A stretch of DNA of 64,000 nt, taken from Spongospora subterranea f. sp. subterranea. Its lineage: Eukaryota. Shown in pieces: positions 1 through 64,000 of the stretch (positions within the stretch are counted from its first letter, which is position 1; every line of letters starts with the position of its first letter). The notes beneath the pieces are model-generated. The model searched no databases. It had not been told where the DNA came from and saw nothing but the letters and a program-made list of their open reading frames with translations. Location: NCBI GenBank assembly GCA_049724395.1, contig JAUGWO010000060.1, positions 124,001-188,000 on the forward strand, read 5' to 3'. The translations under genes and the position numbers were made by a program.

Positions 1-40
1 AAGGGTCCAAAACAGAACAGTGGTGTTGCTAATTCTTAAC

Positions 41-583
41 TCAAGAGTTAGAAAACAGATTTGAAAACTTCACAGCGGCAATGATCAGATTCCCTGATAA
101 TAAGCAGTGGTTCTGGATAAAAAACAAGCCGGAAATTACGCGGTCATTGAGATGGGTTGGCTTGAAATGCTGGGCGTCCAACACTTTGACGATCATATCG
201 TCGCGTAGGCGAGCGTTATCATCTGCCATACGTTGAATCTGTTGACGTTGTTGCACGCCTTCCATATGCGACGATCGATCTGTTGACCAGGACGCCAACG
301 ATCGGTACTGCTGACGAACATCGACTGCATCAGCCAGCGTTGGGCCAATAACGATCTGAGAAGTATTGGGTCCAGCTGTGGAGCACGCCATTTTTGTCAA
401 TAAATTGCCGATGTGGTACACCAGTTGATCATGATTGAGTGTCCCAACATGATAGAACAAGGTTTGGTGCCGTTTCTTCAATCGAACACAAGATTTGGCA
501 CATACCGCCAAAACACTCATTACACAGCAGACAACTCGACTGTTTGTCACGCTGATAAACGCTGTAGTAATGCAGAACTGCAT
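41..583 (-). CDS. Hypothetical protein exon(s), probably continuing off the left edge
   Basis: 180-aa ORF just downstream of the ATG2 stop. No family recognised, and the true start is uncertain (possibly MACSTAG near 391). Confidence 0.35.
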   Translation of the reverse strand: MQFCITTAFISVTNSRVVCCVMSVLAVCAKSCVRLKKRHQTLFYHVGTLNHDQLVYHIGNLLTKMACSTAGPNTSQIVIGPTLADAVDVRQQYRSLASWSTDRSSHMEGVQQRQQIQRMADDNARLRDDMIVKVLDAQHFKPTHLNDRVISGLFFIQNHCLLSGNLIIAAVKFSNLFSNS

Positions 584-610
584 GAATAAATAGTTTATTA
601 GACACCGCGA

Positions 611-3600
611 CTATCGGTGCTTTGGTGCTATGGTACTCCTAAGACCATGGAGAGTGAGTTTTACTGCTCGAGCGGTCGCAATAGTTGGCTGTAAAACGGC
701 TCTGGGAATGCCTCGTACTAGCGATGAGACTGTGGCGATAGGTCCATCGCGCTCTCTCCAATGTTGCAGTGGAATTCCGACGATGTTGTGTGAGACTTGA
801 CGCAGACCTAACGCTAAGGACGCGTGCGCTTGGCGGAGACCATCGTGGAATGAGTGAGGGCGACTAGCACGATGGCGTCGAGCATCGTTACATTGTGGCC
901 AGATCGAATCCACGCCTTCCAGAACTCCTGCAAGATTTATACAAAGATTATTTACGTATTTGTCCACCCTAGCAGATGAAAGCAATCTTTCAAACCAAGA
1001 GAGTTGAAAGCGTGTTATCAAATATGATTTGAAATTAAGCGACAATATATGTAGGAAGCCATGGTGATCAATAGCGTTCAGCTCAGTGCTTGAGTACTTA
1101 CGCTGTGCTCCAGATACGATGAGCATCGCCAGGCTTAATGTCTCAACAGTGACCTGTTTGGCAGCCCGGGCCGTATGCACAGGAGACGGCAGACCATCCC
1201 TGCGATCCAGGTAGTGGTATGGGACGAACATCAGATCCCGCATGCCACAACCGAACTGAACCACAGACCGGAATGGAACAATCCCACCAATATACCTACA
1301 ATACATCAATCAGACTCCTCAATCACGAACACGCACAACAAAAAAAAAACAGGAATTATGGCACCAAACACCGTAAAAACTTATAAAGAACACCAGGTTA
1401 CTTTTGGAATTGATAGCGGGCAATGCTTTCGGCCCAAATCTCGAAAGCTGTGGACATAACTCGTGCATATCCGGATACACCGCGCAGCTCGATACGGTCA
1501 AGATCGAACCGGACGTCCCGTAACGGGAACCTGCGTCATTCCGCAAATGGCATTAGTCACGATACGATGAATAGCCGGGCGCATAACGTTACAGCTGCAA
1601 TAACCGTAAAATCTCCCCATTCTTTAGCACATCCCCACCATCCACGTTACTGGGCCAATAATCGATCGTAACGCTAGTCGAAGCGCATTCGAAAAAGTGC
1701 ACATAGGCGACCGGGTCCTGGCACGCGTTCAATTGCACAACATCGTCCTCGACGGCCGTTGCCGTGATGGTGTCGATCAGCCCAGCCGAGGCTGCACCGA
1801 ACGCAATCAGAAACCGGACGACGCTGGCGTCAATTTTGAAACGCAATGGAGCCACGCGCAGCGACACTCGATGTTCGGGAATTGACGACGACAATGCATC
1901 ACATGTGATGACAAGCGCAAACTCAGAGGACGATTTCTAAGTATAACGTTAGATTAAAAATATTATGTGGCGACGTCGCTACCGGTTCCGCTTCCATAAA
2001 TCTCACGTATCGAGACATCGGAATGCAGTCGTTGATTACGAGCGTCTTCCCCGTTATGCTTAATCGATGCTTGGAGCCAGTACACGTCGTGCTGTCGCTT
2101 GCGTATGATTGGAGATGGCCCGCGATCCCAGTAATGCGTAGTTCCAGCATATCCGAATGGACGCGACCATAACCGTTGTCTGAAATAAGATGAGGTGATG
2201 ACATGGAAACATGGCTGTAGAAATTTACCAGAAGACGGTAGCCCTGCTGTTATGATCCGAGGATCATCGCGAATATGATGGACATATTGATTGAGACCAA
2301 CTGAGGAACAGAAAATGTCGTAGTCATCATCGTCATGCTGATGTTGACTGCGACTTGTTGGCTCGTGGCGATTTGAGAAATCGACACCGGCAAAAAACCG
2401 CCATGTTATTTGATGGATCTTTACGGTAGTTACCAGATTGGGCTGGACAGCGGGATCGTGTTCTTTTGATTCCACAACGAGCCTTGGTGTTGTTGATTTG
2501 AAAATATAATCATCTACGACATCAATGCCAGCGAACAAGCGCACTTCTGGCTCTGGAATGTTATTGGGCAGCTGACCAGATACTGAGACATTTCCATCTG
2601 TATAGTCCTCAGAAAACGAATCCAGATCCAAAACATAAATCAGCATCGAAATCCTCCACAGATTGTGGTGGCTCCAACGGGGCGCTGCGCAAAGTCTCGT
2701 TGGACGCTTTGATGAACGTCGGCAAGTCATAATGCGTGATATTGATAAGCGACGTTGCAGAAGTTGCAAAACCTTGTGGCTTCGACTGCTGAACAAGGCA
2801 TTCTGAAAGCAAATTGCCGACGGTGAACGCTGCCGCAAGTGTGTCAGAGCAAGAATAAACTGTCACGGTTCCAACAGCACATTCGACCCGGCCTGGCAAT
2901 ATTGACGCGTCGGAAGTGTCGACGGTTGAAAATGTCACGTATCCATTACGACCGGCGTGATCCGTCAACGGTAATGAAACAGGCGAAACCTCCCTGATTG
3001 AGAATCGAACAAAATCGCCTGTATTACGGTCGCCGTCTAGCAAATGCAGCGACAAACCACGCAAGTCCACGATGGTTTTATCACAGGATCCACGAAGGCA
3101 GATATGGTCAGATACAATGAGTAGTCGAGGTGGAGGTGTTTCTAACTGTGCGGACGATGTGAAGTCCATCGCACAATCTCGCGCGTTCAACGAAAAGCTG
3201 ATCGGAATTGACGATGGTGATGAGAACGAAGAATCATTCAAGCCAGATATGCGAGAGAAACATGCGACTAAAGGACGTTCGACGTAAAAGATTAAGGATT
3301 GCACAAGAACGGCAATTTGTTTGCGTTCAGGAGTGAACAAAATGGATGATGTGATGGCAGGGGAGTCATTGCCAGATGCCGTAACGACGATGGGTAGACC
3401 TGCCGCATTATCGTCAGGATCGTCCTGCTCCAGAAGCGTCGTCTTCCCAACCAAAAGCTGGTACAACGTGAATCTCTGGCCGGCATTGGCCACGTATCCT
3501 TCTATTTGTTGGGCGTCGATCAAAAGGGATTTAACTTGATCGTTTGCCTTTAACACCACTTGCAAACCGGAGATATCCACAGCTGTTGTGGTAAAAAAGC

Positions 3601-5479
3601 ACGGCTCCATGGGAGCGCCGATTTGGCTGCGGTTCAGGAGTTGCGGATGTGAAAAAATCTTCGCCAGAAGCGCCAAACTGACCGTTACATTGACGACTCC
3701 GCAAGCGATAGCCACGTTACAGCGGCTGCAATCATGACAGCACTGACGAAACGTATCAATAGATGCCAAGTTCGGCTCTCCATCGTCCTCCTCCCAGACA
3801 TGATATGGCGACGCTGACCGTGATGGCAATATCGGAGGCGTTGGAATCTTCTGTTCAAGAGGACGGTTAGGTAATGTCAGCATCACTCTAGTGTCGCCGC
3901 ATGAATGGAGCAGGCTAGAGTCAAAACGGCCATCCACAAAGAGATCGCAGCGTATCTCTGGTAGGCTGACGGTGACCACCAACCCAGTTCTTGGTTCTGG
4001 TGAGTTTTCAGGCATTGGTTCGGCAGTAGCCTTGATCAGCGATGGGATTTTGAGTGCAACGGTATAGTTGGCACCATCCAGAACACATATGGGGTATGTA
4101 ACTGATACGCCGACGATATCGACTGTAAAGTTGAGGTCGGCAGACTTCAGGGGTGCATGCTGACAGGATTTCAGAGAATTGTTCAGAGCAGAAATTAAAG
4201 CTAAGGCGCTTTCAATACAATCTGGGGTCAGATCGACTTGCGTCATTTGAAGCGAGAAACCTTCATCTTGGAAAAGAAAAACTGGGGTCAAAACTCGGGC
4301 GACTTTCGGAAATGACACCATTTTATGTGGCCCTCGACTATCGACCTTGTAAAGGTTGCCGTCGTCGAACTGCAACATCTGTATTCGTGAATCAGGAGAT
4401 ACTGAAAGCATGGCAGCAACTCCGGTTAACTGCATCAAAAAGCTGCCATGATGGTTGCAAGCTTCTATGGCATGCATATTCAAGTTGAGCTTGTCGACGA
4501 CAACGTCAACGTGTTGGCGCCATGATTGGTTAGGAAGCTCGGCGAAATCTGGTACCTCGAAATTTACATCATGAAACGATTGGAAATCAAAATCGTCATA
4601 TTGAAATTCGTTGATGCTGCGCTGAATTCGCTTAAGGTCGTCATCGGATAACGACTGCACGAGCGACAATTCAGCTTTCGGTGGGGAGACCACCGTTTGG
4701 TCCAATGTTGATTTTGAGAAATGGCGCATTACATCGGCCAATGTAATGAGTAACGAAGGGCGTATTGAAACGTCAATTTCAGATATTCTCAAGTTTAGAG
4801 AATCAGGATTCAATTCGGCAGAACAGTGACCAGAGCAGTTTGCAATGGTAATATCGGGAAAATCAGGATGAAATTCGTTTAGCATAAACCCGTCTGGTAG
4901 CATCAGATTCTCCAAATGATAAAATAACGAAGGGATCAAGAGGCGTAGCGATAATGAACCGCTGATAACCACCAACTCAGCATTGGTGACGGTGACTTCC
5001 GTCTTTCCAATAAAACTTTCGAATAGCGTGCTGACAGACAGAATATTACCATCAATTCTTCCGTCAGCTGGCTCCTCAGCCGCATTTCCATCAACGCCCC
5101 CCAATGTTAATGAGGCCAACACCATTTCTTTTAGAGAAGGTTCACAAAGATCATCGTCTCGAGGTTGATCTCTCTCGGCCAGAGCCACTTCAGGGTCACC
5201 GTCCAATTCAATAAACAATCCGTTCAGAGATATCTGACAATAGGTTACAGACGCCGAACTTGACGTAAATGAACGCCATGGGACTTTCAATGTCATCAGT
5301 TTGACTCGGGCAGTGCGGGCCGCCTTATGAAGCATCGGGCCGAACAAATTCACATTGCGAAGCGTGATGGCAGATCCATCGAGTGAAAAATCGAGTGCAT
5401 CAACGTCATCGTCCAAATAACGCCCGAGTACACGCTTAATCGTGTACTTACACAGACGTTTGCTGATGGCGTCGAACAT
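611..5479 (-). CDS. ATG2: Autophagy-related lipid transfer protein ATG2 (multi-exon)
   Basis: The N-terminus MFDAISKRLCKYTIKRVLGRYL..LRNVNL..LKVPW fits the chorein-N domain. Downstream exons read PEHRVSLRVAPLRFKID and VTIDYWP. The C-terminus RPHSFHDGLRQAHASLALGL..VRGIPRAVLQPTIATARAVKLTLHGLRSTI fits the ATG_C domain. Short introns join the ORFs. Confidence 0.85.
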
Positions 5480-6454
5480 GAATCCAGAACGTTTCACAGC
5501 TTGAAGCCGGGAGAAGCGGCTTCGTTGGCGACTGACCCTGCACCCCTGGAATCTCCGACTAGTTTAGCCTTGGATGAATTGTTCTTCTTATTTGAGGGTT
5601 TGATATCTGGCAGATACTTACTTACCAGACAGCGACCGTGCGTGAACGGCCGATTACGGCAATTGAACGCTGCCAGACCATACCTAGTGGCCTTGCACTT
5701 CGCCCGACTGCGCGAACAAATGTTGCGTAACGTAGCTCACTGAGCCCGGTTATTGTCACGACCTAGCTGCACTTGCGGATTGTCAGTCTGACTGGACTTG
5801 ACCCCAAAATGAATCCGTACCCGTACTGTAAATCAGCACATCAAACTTTGGTTAAGCATGCAGTGCAAACGCAGGGCAGCAGACTGCTGGCGATGATAAT
5901 CCAAAAATATTGCTGCAATGATTTGCCATTTTTGCTTCAACGATTCCAGTAGTCATCCGCGCTGGTGTTGATAGTCCAGCCGTGGCGGTGCGAATAGCAG
6001 TTGGATAAATCGTACATGGTGTGTTCGTGTGTGTGAGATACGAGTTCATCGCCTGTGTGGCCTGTTTCTCGTGTGTGTGTGAGCAGCATTGGAGTAATGA
6101 TGGCTCGCGGAAGGGCAATTGAAATCTGCAGTGCTGTCGAAGAGGCTGAAGCGTTGTTTTCTGAAAATAGACTTCTGAGTAAAATATTGAAAACGAATTT
6201 ATTGGCTTGGTTCATCGCATTGGCATGTCAGATATTCTGTGTTCATCGTCCCCATCCAGAATCCAGGATTCACGATCGAGGGGGTATTTTCAGCGGAATG
6301 GCGGACAGCATGCCGTATGGCGGGACCCCTACGCCTACAGTGGTCAATCCTTTGCGTGACATTGATCTGAATCATAATTGCATACCATTCCGCTGTTGAT
6401 CAAGCGATTACCTGGTCCAGGGGAATTAGTTCTGTCTATTTTTTCTATCTGAGG

Positions 6455-9400
6455 ATGTCGATTCGGATGGTTAATGGCATCGAAGTGCATTTTCCTTTCG
6501 ATTCGCCCTACCCAGCCCAGATGATGGTTGCATCAAAAATCCTTACTGCTCTCCAGAAAAAACAGGTATATGGAGCCATGAATCAAGCATTGCCCTTTCA
6601 TTAATACATTTTATAGAATGCCTTGGTGGAATCACCAACAGGAACAGGTTAGTTTAGCATTAAGTGGACGATATCATGTATAGTCATGAACCTTGCAGGA
6701 AAATCTCTGGCATTGCTCTGTTCGGTTTTGAGTTATCAGAAATCGTTAATGTTGGATGGAAGCGGCCGGACTGACAGTTTTGAGACCGATGTCCCTACCG
6801 TTTACTATGTAGCCATAATCATAGGGCTTGTACGATTATGCTTAACGAGATATGCTTTCTCATAGATGTCTCGTACACACAGTCAATTGACGCAAGTGGT
6901 AAAAGAACTAGGTAGAACTATTTACAGACCGAAAATGACGGTATTGGGGTCTCGTGAGCATCTTTGTGTTAACAAGAAACCAGGGTATTCCGTTCGTCGT
7001 AATGGTTACCATTTCTGTTCTGAGGGCTCGCCTACGTAGGGTTTCAGCCGACGAAAGATGCAATAGTCTCCTCAATGACAACGCTTGCGAATATTTTAAC
7101 AACGTGAAGAAGACAGGACTTTGAATTCTGTAAATTTTTAACTGTTCCTTATCAGGTTTACCGTTTAAGATCTGCGGTAGAAAAAGCTGGCGTTTTTGAC
7201 ATCGAAGATTTGCTAAAATCAGGCTCAAGTCTGAAGGTACTGCCGACGTCATTGCAGTTCGGGTGCAATTTTCGACTCGCATTCGAATTGAATCTTCCCC
7301 AGGCGGATTGTTTCTTCTACTCACACGTTAAACTTTTAGGCCTGCCCATACTTTTGTACACGGTCCATGGTTCGACCTCCAAATCCTGCTCGACTTATTC
7401 TGTGTCCATACAACTACGTCATTGACCCTGCAATCCGCCGAAGCCTGGACCTTAATCTCAAGAATGCCATTTTAATATTCGATGAAGTTCGTTGCTATTT
7501 ATTTTGGTCCTCGGTGTTTTCACCATTTCAAGTTCAATCGATGCTTGTCTGCAATACCACTGGGTTCCTCGCTAATCAATATTTATTTAGTTCCTCATTG
7601 TTTATTTTTTTTTCAAACTACATAATGTCTGTTGGCATATCCACTAGTAACTCAGCGTTTAGGCACATAACATTGAAACGGTCGCTCGCGATGCGGCGAG
7701 TAATACGTTTGATATCCCGCAACTGGAAGCTGCTCTTGACGCTCTTCACGACGTAGAGGATAGCGAAGCGTTGCGCCATCCCCTTCGTGGGCTCATCTCC
7801 TATATGGCTGCATGCACTGGTTATCTGTTTTTTGTTTATTGCTGAATTGGTGTACTAATTTACTATAGAGTCCATGTCATCGATTGCGTTTGAACACGAT
7901 GCTTTTGTGGAATCTGGTCAGCGCATGTTGGATGTCCTGCAAGAGAACTCCTTGGGCCCGGATAGAATTCCCAACATGAGAACATCCGTGCAGGTTCTAA
8001 TATTTATGTAAATGTTGAATCGGTGAGGTTGCTTTATAACAGATGATCCCAGGTGATTTCACAAAGATATCGCCAAGAGGATGAAGAGGACGACGATGGT
8101 GATCCTGATATCTCATCCCAAGCTCGTCATAAAAAGCGTTTGTCCACCAACTGGTAACAACTTCATATGCCGATTTGTTATTCAGGAATGGATAATAACG
8201 ATCGCAATCGTGCTTTGGCGGCTCTTCGAGTTTGCGACTCGCTCTGCTCGACGCTTGAATTTCTCTATGCTGTTGATGCCTCTCGTCATTACCGCCTCGC
8301 ATTGACGAGGAAGTCATCATCATTAGATGCTTCAAGGGGGCCAAGAGAACCACATTGGGAATACAATGTAGCAAAATGTCGATGCTTCCATCGCAAGAGT
8401 TTGAGTTTGGTTTACTTGGTAGATTTCTTTGTGGTGCTTATCTTCTGCTGTCGCGTTATCTGATATAAGTAGGCTGTCAGCTTCAATCATTGTCGCTTCA
8501 GGTATTGCGATCATAATTAAGAATTTGTTTTCCGTATCGCACTTGAATTTCAGTTTTTTTTACTGTTTCACATGTTCGAATTCACATTTCTTGAGGTGCT
8601 TACATTCAGCCTGGTGACCAGGCACCTTATTTCCACTATCATCTTTCGCTGCCGAGCTCGGGGTCCCGTTTGACCAGGCTAGTATAATTGGCATTGCTAG
8701 CAATTGTGTTTGCTGCCCTCTGATCGTTTGTCCTTTACAGCGAGTTGAGGCCCCACATGTCATCAGCAGCGATCAAGTTTGTAATTAGTTATCTTACTCG
8801 TGATTTGGTTCTGATTATATTAAAGGTTTGGGTTGGTGTTGTACCCAGTGCCAGTGGAAAACATCTGTCTTCGACATATCAGAGCGCTCAAACTTACGAT
8901 TTTCAAGATCAGGTTAGCTTCGATTTGATACCTCGGCCTTGCCTTCCGTTTCATGGTTTGCCTCTCTGGCTATCTTCATCCACACATTTTCATAATGTAG
9001 TATTAAAGTTCATTTGCTTAGCTAGGCTCGACTTTAATCGCCTTAGCGCAACGCATTCCTGCAGGAATGTTGGTGTTCATGCCTTCGTTAGTCCAAATTC
9101 CGATTGCGCTGTCATCTTTCATGGTGACCACTTGCTCAGCTATTCTCTTTTGGATCGCGTACTCAAACGTTGGAAAGACACTGGATCTTTCCAGTTGTTG
9201 AACAGGGTTAAAACAGGTTCTTAATTTTTTTTCTCTCATGGTGAGCATAGTATGTCGTACCTGACTTATGATTTTTAGTAATTATTGAACCTCGTCGTAG
9301 CGGCGTTGATTTCGATACCAGCGTGAAGCGTTTCAGAGGACTTTGGTACGCTCGCTCATATATTCAAACTTCACCGTGTTTTTTGTCTCAGTGGACAGTC

Positions 9401-11763
9401 ATTCTTTAGTAATAAACCGAAAGGTCACGGTGCTATGTTTCTGGGCGTGTACCGTGGCAAGCTGAGTGAAGGAATCGATTTCAGCAATGACGACGCACGA
9501 GCTGTTGTTTGTGTGGGTATGTTGTATTCAAATTCAGTTTCAGTTATCCAGTTTTTGATTTATTTAAGGTATTCCATTTCCAAATTCAAAAGAGGCTCAA
9601 GTGACATTGAAGCAGTCTCATAACACAACGCTCCTACGTCTGGAACCTGAGAGTCAGATCCCGTCAGGCCGAGAATGGTACCCGTTTTTCCTGATGTCAT
9701 CTGTTCTCCTCTTTGAGCCGTGAGCATATCTCTTAGGTATTGTCAACAAGCTTATCGAGCGTAAGCGTAATGTGTCGTCGGATCTGATCTTGGTTGAGGC
9801 TATGCCCAGGTTAAATCAATCAGTTGGACGTTGCATCCGTCACAAAACAGATTATGGCGCAATTATATTCATTGATACGCGCTTTCAAGGTGAAGGCGTA
9901 TCATCCAATATTTCCAAATGGGTAAATCGGAGGAACTTCTATGCATGCTATTAGTCATGCCAGTGTTAACAGGCATTCACATTTTTGTTTTGTTGTGTCA
10001 GGTTCGTAAAGAACTCGTTGTGTATAGATCTTTTACAGAAGTCGACTCAAGCTTGGAATTATTTTTCACCCGAATGCAAGGTAAATGCTACGGTCTTGGT
10101 GTCGGATTTCGTCCTGATCAAATCTTAAAGAATCCTACCCGTACAGCCCCGATGAATCCTCTTGGAAAATGGTCGCGAAGGCCTCAAAGGTAATATTCTC
10201 TGTTCAGAGTCACTGTTGCATATAATGGCCTTTCTCGCATTGAGTGCTCATATTGTTCATCATTCTCAGATTCCTCTTGGCCCAATGGATGATTATATTG
10301 ATAAGTGGGTGATAAAGTCGAAAACGAAACAAGTTGGAAAGACACCTGTGGAAGAAAACACTCCCATGGCGTCGAGGAACGCTCCAACTCAACCGCCACT
10401 CTTCGCACCTTCGGAAAACGATTATCTTATGGACAATCAACATATTGACATGCTGGACTTAACCACAAATTCTTCACCCCGACAAGCTTCAATGCGGGCG
10501 TCATCATTGAACCAGTTCGCATATAAAAGGAATCTAGTTCAACCATTATCACCGATCTCGCCGCCACCGAAAAATTGTTTACTGCCAACCCCCTCTGCAA
10601 AGATTTCATCCGCAAACTACAATGTGCACCCAACGTGTGAAGATGAGGTTCATGGTCTCATCTCTACTACGGCCGCAGACCATAGCGTTCCCTCGCTAAA
10701 CAAAGAAACTCAACGGTTTGGAATTAATGCAAGGGAGTCGGCTTCTAGCGTTGGAGCTAACGCCCCCACATTACAGTGTCGTTCATGTTGTGCAGACTTA
10801 TGGCCTACTCCTCGCTATACCATCCTCAACAATGCTCGTATCGAAATGCAGTCAGTGGTGTCATGTTTGGGAATGCATTCCCACAATAGACCTGCTGCCT
10901 ATGGAAGGATTCAATTCAATTCGAGTAGTATTTGTTGTTGAATCGAATTCTAACAAACAAGGCATGATTCGGGTATTTTTTTCTGCTCCTTTGTTATTTC
11001 TAAGGCTATTCCCCATAAATTCGATCCATGCCTTCTTTGCTTCTTCAACCATTTTTGAGTTGATTCCCTTGTCGTTCTCGTTCACTCATCACTACTTTAG
11101 ATGAATCCCGATCAAATTTATTGGTCTAAAGAACTCGGGCTGGCTTTACGGTCATTATCGTGCACATCGTGTTCAGCGGCAATCGGGTCCGAGATTATTG
11201 CTGCTGCTACGGTTTCAGGTGTTAAACAGCATGTTGGAAGGTCGTGGTTATTGGCGGCACGATTAACAATCGGAAAACAGACTTCAAGTGTGATCAACTT
11301 GGAGGCTATTTCTGCTCCAGCACCACCTCTAAACATTCAAGAGCCGCCGGTTGCATGCATCAGCAACATGTCTGAGAGCTGCCAAAGGAGCGGAAATTTA
11401 AAAGTATCCAACGAAAGTATCCAGAGCGAATCATCAATATTACCGGCACCAGCTGCAGTTTTGCCTGTAACGCGACCCCAAGATAGGTTTTCTGCCCTCA
11501 GGAAATCATTGAACTTGGTACCGGGCAATACTCAGAAGACATCAATACCTCATTTGACTAACGAAACTGTTCATGCCACATTGTCTACTCAAAGAGAACC
11601 CACATTACCCGTCGATAACATTCCGGAGGTCGGTCAAAATGTGCCAGGCGTCAACGCATCTTCAAATGATTTTCAAGACAGTTTGGCCATTACCGCAAAT
11701 CAGGTCTTCCAAGGACTGGAGCCTTCAGCTTGGATACCTTGTAAAAAGTTTCGGGCTGTTTAG
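6455..11763 (+). CDS. Rad3/XPD-family Fe-S DNA helicase, FANCJ(BRIP1)/RTEL1-like (multi-exon)
   Basis: Spliced translation gives [33 protein letters not shown] (Walker A), [64 protein letters not shown] and [25 protein letters not shown] long low-complexity C-terminus carries CxxC pairs. The 3' end is approximate. Confidence 0.88.
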
Positions 11764-12157
11764 ATTTTCCAGCGTTCGTGTCCTGATTTTAGCAAACCTT
11801 CCCATTCGTCATGATGATATCACTTTGTGGGGATGAGAGTCGGCGCTAGTCAGATCATGGTGGCCGGGCTGATTAATTTCGTCCTGAATTCTAACCTTTA
11901 AGACTATTATCGTTATTAAAAGAGATGGTTATGTCCAGTATCATCCTTGATGATCACACTGCCTTGATTCAGGTTCGCACTTGAACGAGAAAACCGTAAT
12001 AGCTTTCTCATCCAGATACCTCCTTGTCGAATTCAACCGGTCCAGTCAGGTTTGAACGAGTATCCTTTACCGTGAGATTTTCTTTTCGACCTCAAAAATG
12101 ATACAAGTGGTCAAAGGCAATTGTTTCTGGCAGTTCTCATTTACTCATTGTCGTATT

Positions 12158-12760
12158 TCAAAAAGTTTTTTTTGAACGAGGCTGTTTCCCCATTGTTTGG
12201 TTTTGTGCTTTCTTTTTGCGCCGAGAATGAATTCGATCTTTACATAAAGCGCCTTTTCCAGCCTTCTCACACCGTGCGCAAGGTCGCCGACAATCGCACG
12301 CCAGTTTACTGCGATGGCATTCCACACACGCGATTCTAGTCCACAAAGTTAGAGTTGGTTACGCTAGAATCAACGTTTACACCAACCTGGTATTATAACG
12401 AGGATGGATTGGTTTTCGTTCATGTGCTTGATACGGTGAATGCACCGTCCAAACGATTTCGGCTGCCGGCGGGTTCTCCGGAAACTCAGCTTCAGGTACC
12501 GTGAAAAGCAACGTATCGTCGAACACGTCCGACGGGTTGAGATGTACAATCATCGGGTATGGTGCCTTCCATTGATCACCAGAGATGATGAAGTCCAAGT
12601 GCTTGACGTACGCGTCGATTTCCATCCCTGGATTGGGATGGACACGTTTCACCTTTGGCAATGATTCGCTTCGGCTGAGTGATTGAATTTCGCGAACTGA
12701 GCTCTGCCGTGCAACTTGGGCAATATGGTCACCTGACTGGAAGCTCAAGTTATTCTTCAT
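12158..12760 (-). CDS. Zn(II)2Cys6 binuclear-cluster transcription factor (3' end uncertain)
   Basis: Exon 2 encodes IACVECHRSKLACDCRRPCARCEKAGKGALC, with GAL4-type Cys spacing, followed by a basic stretch. A ~45-nt GT-AG intron near 12337-12381 joins it to ORF 12377-12760. Confidence 0.75.
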
Positions 12761-13496
12761 CCACGAATCTTCACCGAATCCATGAATTTCCTATGTGCAT
12801 GATTAACAGTTTCCCAGTTCGCTGAAATCGCGATCTACAGAAATCTACAGGGGTTGTGATATTAGTGCAGATAAATAAAGCCAGTAGCAGCATGAGCAGG
12901 TTCTTAAGAATTTCGGCATGCGGACACTGTTTATCTTCGTCCACATCACTCACGCGCCTAATCGCTGGAGATTGATTGATGACCACAACAACTTTCGGGC
13001 ATGAGTTTGAGTAGGCAATCCGCAACTCAATCGCAATAAACATTTTCATTTATTGCATCGAGCAGACAGGGTGCACCGCTGGTTACTATTTGCTTGGTTG
13101 TGCTGGTGCATCTCTCGGGCAGGCGCATCGGTCTTGTGGGGCGACGCCGGCCAACGCAGTCTCGATGTGCTTACCACACCCTATAATCACACAAAGACCA
13201 CGATCAGGTTAGCCAACTCAAACTCGGCCCACGACAATCAACCTGCCCAGGTTGGCTTATGGCACTTGTCGCATGACACTTGACGACACATTTCTGGCCT
13301 AAAATAAACTGAAGTGCTGCCGCTCTGCCGAACAAATTCTGGGTTTATTTCGGAGGCTTGTCCAACACGCAGTCTTCAAGTTGGCGCCAGTTCGGTCCTT
13401 GTGTATGTGTGACTGACTCTTGTACAGTACCTCCGCCTGTACTCAACCAGAATCTGTGATTGATATTAATGCTTCAAAAGTTGTCTTTGACGCGCG

Positions 13497-13617
13497 CTCT
13501 CAAGATATTTGTGTCAACCAAATATGTTGTTTGTTTCCCCGGTTTGATCCAGCGTTGTCTCAAGATTTTTGTGTCAATCTGATATGTTGCTTGTTCCCCG
13601 GTTTGATCCAGCGTTGA
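13497..13617 (+). repeat. Two-copy ~60-bp tandem duplication
   Basis: CAAGATATTTGTGTCAA...CCCCGGTTTGATCCAGCGTTG occurs at 13501 and again at 13561. Confidence 0.85.
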
Positions 13618-13692
13618 GCAACTGTTGAGCACTTTGTTCAGGCTATTGGGTCGTATTCCCATAATCAGTCAGAATATGGTGTACTGTCGCCG

Positions 13693-15054
13693 CGCTGATC
13701 GATCTCTATGAGTCGTTCAGCTGGGACATATAACTTGGTCAAGTTCCCTCAATCATAAGGGAATTGATCACTTTATTTTGTTGCAATCGTCTCTCGGCAA
13801 CCTTGAAATTGAGTGGCAAGATATCATTTAACAAAAAATCATAAATAAATACCTATTGAGAAGCAAAAAGTCAATTCTACAGAAACCCTTGAACGCAGCT
13901 ACTAATGAACCCGATTCCTCTATTCAACATCGATGTGTAGCGATTCTCGCGATGTCCAATACCAGTCGTCAGGGAAGTCGAAGACGGCGCAGGGGATGAA
14001 GACCAGGTGTTGATGTTCATATCGCCGTCCGAGGCGAATATCAAAACCGGGGTGAGACGCGATGAGCACCTTGATACCCCATGCAGTTATCGAGGCCATT
14101 TGTCGCGTCGGCTGCCAAATCTTTAGTGACAGGTCTCCCGACAAAATAGATTCAATTGCATGAAGCATTTCAGAAAAGAAGCCGGTGAAAAGTCGGACAG
14201 CAACGAAACGAAGGTCATCGCCACACCAAGCGAAAGAAAAGCGAACGATAAGGATCGAAACCCGAACGCTTTAATAGAGCAATGGTGGTGGATATCGTGA
14301 ACCCTAACAAGTTTTCGCCGATATCAGAGCCGGTCGACGACCCCAATTCAATCGCAGCGCAAGAAAAGCTGGCAGCGACACGCTCTATTGTTGAGCTTGA
14401 TTGAATTCACTTTCGCCGAAGTCAGCCGCGTTGTTGCGTCTGTAGACCCCTGATTACGGTCAAACATAGGTTCGAGTTCACATGCTCTGATGACACTTCC
14501 TCCTACAACCTTCGATTTTCGCCAACAGCGTCGCTGGCTCTGATGTATCGGCCGACACTTGTCAGGGTTCACGATATCCATTACCATTGCGTCGGCCTCT
14601 ATCAAATCGGTCGAGTTTGGATATTTATCGTTCGCTTCTCTTTCGCTTAGTGCGGCGATGACGGGCAAAAATGCTTGCTATCCGACTCTTCTCGGCTTTT
14701 TTTCTGGAATGCTTCATGCAGTTGTATCTATTGTGTCGTGAAAAACAACCATCCAGATAACGGGAAATACCTGCGGCTAAAGATTTGGCGAATGTGCCCC
14801 GATAACTGGGGCACTTAGAAGTTGAAAAGAGCGATCGGGTTCATCAGTAGCTGCGTTCAAGGGTTTGTGTGGATTCGACTTTTTGTTTTTCAATAGGTGT
14901 TGATATGTGATTTTGTTGAATGATATCTTGGCACCGAATTTCAAAGTTGCCGAGAGACGATTGCTACTACATGAAGTGATCAATTCCCTTATGGTTGAGG
15001 GAACTTGGCCAAGTTATATGTCTCAGCTGAACGACTCGTAGAGATCGATCAGCG
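13693..15054. repeat. Diverged long inverted repeat (arms ~13693-14339 and ~14529-15054), probably transposon-derived
   Basis: Multiple blocks are reverse complements, e.g. GATCGATCTCTATGAGTCGTTCAGCTG vs CAGCTGAACGACTCGTAGAGATCGATC, and GATATCGTGAACCCT vs AGGGTTCACGATATC. The left arm has an extra ~150-bp segment. Confidence 0.85.
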
Positions 15055-15500
15055 GCGATAGCACCTCGTCATCAGATACCCGAACTGATATGTCCAGTGA
15101 CTACAAATTTCCGATGTCGACTTTCCAATCGTTCGGCCGTTCGACATTCGATGAGTTTCGCCAGGTACCAGAAGGTGCCAACCAAGATGGCGAAAAAGTG
15201 CAGTCTCAGGTCGGTCGGGTGTACCAGGAGACCCGGCCAGGGCCAGTCCCCCCAATGACAGTTGACACTTACGGGTCACGCCGTATATCCCATGGCCCTT
15301 CGGTGCTGATCCATCCGACGTTCGAAACAATGACAGCGCGGGCAACGGAGCCAGTAAATTGTGAGGATCGGGAAGGCGCTCATCGGTGCAATCAACCCTG
15401 TGAGCCGCCCAGCGCCGAAGCCCAGCAATACGAATTGCGGTGCCAAGACGCCCACGGTCAGGAAAACAACGCCGAACCTGGCCGTAGTTGCCGGGTCTAG

Positions 15501-17578
15501 TTGGCCTTTCTTCTGACCTTGATTCAAGAACGGTGCATTGCAGGACACCGGTTTATGATATTGTGCTGCAAACGGTTCAGTGAAGTTGCAGAACATTTAC
15601 GGACGGCGTCTGGTCGACTGTTATACTCAGTCCATGTCGAAGGCTCGGATAGTACGTCAGCGAAGGTCTGAACTTTCTCCCAATAATAAGTAACCTCGGA
15701 AGGTTTTTCTCTCCTCGGCAATGGCCATCGCCTGTTCGTTAAGATATTGAGGACGGAGTGTTCGTCGTTGCGTTCTGAATACGATCGCGCTTCCTCCCGC
15801 GTCGCCACAATGGTTGCTGGTTTGAGGAGGCGGCAAGCGGATATGGTATTTTATTACCCAAATCATCGCGAATGGTTTTCGATTGTTTGTCAATTCAGGT
15901 GGGAAATGTTTGTACGTTACTGCAGAAGAAAATATGTGCAGCTTCCTTGGCGATGCATGAAGACCATCTTGCTTTTGTTCATAGCCTCGACAAGGGAGAT
16001 CTTCGCGGAAATCCGTCTATGGAAACAGCGCAGTTGGATTACACAAATGGACAACCCAACTGCTCCGAACCAGGGTCGGCCAGCAGTTTGGTTGACTTAT
16101 TTTCCACAGAATATAGATGCTCCGTCGAAAATCTCAAATCGTGCACGGAACGGTCATTGAACGCATACGGGCTCGTGGAGATGGAAATTCAACAGTATGT
16201 CGAAGCTGCATGTGAGGTATATACTAATTGTCAACTAACAATGAATTGAGCTAATTAAGGTCAATCACTGGCTAGATGGTGCGCTATGAGTTCAATTGCA
16301 TTGATAAAATGCATTGCGACGTCTACGAAGGTCTCGTGAACACACTTCCCACGTCTGTTAAGACGGAGGACGAATCTGCCGAATTCATTCAGTTTTCCTG
16401 CGGAATTTCGTTGAAAAAGGACGAACGAGTTGACTATGTAAAGCATGTCAAGGTTGACCAGTTCGACCTGATACGCTCGCAGTTTGATCTCGGTTGCGAG
16501 TTCCTGATTCGGGTAACGGATCATGTCTCGGCTCACATCGACATCCTGGACAATTTTCTAATGTCGACCTCCCAACCGTTGGCGAAGCTGGGCCGTTCGA
16601 CATTTCGCGCAGCAAAGTCACTGCGAGATTTCATATTCCAACGTGTTCAACCGTTCAAATCGTGTCAAAAACGATGTTTTGCGACCCTATCGGATCTACG
16701 AAACTCATGTCACGAGCTTTCAGAGAAAAGTTCAACTGCACAATCACAAGTCGCAGCTCTTACCACAAGGTGTCAGAACATGCAGGACATTGTACAAAAG
16801 TCCACGGCGGCAAAAGACAAATTAGATGCGGAATGGCAACGGTGTTGCGATCAGCTTGAAAAGTCTGCAACATCGTCGGCTTCGTCAATGCAGGATATAT
16901 CGACGTATTTGGATGAAAAACTTAACCTTAGGTAAGAAACACAAATTCAGGCTGTGTCACATTTATCAACTGATGAATAGGAGGGCAAAATCTACTATAA
17001 AACTGCAGGAACATGTGATTCAGATTGCGCACAAACGATCGGCCGCTATCCAGGTCGTTTCTGAACTGGAAACGCAGATGGAATTAGAATCGGCAAATTT
17101 CGTCAACGTCGTTAAAAATCTGTTAATCTCCATTCAAGTCTGGGACAATGAGCGAATTGGTATTATGAATTCCTCATTCAAAGAGATATTTGGGCTACTT
17201 GAGGAGCTGTATCGTCGCAATAGATTGAGAACCGAATAAAGTGCTCCATGAACCAGGTTGAGGTATCTGCTATGCCAGATATATTGCTGGCAAGTTTCAT
17301 ACTACTATATCACCAGATCTATCATCTGTAACAAGGTGATGCCCTATGGTTGGATGAGAGAACTTCCGGTGCCCCCCGAGAAACTCATAAAACTGCGAAA
17401 TGTCCATCAACGATGCATCAATTTAGTGGGGAATCATCATTAAGGAAAACGGCGGCGCTTATTATTCTGACATCTGCTTGAATGCAACCAAATAGTTTCG
17501 CCTTCGGCTGATCAGGCCACCGCACCGGTTGCCGTCCTTCTCCTCGGTGGCGTGAAGGTAAGGACGTCCCTTTGTAAG
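15501..17578 (+). CDS. Coiled-coil protein with an F-BAR-like domain (multi-exon; start uncertain)
   Basis: FDLIRSQFDLGCEFLIRVTDHV resembles an FCH start, followed by long helical segments and IQVWDNERIGIMNSSF, typical of an F-BAR C-terminus. GT-AG introns at ~16933 and elsewhere. Confidence 0.5.
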
Positions 17579-17829
17579 TCCGTTTTCGACATAACGAGAG
17601 TCCCATCTCAATCGTAGATTCAGGACGATCGTCGGTTTTACCCGATGATGAATCTGCAAGTGCTTGAGCGTTGGGAATATCCCTGTAATTTGTTCGCGTA
17701 AGCTTTTGAGAGTGCATTTCGATTTCAATATTTATCTCAATTCGCGAGAAGTAAAATCCTGATTTGAATCTGGATTTTCTCGAAATTTTACAATTGTGCA
17801 ATGTCTGTAATTTTGAGTTGCCGATCGCG

Positions 17830-18150
17830 CTCAGAACCCATTTTGAGGTATCGCCATTTTCTAGCGATTTGCCTTTCGTTTGAATTGCCGTCGTTGATTT
17901 CCTTGGAGCGATGATTGATTGCGTCCAATAAGGTGAGGTGGTTTTATGTGCTGTGACTTTGATATTGTGGTATTTCAATAACGGTTTAAAATTGTTTTTG
18001 AATAAAGTTCCAGTTCTCGTTGGCATGACGGCCTGTACCCATGCAGTACCAGATGTCATCTTGTTCGGTTGTTTTGTCAACCATCCAGTTCCTATTTGAG
18101 CGAATTATAGCTCTAGAATAGCCAGCTTTGAAAAGGGTTATTTCAAGGTG
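17830..18150 (-). mobile_element. Degenerate retroviral-type (rve) integrase remnant
   Basis: The fragments PFSKLAILEL and FKNNFKPLLKYHNIK..TTSPYWTQS..GDTSKWVL resemble the integrase core of Gypsy/Ginger/Polinton elements. Catalytic residues are decayed. Confidence 0.35.
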
Positions 18151-18917
18151 ACCATTTCATGATTGAATGTTTTTTACCTGTCCTCAGAATACTGATGTTT
18201 CTCCCGTTATCCAGCTGTTCTTCGTCAGCTCAGGCTTGTATGATGCATGATGTGTGTATTTGCACTTGTTTGTGGGCATTTTGTAAAACTTGATAAGCTC
18301 GTCAAAAACTCCAAAATCGTTCCCTTCGGTTATATCTAAACAGTCAACCTCTGAGCCGAATTGTTTCAAATCAAAATCAAGATTTTGCGACGACTTTTTT
18401 GACTCGGTTAACGCTATTATCAACCAAGAAATATGTGATCTCCATAACAGCGATATAATAAAGGCCTATCTTCAGTGGTTGTTTGACCATTGAAGATCTC
18501 ATTGCTGCTAAGACTGAGTCTGCGAACACTCCTGATGCGTTCCCCAAATGTCTCATAGAGAGGAAGGTGTTCCTCCATCCTCCTCCTGCCCATATAACAT
18601 GTATCCTGTGAAAACCTGTGAAAACACTTATGGGCAAAGTGTGCCCTTTTGGGGAACCACAAGAGAGGCTCTCCCCAGTGCAATCGGGGCGTTGTCAGCC
18701 GCGCAACCTCTGTGTAAACCAGTGTAAACCTTTGTTTTAAGGTTGTCCAGGTTCCTGTTGCAGTCTGTAAAAGTAAAAGTGTACATTGTATCATACATAG
18801 GCAGTGGGAGTGATGCGCGTCACTGATTTTTTTTTTCCGCGCACAGAACACACCACCGTTGCAGGCCTGCAGCAAGAACTCTGCCAAACGCTTTCCCTTT
18901 CTGGGCTGGCAACTTCA

Positions 18918-19747
18918 ATGAAGGATACTGTGGACAATGGGACGGTGAGAGAAATAGGGGACGAGGCAGTATGGACGTTATCATCGGCCAAGCCTGGTAA
19001 CGGCGTCGATCAGCTTCGAGATGGAACCGTCGATTCATTCTGGCAGTCAGTCGTGTTCTTCACCGCATCGTATTGTTCATTGATTTTAACGATGGCTCGA
19101 AGATCCGACGGCCAACAACCCCATCTAGTCAACATTCAGTTTCAAAAGAAAATGAAAATCAAAGTGAGTCGATGGATTTGTTGACGAAACAGCCTTTAAA
19201 ACCAATTCTTAGGAAATTAAAATATATGCTGATGAGAAACTAGATGAGAGCTATACTCCGGTCGGTTCGAGAATGCTTGTCGCATGTGTGATTCTTTTAA
19301 TTGATACCATCAGGCCAAGTTATCCATTAGATGTGGAACGTGTTTCCATGATCTGAGGGAAATACAAGTTGTAGAGCTAGAGCATCCATCTGGCTGGGTT
19401 TCAATCCCTTTGGGAAGTGGAAGGTTCGTGTGTTCCTCTCACAATATGCCTGCGCTTCTTCCCTTATTCTCCAGTGGCAGTCCAGATCGCCATGGCGCTG
19501 ACTACTTGCAAACATATCTTTTACAAGTGGCGATATTGGCATCAATGCAAAGTGGTCGCGACACACATATTCGCCAGATAAAAATATTTGGGGCCAGGCC
19601 GTAAGATTTTGAATGATTTTTTTGGGTATGCTCATTTCTGATTCCTTGCTCATGATTTTTTTCTTTAGTCCTAACTTAGAGGGTATCGGGTCACCGTTGT
19701 CTCAATTTACCACAACTGAATTTCAAAGATTTTCGTTAATTAGATAA
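18918..19747 (+). CDS. APC10: Anaphase-promoting complex subunit 10 (DOC1)
   Basis: [48 protein letters not shown] and [24 protein letters not shown] are present, with a C-terminal IR tail (..FSLIR*). Confidence 0.95.
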
Positions 19748-19900
19748 ATTTGCGGTTTTCGTTAAATCTTCCCATGCAATGGGAGACACGCTCACTCGTC
19801 AAACAGATGTTGTCGTATGTAGGCACGTGTCAGGTACCCGCGTTGAAATTGGTCAAATATATCTGTAATGACGTTTAGCTGATTAATCACTCTTGCTATC

Positions 19901-20606
19901 ATGCCTGCATTCAAACGTATTCCACCAACTGCCATCGTATACACAAAACGAATCAGTAAAAAGCATTCTCGCACTGTGCCCCCAAGGAGAACAAATCCTG
20001 GCGTTGATGATCCAATCAGCGTTTCTGCAGTTCGTAAAATATTGTCGCAATTGCAGAGCTATATAAATTCGAACCGGTTTTCCATCGCCGTTCTAGTCAT
20101 TGTTGTTGGCGGAACAACATCACTATTATGGTCGCCGGCACCAACATGCATCAACGTTCGGCATGTCGACGAAGTAATCAACTGCGAGAGAAGTTCCCGA
20201 AGTACCAGCCAGATGTCACCAGTGACTCTGTTACCAAGAAATAATCAGTACCCTCTGCTTGTCAATATTACTTGCATCGATAAGACATATCGGAGCAGCA
20301 CTCTTCAATGCATCGCATTTTCAATGGATCGTGAACCACATCCCTTCGCATATTGTAGGCAAGAAACTGAGAAAACATATTCCGCTTTTGACCACGATTT
20401 CGGATGGCAAAATAAGCGATATTGTTAAAAAGGTGGCGAAAAGGACCCCAAAATGGGCGATTGAGATTCATTGCCGCCGGTTAATTTTGAACAACCTCCC
20501 ATCGTTTGAGACCGTATTCTACAGGATCATGCCTGCATACTTGGCTATTCGTGTGGTAATATACAACATCATCACCCGGATCAACGTTGTTGATCAACCA
20601 TTGTAA
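19901..20606 (+). CDS. Hypothetical protein with one predicted transmembrane helix (likely 2 exons)
   Basis: Two overlapping ORFs can be joined by an intron after ..HVDE|GTAATC. Hydrophobic stretch FSIAVLVIVVGGTTSLLW. Confidence 0.45.
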
Positions 20607-21169
20607 TACAATGGCGATGGTTGTGTTTACCCTAATAAACCACAATATCGAGGACGATTAACTGACAACCGGGCCAGGCCGCACCGAAATTCTTCACCGC
20701 AAATGGCTTCCTTTTTCATCCTGCAAGGGACCGCAATAATGTGAACAGGTAGCTTCTGGGTGTCGCTTCATGCTGGACCTCGGCAAAATTGAGAAATTCG
20801 AGTACGCCCAACACACGAAATGTCAATATAGATAGGCCAGTGAACATGCAGTATAGTTTTGGCCATCGTTCTTTACGTTGAGGACGTCAATGTCAACAAA
20901 AAAATGTTATACAAGAGTGCTCGTGGTTCAAATGTGTCTTGTCCCAGACGAAACTCAACATTGGTTGGGAGTTCATGCTCAGTTTTGATTGGCGTTGCAA
21001 AACGCTAATAATGCGCCAATTCAGTCTTGAGTAGAAGTGTTGCCCATGTCCTGATGGTGTAACATGATAAATAACCGTCTGTCCATCACAGCCCTGATCG
21101 CGCACTTTGACTGATGTTTTCCAGTGGTGGCGAGGTCACCTCCTCTGGAAATCTGATTCCCTGATTATC

Positions 21170-23495
21170 ATGGCCGACGATGTAGAGCGGGTCAGACAGC
21201 CAATTTTGTCTATCTACCACGAACTCAAATGCTCGATATGCTTTTCGCTTATGATGGATGCCTGCTCGTTACCGTGCCTCCATTTGTTCTGTAAGGTATA
21301 TTCTCATTTTGTGGTCATCTGCTGCGTCTGCTCATTGACACCACCTTAGGCATGTATTGACAGGACACTGACAATAAGAGCACGATGTCCTCTTTGCAAT
21401 GCAGATTTCAACCGGCGTCAAGTTCACAAAGCAGGGATCATCAATCACATTGTCCCATTGTTTGCCGAAGTTCGTCCTTGGAACCATATACCGACCCCTT
21501 GACAGTTCTAACCTTGAACTAGCTACATCATATCGTGCACTCATATGTTGATATTCCATGTTTATCGCAGCACACATCCAGCCCTCCTTCCAATAGCATT
21601 TCTCCAGTACCATTTGACAACAGCTGGCGGCAAGAATCGAGACTTCCTGTTGGTGTCGAACCCGTTTCACCCCAGTTATCCCAATCGCTGTTGATTACTG
21701 AATCAAATACCCAAGCACGTAGGGCGTCGACACCACAAGCACTAGTTCAGGAATCTCATCTGCCAGTACTCAATAATAAGGTCATTCTGAACAATCAGTT
21801 GAATCCTCACGTGCGGCTCATGCCTCGGCAGGTGGATCGCGTATCGGACAAGTTTACAACTCCAATCAGCACGCAGAGACATGTGTCCGCTCGCTCACGA
21901 GCCCTGCGAATAGAAGCTTGGTCATTACGTACGATATTGTCAAACGTCTATTAACATTATTATCGGCGTATTTAGGTCTCCAGTTACTTTCGACGCGATG
22001 CCGGGAATGGATCATACTCGTTGCCACGTTTGCTATGAATCGGATGAGAGGTCGATGGTGAAATGCCATAAATGCGACTTGGCGGTTCACAATGAGTGTT
22101 ATGGGCTGGACACCGGTGCGTTTGCCGGGTGGGAATGCGAACCCTGCTCTGCCGGATTAAGCGCTACGCCGCCTTGCTGCATCTGTCCTGATCGCCGTGA
22201 TCGGGCCATGCGCCCGGTTCTGGCTTCCCCAAACCGGGCCGGCACCGACGCTGGGGTGATCCAGACCTTATGGATTCACGTGTCGTGTGCCCTGTGGGCT
22301 CCTCAGCCCACGTTCACAGATACCAGATATGGCAATGGGGGATCGATTAAAGGGGTCCACAAGATCCCAAATGAATGTCTGAAATTGGTATTAGAACCTA
22401 CAATCCCGCAACTCCTCGCTGATTGATATCTTTCTATAGCGATGCAGTCTCTGTCACCGGACCGGGTTTTGTCTTCAGTGTGAATATGGTCGTTGTACAA
22501 CGTCATTCCACGTGCCATGCGCAGCTCGCTCCACCGTCCGGCTAGAGCTCAGAGAACTCAGGGACAATATTTATTTCCATCAACTATGTCAGAAGCATTC
22601 GCATTTATCTGATCGTGTGATGACCGATAATACGTCAACGGCGTCATCTGCTTCTCGAAGGCGTGATCGTGCCAGTAGTTCGTCTAGATCATCTTCGAAG
22701 AAGCTACATTTAGCGCCTATTTCACCAGGCGTTTCATCGCATTCTCGTACTTTTTATTTATTAACGACAGGTGTCCACGTGTGGTTGGTTGCCCGAACAG
22801 GAATCTGATACCTGCGTTTCAGGATTAACAACTGATGATGACGATACTATTCGAACGATCGCCGGACTGCCAGACAGCCAAGTCATTCTGATGTCAACAT
22901 TATCGCCCCGGATCAGTCATGTCGTCGTTCGATGTTATGGTAGCGGCTTACAGGCCGGGCGCGCACGTGCCAGGACGGTCAAGTACATGTTCGGCGTTGC
23001 CGGCGGTATCTGGTGTGTATCTCATCAATGGGCGCTGGATTGGGCAAAGCAAGGACGACCCCCAGATGAAAGGAAATACGAGGTCCTTGGAGACTATGTA
23101 GCGCTAGGGGCTCCCAATAAATCTCGAACGGGTCGGGAAAACGGTGAAAACCCGCTCTTTTCAAACTGGACGTTTTTGATTTTGGTAAAACCGTTCGAGG
23201 AAGGTTCAATGTTGCAACTCTTAATCCGAACTGTTAACAGGGTCAAATCGAATCGCATCCAGGTCTCGATATTGAGCTGGAGGATATCATCGTTGCTGGG
23301 GGCGGTCAAGTGTTGAAGATGTTTCCCATAACGATGCCAACGTCTCCTACTGTACTGATTCAAGAGGCAGAGAATGATAGTAATCCGATGCGACGATCTA
23401 TTGAGGAAAGATGTTCTGCATTCTCAATAGAGATCCACGACGCCCAATGGGTTTTTGACTTACTCAGCAACTTTTCCAGTCCTAGATTGTCTTAA
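21170..23495 (+). CDS. BRCA1/BARD1-like protein: RING + PHD/Zn-knuckle/ePHD + BRCT repeats
   Basis: RING: ELKCSICFSLMMDACSLPCLHLFCK..CI..CPLC. PHD: CHVC..VKCHKCDLAVHNECYG..WECEPC. ePHD: CCIC..WIHVSCALW. BRCT: SHVVV..RTVKYMFGVAGGIWCVSHQW..DERKYEV, and a second repeat ending WVFDLLS. Confidence 0.8.
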
Positions 23496-24725
23496 TATAC
23501 TCTAAATTGTGTCTTTATACAATCAAGAAAAATTGTAGTCCGTCCTGCTGGGATCCATTGATAATCCAACCGTTTCAGGCATGATTAGTGTTCGTGAACG
23601 ATTGGCTGGTGGTCAACGGTTGACTACCTACCGTGGGAAAACCTGGTCTTCTCTACCACTGCTCCTGGGGTGTAGGTGTACTGTACAATATTTTCGGAGG
23701 TACAGTAATTTGACTTTCAGAATTCAACGCAAACCACTGGCAAATACTAGTAATTAACCTCCGAGTATTTTGCCACATTTGCAGAGCGCGTCGGCATATG
23801 ACGGTCCTGGCAATTTTTAGACAAATCGCGATAATATCGGTGACGGTTGCCATTGTGATTGGGGTGATATTCGCAGGTCAGTGACACCTTACGATCAAAG
23901 TTTGACCAACCTTACCCAGAACGTGTTGATTGGAAGTAGGTTGGTTCTTACTATGGAAGGTGTATCTCAGCAAATATGGATTGTTTCGAGTGATTCTGGG
24001 GTTGAGACCATTGACCACTGAAAAGGTTTGTTGGAATGGATTTATCAATCATCTTGTTAAACTCAGCTTCGCAGCATCTTAGTCAACGTGGCGGCTTCAG
24101 CACCGGTGACAAACGCAGGGTTCCTCAACGATCGTGTCTTCGCCCCGTTATTTGATTGTGCACGATGCCGACGTCCCACTTGCCCGCTACCGATCTCACA
24201 ATTAGGTATAAATATAAATTTGACAACGAGCTAAATAACCAACATATTCATACAAATATTTCTGAAGTATCAACGTCTTAAACGAGAAATGCTCATGTCT
24301 CAACTTGCGTCAATTAATTCTACCATTTTACTTTCCCACTTTTCGTAAGTTTCAACCTCTTTGCAGCGCCTTTATGGGTCTTCAGTTTCGTCGCTGTACT
24401 AGCAAACCACGCCGTAGATTCGGCCAATGCACGAGCCCCATATCGGCCGAGCAGCCGTCCTAATGCGAACATGTCAACGATCCCGCGATGAGGTAAAAAA
24501 GGAATCAGCCTAGGGGTGCCGTAGCTACAGCAGGGTGCTAGGGTTCTTGCCCCCTCTCGTCCAGTGAGGGTTGCACTTGCTTTAGGATCTCATTTCTCAT
24601 CAACGATAAAACTGTATTTTTGAACGCATCCAGATATAACAAGCTCGACTTACATCGGAATCGTTGTGAATCGGTCTTGAATAGTATCGATGAATTTCAC
24701 AATACAGAAAGAAGTAGATGCTTTT

Positions 24726-24870
24726 ATTTCTCACCAGGGAGCGAGTTTACGTGCATCACTTCAGCGAATGAGATGGAATTCGTATAATCTGGATCATCGA
24801 ATTTCTCGTCAGGGAACGAGTTTACATGCGTCATTAGCGAATGAGATGAAATTCGTATAATCTGGATCAA
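24726..24870 (+). repeat. Two-copy ~70-bp tandem duplication
   Basis: CAGGGA(G/A)CGAGTTTAC...AGCGAATGAGATG(G/A)AATTCGTATAATCTGGATCA is present twice. Confidence 0.8.
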
Positions 24871-25168
24871 TTGAATCAGTTTCACAATCCGTAAAAAGGC
24901 GAAAATGGCGGGACCGCCCCCACACCAGTCTGGTGTAGTGCATGACCCGTCATGCTGTACAGTATGGAGCATTTGGTGTTTCGTTTCCCTACCGACTGTA
25001 CATCAGTCTCAGGTTCGAGTGTTTCCGTTTCCCTAAGTTACTGTACATCAGTCTCACTCTCAGATTCAAGTCCCTGTCCCCCTTTCCAAACTCCGCCTCA
25101 TCGCTTGATAATCTTTTCTCATTTGCCATAAACGCGTTGATGTTTTCATGGCGGAAACTGCTTTTGCG

Positions 25169-27892
25169 ATGATGAGTTCGGCTCAGCAGGCCCCAACGTA
25201 AGGAAATTCGAGTTGCGGTCGGACGGCGAATCTGATCAATCGCATTGTGCACACAACAAACAGTTCAGGAACATCAAGCATCCTCCTATCGCCAGCAATA
25301 GCACGAGGGCTATGCGATAGGTCTTATGAGAAAAGGAAAGCAGCTGCGCTGGACCTGGAGCATTTACTTAAACAAGATCGACAATCATCGGAGATTGTGC
25401 AATTAAGTAATTATGTAGTATCGCTGAACCACAGTCTTCTGAGGCTATATCGACAGTTGCGGTTCTTAATTCCGATTTTATCTCCAGCACCCAATCGAAT
25501 TATCGCAAAGGTGGTCTAATAGGGTTAGCAGGTTAGAAATACGATAGTTGAACGGTCCCGGCTCTCAATATTTCTAGCTTTGGCGATTGGTTTAGGAAGA
25601 TATTGTGATCAGTATTTAGATGGTGACACAAACTTTCGGCTGTTAATATTTGTTTGCTAACATGTATATCATAGAGATTCTTCCTCCTATATTGCTATTA
25701 ATGCAGGACCCAGAAAACCGTTGCCGGTATTATGCATGTGAAGCGTTATATAACATAGCGAAAATTAGCAGAGGCCACGTTCTGAAGCGTTTCAATGCTA
25801 TTTACGATGGTCTCTGTACCTTACATGCCGATCCTGATGGTGATGTCCGAAATGGCGCATCACTATTGGATCGATTAATGAAAGACATTGTTACGGAATC
25901 TGATATGTACTTGCATCAACCCAAGATGGTTTGTAATTAATGAGTTTTACCTAGGTTCGATATCACAACCTTTATTCCGCTTCTCCAAGACCGTATGCAA
26001 ATCAAGGACAGCGCGATACGGGAACTTAATGTCGGATGGATTCAGGTAGATTATTTTTGATTTCATCGATTTGATGTTTTGCCAAAGAGGACCGCTTTTC
26101 AATTACCTTCAATTCAGCTTGACTTATTAGGTATAGGTGCTTGACTCAGTGCCTGATATTGATTTGTTGCGATATCTACCTGGAATTTTGACTGGATTGC
26201 TGGACATGTTATCTGACTCAAACGCTGGCATCATCGCATCTGCCGAAGAAGTTCTGTCGGAATTTCTGAACGAAATCTCTGTATCTCTGCCGGGATACCA
26301 TTGAGCTGATGGTACAGTGCTCTTACATGAGTTGCCTCTTTTAATTTGTTGGTCCAGATACCAGTTCTAGTCCAACAAAGCTCTGGAGACTTTCCCATTG
26401 TTTGCAAACTCATGTCACTCAAATGGCTGGAATCATTTGTCGTGTTATGTAAAGCCAGACTGTTGCCGCAGTATCCAAGTTTGATAAACGGGCTACTTTC
26501 TTGCATGAGTGAGACGGATCATGATGGCATTAGGGCAAATGCAGCAACAATCAGCAAGGCGATGATGCATCAGGTTAAAAGTAGCTCTGACTCTTTCAGC
26601 TACGTAGAAGAGCTACTGCAGCAACTGTCCATCAACCTCAAAATGGACAATTCTTTAACTAAGTTGACCAGTAAGTTTTACCTGTTCTAGATATGAGCTG
26701 TCGCAGATTGATAGTGGACAGCTCTAAATTGGATCGAAATGCTGTTGCAAGAACACCCCGACCCTTTTTTCAAATCCATCAATGGATTATTTCCTGCTCT
26801 TATTCAGACATTATCAAATCCAACCGATAACGTGGTCCAGGTTCCACCGAAATCGTCGCTTTTTTGGAGATACTAAATACTGACCCGACGTTTAGGTGAC
26901 TCTCTCTGTTCTCGTAACCATATCAAGGAACCCTCTTTACTTCGACTCGGTTTTCACACATGTTTTGGACGCGTTTTGCGCGAATCTAATTTTGTTGAAA
27001 TCGCGGAGTGGTTTTATTTTCAAAGAATTATGTTTGCTCTTGGACCCTAGAACAGTGTTTTCAGCTATTGCTCTGTTGATACCAAAGAGGCAAGAGCATA
27101 ACCTAGGTATACATAATTGCTTATCATGTGTTAATTCTTAAATCATTTTGAGGTGTCAGAGGCAATCAACACGATAATCCAGATTCTCAACGAATTGTTG
27201 CTTACTTGGGATCAACTTCATAACTTCAGGCGAGAAGTTCAAAACTGTTTGACTCAGCCAGATGGGAAGCAGCTGTTTGAAAGTCTATTTTCTGCGTGGA
27301 TTTTTAATCCCGTTGCAACGCTAAGCCTGTGTCTTTTTTGTCAATCTTACGACCTAGCCAGTGCTGTCGTTTGCCAATAGTAGGCCCAGCGTTCAAGTCG
27401 CTCGCGCTTCCGTCGGCTTATTGATGGTTTTTTGTTAGCGCTGAGGTTCAGATCACTGTTGGGTTCTTACTCGAAATTGATCGACTTGTTACATTGATTG
27501 AGAGTCCTGTGTTCGTTCGCCTGCGATTACATTTGCTTGAGCCGCACACTTATCCTACTCTGATTATGGCTCTTCATGGAATTTTGATGGTGCTCCCTTC
27601 GCAAGGCGCCTGCTTCAAATATCTTGCGACTAGGTTCGTGTAGTAGTTGCTATCATTATTCGCTCAATGCTCGGCTAGGCTGCAAAGTGTTTCTACACTG
27701 GGAGCTCTAACTTTCGCTCCCAAATCACAGCTTAGCGTTGCGAAATCACAAGTTTTCATAGATCCTACTCAGCATGCATGTTTTCTGGACCAGTTCCGAG
27801 AAGTTCAAAAGTTGTATACTTCTGCTCGTCTTCAAGCTTTGTCCGAGCGCAGAATAGGGTCATCGGCGACTGTTAATTTGCCTTTGCAGTGA
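25169..27892 (+). CDS. VAC14: VAC14, HEAT-repeat scaffold of the PIKfyve/Fab1 complex (multi-exon)
   Basis: ARGLCDRSYEKRKAAALDLE, NYRKGGLIGL, RCRYYACEALYNIAK, ADPDGDVRNGASLLDRLMKDIV, NPVATLSLCL and EIDRLVTLIESPVFVRLRLHLLEP. Confidence 0.95.
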
Positions 27893-28081
27893 TTGGTGCC
27901 TGCTATACTATTGTGAGTCTAAACTGTCATCAACCTGTATATGTGATAATATAATTGTTAGTTTACTTAAATAACTTTTGGTTCGTGTTAATTTTGTTGA
28001 TTGAATATCGGTGTAATCACAACCCTGGTCCGTAAGCTCCTTTGTCTGTGCGAACTGGTAAAGTCAGTTCGCCACTTTATT

Positions 28082-30185
28082 TTACGAAAACGCGTGTTTA
28101 TTTCTCAATAATATTAGATTATGTTGTAATGCTTTGTTGATCTGTTTCAGAGCATCGTAACGGCTGTCGACAGCTTGCATCTGAACCATCATATATTCTT
28201 TTTGTTTCTCAACGGTCTTTTTTAGTTCCTCGATTGTTAGTTCGAGGTTCTTTGAGTTGGAATTGATCGCTTCCAGTTGGCTCTCTAATACATTGATCCG
28301 GCTGGTCCTATGAGCAAGAAGTTCTTCGCCTTGAGATAGACGCTCCAACAGCGACCGTTCTCGTAGCCTGACTGCATCTTCTGCCGCAGACGCGGCTTTT
28401 GATTGAAAGGCCAAATAATGTGCCTTGGCCTTGACTAATTCTGCTGATAGCACTGTTATTGTAGTTTCAAGTTCAGCGAAACGATCATTGTTCCGGTTTT
28501 CATGTTGAGCGACCAGGACATCATCGCGCGCTTTGTTCAACTGCAGCCGCAAACTATCAGTTTTGCTCTCCAGGCGCGCCACATTTTGTTGAAGGGAAAC
28601 ATTCGAACGTTCAAGTAAAAGACATCGCTCCGTGGCAGATGAGCGTTCCAGCTTCAACTTATCCATCTTATGTAGTATTTCCGCTTCCCACTTCCTCTGT
28701 TGGCGTTTATGCTGATGAAGATCATCTCGCCCTCGTCTAAGTGTTTCGCGTAGATGCGAATTTTGATCGATTGCGCGCGCATCGCTAGACTTGTTGCTGG
28801 GTTTGATATCGCTGGGGCAATTAAAACCTGATTTCAAACGATCCTCAAGCTGACGCCTCTGAAATCGTTCGAATGTCAATTCGATTTGCATCAGTTGAGC
28901 AGCGGCACGCAAAGCGCCAGGTTCTTCAGGCAGTTTGTCGCCATTAGCTGATGCCCATAGAGGCGCGCGAGCAGGAGTATTTCGAGCCCGTTGTGATAAC
29001 GAGGAGGTCTCTGACGACGACCTTAGGAGCGACGTCTGATATCGATGGGATTTTCCAATAACGATTTCGGGAAGAAGGGGTACATCAACCAGTAAAGGCT
29101 GGCATGCACGTAAGAATTCTAATGATCGGCATGCTTCTTTACGAAGGCAGCAGATAGTTTCCCAAGGCCACAGCTCATATAGTTTTCCGAAGAATTTCGA
29201 CGTCGCGAATCTGATCTCATTGGGGACTTCGGAAGTACGGGCGGCTGGAGCTAATCCGACCAGATTGGTGATGAACGTGGTCATTGGGGCGATAATATTG
29301 CCCGCCGGCAATGAATTACTACGGGACCTGATGGTCGGTAGGGACGATGGTGAATCTTTCCACAGCAACAACAACCGTAGCAGATTCAACAACGGCAGCG
29401 TATCTGCTAACAATATCATTCCATCGTGAACGCTGCTCAGTACGATGCAGATCGCCAGGACGCGATTGGCGATCGTTTCCTGGCTAGAGTTATTGCCCAA
29501 ATCCCGAACCAGATCTGAAGAGAACGGGGCGCATTGAACGATATCGCAATACGACAAGATCTTCATTTCCTTCAATTAGCCCGAGACTATGAGCACATTT
29601 GACAACTCGTTTACCTGAAATTGGCACATTATGGTCAGCAACTCTAACGATTGCGCCGGGAATTTTGAACACTACATCAAACACGGCAATCAACACATGG
29701 CCGATATTTGTACAACGGTTGACCTATACCAGAAAAGGGCACAGATGCTCCAGAAATCGGCATGGAGCTAGACTGCATTGATGACGGAGCAGCTGAAGAA
29801 TGGATTCGGATGAAGGATGAGTACAATAGCCATCGATGACGGATATGAGGAAATCGTGATCGGAAACTATGAGGTCTTGACAGAGGCGCGTAATGGAGGC
29901 CTGGTCAATATCGCTCATCTGTAAACATGAAAGGCACAACGAGTGGAATTGACGGAAACGTTGACGACCGAACCCCAACAGAATCTGATGAAGGTACAGG
30001 AATAGAGTAGGTATTGAAGACGGCGAAATTGTGGAATGAGTGGCGTACTGACACAAATCTGTCATCATCCCGGGATTATGTGCAATATCCGATAATAACT
30101 GATTGCAGACATGCTCAGAGAAAACCCCATTATCGATTGCCTCTATAAGCTGATGTAATGGGGGTGCCCTGGCGCTATCCGGCAT
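28082..30185 (-). CDS. TSC1: Hamartin (TSC1)-like protein
   Basis: N-terminal helical domain with FFGKLYELWPWETICCLR (compare TSC1 LYGMYPCNF), then QIELTFERFQRRQ (compare QLLYERFKRQQH) and a long coiled coil ending RYDALKQINKALQ (compare RYEAQKRI). Confidence 0.65.
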
Positions 30186-32589
30186 CAGGGTGTATTCGGG
30201 TGGTCGGCCAGTAACGATGTTCTATGGTGAAATCGTCACAAAAGCGCTGGTTCTAGTCTGAAAGATAAGCAGGACCCTGGCAGGGGGCTATGGGCTAACG
30301 CCAGAGACAGGTGGAATCAGACCGGGTAACAAAACCCCATGACCCGCTGGCCCTTGGCCGTTTGGCCGTTTATTGCACTGCGGCGGGATACCGGAAGGGA
30401 CGGTCTTATTTGCGGCAGACCCAGAGACCCAAGCCATCTTGCCGCAATCGTCTGAGATGATTACAGTACCAAAAATCATTTTCATCATTGCGTCTGAACC
30501 TTTTTCTCGCAGAATAACAAAATCAAAATTTCGCAATCTCAATGATCTACTTGATGAAAGCGCCGTCACAAGGTTTGCTTTGAGGCGTTTGTTCCTTGTG
30601 AACATTTTTCGGCCTCTGTATAGGTTTTCTTAAGGTTTATCGACTGACCTTACACCCAATTTTAACTTAGCAATGTTTAAGCATGTACGGTCTTCTCAAA
30701 CTCAATCCCCCATATATTACAGTGTTTTTACGGCCTGAGCAATTCTGGCGGTTCTGCTGTTAAATATTTCCTGTATTCCCGCGATAAGGTGGAATTTATA
30801 CATTCGGATAGAGGGAGTTTGAATTTAATCGTATTGTCATCCAAAATTAACCCGACTAGGATTAGTAATCAATTTCTTCTCTGTCCAATTTGGCATAGTG
30901 GTTTTCGCTCTAAACAGAAGCGCAATCGTTAATTGGAACTCGTCCATCCAAAATGCTCAAAATTAGGGGTAGCCAAAACAAACGGGGTCTCATTCAAACT
31001 AACACGATATAGCGAAGAGCTGAATTTTGCTGGTTGGCTATCACAAACTAATTTATGAATTCACAATTTCGGCATCAACGTTCGACTCAAATCCATAAAC
31101 AGTAATGTATTTTATGCTGTTAAAATTCTTTTGAGTATTATTGATCAATAAACCGTGCACAACGGGCATCCTTGAGGCTATGCAAATCACAATCTATTGA
31201 TTGTCAGGCGATAAATATAACATATGGCCACAGTACAGGATCACTCGAAAATGCCAAATCAAACGATATGCAGTTGGCGAGCGGGTTCCAAACGGGTACG
31301 GGTTTATCATGAGAATGTATTCGACGCTCTGTGAGATGTGAGATTTAGGCTAAACCCCGGTCATTTCTTACCATGTTCTGAGCTCTTACCGTTCGATAGA
31401 CAATGTTTGCGAGCTGTTCAAATAATCCTTGATACGAGACGCTCGCCGCTCATGAGCGTCAATGAGTAGAGTCAACGCTTCTTGAGTCTAAGAATGGCGA
31501 CACCAGCGATTAAGTCACGATATATCAAATTTGAGCAAATTTAAAAAACAATGAACTCTGTCCCATCACCACCTTACAGTTTTCTTGCGTTTTTAATAAT
31601 TCCCGATATTTTTCAATCGATCTCGCATATTTATCGAGCGCCTGTCGGTAATGACCTTTTTGTTCGGCCTCATTAGCCTGTCGACTGTACCTGTTCGCCT
31701 TGCCAGGGAATATCAGAATTGTGTGGGAGAAGCGCCAGCCCTTGGTTACCCTACCTCAGATAGCGGGTGGATATCGTCCCAATCATCAATCAGATACATA
31801 TTCGTGATTCCTCATGGACTAACCGTGTTCCCTCTTTTCCTTAATGATATAATCTTCATATTCGGTCCGACAATGATTGGTCGGATTTGCCTGCTGGTTC
31901 GGAGGGATCCCTCGGATTGGTCTGGGAGAATTCTTTCAATTACTGAAAGGTTTGTCAGCTTTGGTCGCTCAATCTCGATTTCTGCCTGTTGCGCGGCAAT
32001 CGTCTATGCGATTGTGACACCAGAACAGCCGTTTTTGTCGCTGTGGACGGCAATGTCCATAATATAGAGCAGATAATGGTGGGTTGATACTGTAAATTTG
32101 CCGCTGATAATTAAGGCAGTTGCGACGTTTGCTTCAACTGCAATTACACTTTAGTGGTCAAACATTCTTCCCATTATAAATGATTAACATCCAAATCATG
32201 TAGAAGGCGCCAGGTCATGTTGACCGACGGGAATGTTCAATCCCGATCCATTGCCTCCAACCCAGAAGACCTTGTGAGTGAGGCGAAACCGGAACATAAT
32301 CAAGTGAGAATTTTGCAGAAGGGTTTGATTAAAACTTTGAATGGGAAGGCTTGGTGAACACTTCCTCAACTGAAGCAAAATAGAAAAGATCTGAATAAAC
32401 AGAAGTAATGATCAGGTCGTCACTTTTCCTGCTCCCTTTCCTCTTTTCCTCATTTTTTCCTGGTTGCCTTCTGTTTTGCTTTTCTTTCCATTGGTATTGT
32501 GCCTTCTCTCAGTGCATCATGTCCCTGCCATCTCTCACCCCTGTTTCCGGTTCCCCGTTACCACCCAGCTGTACCCGTTCACATGCTCT

Positions 32590-33960
32590 GCTCGAAAGCA
32601 AAGTCATCCTCGTTACCACCCACCTGTGCTCAATCACTTCCTCGAAATCAAGTCATCCTCGTTACCACCCACCTGTGCTCAATCACTTCCTCGAAATCAA
32701 GTCATCCTCGTTACCACCCACCTGTGCTCAATCACTTCCTCGAAAGCAAGTCATCCTCGTTACCACCCACCTGTGCTCAATCACTTCCTCGAAAGCAAGT
32801 CATCCTGTTACCACCCACCTGTGCTCAATCACTTCCTCGAAATCAAGTCATCCTCGTTACCACCCACCTGTGCTCAATCATGCTTCCTCGAAATCTTCCT
32901 CGAAAGCAACTCATCCTCGTTACCACCCACCTGTGCTCAATCACTTCCTCGAAAGCAACTCATCCTCGTTACCACCCACCTGTGCTCAATCACTTCCTCG
33001 AAAGCAACTCATCCTGTTACCACCCACCTGTGCTCAATCACTTCCTCGAAATCAAGTCATCCTCGTTACCACCCACCTGTGCTCAATCACTTCCTCGAAA
33101 GCAAGTCATCCTCGTTACCACCCACCTGTGCTCAATCACTTCCTCGAAAGCAAGTCATCCTCGTTACCACCCACCTGTGCTCAATCACTTCCTCGAAAGC
33201 AAGTCATCCTGTTACCACCCACCTGTGCTCAATCACTTCCTCGAAATCAAGTCATCCTCGTTACCACCCACCTGTGCTCAATCACTTCCTCGAAAGCAAG
33301 TCATCCTCGTTACCACCCACCTGTGCTCAATCACTTCCTCGAAAGCAAGTCATCCTCGTTACCACCCACCTGTGCTCGATCACTTCCTCGAAAGCAAGTC
33401 ATCCTCGTTACCACCCACCTGTGCTCAATCACTGTGCTCAATCACTTCCTCGAAAGCAACTCATCCTCGTTACCACCCGCCTGTGCTCAATCACTTCCTC
33501 GAAATCAAGTCATCCTCGTTACCACCCACCTGTGCTCAATCACTTCCTCGAAAGCAAGTCATCCTCGTTACCACCCACCTGTGCTCAATCACTGTGCTCA
33601 ATCACTTCCTCGAAAGCAACTCATCCTCGTTACCACCCGCCTGTGCTCAATCACTTCCTCGAAATCAAGTCATCCTCGTTACCACCCACCTGTGCTCAAT
33701 CACTTCCTCGAAAGCAAGTCATCCTCGTTACCACCCACCTGTGCTCAATCACTTCCTCGAAAGCAAGTCCTCCTCGTTACCACCCACCTGTGGTCAATCA
33801 CTTCCTCGAAAGCAAGTCATCCTCGTTACCACCCACCTGTGCTCAATCACTTCCTCGAAAGCAAGTCCTCCTCGTTACCACCCACCTGTTCTCAATCACT
33901 TCCTCGAAAGCAAGTCATCCTCGTTACCACCCGCCTGTGCTCAATCACTTCCTTAAAGCA
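32590..33960 (+). repeat. Minisatellite, 49-bp unit, ~28 copies
   Basis: Unit CCTCGTTACCACCCACCTGTGCTCAATCACTTCCTCGAAAGCAAGTCAT, with substitution variants, 3-nt-deleted units and 13-nt internal duplications. Confidence 0.97.
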
Positions 33961-34332
33961 TTTCATCCGCGTTACCGTCAACTCTAATAAGATGCACCCT
34001 TACCCGTATCATACTCTGTTTGTTGAAAGGAGCACCACTCCTGTTAAATAACGCGACTCTATTATGCGCACCGGATTGTGTATTCTTTTTGCGGCCATTA
34101 TCAAATACTGCCCTGGTAGTCATTCATCAACCCTCCCGCCTCCTGTTGGATCCGCCGGTACATTCAACCCTAAACATTATTCGCTATTCTTTTCAAACCT
34201 CCCCAGGTTCCCTCGTTCCAGTTCCTAATTCTCCAACCCAGTCCATCTTGTCGAGGCAGATTGGTTCCCAAATTTAAACGATACCGCTATATGCGATTTT
34301 TGAATCTGGGGCCTGAATAAACTCTCATCTAA

Positions 34333-35477
34333 ATGCGATCCTTTATTGGAATAGTTCATTTAGGAATATTTATATTTTTGTGGTTGATTGCTGCTTCTCT
34401 TCCTGCCTGGTTGATTCTAACATTGATCATCTGGGGCGATTTCCGTCTTCATATCGTTGTCGCTCTTTACGCCTTAATCCGCCATTATCTCCCCAGGGGC
34501 ACTTGGGATTCTTTCCGCCGTCGTCACCTCGAGGTATTGCATTCTGGGTTTTCTCTCGGTTTTTCAGCAAATCACTAATGGGTTGATGAACTTAGTTGTC
34601 ACAGCGGCATCAATACTTTCGAAAGGAAATGACAATCATAGAGGAAGACAGACGAGAACCGCAAAGCCGTCATATGCTTGTGTTCCATCCACATGGTATA
34701 CTTTGCTTTGGATATATTGTAAACGGCAACGGGAGCAACGAGCTGGAGAAACGTGGACCATATCATTGGCTTGGCGCCTGGTGGATGACTAACCTCCCAA
34801 GTAAGATCATTTACGGAAATGATGTTTCAAATTTCACCAAACAATATCATAGTATTATCTGAGCTGGTCGCTTGGCAACGTGGCGGCCAAGTTGATAAAG
34901 CGCATGTTGAAATGCTAATGCAGAATGGAGAGAACATTGCTCTGATCCCCGGCGGGTGTGAAGAAGCCACCTTATTTCGTTATAACCAGCATCAGGTATA
35001 TTACTTCCTTTGGTTAAAGACCCCATATCACAGTTTCGCAACAACAGGTCTACCTGAGGAAGCGACGCGGGTTCATCGTCTACGCCCTACGCCATGGATA
35101 TCAAGTTAGCCCAGTTTACACATTCGGTGAAGAGTTGACATATTCATCGTGGGAAGGGATAACTGATTTCCGTTTATGGCTCAATCGATACAACATCCCT
35201 TGTGGTAATCAAATTGTTATTCCAGCCTTTCACGCTTCTGCTCATGGTTTGCCTGGAAGTTGTATTTTGGTCCAAATACTGGTTTTTGCCATATTGGGAT
35301 ATCAACCTGGTTACGGTTGTGGGAAAGCCAATACAGTTTCCTCATATCCCTCATCCGACTGCAAATGATATCGACAAGTATTTTTCCATTTACGTGATGG
35401 AGCTGCAGGCGCTGTTCGAGCGGTACGTCGGCACATACGCTGCTGATCCGAAATCCAAACTCCACATTATCCTATAA
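34333..35477 (+). CDS. DGAT2: Diacylglycerol O-acyltransferase 2 / MOGAT family (multi-exon)
   Basis: N-terminal transmembrane segment, YF motif, FHPHG motif, IALIPGGCEEA, RRGFIVYALRHGYQVSPVYTFGE and VTVVGKPI. Confidence 0.9.
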
Positions 35478-35714
35478 ACTGAGTACTCAATATATTTGCG
35501 TAAAAAAAAACTTTCAACAATGCGGCTAACTCTGTTCCCGTTGAAATTGCCAAGTGTTAGAGCTTTATATTTTGAGCAGTGAGTGATGCCGGAGAGTTTG
35601 TTCTTGGGTTAATTGCACAGCAAACCCTCAATTTGGGTTTTTTGCCAAATGTCTTGAAATGAAACAGGAGAATCAAAACTAGTGGTAACGGAATTATTCC
35701 TGACACCCAATCAC

Positions 35715-35945
35715 GACCCAAATTTCAACAAAATCATGGATGTTGTCCATATAGACGAGAAATTGTATTTTATATATCGCGAACTAATCAACTATTTTAC
35801 TCGAATTCAGATGGAAATGAACTACAGCATAGTAGGTGCAAGAGCAAATGCTCCATAACAAAAGGTAATGTTAATGGCGGTAAGTAACCTGACAGCAAAT
35901 GGGCCAGTCGAGAAACAAATGTTTCAATGGATCCCTTTTGCCTTC
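35715..35945 (+). mobile_element. Mariner (DD39D/plant-mariner-like) transposase remnant
   Basis: MDVVHIDEK, then across frameshifts RCKSKCSIT and KVMLMAV, matching the HIDEKWF..CKSK..KVMFLAAVARP pattern. Confidence 0.65.
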
Positions 35946-36149
35946 CATAATCCTGAAAAGAGGTCTTGGTTGAGTACAACGGGTTTGGGAAATGGCGTTA
36001 CTGACCGGTGTCTGAAGTTCATGGTTTTTGTTGAATCTTTTATCGGTCTGCTTCGCCGGCAATATCAAGATGCTTCATTAATCGTTACACCATTGGCACA
36101 GAAATATCGAGCTGTCCCGAATTATTTTCGCATCGCAGATATTGCCGAG

Positions 36150-36780
36150 ACGACATGTAAGTCTGTCCGACGTGGAAAACACCGTTTCCCAAACCCGTCG
36201 CCGCGCTGGACTCAAATTTGTTATGAATTTCCTCCAGAGTGACAGAATCGTCGAATTGGGTAACACTCAACGAACAGCGCCAAATCTTGCGATTGTGAAA
36301 CCGGAGAGCCTACCATTCCTGCCTCAATCAATATCAAGCGACTTGCCATCCCATTCGAAAATTACCACCTTGGCGAATCTTTCGTCTGGCCAACTCCGAC
36401 AGAAATTTCCAAATCACAAATTCAGTTTTTTCCTCATCTGTCGCCTGTTGATGACGCCCTTACTCTGAACGATAATACCCAGCTACCTTTGGATCAAGAA
36501 GTTTCCTTATGAAAGACCTCCGTTGATCAGGTTCGGATTTTTAATGATTCTTTACAAATTCGCCCCTGTGTTATCGCTCATATGGAACCATCAGTAGATC
36601 TCGTTCTCGACACCGCATTCGCTGCGAAGCCAGCGATATCCTGGTCTCCCGGTACCATTACCGAATTGTGCAGCCATTGTTTACACTGTCTCGGAAAAAT
36701 TATCGCGCGACCTCTTAGCAACGTCACGTCGTTCCGCGACAAAAAAAAATCCGACAAGGTTCACTTGGACAATCAGTTGA
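36150..36780 (+). mobile_element. Gypsy-type pol (integrase zinc-binding region) remnant
   Basis: The fragments FVWPTPTEISKSQ, LQIRPCVIAH and CLHCLGKIIARPL appear with stops and frameshifts. Confidence 0.5.
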
Positions 36781-37225
36781 CGGCTCTGCTAGCTCTGCTG
36801 GTAGGGGGTAACCAGTTGCCTGCTGACCTTCCTTGATCTGTAAATAATCCAACAATTTTATTAGATCATTTTTGTTCGAACATGAAGAACAGCTCTTGAG
36901 CCTTTTCTACTCAAACGGCGACAGCACAACTTTTGAACATGAAAGTGGGAAACCCTATTGAAACCCTTACCCCACAGGCCACAGTGGAAGATTCTCCATT
37001 TTCCGCGGTCATCAATTATATGTTCTAGCCCCTGATAGGTTCCTACGGTCTCCGCCACGGTGTCCGAGAGCCGTAGTGGGAAGGCGCCGGTGTTGTTGTG
37101 ATCTGATCGCGGAAGCTGTTCATTCACCAATCGCCTTGCTCGTGGTTGAAGCAATGATTGCCAGCCGTGTACTAAGGTAAGCCCATTGATTTTCATTTCC
37201 AATTCAGTTGCCGGTGTTGTAAATT

Positions 37226-37325
37226 TGGGACTTGATGACCATCTTTCCCCGAACAAATTCTGCTTTGAGTACAAAATTACCGCAACTGCCGTCTTCAAGT
37301 CAATTGGCTTTTGCGACTGATCCCA
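37226..37325 (+). ncRNA. Box C/D snoRNA, SNORD12/snR190-like (copy 1)
   Basis: Terminal stem TGGGA/TCCCA, box C TGATGA 37233-37238, box D CTGA 37317-37320. TCTTTCCCCG (37242-37251) is complementary to LSU rRNA CGGGGAAAGA. The D' box is degenerate. Confidence 0.65.
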
Positions 37326-37493
37326 TATTTATTATACCGTTTTCTGATGTTTTATTTCGCAGCTATTCACTAACATTATACTGATCCTTATTTGATTAGG
37401 TTGTCGCAATCTCGCATCTTTTCGATAATGTCGTCGATACGCATCCCTCATCCAAGGTAATATTAATATGGTTATTTGTTTGTATATGTTTGT

Positions 37494-37588
37494 TCGATAT
37501 GATTACATCTTTCCCCGTGTGAATTCGATACCTGAACACATGAAATGCAAGTTTTGCAGCCAGCAGAACACTATTGCGCTATGATCGA
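37494..37588 (+). ncRNA. Box C/D snoRNA, SNORD12/snR190-like (copy 2)
   Basis: Stem TCGAT/ATCGA, box C variant ATGATTA 37499-37505, box D variant ATGA 37581-37584. Guide TCTTTCCCCG-T before D' GTGA (37519-37522) places the +5 position on the third G of LSU CGGGGAAAGA (yeast G2395 equivalent). Confidence 0.65.
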
Positions 37589-37744
37589 CTTATCTATATT
37601 TCATTTGATGTTTTGCTTTTTGACCTAGCGATTCATCGTCAAAGGCTGATCAATGAACAGGCGAAGATCTATACTCGGATGCCCATTCGTGGGGTAACTG
37701 TCGTATTCTATTATCAGGTATGTAGCTCATTGTAAAGCTCGATT

Positions 37745-37819
37745 TTAAGTGATGATTCATTCAGTTCTGCTTCTGAATTTTTTTGTAGAATACTTATATA
37801 CCAAAAATAGTCTGATTTC
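37745..37819 (+). ncRNA. Box C/D snoRNA, U38/snR61-like, double guide
   Basis: Box C GTGATGA 37749-37755. Guide CAGTTCTGCTT before D' CTGA 37773-37776 pairs LSU AAGCAGAACUG (yeast Am1133 equivalent). A second guide, TACCAAAAATAG, before box D 37812-37815 pairs the adjacent LSU AUUUUUGGUA. Confidence 0.85.
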
Positions 37820-37899
37820 AACTAAACATTTTGTTCTTCATGTTTTTTGTAAGCAATTAATTGACTGCTTATTTATAGGTAATCAAATACGATACTCTA

Positions 37900-37987
37900 A
37901 AATTATGATGAGTTTCGTCTCAGACGGGCGGTCGGAAGTCGGACTTTACAAATCCGACGTATTGTCGATTTTTTATAATCTGATTTA
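37900..37987 (+). ncRNA. Box C/D snoRNA, U43/snR70-like
   Basis: Box C ATGATGA 37905-37911. Guide GACGGGCGGT before D' variant CGGA pairs SSU ACCGCCCGUC (yeast Cm1639 equivalent). Internal hairpin GTCGGA/TCCGAC. Box D CTGA 37980-37983. Confidence 0.8.
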
Positions 37988-38109
37988 CTTTTTATCGTTT
38001 TACCCAACCATCAAAGTCCATTTGATTTATGGATTGTTTTGCAGGAGTCGGCTTGTGACTCAGAATTCTCTCGGAAACCCATTATGTAAGTTTTCTCAAC
38101 CAAACAATT

Positions 38110-38189
38110 TTGCAATGATGATTTTAATTTACAGACCTGTTCCGAGAGATATGTATGTGGACAATAGTGAATTCCTCGTTTCTGAGCAA
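38110..38189 (+). ncRNA. Box C/D snoRNA, double guide: U25/snR56-like plus snR57-like
   Basis: Stem TTGC/GCAA, box C ATGATGA 38115-38121. ACAGACCTGTT+CCGA pairs SSU AACAGGUCUGU (Gm1428 equivalent). GAATTCCTCGTT-T+CTGA (38182-38185) pairs SSU AACGAGGAAUUC (Gm1572 equivalent). Confidence 0.92.
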
Positions 38190-38293
38190 CAATTTTTTGT
38201 TTTACTCCAATGCTAATTGTGCAATTGCTGATCGGTTTTTTGTTTCTAGGTCTTGAGTATCCACCATCGTAAGATATTTTCATACATTTTCGT

Positions 38294-38372
38294 TGTCCGG
38301 TGATGTACATATTATATTTGCTACTCTTGAACTACCTTGATGACCAAAATATCACCAAGATCTCTGAGGACA
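38294..38372 (+). ncRNA. U24: Box C/D snoRNA U24
   Basis: Stem TGTCC/GGACA, U24-type box C TGATGT, C' TGATGA. Guide TATTTGCTACT+C+TTGA pairs LSU AGUAGCAAAUA (Am1449 equivalent). Guide CACCAAGATCT+CTGA pairs LSU AGAUCUUGGUG (Cm1437 equivalent). Confidence 0.95.
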
Positions 38373-38505
38373 TCTAACGTTGTTTAATTTGGGTTCATTT
38401 TTCAAGAAGTCTAAGACTTATTCTTTTTCGTGTCCAGTGTGCGGTCTCTCGTTGTAGCCTCTCCCTGTGTTTTCTTGGTAAGATACTTTTTTTATCTGCT
38501 TTTCT

Positions 38506-38605
38506 TTTCCTGATGAAAGCATGATCATTTTTCTATGATATAAGCATATTCTCATTTGTTTATTAGCCATGATTCAGCAATTCATGCTGCCTTCCTTCTG
38601 AACTT
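38506..38605 (+). ncRNA. Box C/D snoRNA, snR52-like (SSU Am420 equivalent)
   Basis: Box C TGATGA 38511-38516. The 13-nt guide TGCTGCCTTCCTT directly before box D CTGA 38598-38601 pairs SSU AAGGAAGGCAGCA. Confidence 0.88.
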
Positions 38606-38751
38606 TGCTTTTTTTTTGTAACCGCATTGGGTGTTGACAGTTTTCTAAACTTTATCTTTGTCCAGGCGCTGCGTCTTCTCTAAGGGATGTTCTCGATTTC
38701 ACCATCATCAGGTAATTATTCAGATACAGTAATTCAATGTTGGTGTTTCTT

Positions 38752-38827
38752 TTTTCTGATGAGATATGTCAAGTCCAATTCTAAATCACCATGTTGATTT
38801 GCAAATCGAGCTTTTTAAATCTGAGCC
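38752..38827 (+). ncRNA. Box C/D snoRNA, U36/snR47-like (SSU Am619 equivalent)
   Basis: Box C TGATGA 38757-38762. Guide CGAGCTTTTTAA before box D CTGA 38821-38824 pairs SSU UUAAAAAGCUCG. Confidence 0.88.
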
Positions 38828-39415
38828 TACTTTTTCCAGTTTTTGTTGTTTTACAGGGTATTGTTGCTGACGTCAATGTTCATTTAGGTGTGCTCTTGTC
38901 GTGTTGACCGTTCTCCTGCACCATCTTTAATACATTTTTCTGATCATTCTCCAGCAATCTCGCGACATCGTTTTGTATCGTAGATTGACGCTTTCATAGC
39001 AAGTCAGATTGTAGATTTGTTGACCGCCTTTAGGGAAGGAAGTGACGTCCTCGTACGATTGCGAGATAATGGCACTGAATGTAGGGCTGGACCCATTAAC
39101 CATAATTACGAGAACAAAACGATACACATTATGAAGGATTCACCATCATAGATGAACCAGACCGTCAACTGTAATTGCGACCGAATGCGGCAGAGTCGAT
39201 CCGTTCATCACAGATTCGCGCCGTAACGAACGAATACCAAAAAATCTGTGGGTTGCTCTGCCAAACCTAATCGGGCCAGATCGGCGCCGTTTAACGTTGC
39301 AGACTACGTAAACCCCGTTCAAGTGTGATTGCTGTGTAACAGGCCATCGTACCATCGTTACCCCTGTCGTTACCACCAACAACCGCGCAGTTGTCATAGC
39401 AGTGTCGCTATTCAC

Positions 39416-45019
<5,604 letters not shown>

Positions 45020-45042
45020 TTTTTTTGAGTGTATAAATTACG

Positions 45043-46176
45043 TTAATTACTTTGTGGATCTGGCAATGGTGTAGGCGGGGGGTCGTCGGGGCTTTGTGGA
45101 TCTGCAAATGCTGTAGACGGAGGGTCGTCCGGGCTCTCTTCATCGTCAGATAAAATTATCAATCCTCTCAACGGAGGATGAGGGTACATAAATTTCTTAG
45201 AATAGTCAACCTCGAACCCTAAATGTTTGAGGACGCCTACGACTTCCTTTCGCTTCATTATATGTGGTATATGACTGACAGGTCTCACGTTTCGGCTCCT
45301 GCTTATGCAGATGATATTTCTCAGCACTGTCTCCAACCATTCTCGAAATAAATCATAGAGCGCCCCGGCTCCCACACGCCTGTATCCGTACTTTCGCCTG
45401 ATCAATATTCTATAGAACAATCGCTCCTTCATGAAATCGGGAATGTCATATGTTTTCGAAGATGGAAGAGGCTGGTGATCGAACTCCACGTCGCTGCATG
45501 TAGAATCCGAATCCACAGTTAGACGGTCAGAATCGGAATCAAGCCCGTCAACAGTTTCATCATCTTGGTCACTAGAAGCCCCAAAAAATATTGGTGACGG
45601 TGGCTCTGGAATAACCATAGCATTCAAGGCCTCGATATAGTTGGCAATCTGGATGACATTCAGTGATGGTACTCTAGCAGCAATCAGATCAATATTTCCT
45701 CGTCCACAACGTCGTATGGCCCATTGCAGTCTGTATTTTTCCTCTATTGTGAGGTCTGGCAGACGGAATATTGGAACATCCTCTTCTGGTAAGTGTTTCA
45801 ATCGGGTCAAAGCATCATAATCTTCAAAATATGTTGATGATGCGTACGACATGTCATCTTCCTCTAGTTCGCTTTCCAGGTGTTGCCCTGGTTCGCTTTC
45901 CAGGTGTTGCCCTGGTTCGCTTTCCAGGTGTTGCTTTGGTTCGCTTCCCAGGTCTTGAAGTTGCCCTTGACTGTATTCATCAGAGCCGCACGACAAGGAC
46001 GAATTTTGGAAAATTTCGAAATCCAAATTGGCTGGTTTAAAGCGGAAAAGATCACGGTGAGGATCATCGTCGTCGATCAAATTGATGGGCGAACCTGAAT
46101 CTAAGCCGCTCCGCATCCTTTTTATCACATCCACCAGCGGGCTATCCTCTGCCGGACGTTTGCCATGGCGTTCCAT
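45043..46176 (-). CDS. SANT/Myb + histone-fold protein (Rrn5-like architecture), intronless
   Basis: LTIEEKYRLQWAIRRCGRGNIDLIAARVPSLNVIQIANY is SANT-like. ILIRRKYGYRRVGAGALYDLFREWLETVLRNIICIS..EVVGVLKHLG resembles an H4-like fold. An 8-aa repeat ESEPGQHL is present. Confidence 0.6.
   Translation of the reverse strand: MERHGKRPAEDSPLVDVIKRMRSGLDSGSPINLIDDDDPHRDLFRFKPANLDFEIFQNSSLSCGSDEYSQGQLQDLGSEPKQHLESEPGQHLESEPGQHLESELEEDDMSYASSTYFEDYDALTRLKHLPEEDVPIFRLPDLTIEEKYRLQWAIRRCGRGNIDLIAARVPSLNVIQIANYIEALNAMVIPEPPSPIFFGASSDQDDETVDGLDSDSDRLTVDSDSTCSDVEFDHQPLPSSKTYDIPDFMKERLFYRILIRRKYGYRRVGAGALYDLFREWLETVLRNIICISRSRNVRPVSHIPHIMKRKEVVGVLKHLGFEVDYSKKFMYPHPPLRGLIILSDDEESPDDPPSTAFADPQSPDDPPPTPLPDPQSN
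45866..45955. repeat. 24-bp coding tandem repeat (~4 copies)
   Basis: GGTTCGCTTTCCAGGTGTTGCCCT units encode ESEPGQHL on the minus strand. Confidence 0.9.
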
Positions 46177-46501
46177 ATCTTCTGTGACGGCCGCGAACAG
46201 GCGACGCCTTTGGGCGCAGGACGGCCGTGCGGGAATGTCCCAAACCTGCGTAGCCTTCGACCACGCTGAGGAAACAACAATCAGATCCACGGTCGATTGT
46301 AGAATGACCTCACTGGCCTAGAGCAACATTCATGTCGAATTACGTTGCATTGATTCCTCCCACATGAACTTCAGGTCACGTGTCGACTGCATTGAGTGGG
46401 CATGCATTGCATTACATTGTTAGACACTCGTTTCGCTTATCCTTACAACATATACATAGGCATTGTAGTAATCATCGTTGCCGTCGATTCAAGAGCATCA
46501 T

Positions 46502-49500
46502 ATGGAGGGCAGCTTGGTTCAGGAATTCTTTGGTGAACAATACGGTACCCCACAACCAAAAAGGCCAAGAATTGACATTTCAGATCATCTCCAGCCAGCG
46601 CAGAAGTCATTGCGCTCTTTGAATGAATTAGAACTCAATCACAGATCAGTATTTTCTGGTTATAAGACGTTCAATCGTGTCCAGAGTATTGTATTTGAAG
46701 ATTTATATCACTCAGACAAAAGCATTGTCGTCGCAGCCCCGACCGCCTCTGGAAAAACCGTATTGTTTGAGCTTGCCATTTTGCGTTTATTTTCCTCCCA
46801 GCAGGACAGAAGTAGATTTAAGGCTGTGTACATTGCGCCATTAAAAGCATTATGCAATGAGAAACTACAATCTTGGCAATCACGTTTCGGCAACCTGGGA
46901 TTGAAATGCTGTGAATTCACTGGAGACTCCAACAACGACGTGAATCGCATTGCATCCAATCATATCATGTTGGTCATAAACTTAAATGATAGAATGGTAT
47001 TTAAGGCGGTTTCATCAGCATTACAACTCCAGAAAAACTGGATGCGTCCTCCCGTCGGTGGCAAGAGAACAAGTTCTTCTTTGACAATATCGGGCTTATG
47101 ATGATCGATGAAGTTCACACTGTAGGAGAACCTAGGGGTCGGGGTATCTGTCTAGAGGCGCTGATCACCAGGTTAATCACAGCAGTTTTGATAGCTTTCG
47201 CTAAAAGGGTATACGTTTTCCCAGGTGTCTTACCATGGGTATTCGAAAAAAGGAGCAAAACGATAATTGTCCAGCCTCAACTATGCGATTCGTTGCAGTT
47301 TCAGCAACCGTGCCAAACGCGGACGAACTTGGATCTTGGTTGCAGGCAAAACACTTTCAGTTTGGGGACAACTTTCGCCCAGTTCCCTTACAGTATCATG
47401 TTTTCGGTTATCCTATTCGCAAACAGCAGTCATATTATCCGTTTGATATGAGCCTAAATTACAAGGTATTTCACAATAAACTGGAATCACAGCTTATGAC
47501 GCCTTGACCAGGTTTTTGATATTATCCGACAATATTCTTCTGGCAGACCTGCTTTAGTATTTTGTTCAAGTAGAGCAGGCTGCTTGAAATGTGCAAAACA
47601 GGTTTTGGAAAGCGCAGCAAGTTCGGGATTCCGGTTTGTCAAAGATCATGAACATGAACAGTCTCTGAAAGTGCACAGCCAGCAACTCAAAGGTACACTG
47701 CTCTTCAAAACGCCCTGCACAAATTGAGGTGGGTACCCAACAGATGCGTCTCTTCGTGACATTTTCTGTCGTGGTGTAGCGATACATACGGCTGCCTTAT
47801 CTGCAGAAGATAGACAACTGATACTTGGCAATTTTGTTGCTGGGAGGATTTTGGTGCTCTGCGCAACAACTACATTAGCCCAGGGAGTTAACGTACCAAT
47901 CTTCATTATTGTTTTGTGATTTATGTTTTCGACATTCGACAATTTAGTTGCCGGCTGGTCTAGTGATCGTAAAGGGAACGCAAGTCTACAATAAAAGCCC
48001 TAGCGGCTTCACGGAGCATTCGTCAGCTACGATCTTGCAAATGTTCGTAAATTGATTCAAGATGTGCCGCATGATACTCTTTTACAGGATCGGGCGTGCG
48101 GGACGACCCCAGTTTGATGATTTCGGTGTTGCGATTGTTATGACAACAGCGAACATGGGGACGTTTTATGAAAATCTTTTGAAGGGTCAAAAGCCCATTG
48201 AGTCCCACTTGCTTGCTGGGAACGCGGCTGAGCATCTTAATGCCGAAATATCCATGCGTACTGAAACAATGTTCATCTTGGTGTCACCTTTGAAACTTGT
48301 TTACAGGAACAATCAATACTGTCCACGAAGCAGTGAATTGGATGCAAAACACGTTCGGGTCTGTTCGAATGAAAAAGTGCCCATCACAATTCGGGATTTC
48401 AGCTCGAGAAATTGAAGATCCTGCAGCTTATCAAACCGTCAGTGCAATCAAAGCTTAAGTATCGGAACTAACCCTTCCGGCAAGGTCCTGGAAAACCGAA
48501 TTCGACATTCTATTGCAACCCTAGAATCTGCTGGAATGGTTGAAAGTCAGCTACTGGATAGCAGAGTGATTCCCACACGATTAGGCGTCACCATGGTATA
48601 TGTAGACGAATGAGATAGCAAGTTCAGTTTCCATATCAAATTTCATAGGCCAAGTTTTACTTAAAAATCCCCACTGCAAGATTGATCGCTGACATTCCTC
48701 GAAACATAGACATGTGCGGTCTGATTAATATTATCGCGTCGTCCATTGAATTCGTTGATATGCCCATTCGTCAAGGGGAAAAAGCTCGTAAGTCTGTTTA
48801 GTGATACTGAGAAACAAATTTAACCGATTTTTTACATAGCCCTTAACGCCGCAAATAATAAAGAAACGATTAGGTTCGCATTCAAAGGAAAAGTTAAAAC
48901 TCTGGTAAACAATAGCACTCTAGTTGATGGTGCCTCAATGGTTGTCAAGGTGCATAAGATATCCATTCTGCTTTTGTGCGCTCTGCAATCTGCCTCGTCC
49001 TCCCCTTTTCAGTTGAATCTCTTAGATCAAGACCTGAAAAATGCACTAGACATTGCCAAAAGAATTACGGTGACTACTTACTTGCATCAGTTCTCGTTTT
49101 TCAACCAGGTTTAGAGGGCAGTTACCGAATATCATGGAGCGAGTGATAAGTCGTTTTCCGTTTACTTGAACAGCTTATTACTGTCAGTATTATTTGCTGA
49201 TGAATAATCTGACTTAAGATTTAACCATAGTCATAAAGCTTTTGAGAGGAGGATGTGGCATGACAGTCAATACTCTGTTAGGCAGATTGAGGGAATTGGG
49301 ATGAAAAAAGCCGCACAATTGATAGCTGCAGGGATTACAAGCATCGATAAGCTCAGAGAAATATCATCAGGGAAAATTGAAGCGGTTTGATGTTGTGGTA
49401 TTCAAATTTTACGGCTATGATACGCTATACACAGCTTTGCGATCGAAACCCACCGTTTGGCTTTCAAGTCAAACAGCGATTGTGTGGATTCCCAATGATC

Positions 49501-50807
49501 GAGCTCCGTATTCAGGTATATATATTTTGCAAATAATGTTGTTTGCACAACTTGTTGCCAGATCCCTGATACGACGAACACGTTGCGGTCATATCCTGTT
49601 AAGATTATGGTTCAACAGATTTGCCCAGACTTCTGTTGTTCGCAGTATTCTCCAGTAATTCTGCTAGCGGGGTTATCGGACGATCGACATCTCCTTTCTC
49701 GAAAGCTCAAGTGAGTGAGTCGAATTTGTCTTATTTGACAATGCTGATACTTTGAAGTCTACCTAACGGAACGTCAAGCCATGAATTTAGTATAATGGGT
49801 ACTTGAAAGTGTGGTGCCACACGAAATCCATTTGATTTTGAGCTGTGCATCAGTTCCATCCGACGCAGAAGGACTGGAGCTGCACGTTCATGCGATCCAT
49901 GAAGACAAAATCGGTTGTGACCAGCACGTGCATCAGCCTTTATGTATGACATTTAATGATGTGGCTCTGTTGCAGCCTTCGGTGGCAGGTAAAGTACTAT
50001 AATGTACATGCGGACCATTCTGATTTGATGCACTTTTAGTGCCTGTAGAAAGGCTCGCTAAGAAACAGGATGTTTGGAGTCAACAAACGAAGGTCTCATT
50101 CAATCCCATTCTATCACTGAATATAACGGTTTTAACAGTTTATGAGACAACAATTGGCAAGTATCGTGCCAGAGTCAAAAAAGATGCGGCTGCACACTGC
50201 AACAAGGCAAACGCAACCTGAAGTTTCCATGACTCAAAATCCACAGCAACGGCTTCTACTTTCACATCGCACCAATTCAAGTGACATGCAATCAAATATT
50301 GGATATTCACGGCCACGACTAGGTATAACATCGTGGAAGCTTCCATCTCCTGAGGCGACAACCATTCATGGCTGGGAGATAAATGCCGGCGAAATGAGCG
50401 AGTCGAGAGCTACTCAAACAGTTCCAGATAGAGTCCTTGACAAGCCTATTTTTGGCATTCCAAACATGTTCAATGCTGTCTCTGATACTGCGTCAACGGT
50501 GTCGATGAGAAATCGAGATGGAGTTTGTGACCACAACGTTGGAACCCGGCATTTCGAACCATCAGATTACGATGAAACACACAATCTACGAGTTTCTTCA
50601 GGGCATGGTGCTATTCCTCTAGAACCATACCGCTATTCCGGTGGAGTATCCGCAACACCTTCCAGCTGCATATGCGACACCTTTGAAAAGAATGATTTTC
50701 AAAATCGCTCCTGCGTTCCTCAAATACCACAACTGCAATTCGAACAAAACCCAGATTTTTGTAGCAGCCAGTTAATATTTGGTGATATATTTGCAGAGCA
50801 GCAATAA
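46502..50807 (+). CDS. MER3: Meiotic Ski2-like DNA helicase MER3/HFM1 with Sec63 domain (multi-exon)
   Basis: FNRVQS..APTASGKTVLFELAILRL, VYIAPLKALCNE, TTPEKLD, IDEVH, RFVAVSATVPNA, FRPVPL..VFGY..FDMSLNYK, TTTLAQGVNLPA, QMIGRAGRPQFD and IESHL..EHLNAEI. Confidence 0.9.
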
Positions 50808-51506
50808 TGCGTTCTCAATACAAAACGCATTGCTTGAGGGTTTTTTTTTTTATTCAGTTGCAACCGTTTTCATCAACATAGGATTGGGTTTAGCAGGCAA
50901 TCAACCAGAGTTATGAATGGTTGAAGACGCAGCAGATGACGCTGGTAGAAATCGATGCTTGCTACCAAGTCCCACGCTGGTCACAGTCGCCGAAATGTCG
51001 GCTGTGCCCTGGCAAAACTGACACGCTCAAATAGTCTCAGGGACGACAAAATTTTTGTAGTTTTTTTTTCGTCGGGGTTGTGTCTTTTCCCAAACAGGAT
51101 TAGTTGCTTTCCATATAATTTGAGAGCATTAATGCGCTCTCGGCAATTGCTATGCAAAGCGAAGAAAAGTTGGGATTAGACGGATTCCTAATCGGTTCAA
51201 CGTTTGATAAAGCAATCAAGCAAATACTCTAGGTTTCTCAGAATAATGTCACTGGATTCAGAACAGCTCCTCTAATTGAAAAGCGGTAGTTTTTTTCTGC
51301 AAACCTAAACTCCCATATCGCCTTCAGTTCACACGAACGTTGCTGATCTGATCATATTACCATCCGCGAAAACAAATCTATACCTGATCCTTTCATATCG
51401 TGTTGGACGATGTTTGACAATCCCTCACGCACCTGCGGATTGGTCAGGAATTGCCCACGCCATTTTACTAGCGGCTTCCAGGACGGGAACACAGATGAGC
51501 TGAGCA

Positions 51507-52109
51507 ATGTCGACTCGTTCGATTACGTGTCGAGCGGCTAGTTTCCTTCCGATTATGGATACGAGAGATTGTTCATCTCCGGTATTGTTGATCTTCTTGG
51601 GCTCGGCGCCAGGTGTTGTTTGTATGTTGACAAAAATTTTCTCGACGTCGACACTCGGTTCTGACTCGAGTCTTTGGGCAGCGCTTCAAAAACAGGAATA
51701 TTATGGGCATCCTTCAAACCACTTTTGGCGCATTTTGGAGAACCTATTCGATATTCCAGCGGAATTACCGTATCGGGAGCGTTGTCGTCGGGTCATCCAG
51801 CGACGTATCGTTCTCTGGGATGTCTGCCATGAATTCAACAGAACCGGTAGCAGTGACAGTTCCATTCACGGCATCACCGTCAACGCGATCGAACAGTTGA
51901 TCGCGCGATTGCCATCGATCCAGACAATAGCGTGCAACGGCCAGCAAGCAGCTCGCCTCCTCAATCGTCATACTCGTTTGCCGGCCGATATTCGTGTCGT
52001 GACGCTTCCATCGTCAAGCCCTGCTCACGCTATCAAGAATGCCGTTCTCGCGAAGACGGAACTCTGGCGCAATATTCTCGGCTGTGAATTACTTGATCAG
52101 ATAGTCTAG
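51507..52109 (+). CDS. Family-6 uracil-DNA-glycosylase-superfamily protein (hypoxanthine/deoxyinosine DNA glycosylase), one intron at 51622-51681
   Basis: Removing GTATGT..CTGAC..GGCAG gives LGSAPGVVSLQKQEYYGHPSNHFW. Further motifs LWDV, GSSDSSI, IACNG and LPSSSPA. Confidence 0.88.
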   Translation: MSTRSITCRAASFLPIMDTRDCSSPVLLIFLGSAPGVVCMLTKIFSTSTLGSDSSLWAALQKQEYYGHPSNHFWRILENLFDIPAELPYRERCRRVIQRRIVLWDVCHEFNRTGSSDSSIHGITVNAIEQLIARLPSIQTIACNGQQAARLLNRHTRLPADIRVVTLPSSSPAHAIKNAVLAKTELWRNILGCELLDQIV

Positions 52110-52699
52110 CGACTTTTTAAAGGTGATCTTCCAGTTTGGCCTTTCCAGTGGCATAATTCATATGTTAAGTTATATAAATACGTTTATACAATACTCTGGT
52201 CAATGGTCAGACCAATCTACCTAAAGATTGCGCTTTGACTATGTCGTCCATGCAGTCCATTCTCGAGATCTCCCTCTGGAGCTTCTGAACATTTTCCTTC
52301 ACACGAGATTTGTGATTAGTGATCGCAACTGTCAAGATATCCCGAAACCGTCACCTCAATATTGACAATTTGGCCGGCAATCATATCAGATCGTTTGGTT
52401 AATAGGTCGAGTTTGGTCGGAATAAAATCTTGAGCTTCATCTAATGTTAGCGCAGGATGAAACCCAAACCCGATGTCGACGAATATTCGAGACGTATCAG
52501 GACTAAGAAATCAGTAGGATCACATGAGACCAGAGACAAAATCGTCGGAGGTTGAACAGATATATCCTACACGAAGGCCTTGACGTAAAATTGACAGCCC
52601 AAATCTATCATGGTTTCGAGTTCCTCCAACCTCTGATCGCGAACCAATGCTAGATACCCCAGCACCTTATGGCTGTACATCAGCATGAAAAACGACGCC

Positions 52700-54830
52700 A
52701 AAATACGAAAACCTGGGACCCCACTATTGCTCAATTTTCTGGTCGACAGCAGACTTGGCTCCATTAAGACGTTTCAGCATGGGGACCAGACTGGTGTCGA
52801 TGATATTCTGTACGTTGCCTACGGTTTCGCCATTGCCAATGTCCACCACGTCCATGGGCACTGCAAGGACTCTGTGACGTGCACGCAATCCAATCGTTAC
52901 ACCGTGGTTCAGAGATTTTGGGCAATTCGCGATTACAGTACGGTAAAATTGCATAATAATGTCAAAGACTGTGGTATCGAATTATACTATATAGGCTGCC
53001 TTAATCAGTAAACCATGGAACAAATATCGTTTATGATTTTTTTTAGTCGAGTTGGTTCATTTTCATTGAACCGTCATGGACAGTCGATGACTCGGCGATG
53101 ACACGTGTATATCAAGGTCCTTGAAAAAAGCAATTGCTCGAACCGACATTCAAAGCACATCAACGTTCGTATCATTTCATCCAACCGAGAGCAAAATTTA
53201 GAAAAACGAATCGAGATCGGGCCATTTTACAAAAGCCCAATTCATGGGGCCTACAGAGGAAACATTCGTCTGTATGGGCACAAGCAACGGAGAGCGCCAA
53301 ACTCATGACTCGCCTCACTACCTTGTTACCTGACAATGGATCCGAGTATGTCAATAACCAGACAGCGCTTTCTTATCACAGACGAATATCAAACACCAAC
53401 TTGGCCATTTGTAGTCCAATACTCAACCTACAACGCTGAATCGACTACCGACGCGGCGCAACCCCTGTTGGATTATGGATGAACGACAAGCCTGACGTCG
53501 AACATTTGAGACCATTTGGATGTACTGCATATGCGCACATCGAATCCACAATGCGAGATTCAAAATCAATCCAATCCACCTGACTAAAATGCCAATTCTT
53601 AGGATACTCACTATATCAGAAACGCTGCACACTGTCACCGTCGAGCACCGCTGCGATCATCATAACACGAGACGTACAAGCGGCGATTGATATGTTTGAC
53701 GAATCAGATTCATTGACCATCGTGGACGACGTGATTCGAAATCCATCACACTCTCACCAACTTTCCGAAAACTTACGAGGTTGCCATGACGCGGCTGACG
53801 CTCATGAATGGCATGCAGCCGCAGATCAGGAAATGGCATTGCACAAAGAAACCATACTTGGGCACTCATATGTCTCGCAGTCAACAGCACCTGGAAGATA
53901 AACCAGAGAGATTTTAACCACAGCCTATTTGAACGCGCCACTACTGATCCCGATCTACGTTCAACAGACGTAAGGTTTTATCGAGCCCGGGATGCGAACA
54001 GGATGTGCATGCTTAACAAAGCCCTCTACGGCTTAAAACAGGCCGGTTGAGCTTGGCAGGCATCACTCTTCGACCTGATTCGCAACAACGGATTTTCTCA
54101 ATCCATGAAAGAACAGTGGGGATAACCATCTTCGGAACTGACGTCAATGATCTACTATTGACAGGAAAAGGACAAGGCTTAGTATTCGAAAAAAAATCCA
54201 GATTTAGATCTAACCTTCACACAGAGCGATCACCAACTTACAGGATGGGCGGACAGCGATTTGCTGGAGACAGAAGCGAACTAGTGGATGGATATTTTGC
54301 GTTAAACATAACGTCATGATTCATGGTGATAGAGCGCCAAATATCGTCGGCAATCGGCAATGGGCAGAGGATCCCGCGTGGTCGATGACGACTGTCGTGG
54401 AAAAGTATAAAGCAAATTGCCATGACTTTATCCACAACAGAAGCCGAATATTGCAGCTTCGGATGCGACAAAGGAAACCATATGGTTACAAGATCTTCTT
54501 TATGAATAACGGTCAAGTAACTCAAGGAGCAATTTTTGTTGAAACGAATACCTCCAACAAGTCACGAACCAAACACATAGACCTGAGACATCATTTCATT
54601 CGTGAGAAGACACAGGAAGGACGAATCAATTTTGAATATTGTCCAACCGAACTCATGATTGCAGACATTCTTCAAAACCACTCTCACATCCACTCTCCGT
54701 AAAACATCGCACTACGTTAATGGCCAAGAGATCAGTGACTATTCAGTGTCACGCTTCTAGTCACAGTGATACTGTTAGATCTTGTTACTTGTACAACGCC
54801 AATGTTACAATCACACTGTATTGTATGTGA
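52700..54830 (+). mobile_element. Degenerate, internally deleted Ty1/Copia LTR retrotransposon
   Basis: Integrase DNGSEY and KPDVEHLRPFGCTAYAHI; RT LNKALYGLKQAG; RNase H WADSDFAGD, EAEY and RTKHIDLRHHFIREK..CPTELMIADI. An LTR-like start TGTCACGCTTCTAGTCA lies at ~54747. Confidence 0.88.
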
Positions 54831-54839
54831 AATCATAAC

Positions 54840-57800
54840 AACGGGTGCACCGATTGATGTTCAATAGAAGAAGTGACTTGAATTATGGTATTCAGGTAAC
54901 GATATCTAAGTGTCATTGTACGCCATAGTCACTGTGGTAGTGCCGCTGTTGCACATCTCTTGTCCATTAACGTAGTGCGATGTTTTACGTAGAGTGGATG
55001 TGAGAGCGGTTTGGGGGTGAGGATATCTGCAATCATGAGCTCGGATGGACAGTATACAATATTGATCCGTCCTTCTTGTGTCTTCTCACGAATGAAATGA
55101 TGTCTTACGTCTATATGTTTGGTCCGCGACCTGTTAGAGGTAGTCTTCTCAAGGAAAATTGCACCTTGGTTATCTTGATACAAAGTCGCGTGTATTTTGG
55201 AAAGTATTGCAAGTTCATAAAGTAGATCTTGTAAGCATCTGGCTCCTTCGTCGCATCGGAAGCTGCAATATATTCGGCTTCTGTTGTGGATAAAGTAACT
55301 GTATTTTGTTTCTTTTTTTTTTCAAGAGATGACGTTATGTCCAATTGAAAATATCCATCCAGTAGTCGACTTACGATCGCTCTTGTCTCCAGCAAAATCG
55401 CTATCCGCCCATCCTGTACGTTGGTGATCTCTCTGTGTGAAGGTTAGACCTAAATCTGGGAGTTCCTTTTAAATACTTGTTATTCTTTGAATGGCTATCC
55501 ATAAAGATTTCGTGGGCTTGGTAACATGTCGGCTGATGTTGTTGATTGCGAATGCCAGGATCAGGGTCTCGTCGCATTTGCCAGGTAGGTAAGACTTCCA
55601 ATGCTTCACAAATCGGGTATGTGGTGATGCTAGCGTCGTCATCTGGCGGACCATTATGGGCCAAAACTTAAGATGAAAAACTTAGGTGAAATACAAAGAT
55701 TTCTCGGACTATGAGGCAAGATGAAAAACTGAGGACACAGATTTCTCGGATTACAAGCAAGATGATCGTCCTCACACACAAGGATTACACGCTCTTTATC
55801 ATATCCAAATTCGGACAGGAGAACTGCGAACACCAACCCCCATATCGGAAATCTAAACGCCAGATGACAACGCTAGCATCACCACATACCCGATTCGTGA
55901 AGCATTGGAAGTCTTACCTACCTGGCAAATGCGACGAGACCCTGATCCTGGAATTCGCAATCAACAACATCAGCCGACATGTCACCAAGCCCACGAAATC
56001 TTTATGACTAGCCATTCAAGGTTTTGAAGTATCTGGGCTCGTTCAGCTGAGATGTTCGACGAACTGCTGAGTGCGAGCACGTTCGGATTCTTTTATAAAC
56101 GAGAAGGATTTGAAGTTGAGCTTTCTGAGTCCAGGGGTGGCGGTTCAGGAGCTTGACTAATTGTTTGAGTTTCTCTTGTAATTCAGAAGGAAAAATGGAA
56201 TAACAAAAGGCACGAATGGTTTGACTGGTCTAGCTATTGGTTCTCGTTGATTAATCCTGACAGCCCTCGTATAGTGGAAGCAGGGTGAGAAGAATGTGGT
56301 GGAAGATGCTGGAATGTGCTAATTGGTTCAGCGTAAGATTTAAACGAGATGATGCCTTCAGTGGACTTCACATGATAGTGAGGTCCAAGAAGTCGACATG
56401 TTCTTTAGATATGTTCCAGGTGAGTTGAATTCATGGAATGAACTCATTCATTTCATTCAAACATTGCCAGAGATCAAAGGATGTTGTCAATCTCGGCCCG
56501 TTTCCTGTTAGTAACAGATCATCGACAAATGTTCCGATGATGGTTATCCCCTTGCCCTTCTTCTTATACCATATACACGGCTCTTTCATGGATTAAGTAA
56601 ATCCATTGTTGCGAATCAGATCGACTTTAATGATGTCTGCCAAGCTCTACCGGCCTGCTTTGAGCCGTAAAGGGCTTTGTTGAGCATGCACACCTTGTTC
56701 GCGTCCCCGGGCTTGATTCCAGCGGTCGGACGTAAATGGGATCAATAGTGGCGCGTTCAATGAGGCTGTGGAAAAGTCTCTCTGGTATATCTTGTGCTTC
56801 AAAAACTTGACCCATGTCCAGGTGGAGTATCTGTATCCTTCCTTGCTAAGAACCAGGAATGGTCCTTCAAGGTCTGAAAAAACGATTTCAAATGACCTAG
56901 TTGACTTTGTCCAACGTTCCTGTGCGAATGGTTGCTTCCGTGACTTTCCATGGGCACAGTTTTCGCAGAGCTGTCGTTCTTGCGGTGTGATTTTGACGCC
57001 TTCAGTGGGTTCTTGTAAATGCTTCAGTCTCTCGTCCGATGCGTGATCGAATCTTCGGTGCGCTAGCGCCATGCTAAGTCGTTGTGCTTGTGCGCCGTAA
57101 CGATAACCTTTCCATCTTGATTCTTGATACGAGTCGATGACTACGCTTAAACCTTGATCGGTAAACGATTTCGTAGCTAACAGGGACGAAAAATATATTG
57201 TGGATACAAATTGGTGGTTTGCATTGTATGGTCAGTGATCCTTGTCTGTATGCAGGTGATATCTCGCCGTTGCTGCAAGTGATCATGATCGGGTCCTGTA
57301 GTGACCTGTGGTTGTGAAGTAAGTTCAAATCATTCGACGTTCGCGCGACTATCGATGATATAGGCACTGTTGATGGAAACGTTCTGGTGGACGCACTGTG
57401 GAATCCTGTAAACTCCTGTTCCTTTTCGTCAGTCGTGGTCGTGTTGTTCAGTTCAGAGGACGGTTGTTCTTATATTGCGTCTTCAAGTGTGGGTGCAGTA
57501 GCCAGCATTCTTCGTTCGAATGCGTTTATCGACTGCAGCGTGTGCAGCACTTGCCGTTGTTGTATTTATTGCCTCTGTCTTTGTTGTTGTTATTTGACTT
57601 TTCCTTATGCCACTTGGTTCGCTCAATATTAAGAGATGTGTCATTTTCGAGGTCTTTTGTCAATAGTAAGTTCGTCAGTCTTGCAATAGAATTTATTTGA
57701 GATGCTCTGGCGGCTGCCTTGGTGGTTGGTATTGATCCGGCAAGCCATCAAGGGCCTTGACGCATAGGGCTAGTTCGCTAACGTCGATGTTGTGGACTCT

Positions 57801-58402
57801 CAGGTCATGGTATAGTTCTACCATTTTGCCTAGGTGTCCTTTCATAGTTTGATTCGGCTGCTTCTGGTGGTGGATGAATCGAAGAAATAAGTTCGCTGCC
57901 TTGGATTTTGCTGTTTGAACGTAAATCTCCTGGAGCGTTGTCCATAATTCATTTGTTGTCGTGCATCTGGAAACCTGTTTATATTGAGTTTGTGATAATC
58001 GCATGCTGGATTGAGCGGAGGCGAGTTGATCGTTGCGTTGTTCGATCGTGTTGCCGCGGGTTGGCGGGTAGGGTAAGAACGAGTCGATGTCCATTATTAC
58101 AAACTTTGTCTCGGTCGTGCGTCGGAATTCCTCCCAATTTCTTCCGGTGAATTCCGGGATCAGTTTTAGTCCCGAGTTGTGTTTCGAGATATTGGCCTCT
58201 TATCTTGATCGGTGCGTGTATGGTGTTTACATAGCTTCGTTGGGTGTGTCTGGAGTGGTGTCCTCCTCTTGAGTCTCTCTTTGTATTTGTATCATCTTGT
58301 GTAGAGCAAAACTGGGACTCTCAAGTTAATAACGGGTGCACCGATTGATGATCATTACAAGAAGTACGATATCTAAGTATCACTATGACTAGAAGCGTGT
58401 AG
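54840..58402 (-). mobile_element. Degenerate Ty1/Copia LTR retrotransposon with short LTR remnants at both ends
   Basis: gag (ELWTTLQEIY), a Zn knuckle, HRRFDH..CENCAHGK, VFSDLEGP, RT KALYG.KQAG and FVDDLL, RNase H STTEAEYIA and DNQGAI..RTKHID. The direct repeat AACGGGTGCACCGATTGATG occurs at 54840 and 58331. Confidence 0.92.
55487..56019. repeat. ~160-bp inverted duplication inside the Copia element
   Basis: 55487-55648 is a close reverse complement of 55858-56019, with a ~210-bp spacer. The same peptide appears on both strands in the ORF track. Confidence 0.9.
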
Positions 58403-58424
58403 TTGCTAATTAACCATGTCCGAT

Positions 58425-58510
58425 GCCTCTTTAGCTCAGTTGGCAGTAGCGTAGGTCTCATATCCAAAAGAGAAATCCTGAGGTCGCGCGTTCGATCCGC
58501 GCAGGGGGCA
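58425..58510 (+). tRNA. tRNA-Met(CAT), elongator type, 12-nt intron
   Basis: Acceptor stem GCCTCTT/AGGGGGC, anticodon arm TAGGT-CTCATA[TCCAAAAGAGAA]A-TCCTG, T arm GCGCG-TTCGATC-CGCGC. A T8 Pol III terminator follows. Confidence 0.93.
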
Positions 58511-58869
58511 ATTTTTTTTGGCCTTGATCAGGAAACAAGCAATTGCTTACAGGTACTGGTGTGCTGGGGTCATGTGGGGTGTACTCAGTTGTTTGGGAAA
58601 TACATATAATTTCGCTGCGAATGCCCGGTTTTCTTTTCCCATTTCCGATTTCCTAACCAACGCTGGAGCGAATGGCTGCAATTCCCACGAGTTACGGGAA
58701 AACGCCAAAATGCCATATTGATTCCACTCCATATAAGAAACAGCAGAGTTCATCGATAGAGAGTCGAACGTCGACGTTCGACTATACATGTTTATTGACG
58801 TTTACACGTAAATCCTGAAACTGTCGGCCGTTTTTACCCGAACGGCGGTCAAGTGAGTCTGAGAAATGC

Positions 58870-59810
58870 TAAAGGGCAAGCAGGGCAGCGGCAACGAAAG
58901 GAACCAGAAATGTTTCCAATATTATGGATGACCACAGGAAATTCGTCCATGAAATCCAGCCGTTTCCATTCGACAATGTGCGCTCACAAAATGCTAAAGT
59001 ACTTCTCCCTTTTGTAAACGATGGTGATAAGCGAATGGTTAACCATAGTGGCGTCGAGGAGTCTGGATCCGACAGCAATCGTCGGGGTTTACAAGAAAGA
59101 CAGGCCTCGTTGTTTCTCTGCATTGGGCACAGCCTAATATCCAACCAATGTCTTCCGTGGCAAAAGGCACTCAAATTCTACGATCATCAGAGCCGGATAA
59201 ATGGGTAAATGTTATTATTTATATTATGTTAATAGAAGTTGGTTTTCACAACTAAACAGGACGAACGCGTTCGTGTCCACTTCCAGGAGTGTGAGTTGGT
59301 AGATACGACGTCGGCAGTCAGGAATGTCAACGAGCTCAAATCCGATCCTGACTTTGCAGATCATGATTCCAATAGGATCCGTTTTCGGCATTCTTAAGTC
59401 ACATATTGCCAAGCAATTGTTGATGCAATGAAGCCTATCGGAAGACTTATGTTCTATCCGCCCAATGTCACCGATTACTTATCCAGGTTGCGAAATTTTC
59501 AGCCTGTTCTATGAGCCTTGACGAAATCTCGGTTGCAGTGGACGATGGTGGGAGAATGATGAAATAACTCATCACTCCTCGCCTGGATCAGCAACTGGAA
59601 GATGACGTTGCCTTTATGTCAAAAAATGGATTGACGGCAAATTTACTGCTTGAAAACAGGCGCATCCTCATCACCAAATGGGTAGGCGAGGCTTGGGATG
59701 AGTTCCGCAACGAACCGTGTATATATATCGACGTTTTGGAAAAAAGGGAGGCTTGCTTAACACTGCTGGAGCAGAATCCATCCAAAGTTATCTTCTAGGG
59801 CCTCAAGGTG
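58870..59810 (+). mobile_element. pogo/Tigger-like DDE transposase remnant
   Basis: The fragments RVRVHFQE, FYPPNVTDYL, VDDG and RRILITKWVGEAW appear with stops and frameshifts. Confidence 0.6.
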
Positions 59811-60819
59811 TACCGATTTTAACACGAAATTCATTATCGACGTAAATTCAGAGAATAATGAATCTAAATTGAGCTCCTGTTCCGAGTCCGAGAACTCGGT
59901 GTTTTCTGTTGACGACTACGATTCTTTCAGTGAAGGTAATTTAGTACAGATTCTCAACGCGGAAGCAACAGCAATTGCCAAGGGTGTTATTACACCACCA
60001 CGTGCTACACTGCACGGTCAACCAGTGCCCTCAGGATTCCGTTGTTGTTTTGATTCAGCAGATCCGAGACGGTGGATCACCGGTCAATGATTCGTTTGAA
60101 GAACCTATTGGTTTGAGTGGTTATATCTCAGTTTCTACCAGCTGTTTACTAAAAAGCGAATATATTTGTTCGATAAAAAGCAACTATCAGCTCTAAAAAA
60201 GTCTGCTTTTCAAGACCCAGAAACAGAAACCCTGAAATGGTCCAAGACCCCAAACCCCAACCTCAATTCAAATCGTCCAATGTACTTGCTCTGTTTGAAC
60301 TGGTCGTATGCGGGCTCGCCGATCTGTGGTTTTCGTTCCAATTAATTCGAGAGGTCCGGCATAGTTTCCAGCATGTATCCGACTAAGGATCACAGTTAAA
60401 GAATCGTGCAGCTGAAGAATTGTGCTCTCGATTTCACATTGCAGGTTCAGTTCACGATCGCCTATATAGGACCCGGGCTAATGGAACTGCCGAGATCGAT
60501 GAGTAGCTTGCACCTCGTCAAGCAGATCGGTTGTTGCAGCGCTTCTTCATGTTCTTGACGTTGCGCGTTTATGTCTGTGAAAAAGGGCGTTCAGTTTCAG
60601 CTCAACTTCCATTCTGCAAACAGCCGCCCTCAGCACATCAGTAGTCAGTAGGGGTTATTTCGGCAACGGTATTTGATAGTTTGACGATCTTGGCACATGC
60701 TCGCGTAGATGTTTGCAAAATGATAAATATACGACCTGCTGGTTATCTACTGTAGTTGAACAACCCTGACGGCCGCTCCGCCACATCGCAAGTTGGTGAT
60801 TCACTTTGATATCTTCATC

Positions 60820-61300
60820 TTGATCACATTGCTCAAAACATTACTCGTTTCATTAGCTGGGGAGTTTTGAAAACAAATTTGAGTGAATTTCTGGATGATT
60901 TCTGGAGAGTGGTACCAGTCGAGGATGTCCAAGAATATGAACTCGAAATGGCGATGCTGGACCGCAAGTGGCAGGATGTAAAGTCATACTTGCAGCTTCT
61001 GAAGAACAAGCAAAAAAAATGGGCTTTTGCCTACACTCATAAGAATTTCGTTGCTGGAATATCATCGACCCAACGACAAGAACAAGTGAACTGTCAGATA
61101 AAATAATCATTGATGAGTAATCATCTCTGACTCGGATAATTGGTGGTTTCGATTCCGTTGAGACAAAGGTACTGCATTAAGGACCTTGACGTCGACTGTC
61201 AAAACGAAATCGCAGACTTTTACTGGGAATCCCCTTATTAATGATTCTCTTCAACACCTGACTTCATTTGCAGGAAAAAAAAGTCTAATGCTGACGTGAT
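60820..61300 (+). mobile_element. MULE (Mutator/FAR1-like) transposase remnant
   Basis: HIAQNI, then YLQLLKNKQKKWAFAYTHKNFVAGISSTQRQEQVNCQIK, matching the MULE KWA..F.AG..STQR.E..N motif. Confidence 0.75.
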
Positions 61301-61433
61301 ATTGATATCAATACAAATCATGAGTTGCAAAACTCGGTCAGTATATGTCGTACACCTACTTAGTTGGAAAAACCTCGTGCAGTACTAGCAAAATCGTAAA
61401 CTATAAGTTTTGACACAGAAGTGTATGTCTGAT

Positions 61434-61520
61434 GCCTCTTTAGCTCAGTTGGCAGTAGCGTAGGTCTCATATCCAAAAAGAGAAATCCTGAGGTCGCGCG
61501 TTCGATCCGCGCAGGGGGCA
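61434..61520 (+). tRNA. tRNA-Met(CAT), second copy, 13-nt intron
   Basis: Mature sequence identical to the 58425 copy, with one extra A in the intron. T8 terminator follows. Confidence 0.93.
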
Positions 61521-62105
61521 TTTTTTTTACAGAATAGGCTCCGTTTGGATGTCGCTCAATATGCCAAAAATTCCACGGATTTTGCAAAATACAATTTTGA
61601 TCTTGAAAGGGCCCGTTTATAAAACCCAGCATCGCGCGAGCAGATCCACCGATGAAGATGTCGAATTCGTCGTTTGAAAAATGCCACGGTTACGGGATTT
61701 TGCAAAATTCGTTCTTTGCAAAATTTTTATATTTTTTTACTTTTATTATATTAATTCCTTTAGGAAAAATTTGAAACTTGAGATTATGCAGAAATTCAAT
61801 TTGCTTGCTTTGACAAATCCGGGTCAGAAGTCCGCATTGCATCTTGGGTGTTGTTATCATGTTGAACGAAGGGCAACAGACGCGGTTGGTTTCAGCTGCC
61901 CAAATCAGAAGCAAGTGGTGAATGGACGGTGGAAAAGCAACAACATTTACTGAGGCGAGTTTTTTTTTACATCCCAAACAACTTATTGGGTACAGGTTGC
62001 CAAGGGCGGAAAATCGGAAAACGGATACAAAAACAATCGGGGCATGCTGTTAACTCGGCATTTAATACGGAGTTCGGCACGGTTTATGAAACCAGATAAT
62101 TGAAA

Positions 62106-63280
62106 TCGCAACTGAACGAGGAATGCACAGGACGCTCTGATCACAGTTTGGAATCAGTTTACCATTGATCAATCATCAGATCTACTGCCGGCAATCCAAG
62201 ATCTACTGTTGGATTCATTTTGCGTCCGTACAATCTGGCAAGAAACATACTTGCTGTCAATGCTCTATCGTTTCGTTATCTTCTCTTCAATGATGCCTGA
62301 CGATACAACAGGATATTCGTTTCGAAGCCTTTAAAAAATCAGTTCATCGTTGCCGAATTTTTTTTTATCGGCCGCTCCATTGCCATCATGGAGCTGATGT
62401 CAGATACGTGGAACCCCAAAACCCAAGAACTAATTTCAGACATGTAAGCAGAATCTCAGCTCTCATTTCACCAATATTCTTTCAAACTGTTTGCGGTTTT
62501 CCTGAGCATTCACATCATTGTGCGATTTCATTTTTTGAGTAAGATCAAGCGAGAAAAAACAGTATCATCCGTTCCGATGGCGGGGGTGGTGTCAATTCAC
62601 CCTTCAATTGCGTCCGAAACAACTTTTCATTTGAAATTTGGCCAAGGAGCGACAGATCGAACCCCAACAACAGGCAGGTATTCAGATCATCAAGTGTGTC
62701 TGCCGACAGTTCATCCACCAACTTGGAGAGATTCAGCATCGAAATTGAGAAGCCAAGAAGCCATTGTTGGCTGACGTCAAAATTTGACCATGATCATCGG
62801 ACCATCAAAACATTGGCATATCCGGCTGGGAACTGATGGATACTGACAACAGCCTGAGTATCTCCCGGACGCAATTGAAGGGTGAATTGACACCATCCGA
62901 ATGTAAGAATATTGGGGAAATGAGTGCTGAGATTCTGCTTACATGCCTGAAATTGGTTCTTGGCGAGTGGGATTCCAAGTATGTGACATCAGCTCCATGG
63001 TGGCCATGGAGCGGCCGATAAACTGAATTTCCGACAACGATGAACTGATTTTTTACAGGCTTCGAAACGAATATCCTGTTGTATTGTCAGGCATCATTGA
63101 AGAGAAGATAACGAAGCGATAGAGCACTGACAGCAAGTATGCTCTTGCCAGATTGTACGGACGCAAAATGAATCCAACAGTATTTCTTGGATTGCCGGCA
63201 GTAGATCTGATGATTAATCAATGGTAAACTGATTCCAAACTGTGATCAGAGCGCCCTGTGCATACCTCGTTCAGTTGCGA
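62106..63280. repeat. Inverted repeat of a probable Gypsy RNase H remnant (arms ~62106-62481 and ~62905-63280)
   Basis: The ~375-bp arms are reverse complements, e.g. CGCTCTGATCACAGTTTGGAATCAGTTTACCATTGAT, plus a second block at ~62590-62615 vs ~62867-62894. Degenerate SDH..SL and SGKK..NALS motifs suggest Gypsy. Confidence 0.8.
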
Positions 63281-64000
63281 ATAACTCAAAATTACGCAAT
63301 ACAATGGCGTATGTAGACCAACGTGAATCTGCTCCAATAACGATGTTAACTTGTGCAATTTGAAACAACGTTTACGCGCAGATTTGTCCAAAAGTTGATG
63401 AAAAAAACAATGGAGCTTCGCAGCAACAATCCTTCGTGGTTTCTGGGTAGTCTCAGCTCGAGAGTTTCCAAACCGCAACGTATCTAGCACATCTTGATTA
63501 TATATGCAGGTGAAAAACTAACAAATGGAGAAAGCAACAACTCCGTTTATTATTGTTCAAGGACTATTCTTACGGATGTGTTTGGATAGTCAATCAAGCG
63601 ATTTTCCATCGGTTCTCCGACCATCTTACAGCATTTGAGCTGCTACAAGACAGGTTTCTGGCGTCATACACCTATCAAAGGACCGTGCCTTATCAATAAT
63701 TGCATCAATCACTGTTCTGCAGCGATTGAAAAACCTTTTCTCGTTGCCTTGTCACCATTTGGTTCCCCATCTCCTCTCCAAATCGGACTGCTGGACCTTC
63801 ACCTATTCCTTCAGACCAGTCTCAACATAGGTCCACCATAAAATGAATTCCTCTGATCATCTCGTAGGAACTGGGTTCGCACCATAACCTCCGCCTGCAT
63901 GACCGGATGTCCGACATCACATGGCTCTGTTGGACATTCATCTCGTAATTTTTGCCATTGGGAACCGGCACCCTGCCAGAAAGTTAATCACAAAAATTCT

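Follow-up and report, generated by a model that had tools for sequence, protein, structure and literature searches.

Non-coding host genes that lack a long ORF and house many box C/D snoRNAs, each in an intron of its own, are known from vertebrates (viz. SNHG1, also termed UHG, and GAS5) and from Drosophila (Uhg). In the biogenesis of such intronic snoRNAs, the excised lariat is debranched and trimmed down to a protected C/D RNP, which directs fibrillarin to methylate the base opposite the nucleotide five positions upstream of box D or D'. In Chlamydomonas, Chen and colleagues reportedly found in 2008 that part of the snoRNA hosts are spliced non-coding genes. UHG-like hosts, zero-length exons included, are also described in the consulted parts of reports on fungi, viz. 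Neurospora (PMC2780460), Candida (PMC5033589), and Schizosaccharomyces pombe (bioRxiv 10.1101/226894). The fungal cases comprise cluster II (snR57-55-61) of Candida and Lodderomyces, cluster III of Debaryomyces, and SPNCRNA.445 and SPNCRNA.659 of S. pombe.

In the present work, we have analyzed a locus of this kind in a window of 64,000 nucleotides (the whole stretch of DNA under study) from the rhizarian Spongospora subterranea f. sp. subterranea; a neighboring helicase, at 96% identity, likewise points to this species or a very close relative. The locus is best explained, with a probability that we place at about 0.85, as a dedicated non-coding snoRNA host gene with eight over-long intron units, of which an abutting pair is likely spliced in two steps. 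The layout is the same one-per-intron arrangement as in SNHG1, GAS5, and Drosophila Uhg, in a far more compact host. The locus shares with the fungal hosts, as the consulted parts of those reports present them, a spliced non-coding transcript, a single C/D snoRNA per intron, tiny or zero-length exons, and (here likely) recursive splicing; hence the contrast with the cluster style of yeast that was drawn in the initial annotation is not supported, since fungi have the same UHG-like hosts and zero-length exons (PMC2780460, PMC5033589, bioRxiv 10.1101/226894). The zero-length exon lies between snR61 and a snR70-type guide in Spongospora and, according to the relevant section of PMC5033589, between snR41 and snR70 in D. 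hansenii; in S. pombe the intron that contains it, in the snoRNA61 host, measures 336 nt (bioRxiv 10.1101/226894, part consulted), as compared with 327 nt here. Clusters I–V of Neurospora crassa, in the portion of PMC2780460 that bears on them, resemble the Spongospora locus in having one snoRNA per intron, placed at a constrained distance from the acceptor, ORFs that are all short, and an alternatively spliced host; the snoRNA sets are different, and U24 is split in Neurospora whereas it is a single double-guide RNA in Spongospora. The present locus differs from the fungal clusters in belonging to another supergroup (Rhizaria), in its eight snoRNAs, in the presence of Gm1428 and Gm1572 guides in one RNA, and in a helix, predicted to form between exon and intron, over the second donor of the abutting pair; none of the fungal clusters, as described in the source parts compared, has its set and order of snoRNAs. 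Like the helix predicted here, one in the S. pombe snR107/U14 precursor spans the junction that is made by removal of an upstream snoRNA intron, and it carries an RNase III site (PMC12508059, part consulted); there the downstream snoRNA is exonic, whereas in Spongospora it lies in a second intron unit, which the common product lacks. Chlamydomonas likewise has intronic snoRNAs in a non-opisthokont, reportedly several per intron in contrast to the one per unit seen here.

Structure and Splicing of the Probable Host Transcript

The RNA evidence consists of assembled contigs from 8 of 14 listed public runs, which do not reveal strand, transcript ends, or expression level; runs X2 and X13 do not differ in their rows and probably represent a single data set, which leaves three independent studies. 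Removal of all eight consecutive GT-AG intron units on the + strand is supported by these contigs, and a 370-nt contig from an oligo-dT library has every unit removed. The exons and intron units are as follows (positions of the window).

37122..37176, + strand: exon 1; 5' end approximate, as contigs cannot fix the start (spliced contig of run X8 starts at 37135)
37177..37399, + strand: intron 1, 223 nt; joint in 5/8 runs
37400..37456, + strand: exon 2, 57 nt; RNA contigs
37457..37660, + strand: intron 2, 204 nt; joint in 5/8 runs
37661..37717, + strand: exon 3, 57 nt; RNA contigs
37718..37878, + strand: intron unit 3, 161 nt, up to the zero-length exon; removed alone in X1 and X6 (2/8 runs)
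37876..37884, + strand: zero-length exon, TAG/GTAATC; unit 3 acceptor (37878) abuts unit 4 donor (37879)
37879..38044, + strand: intron unit 4, 166 nt; excised jointly with unit 3 in 5/8 runs
38045..38085, + strand: exon 4, 41 nt; RNA contigs
38086..38249, + strand: intron 5, 164 nt; listed joint in 3/8 runs
38250..38268, + strand: exon 5, 19 nt; present in X8 and X9, skipped in one X1 contig
38269..38437, + strand: intron 6, 169 nt; joint in 1/8 runs (X8)
38438..38477, + strand: exon 6, 40 nt; RNA contigs
38478..38665, + strand: intron 7, 188 nt; joint in 3/8 runs
38666..38711, + strand: exon 7, 46 nt; RNA contigs
38712..38887, + strand: intron 8, 176 nt; joint in 3/8 runs
38888..38955, + strand: exon 8; 3' end approximate, at contig ends

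The initial annotation had predicted eight consecutive over-long GT-AG introns in a protist with otherwise tiny introns, and the RNA joints bear this out: all eight units are spliced out, and the units measure 161–223 nt (rather than the 160–220 nt initially given) against 45–55 nt for the local coding introns (n = 19). The internal exons are 57, 57, 0, 41, 19, 40, and 46 nt long; the 89 nt first proposed as the upper end of the exon range would require a nearer AG at 37628, which is used in 0/8 runs. The end of the locus also has to be moved, from 39130 to near 38950, where the spliced contigs stop (38955 in X8, 38951 in X6, and 38948 in X9, a weak hint on the transcript end). At the other end, TCATTC at 37120–37125 may represent an initiator-like element, judging by its sequence; a candidate hairpin upstream (37030–37100) did not exceed its shuffles (z 0.26) and had no Rfam match, and a bacterial promoter scan, irrelevant here, was empty. 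Removal of intron 5 is additionally seen in X8 (through inserted letters) and in X9 (through loose ends). X1 and X9 likewise use the intron 6 acceptor, and one X6 contig retains intron 6; an alternative 59-nt intron (38379–38437) in X9 leaves snoRNA 6 (U24) in the exon.

The Eight Predicted Box C/D snoRNAs and Their Putative Targets

Each of the eight units contains one C/D element with boxes C and D, listed below.

37227..37325, + strand: snoRNA 1; C 37232, D 37317; 5-bp terminal stem
37494..37588, + strand: snoRNA 2; C 37499, D' 37519, D 37581; predicted target LSU G2395
37744..37818, + strand: snoRNA 3; snR61/U38 family; Rfam RF00476, 59.3 bits (threshold 45)
37901..37987, + strand: snoRNA 4; C 37905, D' 37933, D 37980; snR70/U43 type
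38110..38189, + strand: snoRNA 5; double guide; Rfam snR56, 41.1 bits, E 0.0013, threshold of 54 not reached
38295..38371, + strand: snoRNA 6; U24/SNORD24; Rfam RF00069, 56.3 bits (threshold 41)
38510..38605, + strand: snoRNA 7; D 38598, box C either 38510 or 38521; snR52/U83 type
38752..38828, + strand: snoRNA 8; C 38756, D 38821; snR47/U36 type

The GA/GA core is kept in 8/8 elements, and position 6 of box C pairs with position 1 of box D in 8/8 (a count that takes box C at 38510 for unit 7), with G-C exchanged for a compensating U-A pair in snoRNA 2. Terminal stems, which had been noted for several introns, are clear in units 1, 2, 5, and 6. The distance from box D to the acceptor used is 61–79 nt in all eight units, and nearer HAG sites are present in 7/8. 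In the comparison with Rfam that the initial annotation had called for, two of the eight (snR61 and SNORD24/U24) passed the gathering threshold, while the other six were below it or absent; weaker matches of fitting families were found in units 5, 7, and 8. Folding energy was uninformative, no element being better than its own shuffles (z −1.03 to +1.56).

Targets were read on surrogate rRNAs, viz. rDNA contigs of unidentified eukaryotes in place of the organism's own rRNA, and yeast site numbering follows Table 1 of PMC3511168 and PMC8536666. Complementarity to conserved rRNA sites of other eukaryotes was found for ten guide stretches, which pair at the same conserved positions across the surrogate rDNAs, with a steady offset of +13 to +16 relative to yeast numbering (for sites placed on surrogate rRNA). 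The predicted targets are LSU Am1133 for snoRNA 3 (12 pairs in 6 surrogate rDNAs); SSU Cm1639 for snoRNA 4 (10 pairs, same site in 9 surrogate rDNAs), for which Rfam gave no match of a fitting family; LSU Am1449 (D') and Cm1437 (D) for snoRNA 6 (11–14 pairs); SSU Am420 for snoRNA 7 (13 pairs in 3 surrogate rDNAs), with weak U83/snR52 matches in Rfam; and SSU Am619 for snoRNA 8 (12 pairs in 4 surrogate rDNAs), with a partial SNORD36 match of 26.1 bits against a threshold of 30. SnoRNA 5 is predicted to target both SSU Gm1428 (D', snR56/U25 type) and Gm1572 (D, the guide known as snR57), with up to 13 pairs each.

Units 1 and 2 both have 10 pairs to LSU helix 73 around G2395, an element as in snR190. 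This helix 73 site has been described for snR190, which in yeast leaves G2395 unmethylated (PMC8536666). The guide of snoRNA 1 (snR190/DdR2 type) requires a degenerate D' with 3 mismatches, and methylation of G2395 by it is therefore doubtful. SnoRNA 1 has no Rfam match above threshold; the top match of snoRNA 2, which is probably its paralogue, is Dictyostelium DdR2 at 18.5 bits, far below threshold. A second snR190-type element directed to LSU domain I was sought in the 3' halves on six surrogate rDNAs (some partial), and no conserved complement of at least 11 nt was found; likewise, none of the second guides considered in the 3' halves of snoRNAs 1–4 and the 5' halves of snoRNAs 7–8 was conserved. 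Two further candidate targets of snoRNA 1 were rejected. One, near LSU 808 (10 pairs, CCGA box), falls one base off a known site, given the position that we take this site to have; the other, a 9-nt match to the SSU 578 region (Afu_300 alignment) without a placed box, is at chance level.

All nine of the target sites initially named were thus recovered by the +5 rule on the surrogate rRNAs, unit 1 only with its degenerate D'; the claim of a box C, a box D, and an antisense element in every intron stands in full for the boxes and, for the guide, with this same qualification in unit 1. With boxes of at most one mismatch, a guide of at least 10 nt placing its fifth base on a known methylation site is present in 7/8 units on the surrogate rRNAs. 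The combination of C, D, and a guide of at least 12 pairs occurs in 4/8 units (1.7 kb), versus 4 matches in the other ~125 kb, both strands being counted (Poisson p about 4e-7); a cut of 10 pairs is not specific, giving 83 matches, 9 of them within the locus.

Coding Potential and the Neighboring Gene

The expectation that the exons hold only short ORFs was confirmed: the longest ATG ORF has 38 codons in the full isoform and 45 and 55 codons in two alternative isoforms, the median longest ORF of 2000 shuffles being 42 codons. The form that retains unit 4 has an 85-codon ORF, for which no homologue was found. A homologue search with the one long frame over the locus gave no protein match, and neither did one with the ORF at 45043–46317. 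The locus thus stands as a spliced snoRNA carrier without a long ORF and with one C/D element per unit, the 327-nt intron being counted as two, as had been proposed. A functional small peptide encoded by the spliced exons is extremely improbable: the first ATG does open a 38-codon ORF, running from exon 1 to exon 3, in all isoforms examined, but its length is below the shuffle median. The host would be a coding gene if the snoRNA introns belonged to an extended 5' leader of the ABC-transporter mRNA (start at 39416). In favor of this, Candida has snoRNA introns within untranslated regions, and the contigs of sample S1 (X1, X3, X4) run continuously from the locus into the ABC gene. However, the S1 contigs carry a CT..AC joint (an opposite-strand intron) and leave units 7 and 8 unspliced, from which it follows that they merge the transcripts of two strands; the spliced contigs of two other studies end at 38948–38955, and several upstream ORFs would fall within such a leader. 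We regard this explanation as highly improbable. Contig cover is absent from 38955 to 39473 in studies P2 and P3, which is no proof of separate units.

Splicing of the Abutting Units 3 and 4

The 327-nt joint that removes units 3 and 4 together (37718–38044) is found in 5/8 runs, the form in which only unit 3 has been removed is found in 2/8 (from two studies), and removal of unit 4 alone is found in 0/8; both of the observed forms occur within run X6. This distribution fits the removal of the two units by two successive splicing reactions, which we consider likely. An abutting AG/GT motif is expected only 0.01–0.02 times in the 89-nt spacer and appeared in 0.8% of spacer shuffles. The unit 4 donor resembles the other donors, unit 3 keeps its 63-nt spacing only with the internal acceptor, and unit 4 has the spacing of the free-standing introns (26 nt from donor to box C and 61 nt from box D to acceptor). 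Excision of unit 3 first would recreate a donor, CAG/GTAATC, and the zero-length exon would in this manner give snR61 and the Cm1639 guide one lariat each.

A 14-bp helix is predicted between exon 3 (37699–37714, 5' arm) and the start of unit 4 (37879–37894), with an energy of −9.7 kcal/mol and pair probabilities of 0.83–1.0 except for the end pair. It is short and interrupted, and it was identified post hoc: equally good folds occur in 42, 6, and 79 of 2000 controls, and one of the 56 exon-end/intron-start pairs ranks above it. If formed, this predicted helix might hide the second donor and set or slow the order of splicing. The unit-3-only form could also be a stable alternative isoform and not an intermediate, because X1 retains unit 4 though the downstream introns 5–6 have already been removed, and because X9 has the comparable isoform with U24 left in the exon.

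The same observations can be read in two other ways. The 327-nt intron might leave in one step with both snoRNAs, which a nuclease would then separate as in the intronic clusters of plants, position 37878 being a mere alternative acceptor. The 327-nt joint is indeed the common product (5/8 runs), unit 4 is never removed alone, and other alternative isoforms are present; yet such an acceptor would have a consensus donor exactly abutting it by a chance of about 1%, unit 4 has the C and D spacing of a free-standing intron (26 and 61 nt), the spacer lacks a strong hairpin (z −0.29), and snR61 would end up 229 nt from its acceptor, all of which makes this reading unlikely. Alternatively, RNase III might cut the helix across the new junction once unit 3 has been spliced and so free the Cm1639 guide from the exon. 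The predicted 14-bp helix spans this junction, the unit-3-only intermediate occurs in two studies, and a precedent is provided by the S. pombe snR107/U14 pair (PMC12508059, part consulted). A helix so short and interrupted (−9.7 kcal/mol) is a poor fit to this reading, however, as are the intron-type spacing that unit 4 retains and the common fully spliced product, which implies that the spliceosome either uses the donor or skips it; we judge this reading very unlikely. Two successive splicing reactions thus remain our preferred explanation for units 3 and 4.

Conservation and Previous Reports

The locus had been thought likely to be unannotated, which agrees with the lack of a protein match for its long frame and with the 0 occurrences of the word "snoRNA" in the consulted portion of a 2026 review on resources for this organism (PMC12883290); annotation of protist snoRNAs is acknowledged to be poor (PMC11028025, part consulted). 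A metagenome scan for orthologues of the Gm1428 + Gm1572 double guide gave 9 loci, which fall into three groups by position and length and were all judged to be chance: 6 of the 9 were scanned with Rfam and showed no snoRNA, and 4 read by eye proved to be unrelated DNA with no box C, among it a bacterial ORF and animal-like sequence. Scans of viral contigs gave short rRNA fragments only. As no orthologue was found in the metagenome scan, the zero-length exon and the helix are without support from conservation. In the literature searched by title and the start of the abstract, there was no rhizarian or plasmodiophorid precedent (supplements of genome papers may list these snoRNAs), and recursive splicing with snoRNAs appeared in fungal cases only.

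Significance for Host Gene Evolution in Rhizaria

On our main explanation, each lariat would be debranched and trimmed to a C/D RNP that guides rRNA methylation, as expected from established knowledge, and the short exon RNA would be a by-product. The box D-to-acceptor distance of 61–79 nt would constitute a processing constraint, and this may account for a unit length three to four times that of the local introns. A more far-reaching proposal is that a rhizarian has the full animal and fungal solution (a dedicated host, one snoRNA per lariat, a fixed box D-to-acceptor spacing, and a zero-length exon), acquired independently or inherited from the eukaryote ancestor, together with a switch in which the helix would hide the second donor, force unit 3 out first, and then commit the intermediate either to another round of splicing or to cleavage by a nuclease; this proposal is tentative and, in our estimation, rather doubtful.

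The initial annotation had suggested that the locus bears on the age of the host-gene strategy. A single locus without orthologues cannot date this strategy: it has no gene order in common with any testable known host, and snoRNA location is mobile (PMC3511168, in the part consulted). The layout is already known from animals and fungi, and no new mechanism is introduced. What the locus provides is an RNA-supported non-coding host with one snoRNA per intron from Rhizaria, far from animals and fungi, and, also with RNA support, a zero-length exon with its intermediate. It is hence a data point on whether such host genes are ancestral or have arisen repeatedly, and it indicates that intronic C/D snoRNAs obey their spacing rule even among ordinary introns of about 50 nt.

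Splicing of the Predicted snoRNA Host Gene

Our analyses of RNA contigs and of the sequence support the array of introns and predicted intronic box C/D snoRNAs that the initial annotation had proposed, and its interpretation of the locus as a dedicated snoRNA host gene is likely right (probability about 0.85). Fourteen public RNA runs cover part of the stretch, eight of which, all in the form of assembled contigs, were analyzed; the rows of X2 and X13 are identical, so that the eight runs represent three independent studies. The contigs give neither transcript ends nor levels, and the host strand was inferred from the orientation of the GT-AG borders. The following joints, i.e. removed introns, were identified (units 1–8 are the eight consecutive introns):

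37177–37399, + strand: unit 1, GT-AG, 5 of 8 runs
37457–37660, + strand: unit 2, GT-AG, 5 of 8 runs
37718–38044, + strand: units 3 and 4 together (327 nt), GT-AG, 5 of 8 runs
37718–37878, + strand: unit 3 removed alone, GT-AG, 2 of 8 runs (X1, X6)
38086–38249, + strand: unit 5, GT-AG, 3 of 8 runs as a listed joint, plus X8 and X9 via inserted or loose letters
38269–38437, + strand: unit 6, GT-AG, X8 only, the acceptor also being used in X1 and X9
38478–38665, + strand: unit 7, GT-AG, 3 of 8 runs
38712–38887, + strand: unit 8, GT-AG, 3 of 8 runs

A 370-nt contig of X8, an oligo-dT library, extends from 37135 to 38955 with all introns removed. Alternative forms skip exon 5 (X1), keep intron 6 (X6), or remove a 59-nt intron (38379–38437) with the unusual donor GTTGTT, which leaves U24 exonic (X9). 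In the fully spliced RNA (~390–420 nt), the longest ORF beginning with ATG is 38 codons vs. a median of 42 in 2000 shuffles; the longest are 45 and 55 codons in two alternative isoforms and 85 in the form retaining unit 4. For the long frame across units 3–5, no Pfam match was found, nor any homologue among proteins of 56–181 residues.

Judged by protein identity, the DNA comes from S. subterranea (Phytomyxea, Rhizaria) or from something very closely related to it, because a helicase frame (46472–47098) shares 96% identity with a protein of Spongospora subterranea vs. 45% with one of Plasmodiophora brassicae. Chaining of the helicase protein along the window placed 1090 of 1123 residues and gave 19 ordinary introns, each of 45–55 nt. 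The distances from the end of box D to the used acceptor in units 1–8 are 79, 76, 63, 61, 64, 70, 64, and 63 nt, and HAG sites nearer to box D are present in 7 of the 8 units. Processing of intronic snoRNAs depends on this distance (PMC2780460), and its maintenance would explain why the host introns exceed the local intron size three- to fourfold.

Predicted Intronic snoRNAs and Their Putative Targets

Only three Rfam matches exceed the threshold in the whole 64 kb, two of them at the host locus:

37744–37818, + strand: snR61, in unit 3
38295–38371, + strand: SNORD24, in unit 6

Below-threshold matches are to snR56 in unit 5 (E 0.0013), SNORD36 in unit 8, U83/snR52 in unit 7, and Dictyostelium DdR2 in unit 2, and no informative Rfam family match was found for units 1 and 4. 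All eight elements contain a box C and a box D that retain GA/GA, snoRNA 2 having a U-A instead of a G-C pair between the boxes. The rRNA used was a surrogate, viz. eukaryotic rDNA contigs contaminating prokaryotic and viral collections, in place of the organism's own; against 13 such loci, the guides pair over 10–14 bases at the same conserved sites. In a full rDNA unit (L031), the +5 base is offset from the yeast numbers by a steady +13 to +16 for SSU 420, 1428, and 1639 and LSU 1133, 1437, and 1449. The Gm1572 guide corresponds to yeast snR57. Yeast names and sites, whose numbering differs by 1–2 between schemes, follow Table 1 of PMC3511168, with further ones from Table 1 of PMC2780460 and from PMC8536666. 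A window-wide filter for box C, box D, and a guide of at least 12 pairs to the surrogate rRNA retains 4 of the 8 units vs. 4 matches in the remaining ~125 kb of both strands (p ~4e-7); lowering the cut to 10 pairs makes the filter unspecific.

SnoRNAs 1 and 2 have a 12-nt guide in common and an identical layout, and by sequence they are probably paralogues. Their putative target, G2395, is the weakest of the predictions, because snoRNA 1 is without a usable D' box, the second element of yeast snR190 was not found in either snoRNA, and yeast G2395 is unmethylated according to PMC8536666. Long eukaryotic rDNA is seen in prokaryotic genome records (L031 and L033 on one contig, L005, L015, L018, L021, L030, and L034), in one case as a tandem repeat of 10,235 bp, and is probably due to assembly contamination.

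The Zero-Length Exon Between Units 3 and 4

The acceptor of unit 3 abuts the donor of unit 4 (TAG/GTAATC at 37878/37879); a motif of this kind is expected 0.01–0.02 times in the 89-nt spacer and is present in 0.8% of shuffles. Removal of unit 3 recreates CAG/GTAATC. The form lacking only unit 3 occurs in two studies, in X6 alongside the final product, and the reverse form (unit 4 removed, unit 3 kept) in none of the 8 runs. Two-step splicing of units 3 and 4 is the reading that we favor with reasonable confidence. The unit-3-only form may instead be a stable isoform, as X1 keeps unit 4 although introns 5–6 are already removed.

With regard to two-step splicing, a 14-bp helix predicted between exon 3 (37699–37714) and 37879–37894 (−9.7 kcal/mol) would mask the second donor; its pairs have predicted probabilities of 0.82–1.0 (end pair 0.4–0.5) before and after the first splice. 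It ranks second among 56 exon-end/intron-start pairs, and 42, 6, and 79 of 2000 controls fold equally well. The helix was spotted post hoc in this one sequence, and that it would gate the second donor seems rather unlikely.

Boundaries and Genomic Surroundings

Spliced contigs from two studies end at 38948–38955, and an ABC-transporter gene (first ATG 39416) lies directly downstream. Contigs of S1, the sample behind X1, X3, and X4, continue into this gene; because they keep units 7 and 8 and contain a CT..AC joint (38781–38830), a 50-nt intron on the opposite strand in three runs of this one sample, they are most likely a merger of antisense RNA and ABC mRNA. The host transcript is likely independent of the ABC gene. 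The antisense joint is absent from the contigs of the other studies. The host locus falls in the two kilobases where the AT content of the window is highest (GC 0.39 and 0.37). Other features observed are:

38544–39647, − strand: spliced antisense transcript overlapping units 7–8 and the ABC gene start; longest ATG ORF 83 codons; on the other strand, its intron (38830–38781) lies over snoRNA 8's guide and box D
39648–39742: first ABC-transporter intron, ~95 nt as judged by the loose ends of contigs, exceeding the 45–55 nt helicase introns
36500–36783: separate upstream transcript, low depth, run X4, with a 64-nt GT-AG intron (36531–36594); just ahead, two open frames of 127–128 codons without Pfam matches
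32591–33976: ~28 copies of a 49-nt unit, 90–96% alike, with strong C skew; all three + frames open for >500 codons
54214–58199, both strands: pieces resembling a broken copia-type retrotransposon (gag, integrase-like, RNase H-like; translations judged by eye)
61434–61520: Rfam match to tRNA (38.3 bits) whose anticodon arm is interrupted by a short insertion, probably a tRNA with an intron; no ARAGORN call in the setting used

Comparison with Known Hosts

Vertebrates and Drosophila have non-coding hosts in which each intron carries a single snoRNA. Hosts of this type are described for Neurospora (PMC2780460), for Candida and relatives, including nested and zero-exon splicing (PMC5033589), and for S. 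pombe, where a 336-nt intron of the snoRNA61 host contains a zero-length exon (bioRxiv 10.1101/226894) vs. 327 nt in Spongospora. SnoRNAs are described as largely intergenic in Tetrahymena (PMC3273799) and as both intronic and clustered in Ostreococcus (PMC7671301). No description of such a host in Rhizaria was found in the literature searched, which covered few subscription papers and no supplements. LECA-traceable snoRNA families change hosts (PMC3511168); therefore, a common architecture does not distinguish descent from convergence when the order is not shared as well. As a likely dedicated snoRNA host gene, the locus extends a known host type to Rhizaria, and the intermediate of its zero-length exon can be seen in the RNA contigs.

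Follow-up and report, generated by a model that had tools for sequence, protein, structure and literature searches.

Human box C/D snoRNAs favour a site that precedes the branch point by ∼50 nt; passages in PMC5519232, PMC8162545 and PMC10557570 propose Aquarius as the link. In Neurospora the distances from snoRNA to 3′ splice site resemble those of Drosophila (excerpts of PMC2780460), and a positional rule outside mammals is already published, in flies and in fungi. Aquarius is entered as a LECA orthogroup in table S1 of PMC9887622, whose main text does not name it; the relevant part of PMC10557570 lists no budding-yeast ortholog, and a section of PMC8682746 describes a trypanosome complex from which Aquarius is missing. 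Footprint sizes are given in parts of a preprint (bioRxiv 10.1101/226894): the S. pombe spliceosome protects ∼31 nt past the donor and ∼25 nt around the branch point, with a third footprint upstream of the branch point attributed to Cwf11/Aquarius, and in the human C complex protection reaches as far as 44 nt upstream of the branch point, the Aquarius contact zone lying at −33 to −40. The intronic locations of old snoRNAs are mobile and not ancestral (portions of PMC3511168), so that a shared spacing would reflect a shared constraint rather than inherited introns. Hosts of snoRNAs with zero-length exons are described, in parts of PMC5033589, PMC3596301 and 10.1101/226894, for Candida, Debaryomyces, Yarrowia, filamentous ascomycetes and S. 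pombe. Protist snoRNA annotation is sparse, according to passages of PMC11028025, and our literature search, mostly of open papers, found no report of such spacing or tandem introns from Rhizaria or other protists.

The host gene and its snoRNAs

The locus described here comes from Spongospora subterranea, a phytomyxean (Rhizaria) and potato-parasitic protist. The window, that is, the whole 64,000-nucleotide (64-kb) stretch of DNA analysed, contains one host gene carrying eight box C/D units, all of them intronic, in an arrangement of the UHG/GAS5 type that is also like that of fungal clusters (Table 1). RNA contigs came from 7 of 14 listed runs (X1, X4, X5, X6, X7, X11 and X14); the joint tables of X5 and X11 are identical and were counted once, and X4 reaches the 3′ end only. 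These are long-RNA-type runs, and contig assembly drops rare forms. The runs contain spliced RNA, since their joints sit on GT..AG ends. The snoRNA host gene is non-coding: the spliced RNA measures 372 nt over the covered span and its longest ATG frame has 38 codons, which rules out a coding host.

Table 1. Positions of the host transcript, snoRNA units, introns and related features in the window
Feature	Positions	Strand	Description or evidence	Box D to 3′ splice site (nt)
Host transcript, non-coding snoRNA host (covered span)	37134..38956	+	contig pieces, depth	
Unit 1, C/D	37232..37320	+	flanked by an inverted repeat; box C variant, box D at 37317-37320	
Unit 2, C/D	37499..37584	+	variant boxes, D = ATGA chosen by eye; terminal stem in fold	
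Unit 3, snR61/U38	37749..37815	+	11-nt LSU guide before D′	
Unit 4, C/D	37905..37983	+	10-nt SSU guide (L138 SSU position 1641)	
Unit 5, double-guide	38115..38185	+	snR56-type guide, 11 nt, before D′; 12-nt SSU guide before D	
Unit 6, U24/SNORD24	38300..38367	+	two LSU guides, 12 and 11 nt	
Unit 7, snR52/U83-type	38510..38601	+	13-nt SSU guide before D; weak Rfam U83/snR52 matches	
Unit 8, U36/snR47-type	38756..38824	+	12-nt SSU guide 2 nt before D	
Intron 1, 223 nt	37177..37399	+	joint in X5, X6, X7	79
Intron 2, 204 nt	37457..37660	+	joint in X5, X6, X7, X14	76
Intron 3, 161 nt	37718..37878	+	joint in X1, X5, X7	63
Intron 4, 166 nt if donor is 37879	37879..38044	+	donor inferred, acceptor confirmed	61
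Intron 5, 164 nt	38086..38249	+	joint in X6, X7	64
Intron 6, 169 nt	38269..38437	+	X14, letters-between row	70
Intron 7, 188 nt	38478..38665	+	joint in X5, X7, X14	64
Intron 8, 176 nt	38712..38887	+	joint in X5, X7, X14	63
Zero-length exon	37878..37879	+	snR61 acceptor AG, then donor-like GTAATC at once	
Microexon, 19 nt	38250-38268	+	in X14, skipped in X1	
Spacing spans, units 1-8	37320-37399, 37584-37660, 37815-37878, 37983-38044, 38185-38249, 38367-38437, 38601-38665, 38824-38887			
Helicase-like frame	46472-47098		96% identity to Spongospora subterranea helicase	

The reference for guide complements was a eukaryotic rDNA locus (L138; SSU, 5.8S and LSU by Rfam), which is heterologous and not Spongospora rRNA. 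It was found through the guides of units 7 and 8, whose presence in it is therefore by construction, their position inside the SSU not. Earlier rRNA fragments (L116-L119) span only parts of the rRNA, and four further candidates (L120-L123), when tested, proved not to be rRNA and were dropped. All 40 matches to a eukaryotic 18S pattern (L124-L163) sit in prokaryote genome records; this eukaryotic rDNA is likely contamination, judging by the 2 of 40 records checked.

With D′ boxes picked by eye, 8 of the 13 D or D′ boxes tested are preceded, at a distance of 0-2 nt, by an exact rRNA complement 10-13 nt long; the same type of complement was present at 4 of 267 other CTGA sites of the 64-kb window, which served as control. 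All six core units (units 3-8) have rRNA guides of 10-13 nt, and their boxes C and D are canonical or one-base variants; by these boxes and complements we class them as box C/D guide snoRNAs. Rfam models place snR61 (RF00476) at 37744-37818 with 59.3 bits (gathering 45) and U24 (RF00069) at 38295-38371 with 56.3 bits (gathering 41). The snR56 match of unit 5 (41.1 bits) falls under its gathering threshold of 54, the SNORD36 match of unit 8 is weak (E 0.29), and Rfam returned no C/D match for unit 4, which we take to be of the snR70/U43 type. The second SSU guide of unit 5, before box D, is presumably of the snR57 type; this one RNA (38115-38185) unites two SSU guides that in yeast are split between snR56 and snR57. 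Box C of unit 7 begins at 38510 or 38521, the terminal stem favouring 38521.

The boxes of units 1 and 2 are variants. Unit 1 has a weak Rfam match to snoZ122 (E 3.8), and the search for rRNA complements found no guide adjoining its box D. Unit 2, which has no Rfam match and which we assume to be snR190/SNORD12-like, carries a guide at 37508-37518 ahead of a D′-like GTGA, with an LSU complement of 10 WC pairs and 1 GU; its exact rRNA match is 9 nt (SSU). A 12-nt element following box C is common to unit 1 (37240-37251) and unit 2 (37506-37517) and complements two LSU sites, and in unit 2 also an SSU site. Units 1 and 2 may possibly be paralogous chaperone-type snoRNAs.

Downstream of the cluster lies a gene whose match to an ABC membrane domain is weak (E 0.003); a 96-nt GC-AG intron (39647-39742) in this ABC-transporter-like gene gives a joint in X1, X4, X5 and X11. 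Elsewhere in the window we noted a repetitive stretch with strong GC skew and three open frames on the plus strand (32395-34051), retrotransposon-like fragments with gag-, integrase- and RNase H-like frames recognised by eye (54214-58199), and a tRNA gene whose anticodon loop carries an insertion (61434-61520).

Splice sites and snoRNA placement

The original prediction proposed the acceptors from sequence, and the spliced contigs bear out all eight: 37399, 37660, 37878, 38044, 38249, 38437, 38665 and 38887. For the last intron, where 38856 had been named as a possible substitute, X5, X7 and X14 join at 38887 and 38856 is among no listed joints. The second unit had been given a spacing of 44 or 76 nt; acceptor 37660 settles it at 76, and 37628, which would give 44, is likewise among no listed joints. 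The further candidates 37362, 38640 and 38839 are also absent from the listed joints, and any of these five acceptors may be used rarely.

Several products show more than simple removal of one intron. Intron 3 is excised alone in a splicing intermediate, and acceptor 38044 is joined to donor 37718 in X5, X6, X7 and X14. For acceptor 38249 there are further traces in X5 (loose ends) and X14 (letters between). Acceptor 38437 is reached from donor 38086 in X1 and by way of the 19-nt exon in X14, and intron 6 is kept in the X5 and X7 contigs. The skipping of this exon in X1 means that two snoRNAs exit in one 352-nt intron. On the minus strand, a 50-nt GT..AG intron (38781-38830) is removed in the X1 and X4 contigs, which come from one study. 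As this intron takes in both box D and the guide of unit 8, it suggests a spliced antisense transcript; a deletion in the sample DNA is the alternative.

From the end of box D to the end of the intron, units 1-8 measure 79, 76, 63, 61, 64, 70, 64 and 63 nt. The near-constancy claimed at the outset for the last six was recounted identically and now stands on RNA-confirmed acceptors. As a null, each snoRNA was placed uniformly in its own intron, under two minimum-flank settings. The probability of an SD as small as that observed is 0.0001-0.0006 for the six and 0.0003-0.003 for all eight, and that of all eight spacings being at least 61 nt is 0.0003-0.001. A narrow, non-random placement of the snoRNAs is confirmed, for eight introns of one gene.

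The 5′ flanks of units 1-8 are 55, 42, 31, 26, 29, 31, 32 (43 with box C of unit 7 at 38521) and 44 nt; in five units they are tight, at 26-32 nt. In introns 1 and 2 both flanks are longer together (r = 0.96 and 0.91 with total flank). For comparison, we collected 24 ordinary introns, 15 through protein alignment (823 of 1123 residues covered) and 9 through RNA joints. Their median length is 50.5 nt, with 23 of the 24 at 45-59 nt, whereas the two flanks of each snoRNA sum to 87-134 nt; even by itself, the 3′ flank is longer than an entire ordinary intron. A branch-like motif, assigned by motif only, lies 42-49 nt past box D in the six core units, near 37860-37864, 38025, 38231, 38414, 38648 and 38870, and 53-65 nt past it in the first two; the YTRAY motif is weak in this species, being found in 10 of the 24 ordinary introns. 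The U24 unit is an outlier at 70 nt to the acceptor but is absorbed when measured to its branch motif, which sits at 47 nt, within the 42-49 nt range. Five YAGs, 15-44 nt past box D in four of the eight introns, are absent from the listed joints; this is a weak sign, as the acceptor score for skipped YAGs is low-powered (leave-one-out median −0.25) and an internal YAG is also skipped in 4 of the 24 ordinary introns. Terminal-stem strength was discarded as the reason why units 1 and 2 are spaced more widely: units 5, 6 and 7 have stems too, and no fold beats its shuffles.

A metagenome scan gave at least 115 loci; those listed hold 106 distinct snR61-like cores, of which 102 remained after four with short flanks were dropped. 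These loci are known from sequence, with no RNA check, and related species among them are not independent. In the 102 listed sequences, CTRAY motifs number 39 at 50-59 nt past box D, against 4.6 in shuffles, and 0 at 0-19 nt, against 7.8. For the 46 of 102 with donor, branch and acceptor motifs, the median distance from box D to the branch is 55 nt (MAD 3); that from box D to the AG, at 69.5 nt (MAD 5.5), is looser. Many of the listed loci look fungal, with snR55 neighbours in 4 of 20 scanned.

Among the 115 loci listed there is no phytomyxean ortholog of the cluster, and outside snR61 only U24 (five loci) and one further guide matched. A U24 guide lies 426-1041 nt downstream of snR61 in 5 of the 106 listed cores (L029, L036, L046, L049 and L050), and an snR70-type guide 193-277 nt downstream in four (L050, L086, L088 and L091); the order, from snR61 to the snR70-type or U24 guide, is that of the window. 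One of these loci, L049, is eukaryotic. Its six units run from snR61 to U24, and the spacings predicted for them are 41, 46, 40, 36, 39 and 41 nt; the units were picked by eye and the splice sites are predictions with no RNA check. L049 also has one possible, predicted zero-length exon. In 2 of the 46 loci with all three motifs (L025 and L039) a donor-like GT directly adjoins the AG of the snR61 intron, and in 3 of the 46 (L003, L056 and L095) a possible 1-nt exon comes after this AG.

Explanations for the spacing

We consider it probable that the spacing is a steric minimum that keeps the snoRNP off the spliceosome footprint and is tightened by compaction. Each assembling snoRNP would be kept clear of the footprint upstream of the branch point, genome compaction would likely press the flanks down to the minimum distance, and each snoRNA would then be freed from its lariat by debranching and trimming, as established biology suggests. 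The flank sizes found here agree on both sides with the footprint sizes of the S. pombe and human spliceosomes, and the joint lengthening of both flanks in introns 1 and 2 is what a floor would allow. The case is weakened by its base in eight introns of one gene and by branch points taken from a motif that is weak in the species; moreover, steric exclusion and active Aquarius-driven assembly are not separable by sequence. The latter process would be an active ruler, in which the helicase (Aquarius/IBP160), sitting upstream of the branch point, loads snoRNP proteins at the right distance only, as an ancestral coupling. It finds some agreement in the likely distance of 42-49 nt from box D to the branch, near the human optimum of ∼50 nt, in the sharp peak at 50-59 nt among the listed snR61 metagenome loci, in the status of Aquarius as a LECA orthogroup, and in the Cwf11-attributed footprint of S. 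pombe. Nonetheless we regard it as doubtful. Units 1 and 2 are off by 12-18 nt, and the 5′ flank shows almost the same tightness, which Aquarius leaves unexplained. The predicted branch motifs of L049, at 27-38 nt, fall within the zone that Aquarius contacts in humans (−33 to −40). Budding yeast, too, is listed without Aquarius, yet the title of Vincenti 2007 reportedly states a positional requirement there. We searched the PDB with the MER3-like protein of the window and saw no Aquarius chain among the best 60 of 91 matches listed. On balance we infer that the steric minimum is to be preferred to the active ruler. The two overlap, and Aquarius would possibly form the far edge of the footprint.

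It is very improbable, in our judgement, that no snoRNA-specific constraint acts and that the pattern stems from short introns, from the shared ancestry of duplicated intron cassettes or from chance. The six introns are indeed similar in length (161-188 nt) in a compact genome, and 4 of 28 flank pairs stand at z 2.2-3.0 against shuffles. Set against this, the uniform-placement nulls are rejected, and compaction alone fails to explain the flanks because, at 87-134 nt, they far exceed what it would leave where ordinary introns are ∼50 nt. The mean flank similarity is z 0.52, all flanks have in common a branch and pyrimidine layout which shuffling destroys, and the snoRNAs come from different families. 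A single universal spacing length is also disfavoured, because the predicted spacings of L049 are only 36-46 nt. The original prediction had raised the same molecular ruler for this distant lineage: a mammalian-like positional rule does hold, but the spacing acts more like a minimum than a rigid ruler.

Adjoining introns at 37878/37879 and comparison with known systems

Introns 3 and 4 touch. The joint 37717-37879, with the next intron retained, occurs in X1 and in X5 and X7 (two studies), and the joint 37717-38045, with no exon between, in X5, X6, X7 and X14, as the exon-less product of a 327-nt intron. Position 37879 is the sole GT ahead of the next box C and lies 26 nt before it. Ordinary acceptors are followed by GTA in 0 of 24 cases and by GT in 6 of 24. 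Splicing here is likely to be recursive, because the contigs show both the fully spliced RNA and an intermediate that has lost one intron. The first splice would rebuild a donor for the second intron, so that the touching introns would leave one after the other, and stepwise removal would give each snoRNA its own lariat. A choice of donor 37718 between two acceptors would instead yield either a dead-end RNA retaining the second snoRNA or a 327-nt two-snoRNA lariat cut by a nuclease. Both joints fit this equally, the same alternative is named for fungal clusters in part of Luo 2013 (PMC3596301), and since a one-step removal of two snoRNAs is seen in the same host (38085-38438 in X1) the 327-nt joint need not be recursive. 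What makes such a choice rather unlikely is that the rebuilt donor, CAG/GTAATC, is one base off the confirmed donor of intron 8, that its distance to box C is like that of other donors (29-32 nt), and that snR61 still has an acceptor to itself, at the usual 63 nt.

Taken together with recursive splicing, the spacing permits a wider but tentative reading, of which we are less than convinced: a gauge of the spliceosome footprint that is common to eukaryotes but has a set-point specific to each lineage, and zero-length-exon recursion outside fungi and animals near snR61/snR70. For the fungal-like snR61 set the set-point would be ∼70 nt, for Rhizaria 63 nt and for L049, by prediction, about 40 nt. 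If such a gauge exists, the introns that hold snoRNAs report how far a lineage's spliceosome reaches, and also whether Aquarius is present; and if the set-point varies by lineage, comparison with the presence or loss of Aquarius could separate a steric from a helicase-driven rule.

The RNA-supported acceptors carry the snoRNA positioning rule of animals and fungi over to Rhizaria; the same is likely of tandem snoRNA introns with no exon between them, also known in animals and fungi. With position-dependent processing in mammals (Hirose and Steitz 2001; Hirose 2006; as related in parts of PMC5519232, PMC8162545 and PMC10557570) the locus shares one snoRNA per intron and a snoRNA 3′ end that precedes the acceptor by 60-80 nt and, judged by motif, the likely branch point by ∼45-50 nt. 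It differs in belonging to a rhizarian with 50-nt ordinary introns and in its tight 5′ flank, and it is known from sequence and RNA contigs. The fungal clusters snR57-55-61 and snR41-70-51, as described in sections of PMC2780460, PMC5033589 and PMC3596301, also have a non-coding host, tiny exons and exon skipping, distances to the 3′ splice site described as like those of Drosophila, and zero-length exons with the stepwise splicing that is likely here; the zero-length exon of D. hansenii lies just upstream of snR70 and the one here between snR61 and the snR70-type unit. The order of the units, snR61, snR70-type, snR56/57-type, U24, snR52-type and U36-type, and the non-fungal organism set the present cluster apart. 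The nearest parallel to the adjoining introns is S. pombe SPNCRNA.445 (snoRNA61; parts of 10.1101/226894), which likewise has a two-part intron with an internal AG/GT, of 336 nt as against 327 nt here. Its intron ends were mapped in purified spliceosomes, whereas those of the Spongospora locus are seen as exon joints only, and the likeness does not imply homology of the two junctions.

Follow-up and report, generated by a model that had tools for sequence, protein, structure and literature searches.

An apparent zero-length exon between two box C/D snoRNA introns in a predicted non-coding host gene of Spongospora subterranea

Introduction

Ratchet points in animals split introns that are tens of kilobases long, and in vertebrates they often come with a cryptic exon. 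The arrangement considered here, in which two introns abut, is already known with RNA evidence from several fungi, and only the lineage is new. The available text of Luo et al. (2013, PMC3596301) reports at least 61 cases of exon loss in fungi that resulted in juxtaposed snoRNA introns, with EST and RT-PCR products that fit either stepwise 5'-to-3' splicing or alternative acceptor choice. Candida clusters undergo classical, nested, and recursive splicing according to the accessible part of Donovan et al. (2016, PMC5033589), which also places a zero exon between snR41 and snR70 of D. hansenii. Chen et al. (10.1101/226894) found that the 336-nt intron of SPNCRNA.445, the S. pombe host of snoRNA61, contains a zero-length exon, and Burke et al. 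(10.1101/224170) describe a recursively spliced 375-nt intron of Cryptococcus neoformans BOT1, removed as 210 + 165 nt. The statement, made in a preliminary description of the present locus, that recursive sites are known chiefly from very long animal introns overlooks these fungal reports.

Here we consider an AG/GT junction in a 64,000-nucleotide stretch of Spongospora subterranea f. sp. subterranea DNA (the window). As far as the S. pombe case is described in the accessible text, both loci have a short composite intron (327 nt here) in a non-coding snoRNA host, with abutting 3' and 5' splice sites and the involvement of snR61; the S. pombe site, however, was detected by spliceosome profiling and belongs to a different supergroup, whereas ours is read from sequence. 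The locus also resembles the fungal 'complex introns' (snR57-55-61 and snR41-70-51), as partially available reports depict them, in its polycistronic non-coding host, its single C/D snoRNA per intron, and its zero exon between two such introns. As in the part of the D. hansenii account that was available, the zero exon immediately precedes the snR70 intron, or here that of an snR70/U43-like RNA. The snoRNA order in the window (snR61, snR70-like, snR56, U24, U83, and U36-like) differs from that of the fungal clusters so far as these are accessible, the host is rhizarian, and the stepwise 5'-to-3' intermediates documented there by EST and RT-PCR contrast with an arrangement known here from sequence. 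The BOT1 intron likewise combines a zero-nucleotide exon with a short intron and halves of similar size, but BOT1 is protein-coding and the accessible text mentions no snoRNA for it. As at Drosophila and mammalian ratchet points, AG/GT would regenerate a donor after the first step, although a composite intron of 327 nt is not very long.

The likely purpose of the arrangement is to provide one lariat per snoRNA within this 327-nt stretch. The mechanism itself is not new. A shallow literature search, which missed most subscription papers, returned no published report on this host gene, nor any of recursive splicing in Rhizaria. If confirmed, the junction would add Rhizaria to the fungi as a lineage that releases intronic snoRNAs recursively, and the annotation of the host gene would be corrected. 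It would also support the view that non-coding snoRNA hosts can dispense with their exons, which act as spacers, while selection keeps intron ends and the distance from box D to the branch point.

Results and discussion

The snoRNA host gene and the local splice model

We predict a non-coding host gene at 37.0–39.1 kb on the + strand, with eight box C/D units that each lie in a GT..AG frame of 161–223 nt (Table 1). Two of the snoRNAs score above the Rfam gathering threshold, three are weak Rfam matches, and three were recognized through conserved motifs. The joined exon model of 642 nt, the ends and junctions of which are predicted, has a longest ATG-started ORF of 35 aa. On these predictions, the locus is a polycistronic non-coding C/D snoRNA host gene of the UHG/gas5-like or fungal cluster type.

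Table 1 Features of the predicted snoRNA host gene and of the junction under study (positions in the window).
Feature	Position	Strand	Evidence or remark
Intron 1 (predicted), C/D snoRNA 1 at about 37232-37320	37177..37399	+	Guide motif shared with the SNORD12-like RNA of L013
Non-coding exon (predicted), 57 nt	37400..37456	+	
Intron 2 (predicted; alternative acceptor 37660), C/D snoRNA 2 at 37499-37584	37457..37628	+	
Non-coding exon before composite intron, 89 nt (57 nt if from 37661), ends CAG	37629..37717	+	
Intron 3 (predicted), 161 nt: donor GTATGT, snR61, TTGAC, acceptor TAG	37718..37878	+	
snR61 C/D snoRNA, box C to box D	37749..37815	+	Rfam RF00476, 59.3 bits, gathering 45; match span 37744-37818
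Rival acceptor AAG	37851..37853	+	38 nt past box D; overlaps donor-like GTAAGC at 37849; absent from the preliminary description
Branch-like TTGAC, putative branch point	37861..37865	+	A = 37864; 49 nt past box D of snR61, 14 nt before acceptor G
TAG/GTAATC junction	37876..37884	+	3' splice site 37878 abuts 5' splice site 37879; putative zero-length exon
Intron 4 (predicted), 166 nt: donor GTAATC, snoRNA 4, TTGAT (A 38025), acceptor CAG	37879..38044	+	
C/D snoRNA 4, U43/snR70-like by guide GACGGGCGG	37905..37983	+	
Non-coding exon (predicted), 41 nt, after composite intron	38045..38085	+	
Intron 5 (predicted), snR56-like snoRNA at 38115-38185	38086..38249	+	Rfam RF01188, 41.1 bits, below gathering 54
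Exon (predicted), 19 nt	38250..38268	+	
Intron 6 (predicted), SNORD24/U24 at 38300-38367	38269..38437	+	Rfam RF00069, 56.3 bits, gathering 41; match span 38295-38371
Exon (predicted), 40 nt	38438..38477	+	
Intron 7 (predicted), U83/snR52-like snoRNA ending 38601	38478..38665	+	Weak Rfam matches; like L017 U83 match
Exon (predicted), 46 nt	38666..38711	+	
Intron 8 (predicted; alternative acceptor 38856), SNORD36-like snoRNA at 38756-38824	38712..38887	+	Weak Rfam RF00049 match
Ambiguous GT..AG stretch, 67 nt	38888..38954	+	Start of last exon or ordinary intron after 31-nt exon, likelier than second recursive unit

The snoRNA of intron 4 gave no Rfam match to SNORD43 or snR70 at E values up to 10. 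Its naming as U43/snR70-like, both the family and the SSU rRNA target, is an assignment that we take from the guide GACGGGCGG. Six aligned sequences (the window and five other loci) show no variation in this guide or in box D, and almost none in box C. The acceptor of intron 4, a CAG ending at 38044, lies 61 nt past box D of this RNA.

The first two snoRNAs of the gene are tandem paralogues with the same guide after box C. The guide of snoRNA 1, TCTTTCCCC, is common to a SNORD12-like RNA of L013, one of the loci considered below, where the RNA carrying it gives an Rfam SNORD12 match below gathering. Variant boxes (ATGATTA and ATGA) distinguish snoRNA 2, and its intron has two candidate acceptors, at 37628 and 37660. 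Before box D of the snR56-like RNA there is a second guide-like stretch, which in our estimation resembles the snR57 guide; L012 and L063 have a similar stretch 562 nt upstream of their snR61. Seven telo-box-like AAACCCT[A/T] motifs occur in the window, two of which, 11 nt apart, are located at 36950-36968, about 200 nt before the first donor of the host gene. Telo-box motifs are a feature of plant snoRNA and ribosomal-protein promoters.

Splice sites were scored against 45 training introns of neighbouring genes, 26 of which came from aligning two Spongospora proteins to the window (19 + 7), while the remaining 19 were placed by hand in the ABC gene, guided by its reading frames. The HFM1/MER3 gene at 46.5–50.8 kb of the window has an exon with 96% identity to a Spongospora subterranea protein, and an ABC-transporter exon shows 97% identity to another, which assigns the window to this species or one very closely related to it (Rhizaria, Phytomyxea). 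The training introns measure 43–67 nt and have weak splice signals; their acceptors are CAG (22), TAG (18), and AAG (5), with no GAG. Splice signals of this organism are thus weak by the training set, and the exons and introns of the host gene are all predictions. Ordinary introns at 39977-50138 of the window are very uniform (43–67 nt), with weak donors and branch motifs, unlike the snoRNA introns of 161–223 nt, the donors of which are mostly strong.

The junction at 37878/37879

The letters at the junction are AATTAATTGACTGCTTATTTATAG/GTAATCAAAT, with AG ending at 37878 and GT starting at 37879; no base separates the acceptor TTTATAG from the donor GTAATC on the + strand. The preliminary description had reported a branch-like TTGAC, this AG, and this GTAATC, all of which are present as described, and its distances of 63 nt from the end of snR61 box D (37815) to the AG and 26 nt from the GT to the start of snoRNA 4 box C (37905) proved correct when re-measured. 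Its further claim that these are the spacings of the ordinary introns of the gene stands for one of the two. The 63 nt is typical, with box D to AG distances of 61, 64, 70, 64, 63, 79, and 44 or 76 nt in the other seven introns (64 nt in the only intron with a single candidate AG), but 26 nt is the shortest distance from donor to box C, the other introns of the host gene having 29–56 nt.

An AG/GT junction alone is no proof of a zero-length exon because 15 of the 45 training donors are preceded by AG and eight of the 45 acceptors are followed by GT; AG also precedes four of the seven other donors of the host gene. The case therefore rests on layout, namely the acceptor score, the intron sizes, and the 63-nt spacing. 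The acceptor at 37878 scores 4.5 bits with the intron-side matrix, equal to or above all 45 leave-one-out training scores. This value is attained by 0.5% of the 581 AGs used as decoys, and all 15 ends of coding exons with a terminal AG score lower. YTRAY motifs are located 14 and 18 nt upstream of the acceptor. Splitting the composite intron at 37878/37879 gives introns of 161 and 166 nt, compared with 164–223 nt for the other six. The 25 nt preceding the junction have a GC content of 24%, with intron ends at 24–40% and six exons at 45–53%. The spacer between the two snoRNAs holds two AGs (37853 and 37878) and a single GT downstream of either, at 37879.

Chance occurrence was assessed with 20,000 dinucleotide shuffles of the 89-nt spacer, using criteria picked after the site was known. 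AGGT appeared anywhere in 12.6% of the shuffled spacers and YAGGT in 6.4%. YAGGT at 55–69 nt past box D appeared in 1.1%, and in 0.17% when GTR and a preceding YTRAY were required as well, both under these post hoc criteria. The bare motif YTRAY..YAG/GTR is common, with 29 occurrences on both strands of the window, so it is the position rather than the motif that lies beyond chance.

The acceptor score, the YTRAY motifs, the 63-nt spacing, the intron sizes, the GC content, the sole GT, the neighbour arrangements at related loci, and the fungal precedent argue for a zero-length exon. We consider it fairly likely that the AG/GT at 37878/37879 joins two complete snoRNA introns that would be spliced out in turn, and the zero-length exon is probably real and functional. 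Points against it are the frequency of AG before donors, a decent AAG acceptor at 37853, the acceptor-like exon end at 37717, the donor GTAATC (0.4 bits, 40th percentile on the intron side), which ranks last among the eight donors of the host gene, and the 26-nt spacing noted above. The proposal of the preliminary description, recursive splicing with one lariat per snoRNA, would thus be the reading that the sequence layout supports best, although a 25-nt exon starting after AAG 37853 remains its rival.

A first step would join 37717 (..CAG) to 37879 through a branch point near 37864 and release the snR61 lariat. The donor left behind, CAG/GTAATC, would be slightly better than the native TAG/GTAATC (6.9 vs 6.0 with exon positions included, a difference in score only). 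A second step would join 37717 to 38045 through a branch point near 38025 and release the second lariat, and each lariat would then be debranched and trimmed to one mature snoRNA. Box D would lie about 45–50 nt from its own branch point in each case, a spacing that would favour splicing-coupled assembly of the C/D snoRNP; a review (PMC8162545) puts the optimal snoRNA position for such assembly at about 50 nt before the branch point. The opposite order, intron 4 before intron 3, would also be permitted by the sequence, and the acceptor remaining after removal of intron 4 still scores 7.8, but fungal data favour the 5' intron first. Since this transcript has no protein-coding exons, the shrinkage of one of them to zero would be tolerable.

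Alternative readings of the spacer

Intron 3 might instead end at AAG 37853, in which case 37854-37878 would be an ordinary 25-nt non-coding exon that ends in TAG by chance, a reading that we judge unlikely. The AAG follows a T-rich, pyrimidine run and scores 3.0 bits (82nd percentile), AAG acceptors are found in five of the 45 training introns and AG before the donor in 15, small exons are predicted in the host gene (one of 19 nt), and at four of five comparable loci this junction is occupied by a normal exon. Since the true exon end at 37717 also scores as acceptor-like (3.1 bits), non-coding exon ends are evidently able to mimic acceptors. However, no YTRAY occurs within 40 nt upstream of the AAG, whereas 37878 has two, and the AAG lies 38 nt from box D, as compared with 61–70 nt in five other introns, 79 nt in one, and 44 or 76 nt in another. 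Six of the seven other introns also carry an AG 32–48 nt past box D besides one at 61–79 nt, which makes such AGs common background, and box D to AG is 45 nt or less in only three of 60 scorable snR61 loci among the matches listed (see below). The proposed exon contains two branch-like motifs and is as poor in GC as stated above, although its composition scores against an exon by 2.3 bits only, a value that is partly in-sample. Intron 3 would also become 136 nt long, below all others.

Removal of 37718-38044 as one 327-nt intron, with the internal sites vestigial or unused and nucleases separating both snoRNAs from one lariat, would yield the same final mRNA as the recursive route. The fungal products in the available text of Luo et al. 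(2013, PMC3596301) are equally explained by the first donor choosing among acceptors, exon skipping is a minor route in the Candida clusters according to the accessible part of PMC5033589, and the donor at 37879 is weak. Nonetheless, single-step removal seems to us very unlikely, as both internal signals are at functional-intron spacing and the acceptor is top-scoring, no stable stem brackets both snoRNAs (RNA fold z = -0.77), and each snoRNA has its own predicted intron in the related loci. Still less probable, to the point of being remote, is some other use of the spacer, whether 37878 as an acceptor without a donor at 37879, which would make snoRNA 4 part of an exon of 207 nt, or GTAAGC at 37849 as the donor of a nested intron. 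Eight of the 45 ordinary acceptors are indeed followed by GT, and GTAAGC, which the preliminary description did not mention, scores 2.1 bits and so beats GTAATC on the intron side. The complete 3' end 61 nt past box D of snoRNA 4 (TTGAT, CAG 38044) nevertheless needs a donor. There is no AG from box D to 37849, and 37849-37878 amounts to 30 nt, under the 43 nt of the shortest training intron. With a nested intron removed, GAG would be the sole remaining acceptor, a type found in none of the 45 training introns.

snR61 loci elsewhere

A scan of metagenome contigs with the snR61 core gave at least 118 loci, 80 of those listed having wide flanks, and they look mostly fungal. Among 93 distinct loci listed, 25 without a box D by rule, three that were too short, four without a branch motif, and one with an AG too far from that motif were left out, leaving 60 scorable loci with acceptors that are motif predictions. 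The distance from box D to AG in these 60, among the matches listed, has a median of 66 nt and falls at 53–80 nt in 53; in three it does not exceed 45 nt. From box D to the branch the median is 55.5 nt, with two loci at 30 nt or less, again among the matches listed. By these predicted spacings, 37878 (63 nt, with the branch at 49 nt) fits the snR61 loci and AAG 37853 (38 nt) does not. Three matches to the snR61 pattern in prokaryote genomes were left out as uninformative, and viral contigs contained no match to it. The metagenome contigs gave no match to a linked snR61-to-U43 pattern with a spacing of about 130–190 nt, and that search returned no close orthologue of the junction from another phytomyxid (0 matches).

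A U43-like guide lies 233–283 nt past snR61 in at least six loci among the 118 listed (L013 = L047, L017, L057, L022, and L092), five of them distinct, with L017 and L057 near-identical. In L013 and L017 these two RNAs are followed by snR56, SNORD15, and U24, and in L017 then by U83, which is the order of the window except for SNORD15. At every one of these loci the snoRNAs lie in separate predicted introns, a point against one intron holding two snoRNAs. At the snR61/U43 junction, L017/L057 have a predicted exon of 64 nt, L092 one of 36 nt, and L022 one of about 63 nt; the borders of the L092 exon are matched in L022 by an uninterrupted copy of the exon chain. A 4-nt microexon was ruled out for L017/L057, where a donor 47 nt before box C, like the other donors of that gene (47–61 nt), gives the 64-nt exon.

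The acceptor of L013 is directly followed by GTTCGT (TAG/GTTCGT, 1674/1675), 64 nt before box C, other L013 donors being at 45–104 nt. An alternative donor would produce a 35-nt exon, 29 nt from box C. The layout suggests that the snR61/U43 junction of L013 is probably a zero-length exon as well. A zero exon at this junction may therefore be recurrent, with a normal exon predicted in four of the five distinct loci. A possible 1-nt exon precedes the U24 intron at L013:2715-2717, the alternative being a 25-nt exon with a GC donor. No recognisable protein was found in the L013 flanks.

The order snR61, U43-like, snR56, (SNORD15), U24, U83 is common to the window at 37177-38887, L013:1016-2940, and L017:650-2180, and L092 and L022 are likewise listed with it. 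The L013 cluster also includes SNORD12-like and SNORD36-like RNAs, and snR61 is found near U24 in L018 and L019. In L022, the exons that flank three snoRNA introns in L092 form an intronless chain, which follows the copies of snR61, the U43-like RNA, and a degenerate U24 that L022 itself has; the chain could be a processed copy, or the contig could derive from a transcript.

The snoRNA order common to distant eukaryotes is the more open side lead. The succession snR61-U43-snR56-U24-U83 is possibly an old, non-fungal cluster, and no published report of it was found in a shallow literature search that included the accessible parts of PMC3511168 and PMC2780460. A bolder proposal would be that Rhizaria and distant eukaryotes share this old cluster and that the junction before the U43/snR70 intron has repeatedly been driven to zero (Spongospora, L013, and the fungal snR41/snR70) since the order of splicing matters for snoRNA release. 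Recursive release would then be pan-eukaryotic and position-specific and not a by-product of fungal exon decay. We regard this extended proposal as speculative and distinctly unlikely.

A second AG/GT at 38887/38888

The preliminary description had pointed to a possible second case at 38887/38888. The AG/GT and the AG at 38954 are present, but as a recursive site they are weak. The donor GTGTGC at 38888 scores -0.3 bits, the stretch 38888-38954 is exon-like in composition (-1.9 bits) and holds no snoRNA, and the stronger acceptor at 38856 would place a plain 31-nt exon before 38888. On the other side, 38887 lies 63 nt past box D, which fits the acceptor of intron 8, with a CTGAC at -17, and an intron at 38888-38954 would have CTGAT and the CAG at 38954. 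A second zero-length exon at this position is accordingly possible but doubtful.

Other features of the window

A tRNA at 61434-61520 has an insertion after the anticodon that is probably an intron; it was missed by ARAGORN in bacterial mode and matched by Rfam. Fragmented ORF pieces, judged by eye, occupy 54200-58300, and we take these fragments to be a copia-like retrotransposon with RNase H-, integrase-, and gag-like parts. Upstream of the host gene, 32591-33976 consists of about 28 tandem copies of a 49-bp unit, which are about 94% identical; the array is strongly skewed to C and leaves frames open on the + strand.
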